Positions 1 to 64,000 of a stretch of DNA of 64,000 nucleotides are shown here, in pieces. The notes beneath the pieces are model-generated. The model ran no database searches. It saw only the letters and a program-made list of their open reading frames with translations, and was not told the origin of the DNA. Origin of the DNA: Elusimicrobiota bacterium. GTDB taxonomy: Bacteria; CAYTYR01; UBA6262. The position numbers and the translations under genes were made by a program. Each line of letters opens with the position of its first letter. The stretch's first letter is position 1. The DNA is taken from contig PMCA01000017.1 in the NCBI GenBank assembly GCA_003153935.1, positions 72,107 to 136,106 of the forward strand. The letters are read 5' to 3'.

Positions 1-450
1 TACAACCGCATCGGATATAATTTCCGTCTTAGCAACGTCCAGGGAGCTATGGGCGTAAGCCAGATGAAAAAATTAGACTGGATCTTAAAGCAACGGGTCC
101 GCCTGGCGGAAAGATATAACAGGGCTTTTTCCCGCAGCGTGAATATTATCGCGCCGGTACCGGCGGCCGGGGTAGAGCCGAATTACCAAACCTATATGGT
201 AAGGTTGAGCCCGGCCATCAAGATATCCAGGGAGAAAATTATTGCGCGGCTGGCCGCCGCCGGCATTGCCTCCAGGCCGGGAATAATGGCCTGTCACCTG
301 GAGCCGGTATACCGTAAGATTTATCCCAAAATAAATTTGCCGAACACGGAGAGCGCTTACCGTACCGGCCTGATATTGCCGCTGTACGCGGAGATGAAAA
401 TCACCGACCAGGATAAAGTGATCAAAACCTTACAGGATATAACCAGATGA
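1..450 (+). CDS. DegT/DnrJ/EryC1/StrS-family PLP-dependent sugar aminotransferase, C-terminal part (5' end lies outside the window)
   Basis: Frame 1 is open from nt 1 with no stop until 448-450. The translated C-terminus (YNRIGYNFRLSNVQGAMGVSQMKKLD...) matches the conserved C-terminal region of DegT/ArnB-type aminotransferases. Confidence 0.7.
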   Translation, partial: YNRIGYNFRLSNVQGAMGVSQMKKLDWILKQRVRLAERYNRAFSRSVNIIAPVPAAGVEPNYQTYMVRLSPAIKISREKIIARLAAAGIASRPGIMACHLEPVYRKIYPKINLPNTESAYRTGLILPLYAEMKITDQDKVIKTLQDITR

Positions 451-1163
451 AAAACGACGAAATTTTACAGGGCCGGAAGATAGCGGACAAAGCGGAACTG
501 GTCTGGGGCTGGGGCACGCCCTCCGGCCAAAGACGGGCCGACCGGCGCGGTAAATATTTTATCGCTATGGGCCGCATCGGCCCGGGACAGAAGGTCCTGG
601 AGATAGGCTGCGGCACCGGGGTGTTTACCGAGAAGGTAGCCGCTACCGGGGCGGAAATAACCGCCCTGGATATTTCCCCGGAGTTGTTAGACAAAGCCCG
701 GGCCAGGATAAATAGCGACCGCGTTCATTTTTGCCTTGGCAACGCTGAACAAATGGATTTTGGCGCAGAGACCTTTGATGTCGTGATCGGCAGCTCGGTC
801 CTGCATCACCTGCGCCTGCCCTTGATCCTGCCGGAATTAATGAGGGTCTTAAAAAAAGGCGGCCGGCTGGTTTTTGCCGAACCTAACATGCTTAATCCGC
901 AGATTTTCCTGGAGCGAAAAATAAAATTCATCGGCCGGCTCCTGGCCAACACTCCGGAAGAGAGCGCTTTTGTCAGGTGGTCTTTGCTACGGGATTTACG
1001 GCAACAGGGTTTCCGAAACATCTCCGTCAAGCCGTATGATTTTCTGCATCCCTGGACGCCGGCCGCGGCGATAGAGGTGGTGCTGAAATTGGGATCAATA
1101 CTGGAGAATATACCGGGGATTAGGGAAATAGCGGGGTCATTGATCATTTATGCAGAAAAATAA
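447..1163 (+). CDS. class I SAM-dependent methyltransferase
   Basis: Glycine-rich SAM-binding motif LEIGCGTGVFT and a downstream GGRLVF motif. ATGA overlap with the upstream aminotransferase gene suggests translational coupling. Confidence 0.7.
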   Translation: MKNDEILQGRKIADKAELVWGWGTPSGQRRADRRGKYFIAMGRIGPGQKVLEIGCGTGVFTEKVAATGAEITALDISPELLDKARARINSDRVHFCLGNAEQMDFGAETFDVVIGSSVLHHLRLPLILPELMRVLKKGGRLVFAEPNMLNPQIFLERKIKFIGRLLANTPEESAFVRWSLLRDLRQQGFRNISVKPYDFLHPWTPAAAIEVVLKLGSILENIPGIREIAGSLIIYAEK

Positions 1164-2547
1164 TTTCGCCGTAAAAATACTGATCGTCGGTTTGCTGGCG
1201 GTGGTTTTGCGCCTGGGTTTCGCGGTTTATCTGGGTCCGCAATGGGAACCGGACAGCTTCACTTATATGGATGTGTCCAGGGTGCTGGCCAACACCGGCC
1301 ATTTCGCCACCCAGAACCCGGTCAGTGGGCAGCTAACGCCCCAAGCCATGCGGGTACCCTTATTTCATCTGGCGGCCGCCTCCTTGATAAAAGTGTTCGG
1401 CCCCGATGCTGTCCGGCCGGTCATAGCTATGAATATCATATTATCAGTGGCAACGGTCCTGATGACTTTTTATTTATTCTCATTCTTTTTTAATATCAAT
1501 GTCGGTTTCCTGGCCGGACTGCTGATGGCCATAGACCCGAATTCCGTCTATAATAGTATCCTGCTTATGCCGGACACTCTTTTTTCATTTCTTTGCCTGG
1601 CGGCGATCGTGACGGGCGTTTTCGCACTGCGGTCCACGGATTGGAAATGGTATTTCTTCTGGGGCATGGCAATAGGGCTGGCGGCCATGGCCAAGCCGGT
1701 TTTCAAATATTTCTGGCTCGTCGCTCTGATCGTCCTGGTCCTGCAGCATAGTAACTGGAGGTCCTGGTCCCGGTACGGACTGGTTTTACTGCTGGGTTCC
1801 AGCCTGGTCATCGGGCCCTGGCTCATTCGTAACCACCGGATATTTGGTTTCTGGGGATTGGACCTGGCCACGGGCATCGGGAGTATATGGTCCACCACCG
1901 ATCTTATAAAACTTTCAACGGAACAACAACGGCAGGATGATCCTGAGCTGGCTAAGGTCCGGGACGTGGTGGTTCATTCACGGGAAGAGATACGCCAGGT
2001 TCACCCGGAAATGTTCAATGATAAAGATATTTTCGCGCAGTTCAATTACGGAGTGCAGGCCTGGCAGCAGGTCCAGTCGCAGTTGGGGCTATCCTTAGCC
2101 GAAACCGACAGAATGCTGACCAGGTTGGGATTGGAAACGGCTATCCGGAACCCCGGAATTGTCGGTAAACGATTTGCCTTGAATGTGATAAATTTTCTGA
2201 ATTCCCCGGCTTCGCTGGCTGAGCTGGTATGCCGCATTATCCCGGGCGGCAAAGTTTATCGCCAACCCCTGAGCGTGGCCTGGCAGGAGCGTAACTGGAC
2301 GGTAGTGGCGCCGACTATCCTGGTCAGGCTGCTGTACGCGGCGGTGGTTTTTCTCGCCGTCTGGGGCCTGGTTATATACTGGCGCGGGCCGGATCATTAC
2401 GCGGCCTGGCTGATAGCGCTGACCATTTTTTATTTTACTTTCTTTTCTTTTACCGCCGGTTACGACCGCTACCGGTTACCGATCGATCCTTTATTCCTGG
2501 GTCTGGCCGCTTACACCATAACGAGGAAGGTACAAAATGAAATATAA
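1150..2547 (+). CDS. GT-C fold polytopic membrane glycosyltransferase (ArnT/PMT_2-like)
   Basis: 465-aa protein with more than 10 predicted TM helices and periplasmic loops, typical of the ArnT / GT39 / GT83 family. Sits inside an aminotransferase-MTase-GT cluster. Confidence 0.5.
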   Translation: MQKNNFAVKILIVGLLAVVLRLGFAVYLGPQWEPDSFTYMDVSRVLANTGHFATQNPVSGQLTPQAMRVPLFHLAAASLIKVFGPDAVRPVIAMNIILSVATVLMTFYLFSFFFNINVGFLAGLLMAIDPNSVYNSILLMPDTLFSFLCLAAIVTGVFALRSTDWKWYFFWGMAIGLAAMAKPVFKYFWLVALIVLVLQHSNWRSWSRYGLVLLLGSSLVIGPWLIRNHRIFGFWGLDLATGIGSIWSTTDLIKLSTEQQRQDDPELAKVRDVVVHSREEIRQVHPEMFNDKDIFAQFNYGVQAWQQVQSQLGLSLAETDRMLTRLGLETAIRNPGIVGKRFALNVINFLNSPASLAELVCRIIPGGKVYRQPLSVAWQERNWTVVAPTILVRLLYAAVVFLAVWGLVIYWRGPDHYAAWLIALTIFYFTFFSFTAGYDRYRLPIDPLFLGLAAYTITRKVQNEI

Positions 2548-3607
2548 GAACTGTTTACAAGTCGTTACCAGCCTGAATTTCGGCGGCACGGAGCATTTTC
2601 TCTTAAAACTGCTCCGCGGCTTGAAGGACGACTATAATTTTTATGTGGCCTACCTGAAAGAAAGAGGTCCAGTGGCCGACGAGATTGAAAAACTATCCAT
2701 ACCCGTTTTCCAGGTGCACGGCGTGCGGGACCTGACGCATTTCCTGCGGGAACACCCGGTGGATATTGTCCACACCCATTTATACCGCGCCAACATCATC
2801 GGCCGACTGGCAGCCAAGAGGGCGGGGGTGCGTAAAATCATTTCCAGCCAGCGTTCCCTGGACGGCTGGAAGAGTTTTTACCATGTCTGGCTGGACCGCT
2901 GGACGGCGCGTTATGCTAATGTTATCATCGCCAATTCCCAAGCCGCGCGCGATATCCTGGTCTTGCGGGAAAAAATACCGGCGGCCAAGATCAAAGTCGT
3001 CTATAACGGTTTAGACGAGATGCCGGACCTGTCGCGGCCGGAGCTGGTTAGGGTCCTGGGGACTTTACAACTGGATGGTGAATTACCTTTGGTGGGGTGC
3101 ATCACGCGGTTCCACCGCGAAAAAGGCAGCCACTACTTGCCGGAGATCATAAGCCGGGTGGTACGGAAAAAACCGCAGGTGAAATTTATTTTGGTGGGCG
3201 ACGGTCCGTTCCGGGCCAGCCTCGCGGCGGAGATCAAAAAGCGCCGGCTGGAGGAGGCGGTGCGGTTCACCGGTTTCCAGCATGATATCGTTAAATATAT
3301 TTCTTTGCTGGACGTATTCTTTCTGCCGTCGCAGGAAGAGAGTTTCCCGCAGGCGTTACTGGAAGCTTTGGGCGCGGGCGTGCCGTCGGTCTGCACCGAT
3401 GTGGGCGGGGTCCGGGAGATCATCACTCCCGGGGAAACTGGTTTATTGGTCAAGCCTGGTGACCCGGGGGCTATGGCAGACGGTATCCTGTGGCTTCTCG
3501 ACCATAACGAAGAGGCGCAAAAAATGAGCGAACAAGGCAAGAAAGCGGTCAAGCGCAGTTTCCGGCTGGATGATAAGATACGGCAAATAAAAGATATATA
3601 CGGGTGA
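2537..3607 (+). CDS. glycosyltransferase family 4 (GT-B fold)
   Basis: C-terminal EESFPQALLEALGAGVPSVCTDVGG is the classic GT4 E-x7-E / nucleotide-sugar binding motif. Confidence 0.75.
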   Translation: MKYKNCLQVVTSLNFGGTEHFLLKLLRGLKDDYNFYVAYLKERGPVADEIEKLSIPVFQVHGVRDLTHFLREHPVDIVHTHLYRANIIGRLAAKRAGVRKIISSQRSLDGWKSFYHVWLDRWTARYANVIIANSQAARDILVLREKIPAAKIKVVYNGLDEMPDLSRPELVRVLGTLQLDGELPLVGCITRFHREKGSHYLPEIISRVVRKKPQVKFILVGDGPFRASLAAEIKKRRLEEAVRFTGFQHDIVKYISLLDVFFLPSQEESFPQALLEALGAGVPSVCTDVGGVREIITPGETGLLVKPGDPGAMADGILWLLDHNEEAQKMSEQGKKAVKRSFRLDDKIRQIKDIYG

Positions 3608-3611
3608 TGAG

Positions 3612-4667
3612 ATGCTGTTAGCTGCTTTGTTAGTGATCGTATTGCTGGTCCTGTTCCTGCCGGTAACCTGGCCGGTAGTGGAAAAGAACCTGGAAATATT
3701 CCTGATGGTAATGGGTATAATGGCAGTATCATTATCCGATTCCCTGGGCCCGGAAAGAATGTGGACGGCGCAATTGCTGGTGGAAGCCATGAAAGAACCG
3801 GTTAAGATAACTTTGGCGGTGATCGTGGTGGGGTTGCTGGTTCATTTCTTTAACAAGCAGTTGACCCGGGCCATAGCCCGGACCGAAAAAGTGCTGGGGG
3901 AACGCTGGTTTGGCGTGGTCCTTATAATTGTCCTGGGTATTCTCTCCAGCGTCATTACAGCTATCATGGCCGCGTTGATACTGTGTGAAGTGGTCCTGGT
4001 ATTGAATTATAAAAGAAAATTTGAGATCATCCTGGTGGTGCTGGGTTGTTTTTCCATCGGGTTGGGAGCGGCTCTTACGCCCCTCGGGGAACCGCTGTCA
4101 ACGATATTTATTTCCAAGCTGAAGGGGCCTCCTTATAACGCCGGGTTCTTTTTCCTGGTACAGAATTACGGCTATTATTTGATCGGCGGGGTCTTGGCGG
4201 TGGGGTTGACCAGCCTTTTCTTCAAGCCGGAACGGTTCTCCCGCGACGGCAGCCTGGCGCCGCTCAAGGAAGAACTTAACTTGAAGCATGTTTTCCTGCG
4301 GGGCGTCAAGGTATATATCTTTATCGCCGCGCTGGTTTTCCTGGGTACCGGCATGAAACCGGTGATCGAGCAGTACGTGGTAAAACTTCCGGCCGCGGCC
4401 CTGTACTGGATCAATTCAATTTCCGCCATAGTGGACAACGCCACTTTAACTTCTGCGGAGATCGGTCCCCTCCTGAATATCCAGCAGTTGCACATGGCGC
4501 TAATGGGATTATTGATCTCCGGAGGCATGTTGATCCCTGGCAATATCCCCAATATTATTTCCGCCAGCCGTCTTAAGATCGGCAGCAAAGAATGGGCCCG
4601 CTTCGGCGTGCCTTACGGTGCCGCGCTGATGGTGATCTTCTTCCTGGTGCTCTGGCTGGCTGCCTGA
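3612..4667 (+). CDS. polytopic inner-membrane protein of unknown function (possibly DUF1646-like transporter)
   Basis: 351 aa with 8 or more hydrophobic segments and no catalytic motif recognised. Last gene of the glycan cluster. Confidence 0.4.
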   Translation: MLLAALLVIVLLVLFLPVTWPVVEKNLEIFLMVMGIMAVSLSDSLGPERMWTAQLLVEAMKEPVKITLAVIVVGLLVHFFNKQLTRAIARTEKVLGERWFGVVLIIVLGILSSVITAIMAALILCEVVLVLNYKRKFEIILVVLGCFSIGLGAALTPLGEPLSTIFISKLKGPPYNAGFFFLVQNYGYYLIGGVLAVGLTSLFFKPERFSRDGSLAPLKEELNLKHVFLRGVKVYIFIAALVFLGTGMKPVIEQYVVKLPAAALYWINSISAIVDNATLTSAEIGPLLNIQQLHMALMGLLISGGMLIPGNIPNIISASRLKIGSKEWARFGVPYGAALMVIFFLVLWLAA

Positions 4668-4681
4668 AAGAGCAAAACTTA

Positions 4682-4710
4682 TTGACAACCCGCGAAAATG
4701 GTGTTATTGT
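4682..4710 (+). promoter_or_regulatory. candidate sigma70-type promoter for the PilZ pair (TTGACA-17nt-TATTGT)
   Basis: TTGACA at 4682-4687 and TATTGT at 4705-4710 with a 17-nt spacer, about 27 nt upstream of the PilZ start. Confidence 0.4.
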
Positions 4711-4736
4711 ATTGTTGAATCCAAACAGAGGCAATT

Positions 4737-5084
4737 ATGGCCACGGTAAACTTGGACAAGAGACAATATCCACGCTTTAATACGGTTGTATCCTTACAAT
4801 ACAGCGCGTTGACTAAATATAATTATTTAACCAAGATAAAGAGATCTTTAACCCAGAATATCAGTGAAGGCGGGATTAGTTTTTCCACCGGGGATTATAT
4901 CCGGGAACTTTCCCCGCTTAATCTGCTTATATCCTTGCACGATAGCCCTTTGAAGGCCGAAGGGCAGGTTGTCTGGACCCGGAAATTAAAGAACAGAAAA
5001 ATTGAAACTTACCAGGTGGGAGTGAAATTTACTAATATAGATCCCTATAGCCGGGCCAAGATCGCCAAGCTGGAGTGGTCATGA
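4737..5084 (+). CDS. PilZ-domain protein (c-di-GMP receptor), paralog 1
   Basis: RxxxR motif (RQYPR) and N-x-S-x-G-G motif (NISEGG). Single-domain protein of about 115 aa. Confidence 0.75.
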   Translation: MATVNLDKRQYPRFNTVVSLQYSALTKYNYLTKIKRSLTQNISEGGISFSTGDYIRELSPLNLLISLHDSPLKAEGQVVWTRKLKNRKIETYQVGVKFTNIDPYSRAKIAKLEWS

Positions 5085-5425
5085 ACATCGACAAGCCGCC
5101 GGAAAAAAGAACAGGCACCCGCTTTAACGTTAGTCTGGCACTGCAATACCGGTACCTGACCAAACTGAACAACGCGCTGAGCCGGGATGTAAGCGAGGGT
5201 GGGCTTAGTTTCACTACCTCGGACTTTATTCCCCTGAATACGCAGTTGTTCGTAGCACTTTTGCCTAAAGATGAACCGCTGCGAGCTACCGGCCAGGTGG
5301 TTTGGGTGCGCAAGGTGCCGTACGGTGACCGGTATAACGTGGGGCTGAAATTCACCGATATCAGCGCCTATAATAAAGCCAGGATTTCCACCCTGGAAGA
5401 CAGGGTCTTAAGGGATAATTTTTAG
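5081..5425 (+). CDS. PilZ-domain protein (c-di-GMP receptor), paralog 2
   Basis: RxxxR (RTGTR) and DVSEGG motifs. The ATG at 5081 overlaps the upstream TGA (ATGA coupling). Clearly paralogous to the upstream PilZ (shared QVVW.RK...G.KFT.I motif). Confidence 0.75.
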   Translation: MNIDKPPEKRTGTRFNVSLALQYRYLTKLNNALSRDVSEGGLSFTTSDFIPLNTQLFVALLPKDEPLRATGQVVWVRKVPYGDRYNVGLKFTDISAYNKARISTLEDRVLRDNF

Positions 5426-5451
5426 TCAGAGAAGCGGTGATGTGATCTAAG

Positions 5452-5482
5452 TCCCGAACTGAATGTCCGGGATTATTTTTTT
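5452..5482 (+). terminator. rho-independent terminator after the PilZ pair
   Basis: GC-rich hairpin TCCCG...CGGGA followed by TTATTTTTTT. Confidence 0.6.
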
Positions 5483-5492
5483 GTGAGGTGTT

Positions 5493-6767
5493 ATGCGTAT
5501 AAGCGAATCCTTTATACCGACCATGAAAGAAATCCCCAGTGAGGCCCAGATCCCCAGCCACCAGCTGATGCTGCGGGCGGGCATGATCCGCAAGCTGGCT
5601 AGCGGTGTTTATACTTTCCTGCCCCTTGGCTACCGGGTTTTAAAGAATGTGGAACAGGTTATACGCGAAGAGATGAACGCTGCCGGGGCTCAGGAATTGC
5701 TGTTGCCGACTCTGCATCCGCGCGAGCTCTGGGAAGAAACCGGGCGCTGGGGCCTATATGGCGACGAAATGCTGAAAGTGACCGACCGCAATAAGCGGGA
5801 GTTCGGTCTGGGTCCTACCCATGAGGAAGTGATCACCGACCTGGTCAGGCGCGAAGTACGTTCTTACCGGCAGCTGCCGGTTATCCTCTACCAGTTCCAG
5901 ACCAAATTCCGGGATGAGATCCGGCCCCGGTTCGGGGTCATGCGCGGCCGCGAATTCATCATGAAAGACTGCTACAGTTTTGACCGCGATGAGAAGGGTC
6001 TGGAGATCAATTACCAGAAAATGGTGCAGGCCTATAAAAATATTTTTACCCGCTGCGGGTTCAAGTTCAAGGTGGTGCAGGCCGATTCCGGCAATATCGG
6101 CGGATCACTCTCACATGAGTTCATGGTACTGGCGGATACCGGCGAAGAAGCACTGTACTATTGCGAAGCCTGCGACCACTGCCAGAAAGCCAAAGAAGAG
6201 GACGATAATTCGCAAGCGGGGCGCGAGAAGCTCTCCTGTCCCAAGTGTAATAAGGAAATGACCTATACCCGGGTGATAGAGGTAGGGCACACTTTTAACC
6301 TTGGTACTAAATACAGCGCGGCCATGAAAGCCACTTTCCTGGATGAAAAAGGCGAAGCCCAGCCCTTTATCATGGGTTGTTACGGTATCGGCGTTTCACG
6401 TATCGTAGCGGCGAGTATCGAGCAAAGCCATGACGCCAACGGCATTATCTGGCCGTTGTCTATCGCTCCCTTTAAGGTCATGCTGCTGCCGTTGGATGTT
6501 TCCAATGAACAGGTTAAGGTAACGGCGGAGAAGCTGCATCAGGATCTGCAGGCCCAGGGTGTGACCGTGTTACTGGATGACCGAGATGAAAGAGCCGGCG
6601 TTAAGTTCAAGGACGCTGATCTGCTGGGAATACCGATCAAAGTGATAATTTCCACCAGGAACATGGCGGAAAATAAGATCGAGATCAAGCTGCGGTCAAA
6701 AAACGATGCCATTAAAGTCGATCTGCCGGAGACCTTAAGTAAGATCATGGCCATGGTTAAAGCTTAA
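5493..6767 (+). CDS. proS: prolyl-tRNA synthetase, bacterial-type but lacking the INS editing domain
   Basis: N-terminus HQLMLRAGMIRKLASGVYTFLPLGYRVLKNVEQVIREEM is the bacterial ProRS signature, with class II motifs and an anticodon-binding C-terminus. Only 424 aa, and a Cys-rich 37-aa segment sits where INS normally is. Confidence 0.85.
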   Translation: MRISESFIPTMKEIPSEAQIPSHQLMLRAGMIRKLASGVYTFLPLGYRVLKNVEQVIREEMNAAGAQELLLPTLHPRELWEETGRWGLYGDEMLKVTDRNKREFGLGPTHEEVITDLVRREVRSYRQLPVILYQFQTKFRDEIRPRFGVMRGREFIMKDCYSFDRDEKGLEINYQKMVQAYKNIFTRCGFKFKVVQADSGNIGGSLSHEFMVLADTGEEALYYCEACDHCQKAKEEDDNSQAGREKLSCPKCNKEMTYTRVIEVGHTFNLGTKYSAAMKATFLDEKGEAQPFIMGCYGIGVSRIVAASIEQSHDANGIIWPLSIAPFKVMLLPLDVSNEQVKVTAEKLHQDLQAQGVTVLLDDRDERAGVKFKDADLLGIPIKVIISTRNMAENKIEIKLRSKNDAIKVDLPETLSKIMAMVKA

Positions 6768-6816
6768 AAAAAGCTTGCATTTTATTTGCCGGTGTGATAA
6801 AAGTAGTTAACCAACT

Positions 6817-6846
6817 AAGAGTGGGGAAATCCCACTCTTTTTGTTT
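6817..6846 (+). terminator. rho-independent terminator after proS
   Basis: AAGAGTGGG-GAAAT-CCCACTCTT hairpin followed by a T-run. Confidence 0.75.
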
Positions 6847-6878
6847 ACTCCGATAAATTATCTTTTTAGGCAGGAGTT

Positions 6879-7373
6879 ATGTCCGAATTTGAAGAGCTGG
6901 AAAAAATGATATCCTCCGCGATCGGCGGACTGGGCTTGAAGCTCTACCAGTACTCTTTTACCGGTCACGTCGTTCGTGTCGTAGTCGATAATGACAACGG
7001 CAACGTCAGCGTAGAGGACTGCGCGGCAGCCAGCCGGGCTGTAGAGAAGCTGTTCGATGAGCGCAATTTCAGCGCGCATAATTACACCCTGGAAGTATCA
7101 TCGCCGGGGCTGGAACGGCCTCTGGTAACCCGGGAAGATTACGCCCGGTGCCTGGGTAAGAAAGCCAGACTCATCGTTAACGAGGACAATAAGCAGCTGG
7201 CGGTCATGGGCTGGATAAAGACGGTTACTGACGCCGGAGTGGAATTAGAATTTAAGAGCCAGGAAATTAAGTTCTATCCGTTTGACCATATTATTAGCGG
7301 AAAACTTGAAGTAGATTTTAACAGGAGGAAGAAGGATGACAAGCGAATTAATGGATACACTGGAACAAATTGA
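6879..7373 (+). CDS. rimP: ribosome maturation factor RimP
   Basis: RimP-like sequence (SSPGLERPL motif) and conserved position immediately upstream of nusA. Confidence 0.8.
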   Translation: MSEFEELEKMISSAIGGLGLKLYQYSFTGHVVRVVVDNDNGNVSVEDCAAASRAVEKLFDERNFSAHNYTLEVSSPGLERPLVTREDYARCLGKKARLIVNEDNKQLAVMGWIKTVTDAGVELEFKSQEIKFYPFDHIISGKLEVDFNRRKKDDKRINGYTGTN

Positions 7374-8646
7374 AAGAGAAAAAAATATCAAAACCGATGA
7401 ATTGATAAAAATGGTGGAAGCCGCCTTGTTGGCGGCCCTGCGCAAGCATTTGCATTCCAGCCAGAACCTGGAAGTTTCCATTAACCGGGAAACCGGCTTG
7501 ATCGAAGCCTACCAGACCAAAAAAGTGTCTGAGGAAGTGCGGCGCAGCGATATAGAGATCTCCCAGGCGGACGCCCAGAAAATAAAACCCAAGGCCAAGA
7601 TAGGCGACGACGTAAAGATCAGCCTGGAAACCAGGGATTTTGGCCGGATTGCGGCGCAGACCGCCAAGCAGGTCATTATCCAGCGGTTGTTGGAAACAGA
7701 AAGAGAGAATCTTTTCCAGGAATATAAAGCCAAGGAGATGGAGCTGGTGAATGGCACCGTCCAGCGGGTCAGCCCCAAGGGCGTGATCATCGACCTGGGC
7801 AAGATCGAAGCCCACCTGCCGCAGCGGGAACAGATCAAGGGCGAATCTTATCATGCCGGTGAAAGAATAAAAGTACTGATCCTGAAAGTCGCCAAGACGA
7901 CCAAGGGACCGCAGGTAATAGTGTCAAGGACCCATCCCAGCCTGGTCAAGCGCCTGTTCGAGCTGGAAGTCCCGGAAGTATATGAAAAAATAGTGGAGAT
8001 CAAGAATGTGGTCAGGGAACCGGGCCAGCGGGCCAAGATCGCGGTGGCCAGCAATAACGATAAAGTCGACCCGGTCGGCGCCTGCGTGGGCGTTAAAGGC
8101 TCCCGCATCCGCACCATCATAGATGAGCTCAAGGGCGAAAGGATCGACGTTATAATTTTCGATAACGACCAGGCTAACTTCATAGGCAAGGCGCTTTCAC
8201 CGGCCAAGGTGGAAAGCGTGAACCTGGATTCCACCGGTAAAAAGGCGGAAGTTATCGTTCCCGACGATCAGCTGTCTTTGGCCATCGGCAAAGCCGGCCA
8301 AAATGTAAGACTGGCCGCCAAGCTTACCGGCTGGCATATAGATATCAAGAGCCACTCCGATAAGAAAGCCCTGGCCGAGCAGAGCATCGCGCAGGCTACG
8401 GCTGACGCCGCCGCGACGGCCGCATCCGAAGCCGAGGCCGGAGAAACCGCGCCGGCAGAAGGTTCCTCCCTGACGCAATTGCCTTCAGTGGGAGAGAAAC
8501 TGCAAACCGAGCTTATAGCCAAGGGGTTCGATTCACTGGAGAAAATAGCAGCAGCCTCGGTCGAGGAACTGACGCAGGTGCCGGGCATCGGCGAGAAGAA
8601 AGCGGAAAAGATCCAGGCCGCGGCCAAAGAATTAACCGGTAAATAA
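7336..8646 (+). CDS. nusA: transcription termination/antitermination factor NusA
   Basis: N-terminal domain, S1, two KH domains and a C-terminal HhH repeat (LPSVGEKLQTELI..., VPGIGEKKAEKI). The start may be the internal ATG at 7351. Confidence 0.9.
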   Translation: MTSELMDTLEQIEREKNIKTDELIKMVEAALLAALRKHLHSSQNLEVSINRETGLIEAYQTKKVSEEVRRSDIEISQADAQKIKPKAKIGDDVKISLETRDFGRIAAQTAKQVIIQRLLETERENLFQEYKAKEMELVNGTVQRVSPKGVIIDLGKIEAHLPQREQIKGESYHAGERIKVLILKVAKTTKGPQVIVSRTHPSLVKRLFELEVPEVYEKIVEIKNVVREPGQRAKIAVASNNDKVDPVGACVGVKGSRIRTIIDELKGERIDVIIFDNDQANFIGKALSPAKVESVNLDSTGKKAEVIVPDDQLSLAIGKAGQNVRLAAKLTGWHIDIKSHSDKKALAEQSIAQATADAAATAASEAEAGETAPAEGSSLTQLPSVGEKLQTELIAKGFDSLEKIAAASVEELTQVPGIGEKKAEKIQAAAKELTGK

Positions 8647-8681
8647 ATAAAATATAGAACGTACCCATTAAGGGGGCAGTT

Positions 8682-10877
8682 ATGGTAAAAAAAGCAGAAA
8701 AAAAAGATGATGATATTAAAAAGAAACCCAAGGCGAAGCCGGTAAAAAAGAGCGAGACCGCGGCCAAACCGGAAAAGAAAGCTAAAGCGGCGGTGGCTAA
8801 ACCCAAAGAGACCAAGAAACCCAAAAAAGCCGCTAAACCCGCAATCGCGGAGACAGTGCCTGCAACTATAACCCCGGTGGAAAAAAAGCCGGCCAAACCC
8901 AGAGCCAAAAAAGAAGCGACTAAAGCGGAGCCCGTTGTTTTTAAAGAACCAAAGATCGCCGCCAAAGTCGAACCAAAACCGGCGCCTAAAATAGAACCTA
9001 AGCCCCAGCCCATAGCGGAAGTTAAACCAGCCCCAGTGGTAAAACCGCCTGTAACCGCAGCGGTGGAACATCCCAAGGCAGCAGCACCGACGCCGCTACC
9101 CCGTGAAAAAATTAAAATATCCCAGATCGTTACCGTAAGCGAATTAGCGGAAAAATTAAAGATAAAACCGGGAGAACTCATAAAGAAACTGATGCAGATC
9201 AAGATCCTGGCCACCATCAACCAGCGCTTGGATCCCGCTACCGTTTCCCTGATCGCGGAAGATTACAATTTTGAGGCGGAGATAGTTCCTCTGTATGGCG
9301 ATGAGATCCTGGCCAAGGAAGAAGAAAAAGATAACCCGGCCGACCTGGTTTCGCGTCCGCCCGTTGTGACCATCATGGGTCATGTGGACCATGGCAAGAC
9401 CTCACTCCTGGATGCTATTCGGGAAACCAATGTGGCCGGTGGGGAAGCCGGAGGCATTACCCAGCATATCGGCGCCTATAAGGTCAGGCTGCCCAAAGGG
9501 GAAGTAGTTTTCCTCGATACGCCAGGCCATGAGGCTTTCACCGCGATGCGCGCGCGCGGCGCGCAGGCGACGGATATAGTGGTGCTGGTAGTAGCGGCCG
9601 ATGACGGGGTTATGCCTCAGACCGTGGAAGCTATCAATCATGCCAAAGCTGCCGGAGTGCCAATTGTGGTGGCGGTAAATAAGATGGACCTGCCGGGCGC
9701 CAACGTGCAGAGGATCAAGCAGGAGTTAGCCGGTTACGACCTGGCCAGTGAAGACTGGGGCGGCAAGACTATTTTCGTCGAAGTCTCCGCCAGGAATAAG
9801 ACCGGCCTGGAGAAACTGCTGGAAATGATCCTGCTGGAAGCGGAAATGATGGAGCTGAAAGCCAATCCTAAGACCAGGGCCAAAGGCGTGGTCGTGGAAG
9901 CCAAGCTGGATCGCGGCCGCGGGCCGGTGGCCACCTTGCTGGTGCAAAAAGGGACCTTGCGTCCCGGCGAAGTTTTTGTGGCGGGGCAGATGTACGGCAA
10001 AGTGCGGGCCATGCTTGATGATAAACTGCAAAAAGTGGAGGCCGCGGGGCCGGCTACGCCGGTGGAGGTCCTGGGTTTAAGCGGCTTGCCGCAGGCCGGG
10101 GACAATTTCCAGGTAGTCGCGGATGAACGGGAAGGCCGCCATATATCTGGCATGCGTCAGGAGATCAAGAGAATCGAAGAATTAACCCTGGGCAAACACA
10201 AGATCAGCCTGGATGAATTATACCAGCAGATCAAGGACGGCAAGATAAAAGAACTTAAAGTGATCATCAAAGCGGACGTACAAGGCTCGGCGGAGGCGCT
10301 GAAGGAATCCCTGTACAAATTATCCAACAAAGAGATCAAGATCAACGTGATCCATAGCGGTATCGGTGGCATAACGGAAAGCGATGTGATCCTGGCCAGT
10401 ATTTCCAACGCCATCATCATCGGGTTTAACGTCCGGCCGCAGGCGGCTGTTGAAGCGCTGGTAGAGAAAGAGAAAGTGGATATGCGTCTCTACCGCATTA
10501 TCTATGAAGTGATCGATGACGTCAAGAAAGCCCTGGAAGGCATGCTCGAACCGGAGTTCAAAGAGGTACGCCTGGGACGGGCGGAAGTCAGACAGGTGTT
10601 CAAACTGCCCAAAGGCGGTTTTATTGGCGGCAGTTATGTTCTGGACGGCCAGATCACCCGCACCGCTAATGTGCGGCTGGTCAGGGATAACGTAGTGATA
10701 TTCGAAGGCAAGCTGGCTTCCCTGCGCCGTTTCAAAGATGATGTTAAGGAAGTGGCCACTGGCTTCGAGTGCGGTATAGGCCTGGAAAATTTCAATGACC
10801 TGAAAGTTAGCGATATTATCGAGGCCTACAAACTGGATAGGGTGGCTCGCACCCTGGAACAGGCCAACCAGACGTAA
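8682..10877 (+). CDS. infB: translation initiation factor IF-2
   Basis: K/A/P-rich low-complexity N-terminus, then a G-domain ([21 protein letters not shown]) and the IF-2 C-terminal domains. Confidence 0.95.
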
Positions 10878-10896
10878 TTAATTTCGGGGTAATTTT

Positions 10897-11292
10897 ATGA
10901 ACAGAAGAGTGGAACGCGTAGCCGAGTTGATCAAGAGGGAGACCGGCAAAATACTCATTGAAGATTTCAAGAATATGGAAGTGGGTTTTATCACGGTGAC
11001 TGACGTGACCCTGACGCCGGACTTGAAGCTTGCCCGGATATTCGTCAGTGTGCTCGGCCCGCCGGAGAAACAGAAACAGAGCCTGAAGATATTGCAGGAA
11101 TCGACGCCGTTCTTCCGCAAGGAGATCGGCCAGCGAATCCAGCTCCGGTTCGTGCCCGAGGTGCGTTTTGAATATGACCCCTCGGTGGAAAAAGCGGTGC
11201 GGGTGTTCGAGCTACTGGATAAGATAAAAAAGGAAGAAGAGAAAAATGCGGCAAAAAGTGATCAAGGAAATACTGGCGGCGATACAGAGTAG
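10897..11292 (+). CDS. rbfA: ribosome-binding factor A
   Basis: RbfA family sequence and conserved position after infB. Confidence 0.85.
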   Translation: MNRRVERVAELIKRETGKILIEDFKNMEVGFITVTDVTLTPDLKLARIFVSVLGPPEKQKQSLKILQESTPFFRKEIGQRIQLRFVPEVRFEYDPSVEKAVRVFELLDKIKKEEEKNAAKSDQGNTGGDTE

Positions 11293-12217
11293 CCAGTCGT
11301 TTTTCCTGACCTCCCATATTAATCCAGACGGCGATTCCATCGCCTGTGAAACCGCCATGGCGCTGTTCCTGGAGCGCCTGGGCAAAAAGAAATATGTCAT
11401 CGCTAACCGCGATGGCGTGCCGGAGATATACAAGTTCCTGCCCAAGGCCGGCCGCATCATTAAAACCTCCCGGGTAAAAGGTTATTTTGACGTCGCTCTG
11501 ATCCTGGACGCCAGCGACCAGGAACGCAGTGGCAATATAATTGACTTGAAAAAGCAAGCCGGGAAAGTGATAGTCATCGATCATCATTTAAGCGCCGTTC
11601 CCTTTGGCGACCTGAACTACCTGGACCGTGAAAGCGCTTCCTGCGCCGAACAGGTATATAACCTGATTATGGCCAAGTTCGGCGAAGTAACCAAAGCTGA
11701 AGCCATTTCGATCTATGCCGGCATTGTAACCGAAACCAATAAATTCCAGGAGGCCAATACCAACCCGGCCGCCTTACGCACAGCCGCTTTATTAGTGGAA
11801 GCGGGGGTTATACCGACCGCTATATGCAAGCAGATCTATGAACAGAACTGCCTGGAGCAGATCAAGCTGTTGGGTGAGGTCCTGTCAGGGGTGGAGTTAA
11901 AGCTGGGTGGTAAAGTCGCCGCATTAACGGTCACCAGGAAAATTTTGCGGGAAACCGGGGCGACCCTGGAACACTGCGAAGGCACTATTAATTTCGCCCG
12001 CTCGATCAAAGGGGTCAGGGTGGCGGTGCTCTTCCGGGAACAGGATGACGGATTCAAGATCAGCCTCCGCTCCAAGGATGATACTAACGTCAACCAGGTC
12101 GCGGTAAAATTCGGCGGCGGCGGACACCAGCGGGCGGCGGGCTTTTTCCTGCGGGGCAGCGGCGCCGCAGTGCGGAAAAAAGTTCTAGCGGAAATTAAAA
12201 CCATATTAAATAAATGA
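11246..12217 (+). CDS. nrnA: DHH/DHHA1 phosphoesterase (NrnA-like bifunctional oligoribonuclease/pAp phosphatase)
   Basis: DHH motifs (HINPDGDSIA, DHH at ...VIVIDHH...) and the GGGH motif of DHHA1. Occupies the slot usually taken by truB. Confidence 0.75.
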   Translation: MRQKVIKEILAAIQSSQSFFLTSHINPDGDSIACETAMALFLERLGKKKYVIANRDGVPEIYKFLPKAGRIIKTSRVKGYFDVALILDASDQERSGNIIDLKKQAGKVIVIDHHLSAVPFGDLNYLDRESASCAEQVYNLIMAKFGEVTKAEAISIYAGIVTETNKFQEANTNPAALRTAALLVEAGVIPTAICKQIYEQNCLEQIKLLGEVLSGVELKLGGKVAALTVTRKILRETGATLEHCEGTINFARSIKGVRVAVLFREQDDGFKISLRSKDDTNVNQVAVKFGGGGHQRAAGFFLRGSGAAVRKKVLAEIKTILNK

Positions 12218-13143
12218 ACGCCTATTATAGCTTGAAACAAATGAAAAAGTTTAAACTGCCGGTAGTGGTCCTGGGCACCTTTGATGGTGTTCATATCGGC
12301 CACCGGGAATTGATCCGGACCGCAGTGAAACGGGCCGCCCAGCTGTCCGGTAGCTGCCTGGTCCTGACCTTTGACCATATTCCCCGGGAAATATTGAAAA
12401 AAAATGTTTATGACGTTTTGCTGACCTCCCTGGCGGAAAAAGTGCGCTTGATCGGAGCCCTGGGAGTGGACGCTATCCTGGTCATGAAATTCAACCGTCA
12501 ACTGGCCCGCCAGGCGCCCGGAGATTTTGTCCGCAATGTCCTGGTAAAGGGTTTAGGCGTTAAGTTGCTGGTAGTCGGGGAGAATTACCGTTTTGGCGCG
12601 GGGCAGGCCGGCGGAGTGGAGCAATTGAAGGCGCTAGGACGGAAATTCGGGTTCCAGGTACTGATCGTGCCGAACCGGCAGGTGCGGGGTAGGAAAGTGT
12701 CCAGCACTTGGATCCGGGAGTTATTACAGCAGGGCCAGATCGCCGCCGCCAACAAACTGCTGGGCCGGAGGTTCAGCGTAGCCGGGACCGTGAGCAAAGG
12801 GAGACATTTTGGTACCAGTATCGGTTTCCCGACCGCCAACCTGCGTCTGGACCGGAGAATGTTGCTGCCGTCTGGCGTGTTTGCCGCCATGGTTACCGTC
12901 GCCGGACGAAGGTACCGGGCGGTGGTAAATATCGGGTTGCGGCCTTCGATCCGGGAGACCCGTAAAGAGCGGCTGGTAGAAGCTTTTATCTTCGGTTTCC
13001 ATAAAATGATCTATAAGCAGGCCCTGGTAATAGAAATGGTCAGAAGAATACGCGCCGAGAGGTTTTTCGCCGATAAAAAGCAGCTGGCGGCCCAGATCGC
13101 CCGGGATGCGGACCGGGCCCGGCAAATCCTGCGCCGCGCATAA
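12214..13143 (+). CDS. ribF: bifunctional riboflavin kinase / FMN adenylyltransferase
   Basis: N-terminal FAD synthetase region (VVVLGTFDGVHIGH) and C-terminal riboflavin kinase. ATGA overlap with nrnA. Confidence 0.85.
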   Translation: MNAYYSLKQMKKFKLPVVVLGTFDGVHIGHRELIRTAVKRAAQLSGSCLVLTFDHIPREILKKNVYDVLLTSLAEKVRLIGALGVDAILVMKFNRQLARQAPGDFVRNVLVKGLGVKLLVVGENYRFGAGQAGGVEQLKALGRKFGFQVLIVPNRQVRGRKVSSTWIRELLQQGQIAAANKLLGRRFSVAGTVSKGRHFGTSIGFPTANLRLDRRMLLPSGVFAAMVTVAGRRYRAVVNIGLRPSIRETRKERLVEAFIFGFHKMIYKQALVIEMVRRIRAERFFADKKQLAAQIARDADRARQILRRA

Positions 13144-13230
13144 TTATACTTGTATTTTAACGCGATTTATGCTAAACTTTAAAATTGTATCCGTGAGTAT
13201 ACTAAGTAACTTCAGAGAGGAGCAAAGAAA

Positions 13231-13500
13231 ATGGTTTTAACCAAGGAACGCAAGCAAGCGGTAATCTCGAATTTCAAGAAAAACGAGAAAGACACGGGCT
13301 CGGCCGAAGTGCAGATCGCCCTGATCACGGAAAGGATCAACCAGCTGACCGGGCATTTCAAGGCGCATAAGAAAGACCATCATTCCCGGCAGGGACTGCT
13401 GAAACTGGTAGGACAGAGAAGGCGTTTACTGAATTACCTCAAGAAGTACGATTTGGCTAAGTATCGCGCGATCCTGGATAAACTGGATCTGCGTAAATAG
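13231..13500 (+). CDS. rpsO: 30S ribosomal protein S15
   Basis: 89 aa, highly conserved S15 sequence ([35 protein letters not shown]). Confidence 0.95.
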
Positions 13501-13530
13501 TAACATAGTCGGAAAGGATTTTAAACAGAG

Positions 13531-15618
13531 ATGAATAAGAAAACAGTAAGTATGGAATTGAACGGCAAAACACTGAAATTTGAAACGGGTGAGTGGGCCA
13601 AGCAGGCTCAGGGTTCGGTAGTAGCTTCCTTCGCTGAAACGGTAGTGTTGGCGGCGGTGGGCGTAGCCGCCCAACCCAAAGAAAACCAGGACTTCTTCCC
13701 TTTAACGGTAGATTACCGCGAGCGGACCGCTGCGGCGGGAAAGATACCCGGGGGATTTTTTAAACGGGAGGGCAGACCGAGAGAGAAAGAGATACTGACC
13801 TCGCGTTTGATCGACCGGCCGATCCGGCCGCTGTTCCCCGAAGGATTCCGTAATGAGATCCAGATCAACGTGACCCTGTTGTCGACCGATACGCAAAACG
13901 ATCCGGATGTGGTCGCCATTTGCGCCAGTTCGCTGGCGCTGGGTTTGACCGGCGTTCCTTTTTCGCACCTGGTCGCAGCGGTAAGGGTCGGCAAAGTAGA
14001 AGGGCAATTGGTAGTTAATCCGACCATGGACGAGCTGAAGAACAGTCCCTTTGACGTGGTCGTGGCGGGTACCAAGGACGCCGTAACCATGATCGAAGGC
14101 GGCGCCAACCAGGTTAGCGAAGAAGAGATACTGGAAGCAATACTTTTAGGTCATAAAACCATTAAAGATATAATTAAGATAGAAGCGGAATTGATCGCGC
14201 AGGCGGGTGTTAAAAAGAAAGAATATCCCATTGCCGTCATTGATCCCGCATTAACCGCAGAAGTAGAAAAATTCGCGGCTGGGTTTATCAAGGAGATCGT
14301 CCAGGTCACCGAGAAAAAAGCCCGGGAAGAGGTCCAGGATAAGAGAATTGCTGAAACTCAGGCGAATTTCCTGGAAAAATATCCGGAACAGGCCGGTGTG
14401 ATCAAGCAGGTATTTGACAAGATGCTGGAGAAAGAGATCAGGCGCCTGATACTGGAAGAGCATAAACGCCTGGACGGACGGGGTTTTGACGACATCCGGC
14501 CGATCAGCGGCCAGGTCGGTATTCTGCCGCGCACTCACGGCTCAGCGCTCTTCACCCGCGGGCAAACACAAGCATTGGTAACCACCACCCTGGGCACCAT
14601 GGATGACCGCCAGATCATGGATGAACTGGAAGGCGAGTACAAGAAGAAATTCATGCTGCACTATAATTTCCCTTCTTTTGCCACCGGTGAAGTAAAACCG
14701 AACCGCGGACCCGGACGCCGCGAGATAGGGCACGGCGCTTTAGCGGAAAGATCGCTCTCGCCCGTACTGCCCGGAGAAGAAAAATTCCCCTATACGATCA
14801 GGATCGTTTCCGATATTCTTGAATCCAACGGTTCGTCCTCGATGGCCAGTGTTTGCGGCGGCTGTCTCTCCCTGATGGACGCGGGCGTACCCTTAGCTCA
14901 TCCAGTTGCCGGTATTTCCATCGGGCTGGTGCTGGAAAATGGCAAGTTCGCCACTTTTACGGATATCAGCGGGCACGAGGACCATTACGGCGACATGGAT
15001 TTCAAAGTAGCCGGAACTGTGGACGGGATAACCGCGATCCAGTTAGATATTAAAACCGAAGGTTTAAGTCACGACATACTGGTAGAGGCGTTGACCAAGG
15101 CCAAGGCCGGCCGTTTGTTCATATTGGGCAAAATGGCCGAAGTCCTGCCGGAAAGCCGCCCGAATATCTCCAGCTTCGCACCTAAGATCGCCATTATCCA
15201 GATCGATACCGACAAGATCAAGAACGTTATCGGCCCTGGCGGCAAGGTGATAAAGAAGATCATCGAGGACACGAAAGCCGAGATAGATATTGAAGATGAC
15301 GGCAAGGTTTTTGTTTCCGGTCCCAACCAGGCGTCAGTCGACGCGGCTTTGGAAATGATCGGCTACCTGACGGCGGACGCGGAGATCGGGCGCAACTATA
15401 AAGGCAAGGTCACCCGCCTGATGAATTTTGGCGCGTTCGTGGAGATCATACCCGGCAAGGAAGGCCTGGTGCATATATCGCAGTTAGCCGAAGGCCGGAC
15501 TGAAAAAGTTGAAGACGTAGTCAAGGAAGGCGATGAGATCGAAGTGAAAGTAGTGGAAATCGATTCTCAGGGCCGTATCAATCTCAGCCGCAAGGCCGTG
15601 TTGCGGGAGAAAAGATAA
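13531..15618 (+). CDS. pnp: polyribonucleotide nucleotidyltransferase (PNPase)
   Basis: Two RNase PH domains, a KH domain and a C-terminal S1 domain. Conserved rpsO-pnp synteny. Confidence 0.95.
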   Translation: MNKKTVSMELNGKTLKFETGEWAKQAQGSVVASFAETVVLAAVGVAAQPKENQDFFPLTVDYRERTAAAGKIPGGFFKREGRPREKEILTSRLIDRPIRPLFPEGFRNEIQINVTLLSTDTQNDPDVVAICASSLALGLTGVPFSHLVAAVRVGKVEGQLVVNPTMDELKNSPFDVVVAGTKDAVTMIEGGANQVSEEEILEAILLGHKTIKDIIKIEAELIAQAGVKKKEYPIAVIDPALTAEVEKFAAGFIKEIVQVTEKKAREEVQDKRIAETQANFLEKYPEQAGVIKQVFDKMLEKEIRRLILEEHKRLDGRGFDDIRPISGQVGILPRTHGSALFTRGQTQALVTTTLGTMDDRQIMDELEGEYKKKFMLHYNFPSFATGEVKPNRGPGRREIGHGALAERSLSPVLPGEEKFPYTIRIVSDILESNGSSSMASVCGGCLSLMDAGVPLAHPVAGISIGLVLENGKFATFTDISGHEDHYGDMDFKVAGTVDGITAIQLDIKTEGLSHDILVEALTKAKAGRLFILGKMAEVLPESRPNISSFAPKIAIIQIDTDKIKNVIGPGGKVIKKIIEDTKAEIDIEDDGKVFVSGPNQASVDAALEMIGYLTADAEIGRNYKGKVTRLMNFGAFVEIIPGKEGLVHISQLAEGRTEKVEDVVKEGDEIEVKVVEIDSQGRINLSRKAVLREKR

Positions 15619-15633
15619 AGGAGCGTCTTAAAC

Positions 15634-16080
15634 GTGACCGAAGAGGATTTGAAGGAAATAAAAAAGATCTTTAAGTTCATGGTTAAGGAAGACCTGGTGG
15701 AACTGGACGTGCAGGATAAGGATTACAAGCTTAAACTGCGCCGTAAGGAAACCCGGGCCCATACCTCCGCCGCGCCTCTGGTCGTAGACCTGGAACCGGC
15801 GTCTCGGACCAAGGAAAACGGCGAGAAAATTATCGACGGGGCCGTCAAAATAACGGCGCCTTTGGGAGGCGTGTTCTATCGCTCGCCCGCGCCCGGCGCT
15901 GACTCTTTTGTGACCGAGGAAGAAGAGGTCAAGAAAGGCCAGACCCTCTGTATTATCGAGGCTATGAAAATGATGAACGAGATCCAGTCGGAAGTCAGCG
16001 GCAAACTGGTGAAGATCGTTCCGGAGAACGGTAAGAGGGTGGATGCCGGAGAAACGCTTTTCCTGGTGATACCGGCGTAA
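15634..16080 (+). CDS. accB: biotin carboxyl carrier protein (AccB-like)
   Basis: Biotinyl-lysine motif CIIEAMKMMNEI and an AccB-like N-terminal region. GTG start with the RBS AAAGGAG. No accC gene adjacent. Confidence 0.7.
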   Translation: MTEEDLKEIKKIFKFMVKEDLVELDVQDKDYKLKLRRKETRAHTSAAPLVVDLEPASRTKENGEKIIDGAVKITAPLGGVFYRSPAPGADSFVTEEEEVKKGQTLCIIEAMKMMNEIQSEVSGKLVKIVPENGKRVDAGETLFLVIPA

Positions 16081-16096
16081 CAAAATTATTTTTTTC

Positions 16097-16125
16097 TTGA
16101 CAAATATAGGGAATGCTTGATAGAA
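16097..16125 (+). promoter_or_regulatory. candidate promoter (TTGACA -35 at 16097-16102) for the wHTH-spoVG operon
   Basis: Consensus -35 hexamer with a weak -10-like ATAGAA about 17 nt downstream. Located 25-50 nt upstream of the RBS AGGAGGTGA. Confidence 0.35.
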
Positions 16126-16148
16126 GAAATAAACAGGAGGTGATTAGT

Positions 16149-16346
16149 ATGATAGAGAAAATCGGCGATATCGCTGGTAAAATTTACCAGTATCTGGAAA
16201 AGAACGGCGAAACCTCGGTGCTTAAGCTCAAGACCAGTTTAAAGAGCTCCAACAGCCTGGTTTGCATGGGGATCGGCTGGCTGGCCCGCGAAGATAAAGT
16301 CAGTGTCAAAGACGCCAAGAAAGATGTAAAAGTTTCCTTGAAGTAG
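16149..16346 (+). CDS. small winged-helix DNA-binding protein (DUF2582-like)
   Basis: 65 aa starting MIEKIGDIAGKIYQYLEKNGETSV..., with a strong SD (AGGAGGTGA) 8 nt upstream of the ATG at 16149. The tracked ORF starts earlier at TTG, which is probably not used. Confidence 0.6.
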   Translation: MIEKIGDIAGKIYQYLEKNGETSVLKLKTSLKSSNSLVCMGIGWLAREDKVSVKDAKKDVKVSLK

Positions 16347-16370
16347 ATTCAATCATAGTTGGGGGTTGAA

Positions 16371-16667
16371 ATGGCAGAGGAAAAATCTTTCGTGATCACG
16401 GGTGTAAAGATAAAGAAAGTGAAAAAAGAAGGCAACCTGAAAGCCTGGGCCACCATCACTATCAATGACAGTATCGTGATGCGTGATATCCGCGTGTTGA
16501 ACGGCGAGAAGGGCCTCTTTATCGGCATGCCCGGCAGAAAGAGAAGCGACGGTAAATACAGCGACACCGTTTACATCAAAAACACTGAGATCAAGGAAGA
16601 TATAAATAAGGCGATCCTGGAAAAATACGATACTACTTCGGATTCCGACCTGACCGACGAATTTTAA
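16371..16667 (+). CDS. spoVG: septation / nucleic-acid-binding regulator SpoVG
   Basis: HDIRV..G.KGLFIGMPGRKRSDGKY.D matches the SpoVG core. Start set at the ATG at 16371, preceded by GGGGG. Confidence 0.8.
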   Translation: MAEEKSFVITGVKIKKVKKEGNLKAWATITINDSIVMRDIRVLNGEKGLFIGMPGRKRSDGKYSDTVYIKNTEIKEDINKAILEKYDTTSDSDLTDEF

Positions 16668-16696
16668 GTTCTAATAATTTAGTATTATATTAAGAA

Positions 16697-16729
16697 ACAG
16701 CCATAATTTATTATGGTTGTTTTTTTTTG
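16697..16729 (+). terminator. rho-independent terminator after spoVG
   Basis: 10-bp stem AACAGCCATAA/TTATGGTTGT with a 4-nt loop, followed by T9. Confidence 0.8.
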
Positions 16730-16757
16730 GCGTTTATGATAAGATATTTACTACTTT

Positions 16758-17561
16758 ATGACCATTTTTCAGGCGATAATTTTAGGCATAGTGCAAGGCG
16801 CAGGAGAATTCCTGCCGGTTTCCAGTTCGGGACACCTGGTGGCCCTGCCGCAGATCCTGGGCTGGGAAGACCCGGGACTGGTTTTTGATATTGCCCTCCA
16901 TTGGGGCACCCTGATCGCTGTCCTGGTGTACTTCTGGCGGGATTGGGTGCTGCTGGTACGCAGCGGCCTGACGGGCGCCAAGAATCTGGAAGGTAAGATG
17001 TTCTGGTATCTGCTGGTAGCTACGTTGCCCGGAGCCGGTTTGGGTTATTTGCTGGAGCATGCGGTGGAGAACCAGTTCCGCAATATCCTGCTGGTCGGGA
17101 TAGCCTTGATAGTGATGGGCGCGATCTTGTACGCGGCTGACCGTTTCGGTAATAAGAGCGTATCTTTTGCCCAGATCAATTTCCGTCAAAGTTTAGCCAT
17201 CGGTTTCAGCCAGGCCCTGGCGATAATTCCCGGGGTGTCCAGGTCGGGAGCGACTATCAGCTGCGCCAGGATGTTGGGCATCGACCGGGTCAGCGCGGCG
17301 CGTTTTTCTTTCCTGCTATCCACTCCCATCATCCTCGGATCGGCGGCCTTACCCCTGCGCAAAATAATGCACCAGGGATTTCACTTTCCTCTGGAGCCTT
17401 TTATCGCGGGTATAGTTACTGCCGCTCTGGTCGGTTTGGTAAGCATCAGATTTCTCTTGAACTACCTGAAAAGATCCGATTTGCGCATTTTTGTCTGGTA
17501 TCGTTTCTTGTTTGGCGGCATGTTAATATTATTTTATTTTCTTAGCAAGAAGGGGATATAG
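16758..17561 (+). CDS. uppP: undecaprenyl-diphosphate phosphatase
   Basis: N-terminal GIVQGAGEFLPVSSSGHL and the PGVSRSGATI motif, in a polytopic membrane protein. Confidence 0.9.
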   Translation: MTIFQAIILGIVQGAGEFLPVSSSGHLVALPQILGWEDPGLVFDIALHWGTLIAVLVYFWRDWVLLVRSGLTGAKNLEGKMFWYLLVATLPGAGLGYLLEHAVENQFRNILLVGIALIVMGAILYAADRFGNKSVSFAQINFRQSLAIGFSQALAIIPGVSRSGATISCARMLGIDRVSAARFSFLLSTPIILGSAALPLRKIMHQGFHFPLEPFIAGIVTAALVGLVSIRFLLNYLKRSDLRIFVWYRFLFGGMLILFYFLSKKGI

Positions 17562-19730
17562 ATGAAATTGTTCAGTTACTGGAAGAAAGACAAAAGAAAA
17601 AACGAGGTCTACGGGCTGATCCTGTTCGCCACCTCGCTGCTGATCATCCTGTCCCTGGTGCCAAGTCCCGGCGGCGGCAATTTTATCGGCCTTTTCGGGC
17701 GACTGGTGGCCAAGTACCTGAAGGATATTTTCGGCCTGTTCGGGGCCTATTTTATACCGGTGATCATGGTTATCTGGGGCTTTGAGAGGATCGAGCAGGA
17801 GGACCAGGAAAAGATGTACCTGCAGATCACCGGCGTGATCCTGCTGCTGCTGTCCAGCTGCACACTGGTCAGCCTCTTCAAGAATGACACCTATTTGCCA
17901 GCCGGCATGTGGGGCGGGTATATCGGGACATTTTTAAGTCTGTTCCTGCGCAAAGCTTTTGGCACCATCGGCGCGGGCATTATCCTGATCACCACCGGCA
18001 TTATAAGTTTTGTCTTAACTACTGAATTTTCCCTGGCGGAACTGCTTAATACTATCAAGAGCAAGATCGAAGATATGCGGGAAAACCGCCCGATAGTGAA
18101 GAAAAGCACTATCGCCGATATGATCAAGAAGCCGGTAAAGAAGGCTAAGGAACTGCCGGAGATAAAAGTTACCGAAAGACCGGCGAAACCCCTGATTAAT
18201 TTCGGTTCCCGCCATAATGATAAACACGATAACCCCGCGCGGGAAATCAAAGCTGAGACCAAGGCTACCCCGGCCGGGAAAAACCGGCCGTTGAACGGCT
18301 TCGAATTGCCGGCTATATCCATGCTGGATGAAAGAGTTAAAGGGAAATCGCAAATGAGCGAACAGGAACTGCAGGCCAACGCTTCCCTGCTGCAGCAAAC
18401 CCTGGCTAATTTCGGTATCGAGGCGCAGGTAGTGGAAGTGCACCCGGGGCCGGTCATCACCCGGTACGATCTGCAGCCGTCCAGCGGGGTTAAGGTCAAC
18501 CGGATCACCGCCCTGGAAAATGACATCGCCCTGGCCCTGCATGCTTCTACCGTGCGCATCCTGGCGCCCATACCGGGCAAAGGCGCGGTGGGTATAGAAG
18601 TGCCCAATACTAAATCGGAGATGGTCAGCCTGCGCGAGATCTTCGAAACCGACGAATTCCAAAAAGCGGAAGGTAAACTGTTGATGGCGTTGGGCAAAAC
18701 CGTCAGCGGTCAGACTATGGTGGCCAATATGCAGGAGATGCCGCACCTACTGATCGCCGGCGCCACTGGTTCCGGCAAGAGCGTCTGCATTAACACTTTG
18801 ATAACCAGTATTCTTTATAAAGCTACTCCTGACGAAGCCCGGTTCCTGATGATCGATCCCAAGATGATCGAGCTGCCGGTTTATAACGGCATACCTCATT
18901 TATTGGCTCCGGTCATTACCAATGTCAAACAAGCGGCCGGCGCGTTAAGGGGCATGGTAGTGGAGATGGAGCGCCGTTACAAGATACTGGCCGGCTCGCG
19001 GGCCCGCAACATCGACGCCCATAACAAAATGCCCAACGCGGAAAAAATGCCTTATATAATCGTGGTCATAGATGAGTTAGCAGACTTGATGATCCTGCAA
19101 ACCAACGTTGAGGTTGAGGACGCCATCGCCCGCCTGGCCCAGATGGCCAGGGCGGTCGGCATACATTTGATCCTGGCCACCCAGCGGCCGTCGGTGGACG
19201 TGATCACCGGAGTGATCAAGGCCAATTTCCCGGCCCGGATTGCTTTCCAGGTATTAAGCAAGATCGATTCCCGTATTATCCTGGACAGCGGCGGCGCGGA
19301 GGACCTGGTAGGGCGCGGCGACATGCTGTTCCTGCCGCCGGGAGCGCCCAAGCCGACCCGTTTGCAGGGAGCCTACGTCAGTGACGGCGAAGTGAACCGG
19401 ATAGTGGAATTTCTTGGCAAACAAGCTAAACCCGAATACAAAGAGGAAATATTACAATCCGCGCAGAACGTGGACCTGGAGAATAAACGACTGGAGAAAG
19501 ACGACCGTTTCGTGGAAGCGGTCAAGTTGATAGTCAACACCCGGCAAGCGTCCATCTCGCTTTTACAGAGACGGCTGGGCATAGGATATAATCACGCCGG
19601 ACGGATCATTGACCAGATGGAGCAGGAAGGGATAGTTGGCCCGGCGGACGGGACCAAGCCGCGGGAAGTGTTGATCGATGATAAATATTTGCAGGATATG
19701 GAGAAAAGCGAAAATGCGCCGCCACTTTAA
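17562..19730 (+). CDS. ftsK: DNA translocase FtsK/SpoIIIE
   Basis: N-terminal TM segments, a linker, a motor domain with Walker A GATGSGKS, and a C-terminal gamma wHTH domain. Confidence 0.9.
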   Translation: MKLFSYWKKDKRKNEVYGLILFATSLLIILSLVPSPGGGNFIGLFGRLVAKYLKDIFGLFGAYFIPVIMVIWGFERIEQEDQEKMYLQITGVILLLLSSCTLVSLFKNDTYLPAGMWGGYIGTFLSLFLRKAFGTIGAGIILITTGIISFVLTTEFSLAELLNTIKSKIEDMRENRPIVKKSTIADMIKKPVKKAKELPEIKVTERPAKPLINFGSRHNDKHDNPAREIKAETKATPAGKNRPLNGFELPAISMLDERVKGKSQMSEQELQANASLLQQTLANFGIEAQVVEVHPGPVITRYDLQPSSGVKVNRITALENDIALALHASTVRILAPIPGKGAVGIEVPNTKSEMVSLREIFETDEFQKAEGKLLMALGKTVSGQTMVANMQEMPHLLIAGATGSGKSVCINTLITSILYKATPDEARFLMIDPKMIELPVYNGIPHLLAPVITNVKQAAGALRGMVVEMERRYKILAGSRARNIDAHNKMPNAEKMPYIIVVIDELADLMILQTNVEVEDAIARLAQMARAVGIHLILATQRPSVDVITGVIKANFPARIAFQVLSKIDSRIILDSGGAEDLVGRGDMLFLPPGAPKPTRLQGAYVSDGEVNRIVEFLGKQAKPEYKEEILQSAQNVDLENKRLEKDDRFVEAVKLIVNTRQASISLLQRRLGIGYNHAGRIIDQMEQEGIVGPADGTKPREVLIDDKYLQDMEKSENAPPL

Positions 19731-20343
19731 AATATTTATTTCCAGTTTTTTAATCATTATTTTTGCCGCCGGCAATATTATGGCAGCCGCACTCACCACC
19801 CAGGAGATCCTGGCCAAAATGCAGGCGCAGGAAGCCACCTTGCAGGACCTGCAGTTCGACCTGCGCCAGGAGATCAGGTTCAAGGAATTAAAAGAAAGAC
19901 AGACGGTTCTGGCCAAAGTTATTTACAAGAAACCTGACCTGCTGTACGTGGAATATAAGGCTCCCAACGAGCAACTGGTGCTGGCTAACAAGGACAATAT
20001 GATCATGTATGCCAAAGAAAAAGGGCAGTGGCAGGAGACCATGCACCAGAAGATATCCAACCTGGTAGGTAAACAGTGGAAGGCCGATTACGGCGTCTGG
20101 ACCACTACGGACCTGGAAAAGAATTATGAAGTCAAGTCTGCCGTCCAGGGGGCGAATACGGTAGTCCTGAAACTGGCACCCAAGGAAAAAACCTATAATT
20201 TCACCATGAGCATCGTGATCAATACCAAAAACTGGCTGCCGGTGAAAACCTTGTGGGAGGATGATAACCAGGTCATCACCACCAACCTGCAGAATATCAA
20301 GGTCAATACCGGCGTATCCGACGAACTATTCAAGTTTAAATAA
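19714..20343 (+). CDS. LolA-like outer-membrane lipoprotein carrier / sorting protein
   Basis: Signal peptide, then an approximately 200-aa beta-rich domain resembling the LolA/LppX fold. Internal start at 19714 chosen to minimise overlap with ftsK. Confidence 0.5.
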   Translation: MRRHFKIFISSFLIIIFAAGNIMAAALTTQEILAKMQAQEATLQDLQFDLRQEIRFKELKERQTVLAKVIYKKPDLLYVEYKAPNEQLVLANKDNMIMYAKEKGQWQETMHQKISNLVGKQWKADYGVWTTTDLEKNYEVKSAVQGANTVVLKLAPKEKTYNFTMSIVINTKNWLPVKTLWEDDNQVITTNLQNIKVNTGVSDELFKFK

Positions 20344-20367
20344 CCCCAAAGGAAATTAATAACCATA

Positions 20368-20733
20368 ATGGAGCTATTCATCGGCATTACCCTGGCGGAA
20401 GCCAGGAAGCAAAAAAAAATATCGCTTAAGAAGATCTCCCAGGATACCAATATTTCGGTTAAATACCTGCAGGCGCTGGAGGAAGAGAATTTCCGGATCT
20501 TCCCGGCGGAAGTATATTTGAAAGGTTTCCTGAGAAGCTACGGGCAATACCTGAATCTGGATACCGCCCAGCTTTTACAGGCTTATGAACTGCAGCATGG
20601 CCAACCGGCTTCAGGTAATATCATCACTAAAGATAAAACCTTAGCCGCGCCGGCATCCTCCAGACGCTACTGGCTGCTGGCCCTGACCGGCCTGTTATTA
20701 ATAATTTTAGTATTAGTCCTGCATTATCGTTAG
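20368..20733 (+). CDS. RodZ-like HTH (XRE) membrane protein, short form
   Basis: N-terminal HTH followed by the FLRGYLRSY-type motif (FLRSYGQYLNLD) and one TM segment. Lacks the periplasmic domain. Confidence 0.5.
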   Translation: MELFIGITLAEARKQKKISLKKISQDTNISVKYLQALEEENFRIFPAEVYLKGFLRSYGQYLNLDTAQLLQAYELQHGQPASGNIITKDKTLAAPASSRRYWLLALTGLLLIILVLVLHYR

Positions 20734-20750
20734 AAAGCGAAGGTCGCGGA

Positions 20751-22088
20751 GTGAAAGTTGGTTTGCTTAGTTTAGGATGCGCCAAAAATCTGGTCGACGC
20801 CGAATGCCTGCTGGGTTTCCTGCGCAGACACGGTCTTACCCTGACCCGGGATTTAGGACAAGCCGAAGCCGTTATCATTAACACCTGTTCTTTTATTAAA
20901 AGCGCCAAAGAAGAATCTATTGAACATATTCTGCAGATCGCCGCACTGAAACGAAAAGGCCAACTCCGCCGCGTGATAGTCACCGGTTGCCTGGTCCAGG
21001 AGCATGGGTCGGCGCTGGCGGCGGCTCTGCCCGAAGTGGACGCCTTTATCGGGATCGGCGAGCTGGAACCGTTACTGGCCGCGCTTAAGTCTCCCCGGCT
21101 GGAAAAAGACCGGCCGGTAATCTATTACCGGAAAACTCCTGATAATTTGCCTGATCATAACTCTCCGCGGTTGCGTTTGACACCCGCTTACTCAGCTTAC
21201 CTGAAAATTTGCGACGGTTGCGATAACTGCTGCTCGTACTGCCTGATCCCCGGTATCCGGGGCCGGTTGCGCAGCCGGCGACAGGCGGATATAATAGCGG
21301 AAGGCCGCGCCCTGGCAAAAAGCGGGGTCAGGGAAATAAACCTGATCGGCCAGGATATCACCCAATATGGAACGGACCGGTATGGTCATCGTCATTTGGC
21401 CCCGCTATTGCGTGACCTGGTTAAAATAAGAGGGCTTAAGTGGTTGCGATTATTGTACGCTCATCCCGCCCACCTCGACCGTGAAGTTATAAAATTGATC
21501 GCCGCCGAAGAGAAGATCTGCAAATATATTGATCTGCCGCTGCAGCATATTAATGAAGATATTTTAAGGCGGATGAACCGTAAAACCGGACGCGCCCAGA
21601 TCGAGAAGATCATTTCCCTGATACGGCGGGAAATACCGGAAGTGACGCTACGCACCACTTTTATAGTCGGATTTCCCGGAGAGACGGAGCGGCAGTTCAG
21701 GGAGCTCCGTGAATTTATCAGGAATACCCGTTTCGACCGTTTAGGAGTTTTTACTTATTCCCGTGAACCAAATACACCGGCCGCCGCTTTTACCGGTCAG
21801 GTACCGGAAAATGTCAAGCAGGCCCGCTTTAAGGAACTAATGTCGCTGCAGCAGGAATTAGCCTTGGCCCGGAACCGGGAATTGATCGGACAGACGCGGG
21901 AGATATTGATCGAAAAAAAGGCCGGTCCGGGACTGTTTGGCGGCCGCAGCCAGGGGGACGCACCGGATATCGATAATCTGGTCACGGTACGGTCCAGGCG
22001 CGCTCTGCGTCCAGGAGAATTCATTCCGGTTAAAATAACCGAAGTCTTACCTTACGACTTGATCGGAGGAGACCTTGAACCTTGCTAA
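20751..22088 (+). CDS. rimO: ribosomal protein S12 methylthiotransferase RimO (radical SAM MTTase with TRAM domain)
   Basis: N-terminal MTTase domain (LGCAKNLVDAE), radical SAM cluster motif CxxxCxxC (CDNCCSYC) and a C-terminal TRAM domain. Confidence 0.85.
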   Translation: MKVGLLSLGCAKNLVDAECLLGFLRRHGLTLTRDLGQAEAVIINTCSFIKSAKEESIEHILQIAALKRKGQLRRVIVTGCLVQEHGSALAAALPEVDAFIGIGELEPLLAALKSPRLEKDRPVIYYRKTPDNLPDHNSPRLRLTPAYSAYLKICDGCDNCCSYCLIPGIRGRLRSRRQADIIAEGRALAKSGVREINLIGQDITQYGTDRYGHRHLAPLLRDLVKIRGLKWLRLLYAHPAHLDREVIKLIAAEEKICKYIDLPLQHINEDILRRMNRKTGRAQIEKIISLIRREIPEVTLRTTFIVGFPGETERQFRELREFIRNTRFDRLGVFTYSREPNTPAAAFTGQVPENVKQARFKELMSLQQELALARNRELIGQTREILIEKKAGPGLFGGRSQGDAPDIDNLVTVRSRRALRPGEFIPVKITEVLPYDLIGGDLEPC

Positions 22089-22671
22089 CCGTTTAACCAT
22101 ACTGCGCATATTGCTGGTCCCGGTGTTCATGCTGTTCATATTTATTGACCGGACCTCGACCAGGTTTATCGCGCTGTTCATTTTCGTCGGAGCCTCGCTG
22201 ACCGACCTGTGTGACGGCTGGCTGGCGCGGCGACATAACTATATAACCAATTTCGGCAAATTCATGGACCCGTTAGCCGATAAGCTGCTGGTGTCGGCGG
22301 CCCTGATATCTTTCGTGGAATTACGGGAGCTGAATATCCCGGCCTGGATGGTGATCATTATCATCACCCGGGAATTCATCATTACCGGGTTACGGAGTGT
22401 TGCGGCCAGCAAGGGGAAGGTCCTGGCGGCCAGCAAAACCGGAAAATATAAAACCACTTCACAGATGGTCAGCATTTCCATTATTTTGATCATCCTGGTG
22501 CTCAACGCCATGTACAATCAAGGCTATATAAATTTAGCCATGCCAGGGATCGGCTGGTTCAAGCTGACCCGGGCCATCTGTTACTGGCTGCTGGCCCTGA
22601 CCACGCTGTTAACCGCCATATCGGGCGCGAGTTTTATTTACAAGAACTGGAAACTGATAAGTGAAGAATAA
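22075..22671 (+). CDS. pgsA: CDP-diacylglycerol--glycerol-3-phosphate 3-phosphatidyltransferase
   Basis: CDP-alcohol phosphatidyltransferase motif DLCDGWLARRHN...G...DPLADKL. TTG start. Confidence 0.8.
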   Translation: MNLANRLTILRILLVPVFMLFIFIDRTSTRFIALFIFVGASLTDLCDGWLARRHNYITNFGKFMDPLADKLLVSAALISFVELRELNIPAWMVIIIITREFIITGLRSVAASKGKVLAASKTGKYKTTSQMVSISIILIILVLNAMYNQGYINLAMPGIGWFKLTRAICYWLLALTTLLTAISGASFIYKNWKLISEE

Positions 22672-23110
22672 GATCGCGATATTACTCGCTAGCTGTTTTT
22701 ACCTGGGATACCTGCCGCTGGCGCCAGGTACCTTTGGTTCCCTGTTTGGCGTCGGACTGTATTTTCTGGCGTACCGGAGTGAATTTATTTACGGGTTGTC
22801 CCTGGCTGCCTTACTGGTTATAGCGATTTGGAGCGCAGGCCAGGCCGAACTGGCCTTCAATAAAAAGGACGACCAGCGCATTGTCATCGATGAAGCTCTG
22901 GGATTTCTGGTAGCGGTTTTCCTGCTGCCGCACACGGCTCTCTATCTGTGTTTAGGTTTTATCCTGTTCCGCCTGCTGGATATTTTCAAACCGCTGGGTA
23001 TCAGGAAGCTGCAGTATCTGACCGGCGGGCTGGGAGTAGTGGCGGATGATATCGGCGCCGGTTTGCTGACCAATATAATTCTGCAAATAGTTGTCAGGAT
23101 CGTAAGTTAA
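22661..23110 (+). CDS. pgpA: phosphatidylglycerophosphatase A
   Basis: PgpA N-terminal signature ...[19 protein letters not shown]. Confidence 0.75.
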
Positions 23111-23147
23111 AACGGATATTCATACTTCAAAAGGAGGAGAAAGTTTT

Positions 23148-24164
23148 ATGGCGAAAGAAACAGAAAAGGAAAAAGCTCTTGACCTGGCCATAGCCCAGAT
23201 CGAGAAACAATTTGGCAAAGGTTCAATAATGAAATTAGGCAAGGACGCGCATGTGCCCGTAGAGGTTATTCCTACCGGGTCACTGATGCTGGACTTAGCC
23301 ATTGGCGTCGGTGGCGTGCCGCGCGGCCGGGTGGTCGAGATATTCGGCCCCGAATCCAGCGGTAAGACCACTATCTGCCTGCATATTATCGCCGAAGCCC
23401 AGAAGAAGGGCAGTACCGCCGCTTTTATCGATGTCGAGCACGCTTTGGATCCGGCTTACGCCAAAAGGATCGGCGTTAACACTGAAAACTTGCTGGTCTC
23501 ACAACCGAATACCGGTGAGGAAGCTCTGGAGATCGCTGAGACCCTGGTGCGCAGCGGCGCTTGCGAACTGGTAGTGGTGGACTCCGTCGCCGCCCTGGTG
23601 ACCCGGGCGGAGCTGGAAGGCGATATGGGCGATTCCCACATGGGCGTCCAGGCCCGGCTGATGAGCCAGGCCTTGCGGAAATTGACCAGCGCCATCAGCC
23701 ATACCAAATCCTGCGTGATATTTACGAACCAGCTGCGCGAAAAGATCGGCGTGATGTTCGGCAATCCGGAAGTTACCCCCGGCGGCCGCGCGCTGAAATT
23801 CTACGCGTCATTGCGCCTGGATATCCGGCGTATCGAGAATATCAAGGTCGGCGATGAAGCCATTGGCGCCCGGGTCAGGATAAAAGTGGTCAAGAATAAA
23901 GTAGCGCCTCCTTTCCGGCAGGCGGAATTCGAAATGTTCTATAACGAAGGCATTTCCAAGACCGGTGACCTGCTGGACGCCGCGGTGGAAGAAAAGATCA
24001 TCGATAAGAGCGGCACCTGGTTCGTTTACGGCGATAAGCGTCTGGGCCAGGGCCGGGACAATGCCAAGGCGTATCTGAAAGAGCACCCTGAAGATTTTGC
24101 CGAGATAGAAAAAAAGATTCGGGCTCATTTTACCCCGGACGCGAAACCCCAGAAGGAAGAATAA
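23148..24164 (+). CDS. recA: recombinase RecA
   Basis: Canonical RecA sequence ([19 protein letters not shown], Walker [10 protein letters not shown]) with a strong RBS. Confidence 0.97.
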
Positions 24165-24194
24165 AAACCAAGGTTGCCGGGAGGATATAAACCA

Positions 24195-24776
24195 ATGCCG
24201 GGCCCCAATATTAAAATTGAAGTAATGCCGGTCGGCTCGCTGGAAACCAACTGCTATATCGTCTATGAAGAGGATTCCCGTTTGGCGGCCATAATCGACC
24301 CAGGGGAGGAAGAGACCCGGATCCTCGACCGGATCAAAGCCCTGAAACTCTCCGTGCTGTTCATTATCCATACCCACGGGCATTATGACCACACCGGCGC
24401 CAGCGAAGCCCTGCGGCGTGAAACTAAAGCCCGCCTGCTGCTTCACCAGGCGGACCTGGAATTAGTGGAATTTACCCCGGAAGGGTTTTTGCATGACGGT
24501 GAGATCATCCTCCTGGGGAAGATACAATTCAAAGTATTACATACCCCCGGACACACTCCCGGGGGTATTTCTTTAGTCGGTCCGGATTACGTGTTTACTG
24601 GTGACACTTTATTTGCCAGGGCCGTTGGCCGGACGGATCTTACCGGAGGTAATGAGATGGCGCTCTGGCGGAGCATCAGGGAAAAATTATTTACCCTGCC
24701 CGAGGCTTTCATCATCTATCCGGGACATGGACCGGCGTCGACGATCGGCCGGGAAAAGAAAATATGGAAGAGCTGA
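24195..24776 (+). CDS. MBL-fold metallo-hydrolase (glyoxalase II-like)
   Basis: HxHxDH motif (HTHGHYDH) and downstream His/Asp ligands. RBS GGGAGGAT before the ATG at 24195. Confidence 0.75.
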   Translation: MPGPNIKIEVMPVGSLETNCYIVYEEDSRLAAIIDPGEEETRILDRIKALKLSVLFIIHTHGHYDHTGASEALRRETKARLLLHQADLELVEFTPEGFLHDGEIILLGKIQFKVLHTPGHTPGGISLVGPDYVFTGDTLFARAVGRTDLTGGNEMALWRSIREKLFTLPEAFIIYPGHGPASTIGREKKIWKS

Positions 24777-25651
24777 TAGCAAGATATCTCCAATACCTGG
24801 TGGTAGAGAAGGGCTTAAGCGCCAATACGCTCGAGGCCTACGGGCGCGACCTGCGCTACTACGACCAATTTCTCAAAGGCCGGCAGGTCTCTTCTCCCGC
24901 CGCCATAACCGATAAAATGGTCTTTGATTACCTGGTGAGCCGTCGCCAGCAGGACCTGAATGCCGCCAGCCTGGCCCGCATCCTGGTGACGCTCCGTAAC
25001 TATCACCGGTTCCTGGTGCAGGAAAATCTTTGCGCGCACGATCCCACCGAAAACCTGGACGCGCCGAAACTGGGGCACCACCTGCCTAAAACCCTGAGTC
25101 GCGAGGAAGTGGAAAAGCTGATGAACGCTCCGGATATCTCTACCGATCACGGTTTGCGGGACAAAGCTATCCTGGAGCTGATGTACGCCAGCGGCTTGCG
25201 CATCTCCGAGATAATAAATCTCAATGTAGACAATATTGACACCACGGTGGGATATGTCCGCTGCCTGGGCAAGGGCGGCAAAGAAAGAATTGTGCCCGTG
25301 GGCAAGATTGCCCTGGAATTCCTTAAATTATATAAAAACAGCTCCCGGCTCAAGCTGCTGAAAGATTCCCGTAACTCCGCCGGGTTATTTATTTCCCAGC
25401 AGGGCAAGAAGTTTTCGCGGACCGGCTTATGGAAACTGATCAAGAAATACGGCCGCCAGATAGGCGTGGCCAAACTTACGCCGCACCTGTTGCGCCATTC
25501 CTTTGCCACACATCTGCTGGAGCGCGGCGCCGACCTGCGCTCGATCCAGGAAATGCTCGGCCACTCCAGCATCGCTACTACGCAAATCTATACCAGCGTA
25601 GCGAAAGAGGGTTTGAAGAATATCCATAAAAAATATCATCCCAGGGGATAA
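24764..25651 (+). CDS. tyrosine recombinase XerC/XerD family
   Basis: N-terminal SAM-like domain and a catalytic domain with R...HxxR...Y (LRHSFATHLL, IYT). Confidence 0.85.
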   Translation: MEELIARYLQYLVVEKGLSANTLEAYGRDLRYYDQFLKGRQVSSPAAITDKMVFDYLVSRRQQDLNAASLARILVTLRNYHRFLVQENLCAHDPTENLDAPKLGHHLPKTLSREEVEKLMNAPDISTDHGLRDKAILELMYASGLRISEIINLNVDNIDTTVGYVRCLGKGGKERIVPVGKIALEFLKLYKNSSRLKLLKDSRNSAGLFISQQGKKFSRTGLWKLIKKYGRQIGVAKLTPHLLRHSFATHLLERGADLRSIQEMLGHSSIATTQIYTSVAKEGLKNIHKKYHPRG

Positions 25652-25661
25652 TTTAAACTAA

Positions 25662-25934
25662 ATGGACAAAAAAACGTTAAAATTCTGGATCGGGATCGTC
25701 TTACTGACCACTAACCAGGTTTTCGGCTGGGGTGGGATGGCGATATGCGCGGCTCTGGCGCTAAAAACCGGGGAAAAGAAATTTTGGATCACAGCCGGGA
25801 TGGTAATCTATGCTATAAGCTGGGCTATGGCTGGTTTAGGCGTGGTTTTGGCGGGACCCGAGGGTGTGAAGCTAATAAAAGATTTCATCGCTAAAATCAA
25901 AAATGCGTGGCTTAGACGCGGTTCAGGGAAATGA
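25662..25934 (+). CDS. small 2-TM membrane protein, unknown function
   Basis: 90-aa ORF with two hydrophobic helices, co-oriented and tightly spaced with its neighbours. Confidence 0.4.
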   Translation: MDKKTLKFWIGIVLLTTNQVFGWGGMAICAALALKTGEKKFWITAGMVIYAISWAMAGLGVVLAGPEGVKLIKDFIAKIKNAWLRRGSGK

Positions 25935-26542
25935 AGAACCAACAATTGTTATTGAACGATATAGCGGCGGAGATCAAATATTGCCGTAAATGCCGGCTGC
26001 ATGAGGCAGCTTGCCAGGGAGTGCCGGGGGAAGGTGACCCGTCAGCGGATATCCTGTTCATCGGCGAGGCCCCGGGCAAGAACGAGGATCTGAGCGGCCG
26101 GCCTTTCGTGGGCAGCGCCGGGAAATTCCTGGACAGCATGTTAAACGGCATCGGTTTGGCCCGGACCGATGTGTTCATCGCCAACATTGTCAAGCACCGA
26201 CCGCCTAAGAATCGCGCTCCCAAACCGGATGAGATACAGGCCTGCACACCCTACCTGGACAGCCAAATTAAGATAATTAAACCTAAAATAATCATACCGA
26301 TGGGGCAACACGCGACTAATTATATCTTGTCGCGGACCGGGGCTGATTTCCAGAATATATCCGCGGCCCGCGGCAAATTGTACGAGCGCGTTTGGCTTGG
26401 CCGGCAGGTGATAATTATGCCCATCTATCACCCCGCGGCGTCGCTTTATAGCCCGAAATATAAAGCCGCCATAAAAGAAGATTTCCAGAAAATCCAGGCG
26501 CTGATGCAGGAGTGCCAAAGAGAATATAAAGTCAATAAATAG
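25931..26542 (+). CDS. uracil-DNA glycosylase, family 4 (Fe-S cluster type)
   Basis: CRKCRLHEAACQGVPGEGDPSADILFIGEAPG is the family-4 UDG signature. Confidence 0.8.
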   Translation: MKNQQLLLNDIAAEIKYCRKCRLHEAACQGVPGEGDPSADILFIGEAPGKNEDLSGRPFVGSAGKFLDSMLNGIGLARTDVFIANIVKHRPPKNRAPKPDEIQACTPYLDSQIKIIKPKIIIPMGQHATNYILSRTGADFQNISAARGKLYERVWLGRQVIIMPIYHPAASLYSPKYKAAIKEDFQKIQALMQECQREYKVNK

Positions 26543-26582
26543 TAGAAATTAGTCAGAGCCTTTATTCCGGGAGTATGATATT

Positions 26583-27200
26583 ATGAATTTCAGGATGAAA
26601 ATGACCAAAATTATTTCGTTCATAGTGATCTCTGCCGGGATCGCGGTTATCCTGGGTTGGGTCTTTGATATACAGTTACTGAAAAGCTTTTCTCCGCATT
26701 GGGCAACGATGAAATTTACCACCGCCATGGCTTTTGTTTTCAGCGGCTTGACGCTATTCCTTTTGGCACTGGCCGGGGAAGGAAAACAGGAAATAGCGCA
26801 GGTGGGCCTGGCCTTTTCCACTCTGGCTATCATTTTGGTCATGGGAACCATATTCTTTTCTTATGTTTTTGAGGTGCGCACGGGTGTGGAAGACCTTTTT
26901 GTTAAAGAGGCATCCGGAGCGGTAAAAAGCGTGATCCCTGGCCGTCCTTCACTGGTTACCGTGATAAATTTCCTGCTCATAGCTGGCGCCGGCCTTCTGA
27001 CGATGTTCAATCCGCCCCGTCTTAAAATGGGCCTGAAAGGCATCGGGCTGGTCGTCGGCCTGTCAGGCTTATCGGCCCTGGCCGGTTATCTGGGCAATTT
27101 ACCTCTGCTGTATTTTTATATCGCCGGCTTAAGCACGGCCATGGCTATTCACACCGGGATCTTATTTGCAGTAATAGGGGCAGGCTTCCTATGCCTATAA
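26583..27200 (+). CDS. stand-alone polytopic membrane module resembling N-terminal sensor regions of histidine kinases
   Basis: 205 aa, about 6 TM helices. The motif GWVFDIQLLKS..PHWATMKFTTAMAF resembles membrane input modules found N-terminal to PAS/GAF kinases. It is in a different frame from the downstream kinase, with a 10-nt overlap. Confidence 0.45.
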   Translation: MNFRMKMTKIISFIVISAGIAVILGWVFDIQLLKSFSPHWATMKFTTAMAFVFSGLTLFLLALAGEGKQEIAQVGLAFSTLAIILVMGTIFFSYVFEVRTGVEDLFVKEASGAVKSVIPGRPSLVTVINFLLIAGAGLLTMFNPPRLKMGLKGIGLVVGLSGLSALAGYLGNLPLLYFYIAGLSTAMAIHTGILFAVIGAGFLCL

Positions 27201-29071
27201 AAATTAAATTGGTCATTATATTCCTGATCATCTCCCTGCTCCCGGCCCTTTTCGTTAGCTTGCTTACTTTCGGTCATTATAAAACTTCCCTGGAGAACTA
27301 CCGCCTTGCGCAGCTGCAGGATATTGTGGCTTATAAGGCAGACAAAATAGATTCATACTTTTCCATTTTGAAAGCTAATGTGGAAATTGCCGAAGCTTTT
27401 TATAATATCAGGCGAAATCTGCCGGTATTAAGCCGGTTGGCCCGTCAGGCGGCGGATCCGGAATTCCTGGCGGCAAAGAGTACTCTTGATGAACAGTTAA
27501 AACAGATGCAGTCTGTTCTAGGTTTAGCCGACATCATGTTGTTTTCACCCCAGGGAGAAGTAGTATATACGACCAATCCCGTTCACTACCAACGCGAGTT
27601 CTTACTGCCTGTCAGCGCTCTGGGTCAAACGGCCTTTAACGAGGGTAAGAAAAAGATCTATTTTTCGGATATTTATGTAAATACCGCTGACGGCAATAAA
27701 TTTGAAATGCTGATCACCGCGCCGGCGGTTGATCTTAAAGGGTCATTCGGCGGAGTTATAGCCTTTGAAGTGGACATGTCCGGGCTTTACAAGATCATCC
27801 AGGAATCTACCGGTTTGGGCCAGACCGGTGAGACTTTAATCGGCAAGAAAATAGGTGATGAAGCGGTTTTCCTTAATCCCTTAAGACAGGATCCCCAGGC
27901 CGCTTTAAAGAGAACGGTAAAGTTTGGCGACCCTAAAGCTTTGGCTATGCAAAAAGCGACCTTGGGGGAAACCGGGTCCGGATCAACTATTGACTACCGG
28001 GGACAGAAAGTCATCGCCGCCTGGAGCTATATTCCTCTACTGGGCTGGGGCGTGGTGGGTAAAATCGATACCGCGGAAGCCTTTGCCGAAGTCAGGAATT
28101 TAATGAAGCTGATCTGGCTGATCCTGATAATGGTTTTCGCCCTGGGGGCGGTAGTGTCTTACGCTTTGGCCAGGTCTATTTCTGAACCTATCAAGAGACT
28201 GACCGATGGCGTGGCCATTTTCGGTGAAGGTAATTTAGACTATAAAGTCGGGACCGAACTGCAGGATGAGATCGGACAGCTTTCGCGCTCATTCGACAAG
28301 ATGACGGAAAACCTGAAAAAGATAACCGCCTCGCGCGACGAGTTGAACGCGGAGATCACGGAGCGCCAGAAAGCCGAAGATGATTTAAAACGCTCCAACG
28401 AGAACCTGGAGCAGTTCGCCTACGCTGCCTCCCATGACTTGCAAGAACCTTTGCGGGCGATGTCCAGTTTTTCCCAGTTATTGGAAAAGCGCAATAAGGA
28501 TAAACTTGACCAGGACTCCAAAGATTTCATCGGGTTCATTGTGGCCGCTGCCGGCCGGATGCAGGCTTTGATCACCGATTTGCTGGCTTATTCCCGGATC
28601 GGGCGGTTAGAAACAACGATGCAGGAGATAGACTGTAACCAGACCTTAGGTAAGGTTATCCATGACCTGTCAATGACGATAAAAGAAAACCGGGCTACGG
28701 TGACCAGCGATAAATTACCCGTGATCATGGCGCACGAAGTGAGCCTGTCACAACTATTCTCCAATTTGGTAAGCAATGCGCTGAAATTCCGGTCTACGGA
28801 TGATCCGCAGATACATGTCAGCGCCAGCGAAAAAGAAAAAGAATGGGTCTTTTCGGTCAGGGATAACGGTATCGGCATTGACCCGCAATATGCGGACAGG
28901 ATCTTCCAGATATTTCAGCGCTTGCACCGGAAAGAAGAGTATGTAGGCACCGGTATCGGGCTGTCCATTTGCAAAAAGATCGTCAGCCACCTAGGCGGCA
29001 GGATTTGGGTGGAATCGCAGCTGCGGCAGGGTGCGACCTTTTATTTCAGCATTCCTAAAATAAGAAAATAG
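27191..29071 (+). CDS. sensor histidine kinase (TM - Cache-like periplasmic domain - TM - HAMP - HisKA - HATPase)
   Basis: HisKA H-box FAYAASHDLQEPLR (Cph1-type), with N, G1 and G2 boxes (GTGIGLSICKKIV). Two TM segments flank an approximately 270-aa extracytoplasmic domain. Confidence 0.8.
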   Translation: MPIKIKLVIIFLIISLLPALFVSLLTFGHYKTSLENYRLAQLQDIVAYKADKIDSYFSILKANVEIAEAFYNIRRNLPVLSRLARQAADPEFLAAKSTLDEQLKQMQSVLGLADIMLFSPQGEVVYTTNPVHYQREFLLPVSALGQTAFNEGKKKIYFSDIYVNTADGNKFEMLITAPAVDLKGSFGGVIAFEVDMSGLYKIIQESTGLGQTGETLIGKKIGDEAVFLNPLRQDPQAALKRTVKFGDPKALAMQKATLGETGSGSTIDYRGQKVIAAWSYIPLLGWGVVGKIDTAEAFAEVRNLMKLIWLILIMVFALGAVVSYALARSISEPIKRLTDGVAIFGEGNLDYKVGTELQDEIGQLSRSFDKMTENLKKITASRDELNAEITERQKAEDDLKRSNENLEQFAYAASHDLQEPLRAMSSFSQLLEKRNKDKLDQDSKDFIGFIVAAAGRMQALITDLLAYSRIGRLETTMQEIDCNQTLGKVIHDLSMTIKENRATVTSDKLPVIMAHEVSLSQLFSNLVSNALKFRSTDDPQIHVSASEKEKEWVFSVRDNGIGIDPQYADRIFQIFQRLHRKEEYVGTGIGLSICKKIVSHLGGRIWVESQLRQGATFYFSIPKIRK

Positions 29072-29083
29072 GGAGGAAACAAA

Positions 29084-29533
29084 ATGAATAACAATGGCAT
29101 TAGACCGATCGAGATACTGTTAGTGGAAGACAGTCCCGCGGACGTGCGCCTGACCCAGGAGGCGTTAAAAGAAGAAAAGTTCCACGTGAACCTGAGCGTG
29201 GTCAATGACGGGGTTGAAGCGATGGAGTTTTTACTCAGGCAGGGTAATTATGAAAAAGCGGTAAGGCCGGATCTTATACTCTTGGACCTGAACCTGCCGC
29301 GGAAAGACGGCAAGGAAGTTCTTAAGGAAATTAAAAACGACGAGAACCTGAAAACCATCCCCGTGGTCATACTGACCATTTCCAAGGCGGAAGAGGACAT
29401 ATTCAAAACTTACAATCTGCACGCGAATTGCTATATCACGAAACCCCTGGACCTGAACCAGTTCGCCAGGGTGGTCAAATCCATAAAGGAGTTCTGGTTG
29501 ACCATTGTCAAACTGCCGCCGAACGCCAGATAA
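29084..29533 (+). CDS. single-domain response regulator (CheY/Rcp1-like receiver)
   Basis: [13 protein letters not shown]...[13 protein letters not shown]...HANCYITKP closely follows the phytochrome-associated Rcp1 receiver pattern. Confidence 0.85.
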
Positions 29534-29547
29534 AGGTTGTCACCAAT

Positions 29548-31056
29548 ATGACCAGAGAAAACAAAAAATTAAATGTGCTGATCGTGGAAGACAATGAAGC
29601 TGATTTCCGCCTGGTGCTTGAATATCTGAAGGAGATCGGGTCCTCTTCTTTTGAGTTTCTGCATGCCCGGGACCTGGACAGCGCGGTGAAAGCGGTCAAA
29701 GAATTTAAGTTTGATGCGACGCTGCTGGACCTGGGGCTCCCTGACAGCCAGGGCCTGGCTACGGTAAAAGAGATGTGCAAGAACGCGCCGGACCTGGCCT
29801 TGATAGTTTTGACCGGACTGGATGATAAAAACCTGGGCATTGAATCGCTAAAGAAGGGCGCCCAGGACTACCTGGTAAAAGGAAATGCGCGCGGCGAACT
29901 ATTAGAGAAAAGCATAAACTATGCCATTGAACGCAAGTCGGCGGAAAAAGAAGTCAGGGAAACCAACCAGCGTGTAAGCGCCGTGCTGGAAAGCATCTCC
30001 GATGGCTTTGCTTCCTGGGACCGCGATTGGAATTATACCTATATAAATGGCACGGCGGAACACCTGCTGGGCCGCACCCGCGAAGAGTTACTGGGACAGG
30101 ATGCGCGGGAATTGCTGCTGGGGGATAATAAGAACTTCAGGGCCCGTTACGAGCAGGCGATGAATGACCAGGTACCCGTCCACTTTGAGGAATACTATCC
30201 GCCGCTGTCTATCTGGCTGGAAGTGCGGGCTTTCCCGTCACCGGAAGGCATGTCGGTATTCTTCCGCGATATCACGAAGCGCCGCAAGGCGGACGAAGTC
30301 CTGAAACGCGATAAAGAGAGCCTGGAAAAATTAGTAAAGGAACGGACTCAAGAACTGGTGACTACCCAGATGGAAATGGAAAAAGCCAAACGCCTTTCCG
30401 ATATCGGAACGCTGGCTTCCACAGTGGCCCATGAGCTGCGCAATCCTTTAGCCGCCATAAGCATGGCAGCGGCTAATATAAACCGGAAAGCGCAGAACCC
30501 GGACGACCTGAAACGACATCTGGAAACTATCAATAAAAAGGTAACGGAGAGCGACCAAATAATCAACAACCTGTTATTTTACTCGCGGCTAAAATCGCCG
30601 CATTATGAACAGGTGAATATCTATAATATTATCCAGGAAAGTATTGGCCAGATCAAGGCACGCGGCGAACAGCGGGTAAGCGTAGCTGATAGGACTAAAC
30701 CATTGCAGGATATTCTGATAGAAGCCGATTCCCTGCAGATGGCGGAAATATTCAATAATGTGCTCAATAATGCTTGCGACGCGATTCCCCCGTCTACAGG
30801 AAAAATTGAAATTACCGGCACGCTGGAAGAAGGAGCGATCAAGATCGTGATCAAGGATAACGGAGCCGGGATCAAGCCAGATGATATGGATAAAGTATTT
30901 GACCCGTTTTTCACTACCAAGTCTAAGGGGACCGGATTAGGCCTGTCAGTTTGCCTGCAGATCATTAATCTGCACGAGGGTAAGATAGAGCTACAAAGCA
31001 AGGAAGGCGAGGGTACAACCGTTACGATCACGCTGCCCAGGCATAAGCGATCCTAA
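29548..31056 (+). CDS. hybrid sensor kinase: REC - PAS - HisKA - HATPase
   Basis: N-terminal receiver (LIVEDNEADFRL...LLDLGLPD), a PAS domain, H-box AHELRNPL and HATPase G-boxes. Start set at the ATG at 29548, just after the upstream stop. Confidence 0.8.
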   Translation: MTRENKKLNVLIVEDNEADFRLVLEYLKEIGSSSFEFLHARDLDSAVKAVKEFKFDATLLDLGLPDSQGLATVKEMCKNAPDLALIVLTGLDDKNLGIESLKKGAQDYLVKGNARGELLEKSINYAIERKSAEKEVRETNQRVSAVLESISDGFASWDRDWNYTYINGTAEHLLGRTREELLGQDARELLLGDNKNFRARYEQAMNDQVPVHFEEYYPPLSIWLEVRAFPSPEGMSVFFRDITKRRKADEVLKRDKESLEKLVKERTQELVTTQMEMEKAKRLSDIGTLASTVAHELRNPLAAISMAAANINRKAQNPDDLKRHLETINKKVTESDQIINNLLFYSRLKSPHYEQVNIYNIIQESIGQIKARGEQRVSVADRTKPLQDILIEADSLQMAEIFNNVLNNACDAIPPSTGKIEITGTLEEGAIKIVIKDNGAGIKPDDMDKVFDPFFTTKSKGTGLGLSVCLQIINLHEGKIELQSKEGEGTTVTITLPRHKRS

Positions 31057-31286
31057 AATGCTATATAGCCGGAGGCTTTTTCCAAGCGCAGGCCCAGCCG
31101 GCCCAGTTGCAGAATAGAATTGATCGTTCCGCCATGTTGGCGGTTCTCCATGATCCGCTCCACCGTCACATACCCGAATCCGGGGACCCGTAATAGTTGT
31201 TCCTTCCCGGCCTGGTTTACATTCACCGGGAAATATTCCGGATGCCGTAGGGCCCACGATTCCTTGGGATCCCGGCCGATATCCAA
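31053..31286 (-). CDS. small ComEA-like helix-hairpin-helix DNA-binding protein (possibly a truncated comEA)
   Basis: VNVNQAGKEQLLRVPGFGYVTVERIMENRQHGG..SILQL matches the ComEA HhH motif. Only 77 aa, with no N-terminal TM or signal segment. Confidence 0.5.
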   Translation of the reverse strand: MDIGRDPKESWALRHPEYFPVNVNQAGKEQLLRVPGFGYVTVERIMENRQHGGTINSILQLGRLGLRLEKASGYIAF

Positions 31287-31508
31287 ATTCCCCTTTTTAT
31301 CGAACGGTATCTATTCTTCCTGAAACCCGTATTTCCTGATCAGCCAATCTACCTGGTACAAACGTACACGCTATATGTTTGTCAACCTTTTTATCCCCAA
31401 TGTAGATAATTGTCAGAAGAAAGGGGAGTTGGCCAATTTACTTAGGAAAAATATTAAGGTAGAATATGATCAGGTTTCAACTAATCCATCCAGACAAAAG
31501 GAGGAGTT

Positions 31509-31988
31509 ATGAAGATTAAGATAACGTTGTTATGGCTTTTGCTGATGATGACGAATATAGGTATTTATCCTGCCCTGGCACAAGCGACGGCCGGTACCCA
31601 GGTAACAGGAGCACCTTCGCCGCAAGGAAATGCTTTTAGTGGGATTTCCACTTGGAACACAATCGCTGCAAACCCAACCCAAAGAGTTCTAATAATACCA
31701 GGGGCGCCAAATCCCGCGGTAAACGATATGCAACAAATGAATGGGGATTATCAGCGCATACTGCACGAGCAGCAAATAGACAGCAATAGAATTTCAAATA
31801 AACAACCCAGCTCTCAAATTGTACCAGTCCCCACCGGTGTCGACCAGAAACAAATCGAAGACAAGCAAAACCGTGAACACCGCGCTTTTGATAAACAAAC
31901 ACAAAGTGAGAGTAAGCCTTTGCAGGATGGGCAGAATTATGACAAGAATCCGAGTCAGTTAGGCGAGGGTGCAAATAAGGATAAATAA
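31509..31988 (+). CDS. secreted low-complexity (Q/N/P-rich) protein, unknown function
   Basis: Cleavable signal peptide (…YPALAQA), then a polar low-complexity region. AT-richer than flanking genes, with a promoter-like TTGTCA...TAGATAAT upstream. Confidence 0.4.
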   Translation: MKIKITLLWLLLMMTNIGIYPALAQATAGTQVTGAPSPQGNAFSGISTWNTIAANPTQRVLIIPGAPNPAVNDMQQMNGDYQRILHEQQIDSNRISNKQPSSQIVPVPTGVDQKQIEDKQNREHRAFDKQTQSESKPLQDGQNYDKNPSQLGEGANKDK

Positions 31989-32004
31989 AGACATTAAAGA
32001 AGTA

Positions 32005-32814
32005 TTAGAGATTTAATTTCTTGTCCCAGAATACCACGCACCTCATACCGACAGAGCCGTAGACGATCTTTTCATTGAAGAACTGCGGCAGTTCCTTGCC
32101 GGCGGCACCGAGCACATACAAAAGCGGGAGATAATGTTCGTTGGTTGGTAAAGCAAAATCGGCGGTCTCTATCTGCCGGTAGCTTATCAGCAGGGCATTA
32201 TCTTTTCTTTCCAGCGCTTCTTTGACCTTTAGGTCGAAATCCGCTGCCCAGGGGTATGATTGTTCGGTACTTAGCAGCATCAGGTTATGGACAATATTGC
32301 CGCTGCCCATTATTAAAACCCCGTCCCGTCTTAACTCCTGCAGTTCCTTGCCTATCTGCACGTGTTTTTCCAGGGGGAGATTCTGATCCAGGCTCAGCTG
32401 TACCACCGGTATGATCGCTCCCGGGTACATGTTGGCCAATACCGACCAGGTCCCATGGTCCAAACCCCATTCATAATCCAACTCTACCGGCACGGTCTTG
32501 ACCAGTTCCTTTATCTGCTCGGCAAATTTACGGTCGCCGGGGGCTTTGTACTGAAATTTATAATAGTCGTCGGGAAAACCGAAAAAATCATGTATAGTGC
32601 GAGGATTTTCGCGGGCGGTCACGCCGGTGCCAGTCTGGCGCCAATGCGCAGAGGTGGTCCAGTGCGCCGATACGCAGAGGATCGCTTTGGGTTTGGGGAT
32701 CGCCTTGGCCAGGTTCTTCCATCCGTCGCTGAATTCATTTTTCTCAAAAGCGTTCTCCGGTGAACCGTGACCAATAAAAACTACCGGCATCTGTTCAATT
32801 AGAGCCATGGGCAC
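32005..32814 (-). CDS. ygiD: 4,5-DOPA dioxygenase extradiol-like (LigB/YgiD family class III extradiol dioxygenase)
   Basis: N-terminal PVVFIGHGSP..A and ...CVSAHW motifs characteristic of the YgiD/DODA family. Confidence 0.8.
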   Translation of the reverse strand: MPMALIEQMPVVFIGHGSPENAFEKNEFSDGWKNLAKAIPKPKAILCVSAHWTTSAHWRQTGTGVTARENPRTIHDFFGFPDDYYKFQYKAPGDRKFAEQIKELVKTVPVELDYEWGLDHGTWSVLANMYPGAIIPVVQLSLDQNLPLEKHVQIGKELQELRRDGVLIMGSGNIVHNLMLLSTEQSYPWAADFDLKVKEALERKDNALLISYRQIETADFALPTNEHYLPLLYVLGAAGKELPQFFNEKIVYGSVGMRCVVFWDKKLNL

Positions 32815-33018
32815 TCCTTTATTTTACTATAATTTAACTTGCTTAATTAATTCAAGCATAATATAAATTTAGTTGGCACGCAAGGTGCTGTTTCCGCTTT
32901 TTACTGACCTTTTATTCCTTGCCAGCAGCCGGTAATTCTGGTAGGATAAATGAAACTTTTAGCAATTTGTTATTGTCTAAAATATTGATAAGAAAATTGA
33001 AAGGGGAAATACCGGAAT

Positions 33019-34272
33019 ATGAAAAAACACGCTAAAATATTTTTTATGGCGGTAGTAATAAGCCTGGGTTTGTCAGCGGCGGTTAGCGCCCAGGCAGTTG
33101 AACCGGCGGCGCTGACCCTGGCGCAGTGCCAGGCTTTGGCGGCGCAAAAAAACAGTGACTTGAAGATCCAGGCGGAAAAACGCTACCAGGCTGAGCAACA
33201 GCTAAAGCAAGCCCAGGGTGATATGATGCCGGATATAAGATATGAATTATCCCAGAGCCGGCAGAACTCCATTAGCGATACGCCGAAATATACCACTTCT
33301 AAATTTACCTTGAGCCAGCCGTTGTTCTACGGGTTCAAAAAGGTAAAAACCGTGTCCTTGTCCAAGTCAGCGGTCAAGCAGCAAGAGTTGCTGTACGAAG
33401 CGGCCCAGCGCAATCTCAAGGCGGATGTATCAACGGCGTTTTACACCTTGGTCCAGGTTGAAACAGACCTGAAAGACATACAGGATTCCCATGATTTGCT
33501 GCAAAACAGGTTAAAAGAGTTAGATGACCGGGTCCAGCTCGGAAAATCCCGCGAAAGCGAAGTTCTGGTGGTGCAATCCCAGCTGGGGGTGCTGCTGGCC
33601 CAGGAAGAGAGCGCTGAAAATGACCGCCAGGCGGCTTTGGAAACTCTAGCTTTCCTGACCGGTCTTAAAGCGGAAGATTTAACAGTAACCGATGACAATG
33701 CGGCGTTAGGTAACATGGACCCAGTTGAGAAGTACCTGGAAGCGGCCAAGAATCGTCCTGACCTGGAAGCCTTGCGACAGGAAATTGTGACTCAAAACTA
33801 TCAGGTGAAGATAGCCAGGGGCGATTACTGGCCGGCGGTTGATTTAGACACCAATTGGTTCACCGGTAACAGCGACCGGCCGGAGAACGTTACCTGGCAA
33901 GCCGCGGTTTCTCTTGATTTTCCCCTATTCCAGGGCGGCATCACCCAGGCCCGGGTCAACGGTGAACTGTCGCGCCTGCGTGAGGCCAACGAAATCCTGG
34001 TGTTGCTGACCGACCAGGTGAATACCGATATCAGGAAACTTTACAAAGCGCTGCTTTCCTCTATCGCCCAGGTAGAAACGTTGAAAGACGCCTATGCCAA
34101 AGCGAACAAAAGTTATCAGTTGCAGCTTAAAGATTACCGTTACGGCCTGGTAAATAACCTGGATGTTTTGCAGTCCCTGACCACTCTGCTCGACGGTAAG
34201 CGCAGCCTGGACCGGGCACTGATGCAGGTAAAAATAAATAAGGCTTTGCTGGATATTGCCGCGATGCAGTAG
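33019..34272 (+). CDS. TolC-family outer membrane efflux protein
   Basis: Signal peptide and a two-fold repeated OEP coiled-coil/beta architecture (two internal repeats of about 200 aa). Confidence 0.8.
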   Translation: MKKHAKIFFMAVVISLGLSAAVSAQAVEPAALTLAQCQALAAQKNSDLKIQAEKRYQAEQQLKQAQGDMMPDIRYELSQSRQNSISDTPKYTTSKFTLSQPLFYGFKKVKTVSLSKSAVKQQELLYEAAQRNLKADVSTAFYTLVQVETDLKDIQDSHDLLQNRLKELDDRVQLGKSRESEVLVVQSQLGVLLAQEESAENDRQAALETLAFLTGLKAEDLTVTDDNAALGNMDPVEKYLEAAKNRPDLEALRQEIVTQNYQVKIARGDYWPAVDLDTNWFTGNSDRPENVTWQAAVSLDFPLFQGGITQARVNGELSRLREANEILVLLTDQVNTDIRKLYKALLSSIAQVETLKDAYAKANKSYQLQLKDYRYGLVNNLDVLQSLTTLLDGKRSLDRALMQVKINKALLDIAAMQ

Positions 34273-34288
34273 ACTCATAGGAGGAATA

Positions 34289-37200
34289 ATGTCCCTTTCC
34301 GATACATCAATAAAAAATCCCGTTCTGGCCTGGATGATCGTCATCGGCGTTATCGTCTTCGGCTTGATCGCTTTTAGCCGTCTGGGCGTGAGCCAGCTGC
34401 CCGACGTTGATTTCCCGGTGCTTTCCATTTCCGCCGACTGGCAGGGCGCCGCCCCGGAAGTGATGGAAACCGAAGTGACCGATACCATCGAGGGCGCCAT
34501 CATGGGCATACAGGGAGTACAGGAGGTCATGTCCACCTCGCGCCAGGGCAGCTGCGATATTTCCGTCCAATTTGACCTGAACAAGAATGTTGATGTGGCC
34601 TTGCAGGAAGTACAAAGCGCTATCGCCCGGGCCGCGCATTCCTTGCCTGCGGATCTGGATCCCCCGGTGATCAGGAAAAGCAATCCGGAGGACCAGCCGA
34701 TCATCTGGCTTACTCTTTCCGGTGACCGCGAGCTGAAATACCTGATGAAATATACCAGGGATGAGATTGTAGATAAATTGACGACCGTACCGGGTGTAAG
34801 CGACGTGATGATGGGAGGATACGTTGAACCCAATCTCCGCGTTTGGCTGAATGCCGATAAAATGGAAAAATATGAAATGACGGTGGATGATGTGACCTCT
34901 GCCATAGAAGCGGGCCACGCCGAGGTCCCGGCCGGATATATCGATACCGGCAATAACGAGATGAATGTGCGGGTGACCGGAGAAGCGGCTTCTCTTAAGG
35001 AATTCAGCTCCATAATCATCCCGGCCCGTAAGGGCGGATCGCCATTATGGAAAAAATTCACCATCGGCGATGTGGCCCAGGTAGAAGACGGCCTGGACAA
35101 TGTACGCCGTATCTCCCGCTCCAATGGTCAGCTTACTATCGGTTTGGGCGTTAAGAAGCAGCGGGGTACCAACGCTGTGCAAGTGGCGCACGCGGTGAAG
35201 GCCAGGCTGGTGGAACTGCAAAAAACCCTGCCTGAAGGCATGCAGCTGGGGATTCGCTTTGACACTACCAAGTTCATCGAGCAGTCCATCGGCGAAATGA
35301 ATTTTGTGATGATCCTTTCGGTGATCCTGACGGCGCTGGTCTGCTGGCTGTTCCTCGGGTCCTTAAGTTCCGCGTTTAATGTATTTTTGACGATACCGTT
35401 ATCCATCTGCGGCTCGTTCTTCGTGATCTATATATTGGGATTCACCCTGAACGCTTTCACCCTGTTAGGATTATCCCTGGTCATTGGTATCGTGGTTGAT
35501 GACGCCATCATGATGCTGGAGAATATCGTCCGGCACCGCGAGGAAGGGGAACCAAGGGTGCGCGCGGCCATAAAAGGGGCGCGGGAAATAACCTTCGCCG
35601 CCATCGCCGCTTCTGTGGCCATTTTGGCCATATTCCTGCCGGTTATTTTTATGCAAGGCGTTATAGGTAAATATTTCCTGCAGTTCGGCGTAACCATTTC
35701 CGTGGCCGTTATGATCTCATTGCTGGGAGCTTTAACCCTAACGCCGATGTTCTCTTCCAAGTTCCTGAAATCAGGGCACACTTCCGGTATCGGTAAATTG
35801 ATGGACAGGTTCATGCTGTGGTTGAAAAAAGCTTATACCGGGGCTCTTGCCGTTTGTTTGGCCAACCGCTGGAAAGTAATAATCGCGGCACTCATCATGT
35901 TCGCTTCGTCCCTGCTGCTCTTTACCAAGGTGAAAAAGGAATTCGTCCCGCCGCAGGACATGGGTCTGCTGTCGGCCAGGGCGGACGACAAGATAGGTTC
36001 GTCTCTGGAATTTACCGATAATATGTTTAAACAGGTAGAAGCGGCGGTGGCGAAACGTCCTGAGGTGGACAGCTATTTAAGTAATATCGGCGGCGACGTG
36101 GAGAATACCGGCAGTATTATGATGACCCTGAAGCCCAAGAAAGACAGGCCGGTAGACCCGCAGAAAAAACGTCCCCTGACCCAGCAGGAGCTGATGCCTC
36201 TGCTGCGCAAACAACTGAAGGAAATACCCGGAGTGGAAAAAGTGGTGGTCTCGGACCCGTCGCTGATGGGCTTTACCGCCCGCCGCGGTTTCCCGGTGGA
36301 ATTCACGTTGAACGGGAGTGACTGGGATAAACTGGGTGAGGTCAGCGATCAGGTGGCGAAAGAAATGAAGGATAGCGGCTCGATGGTGGATATAGATTCG
36401 GATTATGACACCGGGATGCCGGAGGTGCGCGTGGTGCCCGACCGGCAAAAGGCGGCTGAACGGGGAGTAAGCGTCCAAACCATTGGCACCACTATTAACT
36501 CGTTGATCGGCGGCGTGAAAGTAGGCAAGTTCACTGAGGGTGGCCGGCGTTACGATATCCGTCTCCAATTAGTAGAAGCCGAACGCGACAAAGTGGAAGA
36601 TATCAACAAGATCTGGGTAAGGAACAATCGCGGTGAAGTTATCCGCCTGTCGGACGTGGTGGATGTAGTGCAGAAACCTTCTCTGCTTTCGATAACCCGT
36701 AAGAACCGTGAGCGGGCGATACGCATGTACGCCAACGTAGCTCCCGGCAGGTCGCAGGGAGAGGCTCTCCAGGCTGTGCAGGCTATAGGCAAGAAATTAC
36801 CGGAAGGGTACAAGCTGGTTTTCACCGGTAGCGCCCAGACGTACCAGGATTCTTTCAGCAGCTTGTACATAGCCTTGATCCTGGGTATATTCGTGGCCTA
36901 CATGGTGTTGGGCGTGCAGTTTAATAGCTTTATCCATCCTTTCACCGTGTTACTGGCTTTGCCCTTCAGCGTGTCCGGCGCGTTCCTGGCTCTATACCTG
37001 ACCGGCCGATCCCTGAACATATACAGCGCCATCGGCATTATCCTGCTGATGGGTATTGTCAAAAAGAATTCGATCCTGCTGGTTGATTTTACTAACCAGC
37101 GGCGTGACAGCGGGATGGACGTAAAAGAAGCCTTATTGAACGCCTGTCCGCTGCGCTTGCGGCCGATCATCATGACCTCAGTGGCGACTATCGCCGCGGC

Positions 37201-37399
37201 CATACCGCCGGCATTGTCATTGGGCCCGGGAGCAGAAACGCGCGTACCCATGTCCGTGGTCATTATCGGCGGGGTGATCGTCTCGACCCTGTTAACGCTT
37301 TTCGTCGTGCCCTGCGCTTACAGCCTGCTGGCCAGGTTCGAAAGCCGCCAGCACCGCCAGGATGTCCACGAAGCACTGGAAGAACTGTCTAAAAGCTAA
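34289..37399 (+). CDS. RND-family efflux permease (AcrB/HAE1-like)
   Basis: About 1036 aa with 12 TM segments and two large periplasmic loops. AcrB-like N-terminus MSLSDTSIKNPVLAWMIVIG. Strong RBS AGGAGG before the ATG at 34289. Confidence 0.9.
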   Translation: MSLSDTSIKNPVLAWMIVIGVIVFGLIAFSRLGVSQLPDVDFPVLSISADWQGAAPEVMETEVTDTIEGAIMGIQGVQEVMSTSRQGSCDISVQFDLNKNVDVALQEVQSAIARAAHSLPADLDPPVIRKSNPEDQPIIWLTLSGDRELKYLMKYTRDEIVDKLTTVPGVSDVMMGGYVEPNLRVWLNADKMEKYEMTVDDVTSAIEAGHAEVPAGYIDTGNNEMNVRVTGEAASLKEFSSIIIPARKGGSPLWKKFTIGDVAQVEDGLDNVRRISRSNGQLTIGLGVKKQRGTNAVQVAHAVKARLVELQKTLPEGMQLGIRFDTTKFIEQSIGEMNFVMILSVILTALVCWLFLGSLSSAFNVFLTIPLSICGSFFVIYILGFTLNAFTLLGLSLVIGIVVDDAIMMLENIVRHREEGEPRVRAAIKGAREITFAAIAASVAILAIFLPVIFMQGVIGKYFLQFGVTISVAVMISLLGALTLTPMFSSKFLKSGHTSGIGKLMDRFMLWLKKAYTGALAVCLANRWKVIIAALIMFASSLLLFTKVKKEFVPPQDMGLLSARADDKIGSSLEFTDNMFKQVEAAVAKRPEVDSYLSNIGGDVENTGSIMMTLKPKKDRPVDPQKKRPLTQQELMPLLRKQLKEIPGVEKVVVSDPSLMGFTARRGFPVEFTLNGSDWDKLGEVSDQVAKEMKDSGSMVDIDSDYDTGMPEVRVVPDRQKAAERGVSVQTIGTTINSLIGGVKVGKFTEGGRRYDIRLQLVEAERDKVEDINKIWVRNNRGEVIRLSDVVDVVQKPSLLSITRKNRERAIRMYANVAPGRSQGEALQAVQAIGKKLPEGYKLVFTGSAQTYQDSFSSLYIALILGIFVAYMVLGVQFNSFIHPFTVLLALPFSVSGAFLALYLTGRSLNIYSAIGIILLMGIVKKNSILLVDFTNQRRDSGMDVKEALLNACPLRLRPIIMTSVATIAAAIPPALSLGPGAETRVPMSVVIIGGVIVSTLLTLFVVPCAYSLLARFESRQHRQDVHEALEELSKS

Positions 37400-37422
37400 A
37401 ATTCCGGCAATTTAAGATATAA

Positions 37423-37461
37423 GATCCCCTTAACGCGACCGCGTCAGGGGGATCTTTTTTT
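37423..37461 (+). terminator. strong rho-independent terminator after the RND pump gene
   Basis: GATCCCCT...AGGGGGATC stem with an inner palindrome, followed by T7. Confidence 0.8.
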
Positions 37462-37507
37462 CGCCATTTTAGTTGCAATAAGGGCGGGATTTCGTTATGA
37501 TAAGAAC

Positions 37508-40126
37508 ATGGAACTTATCGTCACTCATACCAATGCTGATTTTGACGCGCTGGCCAGCTGTCTGGCGGCGAAGAAGCTTTATCCCCAGGCCGAGGTGGTT
37601 TTGCCTGGCATACCGGAGAGGAACGTCAAGAGTTATCTCACGCTGAACCGCTATTTGCTGAAACTGAAAAAGGAAAAAGAGATCGACCTGGATAAAGTAA
37701 CCAGGTTGATCGTGGTGGATACCCGCCAACCAGGTCGGCTGGGTCGCATCCAAAAGGTGTTGGAGCGGAAAGACCTGGACATTCACATTTACGACCATCA
37801 TCCCCGCACTGCAGCCGATATTCGGGCAGGATTCGATGAAGAACATGAGATAGGGGCTACCGTAACCTGCCTGGTAAAAAAAATAAAGGAAAAACGCCTG
37901 GGTTTGACCCCGGAGGAAGCTACCTTACTGGCCCTGGGTATTTATGAAGATACCGGGTTCCTGAGTTTCAACGAAACCCGGGCTCTAGACCTGGAAATGG
38001 CGAGTTACCTGCTGGCGCACGGGGCGGACTTAAATTCGGTCACTGATTTTATAAATCCGGAACTTAACCGTTCACAATTTAAATTGTTGGACAAGCTTAT
38101 CCACTCGGCGAAGACTCATTATATCAATAACGTCAAGATCGTGATCACTTCCGTCATCCTGGACAAGTATTGTCCCGACCTGGCCCTGCTGGCCCACAAG
38201 GTCAGGGACCTGGAAAATCTCAACGTCCTGTTCGTACTGGGCGAGGTGAAAAATAAGGTTTATATAACCGCGCGCAGCCGCGTGGCAGAAGTGAACGTCG
38301 GCCAGGTCATGCAGACTTTCGGCGGCGGCGGCCATAAATGGGCGGCCAGCGCCAGCGTTAAAGCGGCCAATATCGGAGCTGTCATGGAGCAGTTAAAAGC
38401 AACCTTGCAGGAGAAAGTCCAGGTGGCTCCGACCGCGCGGGAGATCATGACCAGCCCGGTCCGGACCATCCCGGAGGAAATGTCGGTCAACGAGGCGCGG
38501 AAACTTATGCTGCGTTATGATCATAACAGCCTGCCGGTAGTGGTAGGCAAAAAACTGGCCGGCATAATCACGGTCTATGACATCGATAAGGCCGTGCATC
38601 ATGGTTTCGGTAAAATGCCAGTCAGGGACTATATGACCACCCAGGTTATTACCATCAAGCCAAATACATCACTGGATAAGATACACGAGATAATGCTGGA
38701 CCATGATATCGGGCATTTACCGGTGCTGGAACGCAACCGCATCGTGGGCCTGGTCAGCCGCTCCGACCTGCAGCCGTTGTTTCATCGCCGCGGTATTGCG
38801 GCGTCCGAGGGCCATCTACAGCGCCAGCAGGATCTACCGGTGAGAAAAGTCAAACGCCTGTTGGCTACCGCTCTGCCCCGACGGGTAGCGGAGCTCCTGA
38901 AAAAGATAGGGGAGATCGCCGCGGAACACAAATACCAGGCTTTCGTGGTAGGCGGCTTTGTGCGGGATCTACTGCTAGGCGTGGAAAACCTGGACCTGGA
39001 TATAGTCATCGAGGGCAGCGGCATTGATTTTGCCCAGCACCTGGTGAAGATCCTGGGCGGCCGGGTGAGAACCCATGAACAGTTTGCCACCGCGGTGGTC
39101 ACTTTGCCGGATGACTTCAAGATCGATATCGCGACGGCGCGCACGGAATTCTACGAGTTCCCGGCGGCGTTGCCCAAAGTATCTTCGTCTTCGATCAAGG
39201 AGGACCTGTACCGGCGCGATTTTACCATTAACGCCATGGCCATCAGGCTCGATCCCGCGCACTTCGGAGAGCTGCTGGATTTCTTCGGCGGCTGGAAGGA
39301 CCTGAAAAATAAAAGGATCAGGGTCCTGTATAATCTTAGTTTCGTGGAAGACCCGACCCGTATCTTTCGCGCTATCCGTTTTGAGCAGCGGTATCATTTC
39401 CGCATGGATAAGGATACCGAGAAATTCATCCAGAACGCGATAACTCACGACCTGTTCGAACGCCTGACTGACGAGCGCCTGCGGGAGGAGATCATCCTGA
39501 TACTAAGCGAGGACAATCCCTGGCTGGCGACGGAGCGCCTGCGGCAATTCGACCTGCTAAGGTATATCCATCCCAAGGTCATCCTGCCGGAAACCGCCGA
39601 GAACATGTTCAAGGAAGCCCAGGATAATCTTTTCCTATTTACCTTGCCGCTGCTGGACCGCCAGGTCAGCCGCTGGCTGGTTTATTTCCTGTTGCTGATA
39701 GATCATCTTACCAAAGCGGAAACTGGGGAACTGATCAACCGCTTCCGCTTTACCCGGGAAGAGTCGCAGGTATTGCTGCTGGCTAAGGCCCCGGATAAGG
39801 AGATCCTGGACCAGATCAGCCGGGAAGCCAAAGTGCCGGCCAGCCTGATGTATGATTATTTTATCGCCGCTCCGGTAGAGGTTCTGCTTTACCAGATGGT
39901 TAAGACACGGAGCCGTTTATTCAAGAAAAGAACAGCGGATTTTCTGAATAAGCTCAGCAGGATAAAATTGGCCATTAACGGGGACGACCTGCGGGCGCTG
40001 GGCTATACGCCGGGACCGTTATTTCGGGAGATCCTGAGAGACTTGCTGAAAGCGCGCCTGGATGGCCGGCTGAAAACACGCGCCGAAGAAATACAATTTG
40101 TCGTTGACAAATATCCCAAGAATTGA
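37508..40126 (+). CDS. multidomain DHH-DHHA1 / tandem CBS / poly(A) polymerase-CCA-adding nucleotidyltransferase fusion protein
   Basis: N-terminal DHH (LIVTHTNADFDALAS) and a DHHA1 GGGH motif. Two CBS domains. A Pol-beta nucleotidyltransferase head (GGFVRDLLLG..DLDIV, RRDFTINAMA) and tRNA-NT RNA-binding/HD-like C-terminus. Confidence 0.75.
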   Translation: MELIVTHTNADFDALASCLAAKKLYPQAEVVLPGIPERNVKSYLTLNRYLLKLKKEKEIDLDKVTRLIVVDTRQPGRLGRIQKVLERKDLDIHIYDHHPRTAADIRAGFDEEHEIGATVTCLVKKIKEKRLGLTPEEATLLALGIYEDTGFLSFNETRALDLEMASYLLAHGADLNSVTDFINPELNRSQFKLLDKLIHSAKTHYINNVKIVITSVILDKYCPDLALLAHKVRDLENLNVLFVLGEVKNKVYITARSRVAEVNVGQVMQTFGGGGHKWAASASVKAANIGAVMEQLKATLQEKVQVAPTAREIMTSPVRTIPEEMSVNEARKLMLRYDHNSLPVVVGKKLAGIITVYDIDKAVHHGFGKMPVRDYMTTQVITIKPNTSLDKIHEIMLDHDIGHLPVLERNRIVGLVSRSDLQPLFHRRGIAASEGHLQRQQDLPVRKVKRLLATALPRRVAELLKKIGEIAAEHKYQAFVVGGFVRDLLLGVENLDLDIVIEGSGIDFAQHLVKILGGRVRTHEQFATAVVTLPDDFKIDIATARTEFYEFPAALPKVSSSSIKEDLYRRDFTINAMAIRLDPAHFGELLDFFGGWKDLKNKRIRVLYNLSFVEDPTRIFRAIRFEQRYHFRMDKDTEKFIQNAITHDLFERLTDERLREEIILILSEDNPWLATERLRQFDLLRYIHPKVILPETAENMFKEAQDNLFLFTLPLLDRQVSRWLVYFLLLIDHLTKAETGELINRFRFTREESQVLLLAKAPDKEILDQISREAKVPASLMYDYFIAAPVEVLLYQMVKTRSRLFKKRTADFLNKLSRIKLAINGDDLRALGYTPGPLFREILRDLLKARLDGRLKTRAEEIQFVVDKYPKN

Positions 40127-40143
40127 TATATTAACCTAATATT

Positions 40144-40776
40144 ATGGAAAATCTGTTTATCGTCTTACCTATATTCTTTTTCTGCCTGGTGGTGCACGAG
40201 TACGCTCATGGTTTGATGGCGGAAAAATGCGGTGATTCCACTGCCCGTTACCTGGGCAGACTGACCCTCAATCCCCTGTCGCACATTGATCCCGTCGGCA
40301 CGATAATATTCCCGGTTTTGCTGGTGGTTATGCATTCGCCGTTTGTCTTTGGCTGGGCCAAACCGGTCCCGATCAATCCCTATAATTTCCGCAATCCCCG
40401 CTGGGACACGGTCAAAGTCGGTTTAGCCGGCCCGGGCGCCAATATACTTACGGCCCTGGTCAGCGCGCTGATATTCTGGATATTAATCAAAGTGGGAATG
40501 GTCAATGAAGCGGTGATCATGGTCTTGGGAAGTTTGATATTGATCAGCCTGATCCTGGCGATCTTTAATTTAGTACCGATACCGCCCCTGGATGGTTCAC
40601 ACGTTTTAGCCGGATTTCTGCCGGCGCGATTGGCGTATAAGTACGAGAGGATACAGGGCTACGGTTTTATCATCATCTTAGCCTTGATGTACCTGGGATT
40701 TTTTAGCGGCTTTGTTTTCCCTCTGGCTTATAAAATAGCCAGGCTTTTACTGCCGGCAGGGGCGATACAGATATGA
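40144..40776 (+). CDS. site-2 protease family (peptidase M50) intramembrane zinc metalloprotease, short form
   Basis: HExxH (VVHEYAHGLMA) inside a TM helix, a second-ligand LDG motif (PIPPLDGSHV), and multiple TM helices. Confidence 0.65.
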   Translation: MENLFIVLPIFFFCLVVHEYAHGLMAEKCGDSTARYLGRLTLNPLSHIDPVGTIIFPVLLVVMHSPFVFGWAKPVPINPYNFRNPRWDTVKVGLAGPGANILTALVSALIFWILIKVGMVNEAVIMVLGSLILISLILAIFNLVPIPPLDGSHVLAGFLPARLAYKYERIQGYGFIIILALMYLGFFSGFVFPLAYKIARLLLPAGAIQI

Positions 40777-41753
40777 AAAAAAGAATTTTAAGCGGGATGA
40801 GACCTACCGGGAAACTGCATATCGGCCACATCCTCGGGGCCTTGGATAACTGGGTCCGGCTGCAGGATGAATACCAGTGTTTTTACATGGTCGCCGACTT
40901 GCACGCGCTGACCAGCGAATACGCGGATACTTCAGCTATGCCGGAAAATATCAAAGAGATGGTGATCGACTGGCTGGCCTGCGGCATCGATCCGGCGAAA
41001 TCAACTTTGCTGGTGCAATCCCGGATACCCGAACACAGCGAACTACACCTGATCCTGTCGATGATCACGCCGGTGTCCTGGCTGGAGCGCTGCCCGACCT
41101 ATAAAGAGCAGATGCACGAAATAAAAGGCAAGGACCTTTCCACCTACGGATTCCTGGGTTATCCCGTCCTGCAGGCGGCGGATATTACTATTTACAAGGC
41201 GGAAGTGGTGCCGATCGGCGAGGACCAGTTGCCGCACTTGGAGCTGACCCGCGAGATCGTGCGCCGGTTCTGCCAGTTTTACGGGGATGTCCTGCCGGAA
41301 CCGCAAGCCCTGCTGACCTCCGTCCCGCGTTTGCTGGGGACGGACGGGCGCAAAATGAGCAAAAGCTATAATAACGCTATTTACATCGCTGACAGCCCGG
41401 AAGAAATTAAACAAAAAGTCATGGCTATGGTCACTGACCCGGCGCGTTTGCGGCCGACCGACCCGGGGCACCCGGAAATCTGTTCGGTATTTTCTTATGA
41501 CAAAATATTCTCCAAGGAACAGCTGACGGAGATAGAGGAAAAATGCCGGAAAGGTAAACGCGGCTGCGTGGAATGCAAAAAAATATTGCTGGAAAATATG
41601 CAGAAATTCCTGGCGCCGATACAGGCCAGGCGCAGACAGTACGAACAAGACTTACCATACATAGAAAAAGTTCTGAATGAGGGGACAGCCCGGGCGCAGG
41701 AATTCGCCCGGAATACGATGCAGGAAGTTAAGAAAGCGGTCAGACTCAAGTGA
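40773..41753 (+). CDS. trpS: tryptophanyl-tRNA synthetase
   Basis: Class I HIGH motif (GKLHIGHILG) and KMSKS motif, with TrpRS-specific sequence. Confidence 0.95.
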   Translation: MKKRILSGMRPTGKLHIGHILGALDNWVRLQDEYQCFYMVADLHALTSEYADTSAMPENIKEMVIDWLACGIDPAKSTLLVQSRIPEHSELHLILSMITPVSWLERCPTYKEQMHEIKGKDLSTYGFLGYPVLQAADITIYKAEVVPIGEDQLPHLELTREIVRRFCQFYGDVLPEPQALLTSVPRLLGTDGRKMSKSYNNAIYIADSPEEIKQKVMAMVTDPARLRPTDPGHPEICSVFSYDKIFSKEQLTEIEEKCRKGKRGCVECKKILLENMQKFLAPIQARRRQYEQDLPYIEKVLNEGTARAQEFARNTMQEVKKAVRLK

Positions 41754-41849
41754 AGTTGAAAGTTAAAAGTGTTAAGTGTTAAGTTTTGGTAATGGAACCT
41801 TAACTTAAAACTTAAAATTTTTCACTTAAAACTGTTTTTAGGAGATGAC
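41754..41849. repeat. AT-rich intergenic repeat block (GTTAAG / ACTTAAAA motifs, imperfect inverted repeat)
   Basis: GTGTTAAGTGTTAAGTTTT...AACCTTAACTTAAAACTTAAAATTTTTCACTTAAAAC. GTTAAGTT and AAC(C)TTAAC can pair, followed by a T-rich tail. Confidence 0.35.
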
Positions 41850-42623
41850 ATGACTTACCAGGTTAAACTGGAAGTGTTCGAAGGCCCGTTAGATCTGCTG
41901 CTGCATCTCATCAAGAAGGAAGAAATAGACATTTATAACATTCCCATCTCCCGGATCACGGAAGAGTATCTCGCTTACGTGGAACTGCTGAAGTTGCTCA
42001 ACCTGGAGATCGCCGGGGAATTCCTGGTTATGGCGGCGACCCTGCTGCAGATAAAATCCAAAAAGCTTCTGCCGGTGATCGACCTGGACGCGGAAAACCA
42101 GGAAGAACTGGATCCCTGCCAGGAACTGGTGCGCCAGCTCCTGGAATACAAGCGTTTCAAGGAAGTGGCCAAGGTCCTGGAACAGAGAGAGATCAAGCAG
42201 CAACAAATATATACGCGGCCGCCCGTTAAGATAGAAAAGATCGGCGACGAAGAGTACGTAATCGAGGCCAGCCTGTTCGACCTGCTGGACGCTTTCAAGA
42301 ATGTCCTGAAATCATCCGTTAAGACGGTGCGGGAGATCATCCAGGAAGAGGTCAGGATCGAAGAGCGCATGAAGATTATCCGGGATAGGCTGGCGGAGAA
42401 GGAATCGCTGACCTTCGAAGATATCTTTACCCCGGAATCGACCAAGATGGAAATGATCGTCAGCCTGCTGGCCCTGCTGGAAATGATCAAGCAGAAAGAG
42501 ATAAAGATCATGCAGACCCGGCTGTTCGACAAGATCAGGATATTCAGGCGCCTGCCGGATGATCAGGAGATCGTAGTAAATACCGAGCCGGCCATACAGG
42601 AAGAATTACATTTGGTTCAATAA
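41850..42623 (+). CDS. scpA: segregation and condensation protein A (kleisin)
   Basis: ScpA N-terminal motif LEVFEGPLDLLLHLIKKEEIDIYNIPI. Confidence 0.85.
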   Translation: MTYQVKLEVFEGPLDLLLHLIKKEEIDIYNIPISRITEEYLAYVELLKLLNLEIAGEFLVMAATLLQIKSKKLLPVIDLDAENQEELDPCQELVRQLLEYKRFKEVAKVLEQREIKQQQIYTRPPVKIEKIGDEEYVIEASLFDLLDAFKNVLKSSVKTVREIIQEEVRIEERMKIIRDRLAEKESLTFEDIFTPESTKMEMIVSLLALLEMIKQKEIKIMQTRLFDKIRIFRRLPDDQEIVVNTEPAIQEELHLVQ

Positions 42624-42641
42624 TCATAATTGGGAGAACTT

Positions 42642-43400
42642 ATGGAAATCGATGATATGGTCCGGGAAGAATTAGCGCCGCCGCCGGAAGAACTGAATAA
42701 CGCCGCCGCACCGGTTAATGCCGGGGAGATAACGGCAGAGAATACGGCTGAAGCGCCAGCGGCCATTGAGAATGTTACGGCGGAGGTCACCGCGGAAATT
42801 AGCCCGGCTGAGGAACCGCCGGTAGAAATCGCGCCGGAAACTCCGGCTGAACCGGAACTTCAATTATTGGACCTGAAACCGGTTGTAGAGGCTTTATTAT
42901 TCGTTACCAGCGATCCTGTCAGCATAGACAAGATACAGGAAATTGTCAGCGGCAGGGAGAGCGGGTTGAAGATCGAAAAGAAAGATATCCGCAGCGCTCT
43001 TATTGAATTGCAGACTGAATATGAAAATCGTCACAGTGCGGTACAGCTGGTGGAAGTAGCCGGCGGCTGGCAGTTCTGCACCAAAGCTGAATTCGCCGTC
43101 TGGCTGGAGAAGCTGGCCAAGAACAAAGAAGTTTACAAATTATCCAATTCTGCCCTGGAAACCTTATCGATCATCGCCTACCGGCAGCCAATCACCCGGG
43201 CGGAAGTGGAACATATCCGCGGCGTGGATTCCGGCGGCGTCATGCATAGCCTGCTGGAGAAGAGACTGGTCAAGATCACCGGCCGCAAGGATTGCATCGG
43301 CCATCCGTTGCTGTACGGGACCACCGCTGAGTTCCTGCAATATTTCGGTCTGGCCGGTATTGCCGACCTGCCGCTGCTGGAAGACTTGAATAAAGCTTAA
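42642..43400 (+). CDS. scpB: segregation and condensation protein B with an approximately 85-aa acidic Ala/Pro/Glu-rich N-terminal extension
   Basis: ScpB wHTH core from LKPVVEALLFV... to the C-terminus. ATG at 42642 preceded by GGGAGA. Confidence 0.8.
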   Translation: MEIDDMVREELAPPPEELNNAAAPVNAGEITAENTAEAPAAIENVTAEVTAEISPAEEPPVEIAPETPAEPELQLLDLKPVVEALLFVTSDPVSIDKIQEIVSGRESGLKIEKKDIRSALIELQTEYENRHSAVQLVEVAGGWQFCTKAEFAVWLEKLAKNKEVYKLSNSALETLSIIAYRQPITRAEVEHIRGVDSGGVMHSLLEKRLVKITGRKDCIGHPLLYGTTAEFLQYFGLAGIADLPLLEDLNKA

Positions 43401-43410
43401 GAGGAAAAAA

Positions 43411-44475
43411 ATGGACTTAAAAAAATTAAGAAATGAGATCGACCGGCTGGACCTGGAAATGCTGGAGATATTGAACCGGAGACTGAAAGTCGCCCAGCAG
43501 ATCGGTAAAGTGAAAAAATCGCGCCAGGAAGAGATCTACGCCCCGGAACGGGAAAAAGAAGTTATCTCTAATTTGATCAAAAAGAATAAGGGTCCGCTGC
43601 CTAACGGCGAACTTAAGGATATTTACCGGGAGATAATAAAAACCTCCCTGCTGCTGCAGAAGAAGCTGGCCATCGCCTATATGGGACCGGAAGCGAGCTT
43701 CACTCACCTGGCGGCGATCAAGAATTTCGGCCGGGCGGCGCAATTCATTTCCGCTAAGAATATCGGCGACGTCTTCAACGAAGTAGAGAAAGAAAGGGCG
43801 GATTATGGCGTCGTGCCGATAGAGAACACCACCGAGGGCATGGTCAACTATACGCTGGACATGTTCATGGATTCGGACCTGAAGATCTGCGCTGAGATAT
43901 TCGTGGAGGTGCATCATAACCTGGCCTCCCGCACCACCCTGGACCGTATCGACAAGATCTATTCACATACCCAGACGGTGGCGCAGTGCCGAACCTACCT
44001 GGAAGAGAAGATGCCCAACGTTAAAATTATCGAAGTGGAGTCCAATTCCAAGGCGGCGCAGCTGGCTGAGCAGGATAATAAAAGCGCGGCTATAGTCAGC
44101 ACGGTCGCAGCCGAATTATACAACCTGAACATCCTGGTGTCGCGCATCGAGGACCTGTCCAATAATTACACCAGGTTCCTGGTGATCGGGCCGAAATACA
44201 GCGCCCGCAGCGGCGAGGACAAAACCTCGATATTATTCTCGATCAAGGACCGGGTGGGGGCTCTGTATGACATGTTGCTGCCTTTCCGTCGCGCCAATAT
44301 CAACCTGACCAAAATAGAATCCCGGCCGACCAAAAAGAAGGCGTGGGAATATGTCTTTTTCGTGGACCTGGTAGGTCACCGCGAAGACCCCAATGTTAAA
44401 AAAGCTCTGGCGGAACTGGAAAAAGAATGTTTATTCCTGAAGGTATTAGGATCGTACCCGATAGGGGAAGAGTAG
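43411..44475 (+). CDS. pheA: bifunctional chorismate mutase / prephenate dehydratase (P-protein, with ACT domain)
   Basis: N-terminal AroQ chorismate mutase (LRNEIDRLDLEMLEILNRR), prephenate dehydratase and a C-terminal ACT domain. Confidence 0.9.
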   Translation: MDLKKLRNEIDRLDLEMLEILNRRLKVAQQIGKVKKSRQEEIYAPEREKEVISNLIKKNKGPLPNGELKDIYREIIKTSLLLQKKLAIAYMGPEASFTHLAAIKNFGRAAQFISAKNIGDVFNEVEKERADYGVVPIENTTEGMVNYTLDMFMDSDLKICAEIFVEVHHNLASRTTLDRIDKIYSHTQTVAQCRTYLEEKMPNVKIIEVESNSKAAQLAEQDNKSAAIVSTVAAELYNLNILVSRIEDLSNNYTRFLVIGPKYSARSGEDKTSILFSIKDRVGALYDMLLPFRRANINLTKIESRPTKKKAWEYVFFVDLVGHREDPNVKKALAELEKECLFLKVLGSYPIGEE

Positions 44476-44484
44476 AGGGAAGTC

Positions 44485-45579
44485 ATGATCGAGAAACTGG
44501 TACGAAAAAACATCCTGCAGTTCCAGCCGTATATTCCGGGCAAACCGATAAACGAGGTTAAAAGGGAGCTGGGTCTAAAGGACGTGATAAAGCTAGCGTC
44601 CAATGAAAACCCCCTGGGGCCATCCCCCAAAGCGCTCCTGGCGGTCAAAAAGGGCCTAAAGGACATTTTTCTCTATCCGGAGGGCAGCGGAATACTTCTC
44701 AAGCAGAAAATCGCGAAAATGGCCAATTTACGGCCCTCTAACGTGATTTTAGGAAATGGTTCCGATGAGCTGATCGAGATCATCGGCAAGACTTTTGTCA
44801 ATCCCGAAGACGATATCGTCGTAGCCGAAGGGGCTTTCATCAGGTATAAGATGGCCGGTGAATTGATGGCCGGCCGGGTCATCAGCGTGCCGATGCGGGA
44901 TTATACCCATGACCTGCAGGCCATGAAAAAAGCCATAACTCCTGCTACCAAAGCGGTATTTATCGCCAACCCCAACAATCCCACCGGTACTTACGTAACC
45001 AAAAAGGAAGTGGAGGAATTTTTCTCCGGGCTGAGGGAAGACGTCATTGTGGTTTTCGACGAAGCCTATTACGAATACGTAACCCAGGCGAATTATCCCC
45101 AGACCGTGCCGTATTTGAAAAAGGGTCGGAATATAATCATCCTGCGCACTTTTTCCAAGATCTATGCGCTGGCCGGATTGCGGGTGGGTTACGGCCTGGC
45201 TAACGAGGAAATAATTTCTTACATGGAGAGGGTGCGGCCGCCATTTAACGTTAATTCCCTGGCGCAACTGGCGGCGGAAGCCAGCCTGGATGACGCGGCT
45301 CAGGTGAAAAGAAGCCTGAAGCTGGTCCAGGAACAGAAGAAATACCTGTACCGGGAACTGGAAAGGCTGGAGATCACTTACATTCCCAGCGCCGCCAATT
45401 TTATACTGATCTGCCTGAAAAACGACGCCGGGGCGGCCAGCCGGAAATTGCTGGAAGCCGGGGTGATCGTCAGGCCCATGGGCGAATATAACTTGTCCAC
45501 CTGCCTCCGGGTAACCATCGGCCTGCCAGCGGAAAACAAAAGGTTCATTACCACGTTAGAGAAAATATATAAGAGTTAA
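44485..45579 (+). CDS. hisC: histidinol-phosphate/aromatic aminotransferase (class II, HisC family)
   Basis: PLP-lysine region FSKIYALAGLRVGY and the N-terminal LASNENPLGPSP motif. Confidence 0.8.
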   Translation: MIEKLVRKNILQFQPYIPGKPINEVKRELGLKDVIKLASNENPLGPSPKALLAVKKGLKDIFLYPEGSGILLKQKIAKMANLRPSNVILGNGSDELIEIIGKTFVNPEDDIVVAEGAFIRYKMAGELMAGRVISVPMRDYTHDLQAMKKAITPATKAVFIANPNNPTGTYVTKKEVEEFFSGLREDVIVVFDEAYYEYVTQANYPQTVPYLKKGRNIIILRTFSKIYALAGLRVGYGLANEEIISYMERVRPPFNVNSLAQLAAEASLDDAAQVKRSLKLVQEQKKYLYRELERLEITYIPSAANFILICLKNDAGAASRKLLEAGVIVRPMGEYNLSTCLRVTIGLPAENKRFITTLEKIYKS

Positions 45580-45602
45580 CTAAGAAACTCTGAGAAGGAA
45601 TA

Positions 45603-46619
45603 ATGATGTTCATAACTTTAAAACCGGGCACAACCAAGCAAGGCGTGGAGCATGTCGTCGAGAAAATAAAAGAACTGGGCTTTACCCCGCACGTGTCCAA
45701 AGGCAAGGAACGGACAGTGATCGGCGTCATCGGGGAAAACGCCATCCTGACCAAGGATACGTTCGAAGCCATGTTCATGGTGGAATCTATCACTCCGATC
45801 ACCAAGCCCTACAAACTGGTAAGCCGGGAATTCAAGAAAGAAAATACGGTGATCAGGATCGGTGACGTGGAGATCGGCGGGGAAGAGCTGGTGGTCATGG
45901 CCGGCCCTTGTTCCGTCGAGGGCAAAGAGCTGCTGATCGACATCGCCCGGAAGGTCAAGAAAGAAGGCGCGACGGTTTTAAGAGGCGGGGCGTTCAAGCC
46001 GCGCACTTCACCCTACAGCTTCCAGGGCTTAGGGGAAAAGGGATTGAAATACCTGGCCGAAGCCAGGAAGCAGACCGGCCTGCTGATCATCACTGAAGTG
46101 ATGGACACCAGGCAGGTGGAGCTGATCGCCAGATACGCCGATATTTTGCAGGTCGGGGCGCGCAATATGCAGAACTTCGACCTGTTAAAGGAAGTCGGCC
46201 AGACCAAGAAACCAGTCATGCTTAAACGCGGCATGTCCTCGACCATTAAAGAACTGTTGATGAGCGCGGAATATATTTTATCGCGTGGTAACTACAATGT
46301 GATGCTGTGCGAGCGGGGCATCAGGACTTTTGAGGATGCCACCCGTTTCACCCTGGACCTGAATGCTATACCGGTGATCAAGGAACTGAGCCACCTGCCG
46401 GTGATCGTTGATCCCAGTCATGGTACTGGCGTGCGGAAATATGTGGCGCCCTTAGCCAAAGCCGCTATAGCCGCCGGAGCCGACGGCTTGATGATCGAGG
46501 TCCACACGGAGCCGGAGAAAGCTTTCAGCGACGGGTCCCAGTCATTATTGCCAAATGAATTCGCCAAAATGATGGCGGAGTTAAAACCGGTAGCCAAAGC
46601 GGTAGGGAAAACTATTTAG
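45603..46619 (+). CDS. 3-deoxy-7-phosphoheptulonate (DAHP) synthase, type I-beta with N-terminal ferredoxin-like regulatory domain
   Basis: KDO8PS/DAHPS I-beta core ([19 protein letters not shown]). An approximately 70-aa N-terminal extension resembles the Thermotoga-type regulatory domain. Confidence 0.85.
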
Positions 46620-46623
46620 GGAC

Positions 46624-46651
46624 CGTTCATCGTTGATCGTTCATCGTTGAT
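46624..46651. repeat. perfect tandem duplication of 14 bp (CGTTCATCGTTGAT x2; four heptamers CGTT[C/G]AT)
   Basis: Read directly from the sequence, between the DAHP synthase stop and the tyrA start. Confidence 0.7.
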
Positions 46652-46666
46652 AGAAAAGGCGAAAAA

Positions 46667-47554
46667 ATGAATAAAATTAAAACCGTAAGTATAATCGGGA
46701 TGGGTTTGATCGGCGGTTCCTTAGGGATGGCCCTGAAGAAGAACCGTACGGTTAAGAAAGTCATCGGTGTCGGTCGCCATCCGGAAAAATTGAAACAGGC
46801 CCTGCGTTTAAAAGCGGCGGACGAGGTCACGACTGATTTTATCGCCGGAGTAAAAGAAGCTGACCTGGTGGTGGTATGCACCCCGGTCGGCCTGATCGCG
46901 CCGACTGTTAAAAGGATACTGCCGGGATTAAAGTCCGGGTGTATCGTTACGGATGTCGGCAGCGTGAAAGCCCCCATTGCCAAAGAAGTCGCTAAAATAC
47001 TGGCGAGGGAAAAAATATACTTTATCGGCGGCCATCCGATGGCCGGCAGCGAACGATCCGGCATCAGTCACGCGCGGCCGCAATTATTCCGGGACGCCGT
47101 CTGGATATTAACTCCGTCGGGTAAAACCCCTGCGCCGGTACTGGCGGAACTGCAGCGGGTGGTCAAAAGCACAGGCGCCAGGGTGCTAAAACTGGACCCG
47201 GGCCGGCATGACCGCATCGTAGCGGCCACCAGCCACTTGCCTCACTTACTGGCCGCGGCGCTGGTGATCCTGGTCGGTCAGCGGGAACAAAAGGAAAAGA
47301 ATACCGCTCACCTGGTCGCCGGCAGTTTCCGGGATATGACCCGGATCGCCTCCTCCAACCCCGAGATCTGGCAGGATATATTCTCCATGAACCGGCAAGA
47401 GATCATGGCTACGATGACGGAATTCCATGAAGTGGTTTCAAAAATATTGCAGTCTCTCCGCACCAACCAGAAACAGGATCTGTTGAAAATGTTTGGACGG
47501 GCGAAAAAGACACGCGATCGGATGTTTACGAAAGATGCAGCAGCTAAGAATTAA
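46667..47554 (+). CDS. tyrA: prephenate dehydrogenase
   Basis: Rossmann GxGxxG motif (IIGMGLIGGSLG) and a TyrA catalytic domain. Confidence 0.85.
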   Translation: MNKIKTVSIIGMGLIGGSLGMALKKNRTVKKVIGVGRHPEKLKQALRLKAADEVTTDFIAGVKEADLVVVCTPVGLIAPTVKRILPGLKSGCIVTDVGSVKAPIAKEVAKILAREKIYFIGGHPMAGSERSGISHARPQLFRDAVWILTPSGKTPAPVLAELQRVVKSTGARVLKLDPGRHDRIVAATSHLPHLLAAALVILVGQREQKEKNTAHLVAGSFRDMTRIASSNPEIWQDIFSMNRQEIMATMTEFHEVVSKILQSLRTNQKQDLLKMFGRAKKTRDRMFTKDAAAKN

Positions 47555-48830
47555 AAGAGCCCAGGCGTTAAAAGGCAGGATCACCGTTCCTGGTGATAAA
47601 TCGATCTCTCATCGCGCTATCATGTTCGGAGCGATCGCCTCCGGGCGGAGCGTCATTCATAATTTGCTGGCAGGCGAAGACTGCCTTAATACCAAAAAAG
47701 CTTTTCAACGGCTCGGGATCAAATTTGCCCGCCGGGGAAAAGCTTTGATCGTTTATGGGCGGGGTTTGCGGGGATTGCGTCCGGCCAAAGCGCCTATCGA
47801 TTGCGGCAATTCCGGCACGACCATGCGCCTGCTCAGCGGTATCCTGGCGGGACAGGAATTCCGCTCGGTTCTGACCGGAGATCAATATTTAAGGCGCCGG
47901 CCCATGAAAAGGATCATCGCGCCCCTGACCCTGATGGGGGCGAAAATAAAGGCGGTCAAGGGTGAATTCGCTCCGCTGATCATAGACGGCGGGGATCTCC
48001 AGGGTATAAGCTATCGTTCTCCTTTGGCCAGCGCCCAGGTTAAATCGTGCGTGCTTCTGGCCGGGCTTTACTCCCAGGGCCGGACCAGCGTGCGCGAGCC
48101 GCAACCGTCGCGCGATCATACCGAACGGATGCTTAAATACCTGGGGGCGCGTCTGCAGACCGGCAAATTGTCTGCCACGGTTACTGGCGGCAGTCGCCTG
48201 AAAGGAAAGAAGATCACCGTTCCCGGCGATATTTCTTCCGCGGCTTTTTTTATCGTCGCGGCCTGCCTGGTCCCGGGATCGAACCTGACTATCACCGGCG
48301 TGGGTATAAACCCTACGCGCAATGGCTTGATACAGGTGTTGAAAAAAATGGGCGCCAGTATCCAGATCAAAAATAAGCGTTTCTTCGGCAATGAACCGGT
48401 GGCGGACCTGAATATAAAATACAGCCGCTTGCGCGGGATCAATGTCCGCGGCCGGATCATTCCCAATATTATAGACGAGATACCGGTTTTAACCGTAGCG
48501 GCGGCGCTGGCTTCCGGCCGCACGGTAATAAGCGAAGCCCGTGAGTTAAGGGTGAAGGAAACCGACCGCATCAGGTCCATGGCGAGCCAATTAGGGAAAA
48601 TGGGAGCGGTGATCAAGGAGAAAGAAGACGGCCTGATAATTGAAGGTATTAAGGAGTTAAAAGGCGCCAAGGTTAATTCCTTTGGCGATCATCGCACCGC
48701 CATGAGCCTGGCTATAGCCGGAATGCTGGCTGACGGCAGTACTACCATCAATGATACATCCTGCATCAATACTTCTTTCCCGGGATTTCTTTCCTTATTA
48801 AACAAATTAACTAAAGGCGACAGGGCATGA
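47535..48830 (+). CDS. aroA: 3-phosphoshikimate 1-carboxyvinyltransferase (EPSP synthase)
   Basis: N-terminus ...ITVPGDKSISHRA..F.A and the LRVKETDRI motif. Internal ATG at 47535 used as start. Confidence 0.9.
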   Translation: MQQLRIKRAQALKGRITVPGDKSISHRAIMFGAIASGRSVIHNLLAGEDCLNTKKAFQRLGIKFARRGKALIVYGRGLRGLRPAKAPIDCGNSGTTMRLLSGILAGQEFRSVLTGDQYLRRRPMKRIIAPLTLMGAKIKAVKGEFAPLIIDGGDLQGISYRSPLASAQVKSCVLLAGLYSQGRTSVREPQPSRDHTERMLKYLGARLQTGKLSATVTGGSRLKGKKITVPGDISSAAFFIVAACLVPGSNLTITGVGINPTRNGLIQVLKKMGASIQIKNKRFFGNEPVADLNIKYSRLRGINVRGRIIPNIIDEIPVLTVAAALASGRTVISEARELRVKETDRIRSMASQLGKMGAVIKEKEDGLIIEGIKELKGAKVNSFGDHRTAMSLAIAGMLADGSTTINDTSCINTSFPGFLSLLNKLTKGDRA

Positions 48831-49492
48831 GCGTAAAATATATCGTAGCCATAGACGGGCCCGCGGGGGCCGGTAAGAGCACCATCGCCAGGATGCTGGC
48901 GAAAAAATTGCGGTATGTTTATATCGATTCCGGGGCCATGTACAGGGCAGTGACCTGGAAAGCCATGAAATCAGGTTATGATCTTAATGATCCGGTTAAG
49001 CTGGTCAGCCTGGCCAGGAATACCATGCTGGAATTCAAAAAATATAAAAACAAGATAACCCTTTTTGCCGACGGTAAAGCGGTCGGCAGGGAGATACGCA
49101 CCACGGAAGTAACGGCCAACATCTGTCACCTGGCGGATAACGGCGGGGTGCGGAAGGTCATGGTCAAGCGTCAGCAGCAAACAGCGCAGGGCGGCGGCAT
49201 TGTGATGGAAGGCCGGGATATCGGCACCAAAGTATTTCCCCGGGCGGAATTCAAGTTCTTTCTGGACGCCAGCGTGGACGAGCGGGCCCGGCGGCGTTAC
49301 CGGGAATACCAGGAACGCGGAGTCAAGGTTAACCTAAGCGATATCCGCCGAGATATCATGACCCGTGACAGGAAAGACAAGACCCGCGCGGTCAGTCCCT
49401 TGCGCCAAGCCGCTGACGCGGTGGTGATCGATTCCAGCCGCTTAACACCGCGGCAAGTAGTGGACGCCATGCTTAAAGTCATCAGGAAATAG
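48827..49492 (+). CDS. cmk: cytidylate kinase
   Basis: P-loop IAIDGPAGAGKST and a CMP-binding region. ATGA overlap with aroA. Confidence 0.9.
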   Translation: MSVKYIVAIDGPAGAGKSTIARMLAKKLRYVYIDSGAMYRAVTWKAMKSGYDLNDPVKLVSLARNTMLEFKKYKNKITLFADGKAVGREIRTTEVTANICHLADNGGVRKVMVKRQQQTAQGGGIVMEGRDIGTKVFPRAEFKFFLDASVDERARRRYREYQERGVKVNLSDIRRDIMTRDRKDKTRAVSPLRQAADAVVIDSSRLTPRQVVDAMLKVIRK

Positions 49493-49504
49493 GAAGGGTA
49501 TCCT

Positions 49505-50131
49505 TTGCTATATTATTTCGGCAGGTTTTTATTCTGGTTAGTTTTTAAGTTTGTTTTCCGTCTGAAAGTATCAGGAGGGGATAATATTCCGTCAGCCGGG
49601 CCGGCCCTGGTCTGCGCCAATCACCAGAGTTTTATCGATCCTCCGGTCGTAGGCGCCGCTATGAGAAGGCCGATTCACTTTATGGCCAGGCATGACCTGT
49701 TCACCGTCCCGGTACTGGGTTGGCTGATCGCCAGGACCAACGCTTTTCCGGTGAAAAGAACCGGCGCCGGAGATACCGCGGCTTTTAAGAATGTGTTCCG
49801 CTTATTGGAAAAGGGAGAGCTATTGCTGCTGTTCCCGGAAGGGACCCGCAGCCGGGATGGAAATTTGCAAAAGCCATCGGCAGGCGCGGGGCTGATCGCT
49901 TACCAGGCCCGGGTTCCCGTGATACCTTGTTACGTGTCCGGATCCCGTGATATCCTCCCGCGGGGCAGCAAGTTCATTAAATTACATCCTCTGAAAGTAT
50001 ATTTTGGCCCGCCGGTTGACCTGGACGCTTGTTACGGGCGTGAAAAAAATAAAGAGTTGTATCAGGAGATCAGCGCCCGGATAATGGCCGGTATCGCGGA
50101 GTTAAAGGAAAAAGCTACCCATGAAAATTAA
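49505..50131 (+). CDS. plsC: 1-acyl-sn-glycerol-3-phosphate acyltransferase
   Basis: Acyltransferase HX4D motif (NHQSFIDP) and FPEGTRS motif. Confidence 0.75.
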   Translation: MLYYFGRFLFWLVFKFVFRLKVSGGDNIPSAGPALVCANHQSFIDPPVVGAAMRRPIHFMARHDLFTVPVLGWLIARTNAFPVKRTGAGDTAAFKNVFRLLEKGELLLLFPEGTRSRDGNLQKPSAGAGLIAYQARVPVIPCYVSGSRDILPRGSKFIKLHPLKVYFGPPVDLDACYGREKNKELYQEISARIMAGIAELKEKATHEN

Positions 50132-50966
50132 GCTGGCCAAACATGCCGGATTTTGTTTCGGCGTAAAACGGGCCGTAAACCTGGCTCTGTCTACCGTGCA
50201 GAAGAATGGCCACAAGAATATTTATACCCTGGGACCGCTGATCCATAATCCCCAGGTTATCCAGGAATTGGAAGGCAAGGGCATACGGAACGTGGCGCCC
50301 GACGCCCGGGTAAAGTCCGGGATCGTCCTGGTATGTTCCCATGGCATGCATCCTGATATTCTGGCCGGGTTGCGGTGCAAAAAGATCAAGGTGGTTGACG
50401 CCACTTGCCCTTTTGTCAAAAAAATTGAGAATATAGTGCTGAAACTGAAAAAGGAAAAGATCCCCATCATCATCGTGGGCGATAAAGATCATCCCGAGGT
50501 TAAGGCTATAACCGGTTACGCCGGCCGCCTGTCCCGGGTGATCGAGAGCGCGGATGAAGCCCGACGCTTGCCGCGTTTCCGCAAGATCGGGGTAGTAGCG
50601 CAGACCACGCAGTCAGAGGAGAAATTTGCGCTGATTTGCCGGATCCTTAAAGCCAAGGCGGATGAGGCCAGGATCTTCAATACCATTTGCGATGCTACCA
50701 AGAAACGCCAGCAGGAAGCTTTAAAAGTGGCCAGACAAGTAGAGAAAATAGTGGTCGTGGGCGGTTATAACAGCGCTAATACCAAACGGTTGGTAAATTT
50801 ATGCCGGGAACTGGGTAAACCCACTCTGCATATAGAAGAAGCCGGGGAATTGCCGGGAAGATTCTTTCACGGCGTAAACAAAGTCGGCGTGTTGGCGGGG
50901 GCGTCTACGCCTGACTGGATCATTAACGAAGTGATCGCTAAAATAAAAACAATGGAGGAAGAATAG
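50121..50966 (+). CDS. ispH: 4-hydroxy-3-methylbut-2-enyl diphosphate reductase
   Basis: IspH signatures (GFCFGVKRAV, HNPQV) and the conserved cmk-plsC-ispH-rpsA neighbourhood. Confidence 0.9.
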   Translation: MKIKLAKHAGFCFGVKRAVNLALSTVQKNGHKNIYTLGPLIHNPQVIQELEGKGIRNVAPDARVKSGIVLVCSHGMHPDILAGLRCKKIKVVDATCPFVKKIENIVLKLKKEKIPIIIVGDKDHPEVKAITGYAGRLSRVIESADEARRLPRFRKIGVVAQTTQSEEKFALICRILKAKADEARIFNTICDATKKRQQEALKVARQVEKIVVVGGYNSANTKRLVNLCRELGKPTLHIEEAGELPGRFFHGVNKVGVLAGASTPDWIINEVIAKIKTMEEE

Positions 50967-50971
50967 GCCCT

Positions 50972-52636
50972 ATGGAAATGCCGAATGAATGGATGCAGGA
51001 AGCTCTGAGCGCGGAGGAAAACTATCGGGAAGGAGAAATTATCACCGGCAAAGTCGTCGGCGTTAATGACGAAGGCCTGATAGTGGACATCGGGTTAAAG
51101 AGCGAAGGTCTGATACCGGTTACGGATTTTGATAAAGACGAGCAGGACTTTAAAGTAGGCGACACCATGGAAGTTCTGCTGCTCAAGAAGGAGTCTAAAT
51201 CGGGTCAGGTGCTGCTATCCTACCAGCGGGCCAGGGAAGTCAGGGCCTGGGATAAACTGGATAATTCTTTTAAGCAAGGCGATATCATCGACGGGGTGAT
51301 CACCAGGAAAGTAAAAGCCGGAGTCAATGTGGAAATTTTCCAGCAGGAAGTTTTCATGCCCGCCAGCCAGATAGGCCTATCGTTCGTCAAAGACCTGGAT
51401 TCCCTGTTAGGGCAACCGGTGCGGGTGAAAGTGATCCGTTGCGAACGTTCGGAACGCAATGTCGTGGTTTCGCAACGCGCGGTCCTGGAAGAGGAATTGA
51501 AAAAGCATAAAGAAAAATTATGGGCGGAGATCAAGGAAGGCGAAACCCGGACCGGCGTGGTTAAGAATATAGTCGACTTTGGCGCTTTCGTGGACCTGGG
51601 CGGCAGCGAGGGCCTGTTGCATATTAACGATATCAGCTGGGGTAAGGTTAAGAAGGTCAGCGATTTCCTGAAAACCGGTGAAGAGATCGACGTGAAGATT
51701 CTGCAACTGGACCGGATCAATGAGAAGATCTCGCTGGGTCTGAAACAGCTGACCGCTGACCCCTGGTCAACTGTGAAGCAGAAATACGGCGTGGATACCG
51801 TGATCAGCGGCAAAGTAATATCCCTGGCGGATTTCGGCGCTTTCGTTGAACTGGAAGAAGGAGTCGAAGGACTGATCCATATTTCCGAGATGTCCTGGGT
51901 GGAATATGTCAAACACCCCAGCAAAATATTAAAAGTTGGGGATATGGTGCAGGCCAAAGTTCTGGGCCTGGACGAAGAAAAGCGCAAAATATCCCTGGGC
52001 CTTAAACAGGTTCAGCCGAATCCCTGGGAAAGCGCGGCGCAGACTTATAAACCGGGAACGAAAGTTTCCGGCGTGGTTTCGCACCTGGCCCCGTTCGGCG
52101 CGTTTGTCCGGATGGCGGACGGTATTGAGGGCCTGATCCATGTCAGCGACCTGTCCTGGCAGGAAAAAATAAGCAATCCCAGCAAGGTCCTCAAGGTCAA
52201 CGATAAAGTTGAGACAGTGGTGTTGAAAGTCGAGCCTAAAGAAGAAAAATTGTCGCTGGGCTTCAAACAATTACAGCAGAATCCCGTCGCCGGCTACCGG
52301 ATCGGCGACAGCGTGGAAGTCGAAGTGACTGAAGTGGTGGACCAGGGCGCGGTAGTGGCGGTTTCCCCGCAAGTCAGGGGCTTTATCCACGTCTCGCAGA
52401 TAACCAACGATTTTATCGAGAACCCGCATAGTCTGTTAAAACCCGGGCAGAAAATAACCGCGAAGATCGTCAAGATCGACGAGGATGAAGGCCGGCTGGG
52501 TTTAAGCGTCAAGGAATATAATAAAGATATCCGTAAACAAACGGTGGCGAAATACGCCAAGTCCGCGGAGCAGAAAGTAACCCTGGGTGACGTGATGGGA
52601 GAACAACTCTCCAAATTCCTGGCCAAAAAGGATTAA
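50972..52636 (+). CDS. rpsA: 30S ribosomal protein S1
   Basis: Six tandem S1 domains (repeated ...G.V..I.DFGAFV.L..G.EGL.HIS...W motif). Confidence 0.9.
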   Translation: MEMPNEWMQEALSAEENYREGEIITGKVVGVNDEGLIVDIGLKSEGLIPVTDFDKDEQDFKVGDTMEVLLLKKESKSGQVLLSYQRAREVRAWDKLDNSFKQGDIIDGVITRKVKAGVNVEIFQQEVFMPASQIGLSFVKDLDSLLGQPVRVKVIRCERSERNVVVSQRAVLEEELKKHKEKLWAEIKEGETRTGVVKNIVDFGAFVDLGGSEGLLHINDISWGKVKKVSDFLKTGEEIDVKILQLDRINEKISLGLKQLTADPWSTVKQKYGVDTVISGKVISLADFGAFVELEEGVEGLIHISEMSWVEYVKHPSKILKVGDMVQAKVLGLDEEKRKISLGLKQVQPNPWESAAQTYKPGTKVSGVVSHLAPFGAFVRMADGIEGLIHVSDLSWQEKISNPSKVLKVNDKVETVVLKVEPKEEKLSLGFKQLQQNPVAGYRIGDSVEVEVTEVVDQGAVVAVSPQVRGFIHVSQITNDFIENPHSLLKPGQKITAKIVKIDEDEGRLGLSVKEYNKDIRKQTVAKYAKSAEQKVTLGDVMGEQLSKFLAKKD

Positions 52637-52644
52637 CCGGCCTG

Positions 52645-55470
52645 ATGCGCAAAGCCGTACTGATCTTCATTATACTTGGGATTATTATGGCCGGCGCCGC
52701 ATCCGTCCAGGCGCAGGGTTTTGGCCAGAATAAAGTTATCGTCAGGGATTTCCCCTGGCAAGTCATCGAGACGCCGCATTTCCGCGTCTATTATTATCTC
52801 CAGGACCAGGCTCAGGTAGAGAAAGTGGTCCGTATCCTGGAGAACGGTTACCAGCGCATCAGTCGCGACCTGAACGTGGAACCGGAAGAAAAAATACCCT
52901 TTGTCCTATTTGACACGCACAACGAGTTTGAGCAGAATAATATCGGTGACGTGGGGGAAGGGGTGGGGGGCTTTACCGAACTCTTCAAAAACCGCTTCGT
53001 CGTTCCCCTGGAAAGCAGCGAGAAGGAACTCACCCATGTGATCGAGCACGAAATGACTCACGCCCTGACCTTCGAGCTCTTTTACGGCGGACATTTCTGG
53101 CGTTCAATCTACTTGGTAAAAAGCATATTTTACCCGCTCTGGTTCATGGAGGGCCTGGCCGAATACGAATCAGCGCCCTACGATATTACCGACGAAATGC
53201 TCCTGCGCGACGCCATTATCAACAACGGCCTGATCCCCCTGCACAAGTTACTAAGTTTCAGCCATCTGCAATCCAACCAGGTGGTGCTGGCCTATAAAGA
53301 AGGACAGAGCGCCTTGCGTTACGTGGCGGATAGGTACGGCTCGCAAAAAGTCGTAGATATCCTCTACCTGATGAAGGATTCTTACGAAGTTTCCGGCGTG
53401 CTTAATACTGCCCTGAAGAAAGATATTTTCAAGTTCGACAAGGAGTGGGAAGCCTACCTGAGAACCAAATATGGGAAACAGGTGGAAGGCAAAAAGAAGG
53501 TCACCGACTACGGCCGCCAGGTCACCGATCTGGGCTACACTAATTCCCGCGGCCAGTTCTCGCCCGACGGCAAGAATATTATCTTCCTGTCCGATCGCCG
53601 TAAATTCTACGAGTTGTATATCTCTCGCAGCGATGGGTCGGAGCCACAGCCGCTGTTGGGCTGGTTCGACCGCCGCAAGTTTGACGTCATCAATCCTGCA
53701 AACAATACCTTCTCATTTTCCCGTGATTCCCAGAATATAGTTTTTGTGGCGGAGCGCCTGCAAAAGGATTACTTGTACGTATTTAACCTGCCAAGCCACC
53801 GGTTGAAAAGGATCAAAGTTAACCTGGATTCTTTGGTCTCCCCGGGTTTCTCGCCGGATGGCCGGCAGATCATTTTCAGCGGCGTAAAAGACGGTGTCAG
53901 CGACCTGTATTTGATAGACTTGGACGGCCGCAATTTGCAGAAAATTACTGACGATCCCTATGATGATTCCTATGCGGTATTTTCACCCGATGGCACCCAG
54001 ATCGCTTATGTCAGCGAGCGGGATAAAGTCAGGCACATTTATTTGATGGACTGGCCTAGCCGGGCAACCCGCCGTTTGACCCAGGACGAGCCCGAAGAGA
54101 TCGCGCCGGACTTTACCGGACCGGGGTCAACCATCTCGTACATCGCCGCGGGTGGCGGGATATATAACCTTTACCAATACGATCCGGCGTCGGGACAAAA
54201 AAGGCAGCTTACCGACGTTAATACCGGCATTTTGCACGCTAGTATATCGCCAATCTCGGGTGATTGGCTATTAAGCGGTTATAACGCGGGTTTGACTAAT
54301 CTTTTCCTCCAATCGCACCCTACAGTCAGCGCCCCGATACAGGCCATGGACCAATCCTCTTACTCCGTGATCACCAGTTCCATGACCATCACCGTCAGCT
54401 CTACCACCGTGCCGACCGCCGATCTGATCCTGAAAAAATATAAATATCGTTTAACCGGGTCCACCGACTATTTCTTGCCTTTATTCATGGTCTATGCGGG
54501 GTCGGAAGGGGCCGGGGTGGCGGGCGCATTTTACTGGCAGTTCAGCGATATGCTGGGTAATCACACCCTGGCCACCGCTGCCACCTATTCCAGCGACGAC
54601 AATTATCTTAACTACGGAGCCAGTTACACCTACGCCCGCTGGCGGCCGCAATTCTCTTTCAGCGCGGGCGGGGCCACTGGTTATCAACTGAATAGCGACG
54701 GTGAATTGGAGCGCGTCCGGCAGTACCAGGAGAGCTTTTTTGTTACTTACCCTTTGGACCGTTATCACCGCCTGGAAACCGGGCTGGCTAACGTAGATGA
54801 AATGATCCGCAACCGTGACCGGAATAATATAACCAAACATGACCGCGCTAATGAAGTTTTCGCCTCGTTCACCCGCGATTACACCAGCGGTGAATTATTT
54901 GATATTAATGACGGTCATCGTCTAAGTTTATCGGCCACTTTGGGCCGGAATCTGTTCGGCGGCGACGAGAAATATGATACCTACCAATTTGACTGGCAGA
55001 CATACTGGACCTACTGGGAGCGCAACGTGATCCTGGCGACACGCCTGATCGGGGTTGATTCCAATGGCCGTGATTTCCAGGAGTTTAGCCTGGGTAACCG
55101 CGATAACTTACGCGGCTATAGCGACGACGATTACCTGAATGGCCGGATCATCGGTCTGGGCAACCTGGAAACCAGGTTTTATTTGTTTCGCAATATAGAT
55201 TATGACGTCTGGTTCATGTTGCCTGACCTTTATTTTAAGAGCCTGCAATTCGCGGTTTTTACCGACAATGGCCTGGTCGGAAGTTCCTGGACCGGGTTCG
55301 CTGATCAGGCGAAAAGCGCCCGCAATTTGCGTAATAGCATCGGCGCCGGTTTCCGCCTGAATTCCTTGATCCAGCAGCAATTCGCCCTGATCCTCAGGCT
55401 CGATTACGCTAAACGCACCGACGTACAGTCAGACGGCGTCTGGTACTTTAATTTAGGCGCCAGTTTCTAG
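52645..55470 (+). CDS. large outer-membrane protein: signal peptide - gluzincin-like (HExxH ... EGLAEY) domain - TolB-like PD40 beta-propeller - C-terminal Omp85-superfamily beta-barrel
   Basis: HEMTHAL ... WFMEGLAEYES (Peptidase_MA-like). Repeated FSPDG...Y motifs (four or more PD40 blades). C-terminal barrel with the Omp85 L6-loop motif NLRGY and a terminal ...NLGASF (aromatic last residue). Confidence 0.6.
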   Translation: MRKAVLIFIILGIIMAGAASVQAQGFGQNKVIVRDFPWQVIETPHFRVYYYLQDQAQVEKVVRILENGYQRISRDLNVEPEEKIPFVLFDTHNEFEQNNIGDVGEGVGGFTELFKNRFVVPLESSEKELTHVIEHEMTHALTFELFYGGHFWRSIYLVKSIFYPLWFMEGLAEYESAPYDITDEMLLRDAIINNGLIPLHKLLSFSHLQSNQVVLAYKEGQSALRYVADRYGSQKVVDILYLMKDSYEVSGVLNTALKKDIFKFDKEWEAYLRTKYGKQVEGKKKVTDYGRQVTDLGYTNSRGQFSPDGKNIIFLSDRRKFYELYISRSDGSEPQPLLGWFDRRKFDVINPANNTFSFSRDSQNIVFVAERLQKDYLYVFNLPSHRLKRIKVNLDSLVSPGFSPDGRQIIFSGVKDGVSDLYLIDLDGRNLQKITDDPYDDSYAVFSPDGTQIAYVSERDKVRHIYLMDWPSRATRRLTQDEPEEIAPDFTGPGSTISYIAAGGGIYNLYQYDPASGQKRQLTDVNTGILHASISPISGDWLLSGYNAGLTNLFLQSHPTVSAPIQAMDQSSYSVITSSMTITVSSTTVPTADLILKKYKYRLTGSTDYFLPLFMVYAGSEGAGVAGAFYWQFSDMLGNHTLATAATYSSDDNYLNYGASYTYARWRPQFSFSAGGATGYQLNSDGELERVRQYQESFFVTYPLDRYHRLETGLANVDEMIRNRDRNNITKHDRANEVFASFTRDYTSGELFDINDGHRLSLSATLGRNLFGGDEKYDTYQFDWQTYWTYWERNVILATRLIGVDSNGRDFQEFSLGNRDNLRGYSDDDYLNGRIIGLGNLETRFYLFRNIDYDVWFMLPDLYFKSLQFAVFTDNGLVGSSWTGFADQAKSARNLRNSIGAGFRLNSLIQQQFALILRLDYAKRTDVQSDGVWYFNLGASF

Positions 55471-55498
55471 ATACAGCAGTTGTAAATTCAAATTTGAG

Positions 55499-55536
55499 TA
55501 GGGGAAGGGGGTAGCAATGTCCCCTTCTTTTTTATT
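55499..55536 (+). terminator. rho-independent terminator after the 941-aa OMP gene
   Basis: GGGGAAGGGGG-loop-CCCCTTC followed by TTTTTTATT. Confidence 0.75.
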
Positions 55537-55826
55537 AGCCATTTTTCTCTGCTTTAGCAGTTTTTAACCCATCTTTTACCAGGCTTGGTTCCCTTTGTGT
55601 GCCAGTCTCCGCTGGTTAGCTTTTTCATGCCCGTTTCCTGTCCTTTTTCTTGCCTGCCTTAAATTCTTCCAAAAATTATAGATTGAATTATGTTTACTTT
55701 GGGTATTTTCGGGCTAGTTTGTTCCTGCCGGCCTGGCTTGGACCCATCTGACCTGGTTTAGATCGCTGTTTTCTCGTCGAGAAAGGGCGCAAAAAGGCGA
55801 TTTTAGGCCCTTAAAATTATCCGGCA

Positions 55827-55910
55827 GGGGTTTGGTATCCCGGCTTTTTGGGGTTTTGGGGTTGGTTGGCCGGGATCCGGGTTTTGGTCCGGGTTTGGGA
55901 TCTGGGTTTT
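55827..55910. repeat. G-tract/T-tract microsatellite-like block (T4G4-type repeats; potential G-quadruplex on + strand)
   Basis: GGGGTTTGG...TTTTTGGGGTTTTGGGGTTGGTTGG...GGGTTTTGG..GGGTTTGGG..TGGGTTTT, seen directly. It lies inside an approximately 0.7-kb ORF-free convergent gap. Confidence 0.5.
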
Positions 55911-56250
55911 AACAGGCCAGGCTACCGACCGGCTTATCCGGGAATGGAAAACCCGCGGCCAAGGCCGGGACATTGGCTGTCTGGAGCGCCAAAAAATAAA
56001 ACTGGTAAATAATTATAAATTAAATAAATATTTTGCGACAGATATAGGGGATTTAAAAATAATCTCAGATATTACTTTAACTAGCCGCTAAAGAGCAGGC
56101 TAAGGCAATAGTTAACATAATATATCTTATCAGACGTTGCACAGAAGGCAATAAAAGGGTCTGTCTTAAGGGTTGAGGTGTCTATTTCAGGCATAATTTG
56201 AGGTATTCTTGTGGTGATCAAAGCGGCTCTATGGCGGTTTTATACGATTC

Positions 56251-58464
56251 TTAAACTTCCCAATAGTCTAAAATGAAGTCTTCACCGGGGACTTTAAATG
56301 ATATCAACCCATGATTGGGCCAGCGTTCTATCTCGAAGTTGTTTCTTTTAACCAGCATTATCATACTTACTTCGTCATTTGCCTTCAAATTAAGCAGGGA
56401 AAAGGGTATGGACAGCTCAATGAATTTGCTTATAGCTACGGTCTTAAGCTCCCCCACCTTGTTCTGGGAGTTTTCCAGGATCTCATAGACCATTAGGGCT
56501 TTTTCCGACTGAGTACTAAGGTTTAGGGTAATGTTATAGGGTTTGGGGTCTAAAATCGTAAATTCAAGCGTCAGGTCATCGGTTTCAGCTGTATTCAGGA
56601 TCGGGTTCAGGTCCAAACGCAGGTAAAGGTTAGCCAGGTCGAAACCATAATATATCAGATTCACTATGGTATTGGCGCGATACATGGTACCGCCAGTTTT
56701 GGAAACGTCGTAAACTCCGGAGTTCTGCCATTCATAGTAATCGGTATTTTTACCGTCAAGAGTCGGATGAATAAGGTTAAGCGGGTATTGCACCGGCTTG
56801 GATTTGGCGATGCCTTTGATCGCCACGTACAGCCAATCCGGTACTTTTTCACCGATAAGCTTGTATACGTTCATCAGGTGCTGGCGGAAAAGAACGTCGA
56901 ATTCCTCGTCGTTGGCGCTGGAGTGGTCATCGCCGTACCACCAGTTCCAGTCGCTGCCTTCGGCAATGTAGATCTCTTCCCAGGCCTGTTCCAGGATCTT
57001 GGCAAATTCTGGCTGCTGATGTCCCTGGGAGAACTTCTGCAGAGTGTCACGGGTCTTACCCAGGAACTCCCAGGCCGTGTTATCTTCAGTGTGTCCTATC
57101 CAGACGCCGAAATTATGGTTTATCCAGCTGCCGGCGAAAAGATTGAACAGGTTATACTGCGGCGTGTTATTCTGCAAGTATTCGTTGACGGTCACGCATT
57201 TGAAATTGGGATCGTTGGAGAGCTCGCGATAGATAGATTTTAAGAAAGTCTCGCCATCGTTGGGATAAAATTCCCAGGCGTTTTCTCCGTCGAGGATTAT
57301 GCTCAAAAGATGCGGCCCGGGCATCAGGTTGACGTTATCGCGGATATGGCGCAGGGTGGCCATGAAGTTATTTACGGCGTCCCCGTTGGTCATGTGAGAA
57401 TATGTGAAACCGATCAGGTCCGAGAGGGTTTTATCCCGGAAGACCATGTCGATCTCTTTATCCTGGTTTTTTACCCGGTAGGCCTTATAGAGCGCGTCGC
57501 TGTGAATGTCGTTGGTAGTGAAATCCTTACGGATGACAATTTTAAGAGTGTTAGCCAGAATATCCTCATCGGTGGCGATCCATTTAATGCCGGCGTCCAC
57601 CATGATGGGAATTATCTCTTCGCTGACGCTGCCTTCCGATGGCCACATTCCGTTGGGTTTACGGCCGAAGCAGCGTTCATAATATTCTATCGCTTTTTGT
57701 ACCTGTTTCCGGGCATCTTCCGGATGCCGGAACGGCTTCTTGGGCAGGATGATCTCCGGCGTAGCCACCCGGGCAGAGTCGGTGTTGCAGATCAGGGGCA
57801 GTATGGGATGATAGAAAGGAGTCGTGGTGACCTCGATCTGTCCCCTATCCTGCATCTCTTTATATTTAGGGATAACCAGGGCCATTATCTCCCGGTGTTT
57901 CTGGATTATGTATTGCTTGTCTTCTTCAGTGAAATTGCGGCCCTTGGCGGAAATATCCTGCAGTTTATTATCCTTATGGCGCCAGTACGGATCGATCCAG
58001 ACCAGATTGAACAGGACCTGGAGATCCAGGTAATCCTGGGGGTTGAAATATTTTTTGATCCGCCGTAATTCCTGGACGTTGGTATAATGCCCCCTTTTAT
58101 CCAGCAGTTCGGCGTAACGGGGATAGGAATATACCATTGTGCCCCAGTTGGCCATGAAAAAATTGGCCAGGATAAAATCCTTATCGAGTTCGGTTAGCTG
58201 GTTGGCCGGGATCAGGGTCTTATCGAGAAATTCGTCGCTGGCGTTATTCTTGACATAATCCTCGATCTGTACCAGCAGCGATGGAACGAGGTTGAAGGTT
58301 TGGTGGATCTGCGGGAATTCATCCAGGATAGCGGCCATGTCGTAATAATCTTTGGTGCAGTGCAGCCGCACCCAGGGCAGTGAGTATTTTCCCGTCAGGT
58401 CGTTCTTGTAATACGGCTGGTGCATATGCCAGAGAAAAGCTACATGGAGCGGTCTGTTTTCCAT
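56251..58464 (-). CDS. glycoside hydrolase family 57 protein (alpha-glucan-active; long form with C-terminal extension)
   Basis: N-terminus LHVAFLWHMHQPYY is the GH57 signature, followed by a conserved catalytic region, in a 737-aa protein. Confidence 0.85.
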   Translation of the reverse strand: MENRPLHVAFLWHMHQPYYKNDLTGKYSLPWVRLHCTKDYYDMAAILDEFPQIHQTFNLVPSLLVQIEDYVKNNASDEFLDKTLIPANQLTELDKDFILANFFMANWGTMVYSYPRYAELLDKRGHYTNVQELRRIKKYFNPQDYLDLQVLFNLVWIDPYWRHKDNKLQDISAKGRNFTEEDKQYIIQKHREIMALVIPKYKEMQDRGQIEVTTTPFYHPILPLICNTDSARVATPEIILPKKPFRHPEDARKQVQKAIEYYERCFGRKPNGMWPSEGSVSEEIIPIMVDAGIKWIATDEDILANTLKIVIRKDFTTNDIHSDALYKAYRVKNQDKEIDMVFRDKTLSDLIGFTYSHMTNGDAVNNFMATLRHIRDNVNLMPGPHLLSIILDGENAWEFYPNDGETFLKSIYRELSNDPNFKCVTVNEYLQNNTPQYNLFNLFAGSWINHNFGVWIGHTEDNTAWEFLGKTRDTLQKFSQGHQQPEFAKILEQAWEEIYIAEGSDWNWWYGDDHSSANDEEFDVLFRQHLMNVYKLIGEKVPDWLYVAIKGIAKSKPVQYPLNLIHPTLDGKNTDYYEWQNSGVYDVSKTGGTMYRANTIVNLIYYGFDLANLYLRLDLNPILNTAETDDLTLEFTILDPKPYNITLNLSTQSEKALMVYEILENSQNKVGELKTVAISKFIELSIPFSLLNLKANDEVSMIMLVKRNNFEIERWPNHGLISFKVPGEDFILDYWEV

Positions 58465-59115
58465 TTATAGGTCTTTCCCAGCGACAAGATTATTGGCGTT
58501 TTCCTGCATATCATTGAAATCCTTCTGCGTCAGGTGCGCCAGGTCTAATATTTTCTTTATCGATGCTTCCGTCATAAGGTCTTCCGGTTCATGAGTGTCG
58601 GTATTAAATACCAGTTTGGCCCCGTAAATATGCGCCAGGCTGGCGACATGTTTATTGGTTTTATTATGGCCGCGACGCGTGGTTATTTCCAGATGAACCT
58701 TGTTGGCGCGGGCCAGCTTGACTTCATCCTTGGTGATCATGCCCGGGTGGGCCAGGATGTCCACTTTGGCTTCGATAGCGGCTCGGTTGGTCCCCTTCGG
58801 CACCGGCTCCACTACCGTCTCGCCGTGCACGAGAACTATCTGCGCGCCGAGAGAACGAGCCAGGCGCAAAGCTTGCGGCATCAGGCGCGGCGGTATATAG
58901 GTGAGCTCCGCTCCTGGTATCACTTTGATTTTATATTCACGGGTGAGGATCTTAGCGACCTTGGCCAGGCGCGGAATGGTGATATCCATGTTGGAGAAAT
59001 CAACGTGGTCGGAGATGCAGATAGTTTTGTAGCCCTGGGCCAGCGCCCGGCAGACTAACTCCGAGGGAATCAAAACTCCATCGCTGAAGAAAGTATGAGT
59101 GTGTAAGTCTATCAT
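58465..59115 (-). CDS. PHP-domain (polymerase/histidinol phosphatase-like) metal-dependent phosphoesterase
   Basis: MIDLHTHTFFSDG and ISDH motifs. Abuts the GH57 start, suggesting an operon. Confidence 0.7.
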   Translation of the reverse strand: MIDLHTHTFFSDGVLIPSELVCRALAQGYKTICISDHVDFSNMDITIPRLAKVAKILTREYKIKVIPGAELTYIPPRLMPQALRLARSLGAQIVLVHGETVVEPVPKGTNRAAIEAKVDILAHPGMITKDEVKLARANKVHLEITTRRGHNKTNKHVASLAHIYGAKLVFNTDTHEPEDLMTEASIKKILDLAHLTQKDFNDMQENANNLVAGKDL

Positions 59116-59123
59116 GTTTAAAT

Positions 59124-59217
59124 CCTGTCGCTGGTCTCTGGTTACTGGTCGCTGGTTTTAGAATCAGTTTCTAGTCGCTGGTCTAGGAACAGTTTCCGGT
59201 TTCTGGTCGCTGGTTTC
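59124..59217. repeat. four direct copies of core GTCGCTGGT (extended about 17 nt, CTGGTCGCTGGTTTYTAG) at irregular 21-31 bp spacing
   Basis: Copies at 59127-59135, 59148-59156, 59175-59183 and 59206-59214. Located between the PHP operon start (59115) and the 3' end of tRNA-Arg. Confidence 0.65.
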
Positions 59218-59262
59218 TAGTCCAGGAACTAGTTACCAGGTACCAGCTACTGTATTTATATG

Positions 59263-59336
59263 CGCCCCCGACAGGAGTCGAACCTGTGATCATCGGTTTA
59301 GGAAACCGCCGCACTATCCAACTGTGCTACGGGGGC
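59263..59336 (-). tRNA. tRNA-Arg (anticodon CCU)
   Basis: The reverse complement folds as a cloverleaf. Acceptor GCCCCCG/CGGGGGC, D-stem GCAC/GTGC, anticodon loop UUCCUAA, T-arm ACAGG-TTCGACT-CCTGT, discriminator G. 3'-CCA not encoded. Confidence 0.85.
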
Positions 59337-59435
59337 AACTCTGGTTTCCTTTATCGTCGTAAAAAAACATGTTTCTTATTCGATTTTTTATACCATATCC
59401 GCAAGGCTCAGTCAACGATTTATTCGTGGGTAAAT

Positions 59436-59470
59436 GAAAGACCCTGCATTGTCATTTGCAGAGTCTTTTA
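59436..59470 (-). terminator. hairpin terminator downstream of the ankyrin gene (probably bidirectional)
   Basis: AGACCCTGCA-loop-TGCAGAGTCT (9 of 10 bp paired) flanked by A/T runs on both sides. Confidence 0.55.
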
Positions 59471-59509
59471 AACGATATACGAAGGGTAATTAAAAAGAAA
59501 CATCTTCTT

Positions 59510-60664
59510 TTATTTTGCGCCAGATTTCTTAAGCAATCCAATCACTTCTGAATAACCCATCTTTTCAGCGATCATTAGCGCGGTAGTACCGCTATTAGTT
59601 TTAGCATTTACGTCTGCACCTTTGGCTATAAGCAGCTCTAATACTTCTTTATTGTTATTCCCGGCCGCAAACATCAGTGCGGTAAATCCTTCATTAGTTT
59701 TTGCATTGACCTCTGCTCCCTTTGCTAAGAGTAGCTCTGCCGCATCCTTATAGGGGTTCTGTGCCACAAACATCAAAGAGGTAAATCCGTAATTATCTTT
59801 ATCATTTATTTGTGCACCTTTGCGTATGAGCAGCTTTGCCACTTCGGCATAACCCATTCCTGCAGCATGCATCAGAACGGTCTCGCCATTATTATTTTTA
59901 GCATTTACTTGTGCACCTTTGTCTATGAGCAGTTCTGCCATGTCTCTATGGCCATTATCAGCCGCAAACATCAGCGCGGTCTCACCTTCATTATCCTTTA
60001 CATTTATATCTGCTCCCTTAGCTATAAGCAACTCTGCTATTTCTTTATGGTCATTCACTCCAGCTGGCATAAGCGCTGTCATACCATCATTATCTTTTGC
60101 ATTTATCTCTGCCCCATTGGCTATAAGCAGCTCTACCATGTTTTTATAACCATAACCTGCCGCGAGAATAAGTGCGGTTTCACCGTCGCTATTCTTCGCA
60201 TTTACTTCTGCACCTTTGGCTATGAGTAGTTCTGCCATGTCTTTATGGCCATTCCCAGCCGCAATTATCAGCGCAGTATCATCCTTATTGCCTTTTGCCT
60301 TTACATCTGCTCCCTTGGCTATCAGCAATTCTGCTATTTCTTTATGGTCGGCACCTGCCACAGATATCAGCGCGGTAAAGCCGTTATTATCCTTTGCATT
60401 TATATTTGCTCCCTTAGCTATAAGCAACTCTGCAACTTCTTTATGACTATGAAATGCTGCAAGCATCAATGCGGTAACACTATTTTTATCCTTCGCATTT
60501 ACTTGTGCACCTTTAGCTATCAGGGCATTAATTTGAGCTATATCCCCACTTTTAGCCGCCTTCATTAAAGCGATATCTTCCTGTTCCCCAGCAAATATCA
60601 AACCGGCGGACATAATTACCATAATCAATATTGCCGCCCCGAACAATCTTCCTATTCTTTTCAT
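59510..60664 (-). CDS. secreted/periplasmic ankyrin-repeat protein (about 11 ANK repeats)
   Basis: N-terminal signal peptide (MKRIGRLFGAAILIMVIMSAGLIFAG), then tandem 33-aa ANK units (..G.T.LM.AA..GH.E.A.LLIAKGA.VNAKD..). Noticeably lower GC than surrounding genes. Confidence 0.85.
   Translation of the reverse strand: MKRIGRLFGAAILIMVIMSAGLIFAGEQEDIALMKAAKSGDIAQINALIAKGAQVNAKDKNSVTALMLAAFHSHKEVAELLIAKGANINAKDNNGFTALISVAGADHKEIAELLIAKGADVKAKGNKDDTALIIAAGNGHKDMAELLIAKGAEVNAKNSDGETALILAAGYGYKNMVELLIANGAEINAKDNDGMTALMPAGVNDHKEIAELLIAKGADINVKDNEGETALMFAADNGHRDMAELLIDKGAQVNAKNNNGETVLMHAAGMGYAEVAKLLIRKGAQINDKDNYGFTSLMFVAQNPYKDAAELLLAKGAEVNAKTNEGFTALMFAAGNNNKEVLELLIAKGADVNAKTNSGTTALMIAEKMGYSEVIGLLKKSGAK
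59600..60560. repeat. intragenic tandem array of about 99-bp ankyrin-repeat units with high nucleotide-level identity
   Basis: Recurrent near-identical segments such as gagctgcttatagccaaaggtgcaga.gtaaatgc. These produce long spurious antisense ORFs on the + strand. Confidence 0.6.
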
Positions 60665-60728
60665 GACTGTTCTCCTTAATAAAATTTTCTGACGATGTCA
60701 ATAAATTTAAGCGGTCCGACTTTATATA

Positions 60729-61040
60729 TTATTGCAGCAGTTTTTTGGACATCTGGTGCAGGTCGGAATTGGCCATGGCCAGGACCTTCTTCTTGACCAC
60801 CCGGGAAAAATATTCCTTCTCCGTTTTAGTCAATTTCTTGCCGTTTATCTTTTTAAGGAACAATTCCTTCTGCTTGGTAGAGAATATCTCATCCATATGC
60901 CTGTCCAAAGGGTCTATCTGGACGCCTTTGGCCGGCTTCCGGATCTTCCTTGTATAGAAACGGTTAGGGTTGTACTGTTTCCGCCTAAAAATGCCGAAAA
61001 TGTTAAGCAGTATGGTTTCGAAGAAATATCTGACTCTCAT
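60729..61040 (-). CDS. small basic (Lys-rich) hypothetical protein
   Basis: 103-aa ORF starting at the ATG at 61040, preceded by AGGTGG. Low GC. No recognisable motif. Confidence 0.4.
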   Translation of the reverse strand: MRVRYFFETILLNIFGIFRRKQYNPNRFYTRKIRKPAKGVQIDPLDRHMDEIFSTKQKELFLKKINGKKLTKTEKEYFSRVVKKKVLAMANSDLHQMSKKLLQ

Positions 61041-61100
61041 TAGCCACCTAAGTTGTATTGATAAGTACAATAATTGTATGAATACGTACAATTCTTTTCT

Positions 61101-61135
61101 ATAACAATAAAAATAGGAGACAAGGAATGTCCCCT
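61101..61135 (-). terminator. rho-independent terminator downstream of apt (minus strand)
   Basis: On the minus strand, GGGGAC-loop-GTCTCC followed by TATTTTTATT. Confidence 0.55.
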
Positions 61136-61183
61136 ACCTAAACAGATGACAGATAACAGTTAACAGATAGCAGTAAAAGAACT

Positions 61184-61699
61184 CTAAAAATTAATGATAG
61201 AATAGATGTCAAAGCCTTTTAGCTTATCCCGCCCGTGCAGGAATCCCAGCTCTATGACAAAGCCAATGCCGGCTACCTTACCGCCCATCTTTTGTACGAA
61301 CCTGGTACAGGCTTGTACAGTGCCGCCGGTGGCCAGCAGATCATCGATTATAAGCACCCGGTCGCCCTTCTTGATGGCGTCTATATGCATCTCCAGGGTG
61401 TCGGTGCCATATTCAAGCTCATAAGTTTCCTTAACCGTCTTAAAAGGCAGTTTCCCGGGCTTACGAACCGGAATGATGCCCACTCCCAGCTTGTAGGACA
61501 AGGCGGAGGCGAAAATAAAGCCCCTGGCTTCCACGCACAGGATCTTGTCAATTTTCTTACCTTGGTATTTTTTGACCAGGTTGTTTATTACCGTCTTGAA
61601 GGCTTTCGGGTCGCCGATCAGCGGGGTTATATCCTTGAAGATGATGCCTTTTTTGGGAAAATCAGGTATATCGCGGATAAATTTCTTAAGATTGATCAT
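61184..61699 (-). CDS. apt: adenine phosphoribosyltransferase
   Basis: PRPP-binding motif VLIIDDLLATGGT and an Apt N-terminus (KDITPL..DP.AF). Confidence 0.9.
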   Translation of the reverse strand: MINLKKFIRDIPDFPKKGIIFKDITPLIGDPKAFKTVINNLVKKYQGKKIDKILCVEARGFIFASALSYKLGVGIIPVRKPGKLPFKTVKETYELEYGTDTLEMHIDAIKKGDRVLIIDDLLATGGTVQACTRFVQKMGGKVAGIGFVIELGFLHGRDKLKGFDIYSIINF

Positions 61700-62550
61700 T
61701 AATTCATCTGTTCCTTATTCATATATTTATCGATCTGGAAGGATTTGCGCAGTTTGCTCAAAGCTTTCTTTTCTACCTGCCTGATCCTTTCACGTGATAA
61801 TCCAAGTTTCTTGCCTATCTCATCGAGCGTCTTGGGCTCATCGCCGCCGATGCCGTAACGCATTTTTATGATCTTGGCTTCCTTGGCGTCCAGGGAGCGC
61901 AGGCAATTATCAATGGTCTGTGGTATTTTTACGTTCTCGTCGTAGGACTGCTCAGGGTCCAGGCAGGTACTATCGCCGATAACATCGCCCAGGGTGATCT
62001 CGGATTCTTCGTCGATGGGCGTATCCAGTGAGGTGGTACCGGTGGACAGCGCGTGGGTTTCGATTATATCCTGTATTTTCTCGGCGGGCAGGTGCAAGTG
62101 TTGGCTCAGTTCCGCCAGGGTCGGGTTCTTACCAAGCTTTTGGGTCAGGCTCTTGGAGATCTTTAACCATTTCTGTATTTCTTCGATCTTGTGAATGGGG
62201 ATGCGGATGGTCTTGGTCTGGTTGGACAGGGCCCGGGAGATGGATTGCTTTATCCAGTAGCTGGCGTAAGTGTAGAAATAGCCTTTGCTGTAATTAAATT
62301 TTTCTACCGCTTTCATCAGGCCGATATTACCCTCTTCGATGAGGTCGAGGAAAGATAATCCCTGCTCGCGGTATCTCTTGGCGATGTTGATGACCAAGCG
62401 CAAATTACCTTCGATCATTCTCCGACGGGCCGCCGGATCACCCTTCCGGACTTTACCGGCCAGGGCTTTCATCTCCTCATTGCTGATCAAGGGGAGTTTG
62501 CGCACTTGCTTCAAATAGATCCTTAGGGTATTGTCGTTAACGAAAGGCAT
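61699..62550 (-). CDS. sigma-70 family RNA polymerase sigma factor (regions 2-4; RpoD/RpoS-like group)
   Basis: Region 2 (DLIEEGNIGLMKAVEKF...YASYWIKQSI), region 3, and the region 4.2 HTH (TLDEIGKKLGLSRERIRQVEKKAL). Lacks region 1.1. 1-nt stop/start overlap with apt. Confidence 0.8.
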   Translation of the reverse strand: MPFVNDNTLRIYLKQVRKLPLISNEEMKALAGKVRKGDPAARRRMIEGNLRLVINIAKRYREQGLSFLDLIEEGNIGLMKAVEKFNYSKGYFYTYASYWIKQSISRALSNQTKTIRIPIHKIEEIQKWLKISKSLTQKLGKNPTLAELSQHLHLPAEKIQDIIETHALSTGTTSLDTPIDEESEITLGDVIGDSTCLDPEQSYDENVKIPQTIDNCLRSLDAKEAKIIKMRYGIGGDEPKTLDEIGKKLGLSRERIRQVEKKALSKLRKSFQIDKYMNKEQMN

Positions 62551-62621
62551 TAGTCACCTTAATTAGAATTTCTTAATTTTATACTATTGGCGGTCATTAA
62601 GCAAGTAAAAAATCATTTCAT

Positions 62622-62906
62622 TTAAAAGTCAATGGTAAATTCGCCGTATTTGTTCCGGTAAGGCGGCCAATCTATTAGCAGGTCGTTTATATAACCGGCC
62701 ATATCGCCTGAGCGCAGGGAGTTTATTAATTCAGTAAGTTTTTCTTTTTCGCCCTCGGCTTCGATCTCCACATCGCCGTTATCCAAATTCCTGACCAGAC
62801 CGCGCAAGCCCAGTCCCGCCGCCAGTCGCCGGGTGTAGAACCGTAACCCCACTCCCTGCACGGTACCTTTGACGATCACATGAACGGTTTTAAGTTCTGC
62901 CGGCAT
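62622..62906 (-). CDS. acyP: acylphosphatase
   Basis: VHVIVKGTVQGVGLRFYTRR..A...L.G.VRNL.NG.VEIEAEG matches the acylphosphatase signature. Confidence 0.8.
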   Translation of the reverse strand: MPAELKTVHVIVKGTVQGVGLRFYTRRLAAGLGLRGLVRNLDNGDVEIEAEGEKEKLTELINSLRSGDMAGYINDLLIDWPPYRNKYGEFTIDF

Positions 62907-62909
62907 ATA

Positions 62910-63554
62910 TCACCATAAAGGTTCGGAGAAATTTATTCCGAAAACTAGGTTGTCAAACCCGAAATGCTTATAATTCTGCAGGTCTATCAATCCCAGGTCC
63001 AGCTTTATCTTTTGCGCGAACATCATCCGGTAGCCTATATTATAGGTACCGCCGGCTTTGTCAAAAATGAACTCCGAATTATTGATCACTTTGGCTACCC
63101 CGAACATTAACCGCCAGCGCCCGTTTTCCTGCAGCTTCACGCCGGTCGTGGCGTAAAGGTCATAGAAATTTACCAGGTGCTTGTCCAAAGAAAGATACAG
63201 GTCCTTATCCCAGAATCCCAGGCTGGCTGAGACCGGCTGGTCGGGTTCGGACACGAACCGGTATTTGCCATGGAACAGGTATCGATTGTCATTGCTGCCG
63301 TCGGTCCGGAACTGCTCTACGTCCGCCCGTATCCCCAGCTCCAGGCGGGAGAACAGCCCGAAATTAACTTTGACCAGGTATTTATGGACGGCCAGGGCGT
63401 AACACTTATTATCCAGCACCGTGGCGGTCGGAATGGTCAATAACCCGGTCGGGCCGTCGATGGTGGCCGACTGGAGAAAAGGTTCCAGGGCGAAATCCTG
63501 CGCCGGGCTGGTAACCGCGCCGCCAATAATAGCGGCCAGGCAAAAAGCGCTCAA
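62910..63554 (-). CDS. putative small outer-membrane beta-barrel protein (unknown function)
   Basis: Hydrophobic N-terminal signal-like segment, alternating amphipathic beta-strand pattern, C-terminal aromatic residue (…SEPLW). No in-frame ATG after the upstream stop; a TTG start is assumed, so the start is uncertain. Confidence 0.45.
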   Translation of the reverse strand: MSAFCLAAIIGGAVTSPAQDFALEPFLQSATIDGPTGLLTIPTATVLDNKCYALAVHKYLVKVNFGLFSRLELGIRADVEQFRTDGSNDNRYLFHGKYRFVSEPDQPVSASLGFWDKDLYLSLDKHLVNFYDLYATTGVKLQENGRWRLMFGVAKVINNSEFIFDKAGGTYNIGYRMMFAQKIKLDLGLIDLQNYKHFGFDNLVFGINFSEPLW

Positions 63555-63569
63555 GATATATTTTTTTAT

Positions 63570-64000
63570 TTAGAGCAACCCCTTTTCCTTAAAACTGAGG
63601 TATCTATCCCTGGCGACGATAACATGGTCCAGTATCTCGATCCCCATGATCTTGCCCGCTTCCGTCAGCCGCCGGGTCAAATGCAGGTCCTCGGTCGAGG
63701 GATTAGGGTCGCCGGACGGATGATTGTGGGCGATGATGAGATGCGCGGCCGTGTGCTTGACCGCCGGCTCGAAAACCTCACGGGGATGGACCAGGCTGGC
63801 ATTTAGAGAGCCGATGGAAATGATCTCGCGTTTTATTTCCTGGTTGCGGGAATCGAGGTAGAAAACAACGAAGTGTTCTTTCTTATGGGTCCGGATGTCC
63901 TTCATTTCCGCGAAGATGTCCTCCGGCCGCAAATATAATTCCGCTTTTTTGTTTTTCAGCAGTCTTTTGCCGAGCTCGAAGCAGGCCACGATCTCGCAAG
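63570..64000 (-). CDS. radC: RadC-family JAB-domain protein (N-terminus continues beyond the window end)
   Basis: JAMM motif HNHPSGDPNPSTED and the N-terminal-region motif AAFELGRRL-like (ACFELGKRLL). The reading frame remains open to nt 64000. Confidence 0.75.
   Translation of the reverse strand, partial: CEIVACFELGKRLLKNKKAELYLRPEDIFAEMKDIRTHKKEHFVVFYLDSRNQEIKREIISIGSLNASLVHPREVFEPAVKHTAAHLIIAHNHPSGDPNPSTEDLHLTRRLTEAGKIMGIEILDHVIVARDRYLSFKEKGLL

Follow-up and report, generated by a model that had tools for sequence, protein, structure and literature searches.

A WD40-like Omp85 protein with a predicted zinc peptidase domain, encoded downstream of rpsA in an Elusimicrobiota-like MAG

WD40-like Omp85 proteins and the gene downstream of rpsA

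Omp85 proteins are universal engines of outer-membrane biogenesis, and their mechanisms are known almost wholly from the POTRA-bearing BamA, TamA, TpsB, Sam50 and Toc75. In the survey by Heinz and Lithgow, the Omp85/TpsB superfamily was defined by the barrel alone and subfamilies devoid of POTRA domains were included, among them the 'WD40-like Omp85' proteins, whose domain table combines PF07676 repeats with PF01103 (PMC4104836). Table S3 of the same work lists, for the N-terminus of this subfamily, matches to TolB and to aminopeptidase- or collagenase-like structures (1z5h, 4kxd and 4ar1), while its main text leaves the invariant zinc site aside and considers the propeller only, as a 'BamA-BamB fusion' (PMC4104836). 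Later papers have ascribed 'WD40 and peptidase domains' to the subfamily. In the literature on Omp85 proteins with PD40 and PF13485 domains, no functional study was found for any WD40-like Omp85 member.

The protein described here is encoded in a 64-kb stretch of DNA that was analysed as a whole (the window), and consists, from the N- to the C-terminus, of a signal peptide, a gluzincin zinc-peptidase domain, a TolB/PD40 propeller, a tether and an Omp85 barrel (Table 1). An identical protein is also found on the NCBI MAG contig PMDN01000046.1 (assembly GCA_003154495.1). The combination of a PD40/TolB propeller N-terminal to an Omp85 barrel, in the absence of POTRA domains, is that of the WD40-like Omp85 proteins, and the additional aminopeptidase- or gluzincin-like region at the N-terminus corresponds to the one recorded in Table S3. 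There is no difference in kind between the subfamily and this protein, which represents a member from an Elusimicrobiota-like MAG. The phyla in which both occur overlap (Caldithrix, Cloacimonas, Rhodothermus and others), and relatives of the protein are present in at least 583 species genomes from Elusimicrobiota and the FCB-group phyla. The first-pass annotation of this DNA had treated the architecture as novel, which was an overestimate: it was already catalogued in 2014, TolB and aminopeptidase-like matches included, and this domain order is widespread. The open reading frame itself had been placed exactly, in coordinates and in length, together with its signal peptide, and all the motifs quoted for it are present (HEMTH, WFMEGLAEYES, three copies of FSPDG, NLRGY at aa 821-825 and the C-terminal LGASF). 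The signal peptide has no lipobox Cys and would be cleaved at VQA/QG; in the predicted structure the N-terminus is a helix followed by a low-pLDDT segment (aa 12-24). On sequence grounds, the protein belongs to the WD40-like Omp85 subfamily and is a Sec-exported outer-membrane protein.

Table 1. Features of the locus, with positions in the window and residue numbers of the encoded protein.
Feature	Position	Strand	Remarks
rpsA (ribosomal protein S1)	50972..52636	+	554 aa; S1 domains; upstream gene in the same operon
ORF of the peptidase-propeller-Omp85 protein	52645..55470	+	complete; 941 aa plus stop codon
Sec signal peptide, aa 1-23	52645..52713	+	MRK, hydrophobic core, then VQA/QG
Gluzincin (clan MA) zinc-peptidase domain, M9/M30-like, aa ~27-285	52723..53499	+	
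HEMTH (H135, E136, H139), zinc-binding and catalytic HExxH	53047..53061	+	active-site helix
WFMEGLAEYES, aa 166-176, 'glutamate helix'	53140..53172	+	E169 29 residues past H139
TolB/PD40-type beta-propeller, six-bladed, aa ~296-556	53530..54312	+	
Ser/Thr-rich flexible tether, aa 557-596	54313..54432	+	~40 residues; not POTRA
16-stranded Omp85 (BamA/TamA-type) outer-membrane beta-barrel, aa 597-941	54433..55467	+	beta-signal end ...YFNLGASF
LRGY, aa 822-825	55108..55119	+	L6-loop signature of the Omp85 lid-lock
FTDNG, aa 872-876	55258..55272	+	Omp85 inner-wall (F/G)xDxG motif on beta13
Terminator-like GC-rich hairpin and U-tract	about 55500..55540	+	30 nt past the stop codon of the 941-aa ORF

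Peptidase, propeller, tether and barrel

The remote domain matches were obtained with family profiles, after single-sequence searches against PDB sequences had proved uninformative, with nothing useful returned for either the N-terminal domain or the barrel (aa 580-941). The N-terminal domain matches Peptidase_MA_2 in Pfam (E 5.6e-11). Its HEMTH motif lies within a predicted helix (126-147) and is invariant in all 77 aligned relatives, and HExxH is likewise kept in the full-length top homologues (117 of 117). In the glutamate helix, predicted to span residues 165-176, W166, E169 and G170 do not vary among the 77 relatives and E173 is conserved in more than 90% of them. By precedent with other gluzincins, E169 is presumed to be the third zinc ligand, and the domain displays the defining gluzincin features, namely an HExxH on the active-site helix, a downstream Glu and a thermolysin-like fold. 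Since HExxH and E169 are invariant, E169 being retained in the 117 full-length homologues as well, and comparison with relatives identifies the peptidase as the best-conserved domain of the protein, it is likely to be an active enzyme.

M1 aminopeptidases are characterised by a GxMEN exopeptidase motif and an HExxH-x18-E spacing. An assignment to this family was rejected, as H139 and E169 are spaced by 29 residues and the conserved edge strand reads GVGGFTE, with no GxMEN; in structure comparisons with the domain, M1 structures also score below those of M9 and M30. The M9 collagenases, the M30 enzymes hyicolysin and lugdulysin, and flagellinolysin, all of them gluzincins, share only 12-17% sequence identity with the protein. 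Their activator, PKD and collagen-binding domains have no counterpart in it, and its peptidase is, unlike theirs, joined to a propeller and a barrel in the membrane.

The second domain is matched by PD40 (E 7e-20) and, in precomputed Pfam annotation, by Tricorn_N, Tricorn_2nd and DPPIV_N. A PD40/TolB propeller with 'four or more' blades had been announced for this region; the propeller is confirmed and its blades number six. The most similar known propeller is that of TolB, whose NCBIfam model TIGR02800 aligns with the propeller part only (E 5e-37; model positions 171-364). Orthology with TolB was rejected, given that the score of 127.8 bits falls far below the equivalog cut-off of 343.15 and that the N-terminal alpha/beta domain of TolB is absent. 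A PD40-type propeller is also joined to a peptidase in tricorn and in the S9 family (DPP-IV, acylaminoacyl peptidase), but these are soluble serine peptidases in which the propeller is N-terminal to the catalytic domain, whereas here a metallopeptidase precedes the propeller. In tricorn and S9 enzymes, access of the substrate is gated by the propeller.

The tether is disordered over aa 557-590 in the predicted model, with a pLDDT below 50 (aa 562-587) and no regular secondary structure, shares 10% identity with relatives without any conserved column, and corresponds to segments of 53 to 154 residues in these proteins. In the predicted structure this disordered stretch is all that separates propeller and barrel, with no POTRA fold between them, and no POTRA family of Pfam is found in the protein or among 120 listed homologues. 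The absence of POTRA domains, proposed from the start, is therefore borne out both for this protein and for the listed homologues.

In the predicted structure, the C-terminal domain forms a 16-stranded barrel of the Omp85 fold. Profile alignment superimposes LRGY, located in a long loop between beta11 and beta12, on the 'VRGF' of BamA, and FTDNG, within the strand formed by residues 862-879, on its 'FWDMG'. R823 does not vary, G824 occurs in 74 of 77 relatives, and F872, D874 and G876 are found in 75, 77 and 76 of them, respectively; the C-terminal Gly-x-x-Phe is conserved as well and aligns with BamA. Judged by RGY, FxDxG and the terminal Gly-x-x-Phe, the functional Omp85 core is retained. 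The Pfam family PF01103 (Omp85) does not match the protein but is found in the barrels of 12 of 17 relatives (best E 5e-22), and many homologues carry it in precomputed annotation. The barrel of this member is itself too divergent for the Pfam model, and superfamily membership consequently rests on transitive and profile homology.

Two narrower assignments of the barrel were considered and rejected. The BamA equivalog model TIGR03303 gives a weak match (aa 691-909, E 9.7e-6) whose 24.2 bits lie far under the cut-off of 297.15, and the five POTRA domains of BamA are missing, the lack of POTRA domains also setting the protein apart from TamA and Sam50. TpsB transporters of two-partner secretion (type Vb) combine a plug helix at the N-terminus with two POTRA domains and are encoded next to a TpsA exoprotein gene; none of these features is found here. 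In profile comparison, the barrel clusters with those of BamA and TamA rather than TpsB. Altogether, HMMs and the predicted structure confirm the domain call of the first-pass annotation, that is, an Omp85 barrel of 16 strands preceded by an HExxH...E gluzincin-like module and a TolB-like propeller.

Operon and genomic neighbourhood

The gene begins 8 nt after the stop codon of rpsA, and the order (aroA)-cmk-plsC-(ispH)-rpsA followed by this gene recurs in 23 related loci, at identities as low as 30%; in 13 of these loci the gap measures 1-80 nt. Its position directly after rpsA had been recognised, but it had also been described as monocistronic, which is contradicted by the 8-nt gap and by the conservation of the rpsA linkage in the 23 loci. 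From this arrangement, the gene is co-transcribed with rpsA as the last gene of a conserved cmk-plsC-ispH-rpsA operon, and for the window the correct annotation is that of a WD40-like Omp85 member co-transcribed with rpsA. A scan for sigma-70 promoters revealed no enrichment (12 sites versus 8.2 +/- 2.9 expected) and no site in the 8-nt gap. Downstream, RNA folding yields a stem of ~13 bp followed by CUUUUUUAUU. The hairpin and U-tract of the terminator attributed to the gene are thus present, although they are suggestive only, because a consensus terminator scanner made no call at 55500-55540 and the 75-nt segment reaches a z-score of only -1.5. The intergenic region downstream contains a conserved block, for which neither a conserved RNA structure nor an Rfam match was found.

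In about 10 loci of Elusimicrobiota, rpsA and the gene are separated by one that encodes a secreted TPR protein. In other lineages, BamA and TamB genes precede it with a 13-nt gap in one Eiseniibacteriota chromosome; TamB-like genes are found upstream at 9 loci, MlaE genes immediately downstream at 9, and LpxH-like genes, divergently oriented, upstream at 21. The presence of BamA-TamB, MlaE and LpxH-like neighbours in other lineages may point to outer-membrane homeostasis, albeit as a suggestive indication only. These links vary by lineage, and cmk-rpsA is a general housekeeping cluster. Within the window, whose large ORFs include infB, pnp, ftsK and an acrB-like gene, no canonical bamA was found, the barrel HMM matching this protein only.

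Membrane topology and possible functions

The predicted structure places L6 between the 11th and 12th strands of the barrel, so that odd-numbered strands would run from the periplasm to the outside and beta1 would begin in the periplasm. By this strand parity, the N-terminus of beta1, and with it the tether, would start on the periplasmic side. PlpD, the only experimentally tested Omp85 protein with a fused enzyme domain, keeps that domain in the periplasm (PMC11116518). Like the present protein, PlpD and other patatin-like Omp85 proteins (formerly 'type Vd secretion') carry an N-terminal enzyme domain ahead of the barrel, and this domain was once taken for a secreted passenger; PlpD is the best experimental analogue for the topology of the protein, from which it differs in keeping one POTRA domain, in bearing a phospholipase instead of a protease and propeller, and in forming homodimers. 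Considering both the model and this analogy, the peptidase-propeller module probably stays periplasmic. A tether of this length (~40 residues or longer) could also thread the lumen of the barrel, so that the module may, with lower probability, be exposed on the surface.

We propose, with moderate confidence and on the basis of sequence, model and analogy, that the protein is a zinc endopeptidase which is anchored in the outer membrane, works in the periplasm and takes part in quality control of the envelope. The BamA/TamA-type barrel of 16 strands would be seated in the outer membrane, and the flexible tether would hold, from its periplasmic end, the propeller and an M9/M30-like zinc endopeptidase with its full set of catalytic residues. 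On the periplasmic face of the membrane, this enzyme would degrade or process envelope proteins that are unfolded or have stalled. The propeller might serve as a substrate-binding or gating platform, by analogy with tricorn and S9 peptidases, and the barrel, besides holding the enzyme in place, might bind substrates as well. In this lineage the gene, placed last in the cmk-plsC-ispH-rpsA operon, would be expressed constitutively. Both the proteolytic activity and the substrate class are what we infer here. A possible functional parallel is BepA, described in two reports as a periplasmic HExxH zinc protease that contributes to the quality control of OMPs at an Omp85 machine (PMC8423444, PMC13655028). 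BepA is a separate soluble protein, an M48 zinc protease with TPR docked on the BAM complex, whereas the present peptidase is M9/M30-like and fused to its barrel, so that the protein would in effect be a covalent counterpart of BAM-docked BepA.

A bolder form of the endopeptidase proposal, which we consider unlikely, would make the protein a self-contained outer-membrane 'degradase', a covalent BamA-BepA-like device that is core to the envelopes of Elusimicrobiota and the FCB group. Clients that have stalled or misassembled, whether beta-barrels or proteins delivered by TamB, would be caught at the lateral seam of the barrel and handed by the tethered propeller to the zinc endopeptidase; in a stronger variant, some lineages may use the protein in place of a POTRA-bearing Omp85. 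In WD40-like Omp85 proteins, POTRA domains are replaced by an invariant zinc protease and a propeller, encoded in housekeeping or envelope-biogenesis operons. The cleavage target and membrane side of the protein would tell if proteolytic quality control, as opposed to insertion or secretion, can be a task of an Omp85 barrel, and would extend the list of conserved envelope components in several poorly cultivated phyla.

The first-pass annotation had also suggested a factor akin to Bam or Tam whose periplasmic module is unusual, an idea that is viable, but which now ranks as a rival to the endopeptidase proposal and which we think rather improbable. The protein would be a BamA/TamA-like insertase or translocation-assembly module (compare the 'BamA-BamB fusion' idea), with the propeller replacing POTRA/BamB as a docking platform, possibly together with TamB, and the peptidase trimming or proofreading clients. 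Conservation of the lid-lock motifs fits this reading as well as it fits an anchored endopeptidase, and suggests that the barrel does more than anchor. Against it, POTRA domains, the part that binds substrates, BamB-E and TamB in known machines, are missing, the best-conserved domain is the peptidase and not the barrel, and the link to TamB is lacking in most lineages. Moreover, in the genome of one relative (L030), a canonical BamA, which reaches 296.7 bits on TIGR03303 although truncated (cut-off 297.15), is encoded alongside the protein, in the same operon. Its presence implies that the protein is accessory there, where it would be redundant as an insertase.

Display or translocation of its own cargo, as in a single-chain version of two-partner secretion, was the other early suggestion, and it fares worse. 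The barrel would export the protease-propeller module in a type V-like manner, for nutrition or interaction with the environment, an option that we regard as distinctly unlikely. The strand parity predicted for beta1 and the affinity of the barrel to BamA and TamA speak against it, as does the lack of a TPS partner, POTRA domains and plug helix, and the parallel claim made for PlpD has been overturned experimentally (PMC11116518). In addition, the gene is vertically conserved in a housekeeping operon of Elusimicrobiota, unlike horizontally transferred secreted factors, and there is no known precedent for the passage of a ~530-residue module with a folded propeller through an L6-closed 16-strand lumen. 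Finally, a Tol-Pal-like tether, in which the propeller would bind Pal or another peptidoglycan-associated lipoprotein to link the outer membrane to the wall while the peptidase acts on peptidoglycan-linked proteins or peptides, would agree with the resemblance of the propeller to TolB and with the TolB-Pal-BamA connection noted by Heinz and Lithgow (PMC4104836), but it is very improbable in view of the score far below the TolB cut-off, the missing TolB N-terminal domain, the occurrence of tol/pal genes in 0 of 85 neighbourhoods examined, and the frequency of PD40 propellers in peptidases unrelated to Tol-Pal.

Architecture and subfamily

The ORF immediately downstream of rpsA encodes a protein of 941 aa, here called X, which contains all the motifs quoted in the first-pass annotation. 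A Pfam search of X returned Peptidase_MA_2 at E 5.6e-11 and PD40 repeats at 7e-20, with no match to an Omp85 family. NCBIfam yielded a TolB propeller (5e-37, short of the equivalog cut-off), flagellinolysin at 6e-8 and, weakly, BamA at 9.7e-6. An identical protein is found on the NCBI MAG contig PMDN01000046.1 (assembly GCA_003154495.1). The nearest named relatives, Elusimicrobia MAG proteins of ~60% identity, are annotated as 'PD40 domain-containing protein' or 'peptidase MA family metallohydrolase', and remoter ones as 'BamA/TamA family outer membrane protein'.

AlphaFold2, run on an alignment of 77 full-length relatives, produced a confident model (pLDDT 88.1, pTM 0.88). In this predicted structure, the LRGY motif lies in the long loop joining barrel strands 11 and 12 and FTDNG on strand 13, as is canonical for Omp85 proteins. 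Between propeller and barrel lies a disordered connector with 10% identity and no conserved column, and the matching segment ranges in length between 53 and 154 residues across relatives; POTRA Pfam families were detected in none of the 120 homologues listed. Cryptic POTRA domains are thus absent from X. It is a secreted protein in which an intact gluzincin site and a TolB-like propeller are joined by a flexible tether to an Omp85 barrel in which the lid-lock motifs are retained, an architecture about which we have very little doubt. The initial domain calls, including an Omp85-type barrel and the lack of POTRA, are borne out.

Features of X (residues) and of the surrounding window (nucleotides)
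Feature	Position	Source
X gene	52645..55470 (+)	
Signal helix	N-terminus of X	AlphaFold2 model
Alpha/beta peptidase domain	aa ~27-285	AlphaFold2 model
Peptidase_MA_2 match	aa 163-273	Pfam
Propeller, about 24 strands	aa ~296-556	AlphaFold2 model
Disordered segment	aa 557-590	pLDDT below 50, AlphaFold2 model
Barrel, 16 strands	aa 605-937	AlphaFold2 model
BamA match	aa 691-909	NCBIfam
LRGY (L6 loop)	aa 822-825	
FTDNG (inner wall)	aa 872-876	
Convergent intergenic gap, 780 nt	55471-56250	
G/T-rich tandem repeats	55846-55910	
23-nt block ACATAATATATCTTATCAGACGT	56115-56137	
GH57 gene	56251-58464 (-)	
tRNA	59263-59336 (-)	Rfam

Ten bacterial Omp85/TpsB subfamilies were defined by Heinz and Lithgow (2014), among them a 'WD40-like Omp85' group that has a TolB-like propeller and lacks POTRA, whose members have TolB and aminopeptidase/collagenase-like structure matches in their Table S3 (PMC4104836). 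Later papers describe this group as having 'WD40 and peptidase domains', and these subfamilies have been termed 'not well characterized... intriguing targets'. X has the features of the 'WD40-like Omp85' group, so its architecture is not new and the novelty first ascribed to it was overestimated; it belongs to a known, functionally unexplored subfamily. Not found in the main text of Heinz and Lithgow or in the literature searched were the M9/M30-like assignment with its invariant zinc site, the greater conservation of the peptidase than of any other domain, the rpsA operon conserved in Elusimicrobiota, and the recurrent TamB, MlaE and LpxH-like neighbourhoods.

Scanning one genome per species showed relatives of X in at least 583 genomes, the matches listed including Elusimicrobiota, Ignavibacteria and Bacteroidota, Zixibacteria, Marinimicrobia, Calditrichota, Eisenbacteria, Cloacimonadota, Latescibacterota and others. 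The peptidase domain alone retrieved 406 clusters (50%-identity representatives, E<=1e-30); 111 of the best 150 are 895-1200 aa long with the domain N-terminal, so this peptidase type occurs mostly in X-like architectures. On a TARA marine contig (L005 4704-7787), a tandem paralogue upstream of an intact X copy retains propeller and barrel and carries RELTR in place of HExxH, which suggests a pseudo-peptidase partner.

Gene neighbourhoods

Only 8 nt separate the rpsA stop codon from the ATG of X. A promoter scan found no promoter-like site in this gap and no enrichment of such sites in the region, and the X stop codon is followed by a GC-rich hairpin and then a U-tract. The order (aroA)-cmk-plsC-(ispH)-rpsA-X is found again in 23 independent related loci, at identities as low as 30%. 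Given this recurrence and the short gap, X closes a conserved housekeeping operon, and the earlier description of it as monocistronic does not hold. The rpsA-X spacing is 1-80 nt in 13 of these loci and about 0.9-1.1 kb in the other 10, where a gene for a secreted TPR protein lies inside. Seen in one subclade of Elusimicrobiota (L004 7017-8000, L024 4231-5106 and some 8 loci more), this protein has ~290-330 aa and an N-terminal hydrophobic segment, and is reminiscent of BamD or of the TPR module in BepA; the window operon has no TPR gene at this position. No second Omp85 barrel was found within the 64-kb window.

Beyond Elusimicrobiota, the neighbours vary by lineage, but envelope genes recur among them. 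In a Ca. Eiseniibacteriota chromosome (CP070702.1; L030 66-8934), a canonical BamA (TIGR03303, 296.7 bits), a 1308-aa TamB (Pfam TamB 5.6e-40) and, 13 nt further, an X homologue lie head to tail in what looks like an operon. TamB-like genes precede X in 8 additional loci, MlaE lies directly 3' in 9 (L069 8993-9763 and 8 others), and a divergent LpxH-like phosphoesterase lies upstream in 21 (L050 5089-5838 and 20 others). In Calditrichota, the MlaE permease begins 8 nt past X. In Marinimicrobia, the LpxH-like gene is UDP-2,3-diacylglucosamine diphosphatase-like (NCBIfam 1e-27, under cut-off); a HEAT-repeat protein is encoded nearby, and downstream lie radA and a ~377-aa ORF, to judge from its sequence probably tgt. 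In 8 Ignavibacteria/Bacteroidota loci (L063 9-3626 and 7 others), RNase R and then X come after a gene for a ~1200-aa protein that has no Pfam match and matches TamB weakly (NCBIfam 1.7e-9).

Probable location and possible role

Since L6 links strands 11 and 12, odd-numbered strands would run from the periplasm to the outside and the tether would leave the barrel periplasmically. Both this modelled topology and the analogy with PlpD, the sole tested Omp85 with a fused enzyme, whose enzyme domain is periplasmic despite earlier secretion claims (PMC11116518), make a periplasmic enzyme module the probable arrangement. There, X would be a putative zinc endopeptidase, and its propeller may be a platform or a filter for substrates, the part it plays in the tricorn and S9 peptidases. 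The enzyme would take part in the quality control or processing of envelope or outer-membrane proteins, at the outer membrane's inner face. This role, likened to that of BepA on BAM (PMC8423444, PMC13655028), is put forward tentatively.

It is unlikely that X is instead a BamA/TamA-like assembly factor in which the propeller stands in for POTRA/BamB; the Eiseniibacteriota genome shows that X coexists with a canonical BamA. Somewhat less likely still is the first-pass proposal that the barrel translocates its own protease and propeller for surface display, against which both the strand parity and the PlpD precedent argue. A Tol-Pal-like tether seems very improbable.

The region downstream of X

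The gap between X and the convergent GH57 gene contains the block ACATAATATATCTTATCAGACGT, downstream of both genes and shared without change by three relatives of ~60% identity (L006, L007, L008), with a 'ATAAAGGGGA' box about 55 nt upstream of it. The block has no Rfam match, no conserved RNA structure and no small ORF that convinces. Possibly it is bound by a protein, or else it belongs to an unannotated small gene, as its promoter or 5' end. The G/T-rich repeats of the same gap comprise TTTTGGGG x2.2 and GGATCCGGGTTTT x3. In the window, an unbroken ORF of 737 aa encodes the GH57 glycoside hydrolase, which is called as two genes (207 and 467 aa) in the NCBI record with the identical X (L001 13607-15726), with 98% identity across the compared part; the split is due either to a frameshift or to a difference between assemblies or strains. 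The tRNA beyond it is the only Rfam match at gathering threshold in the whole window.
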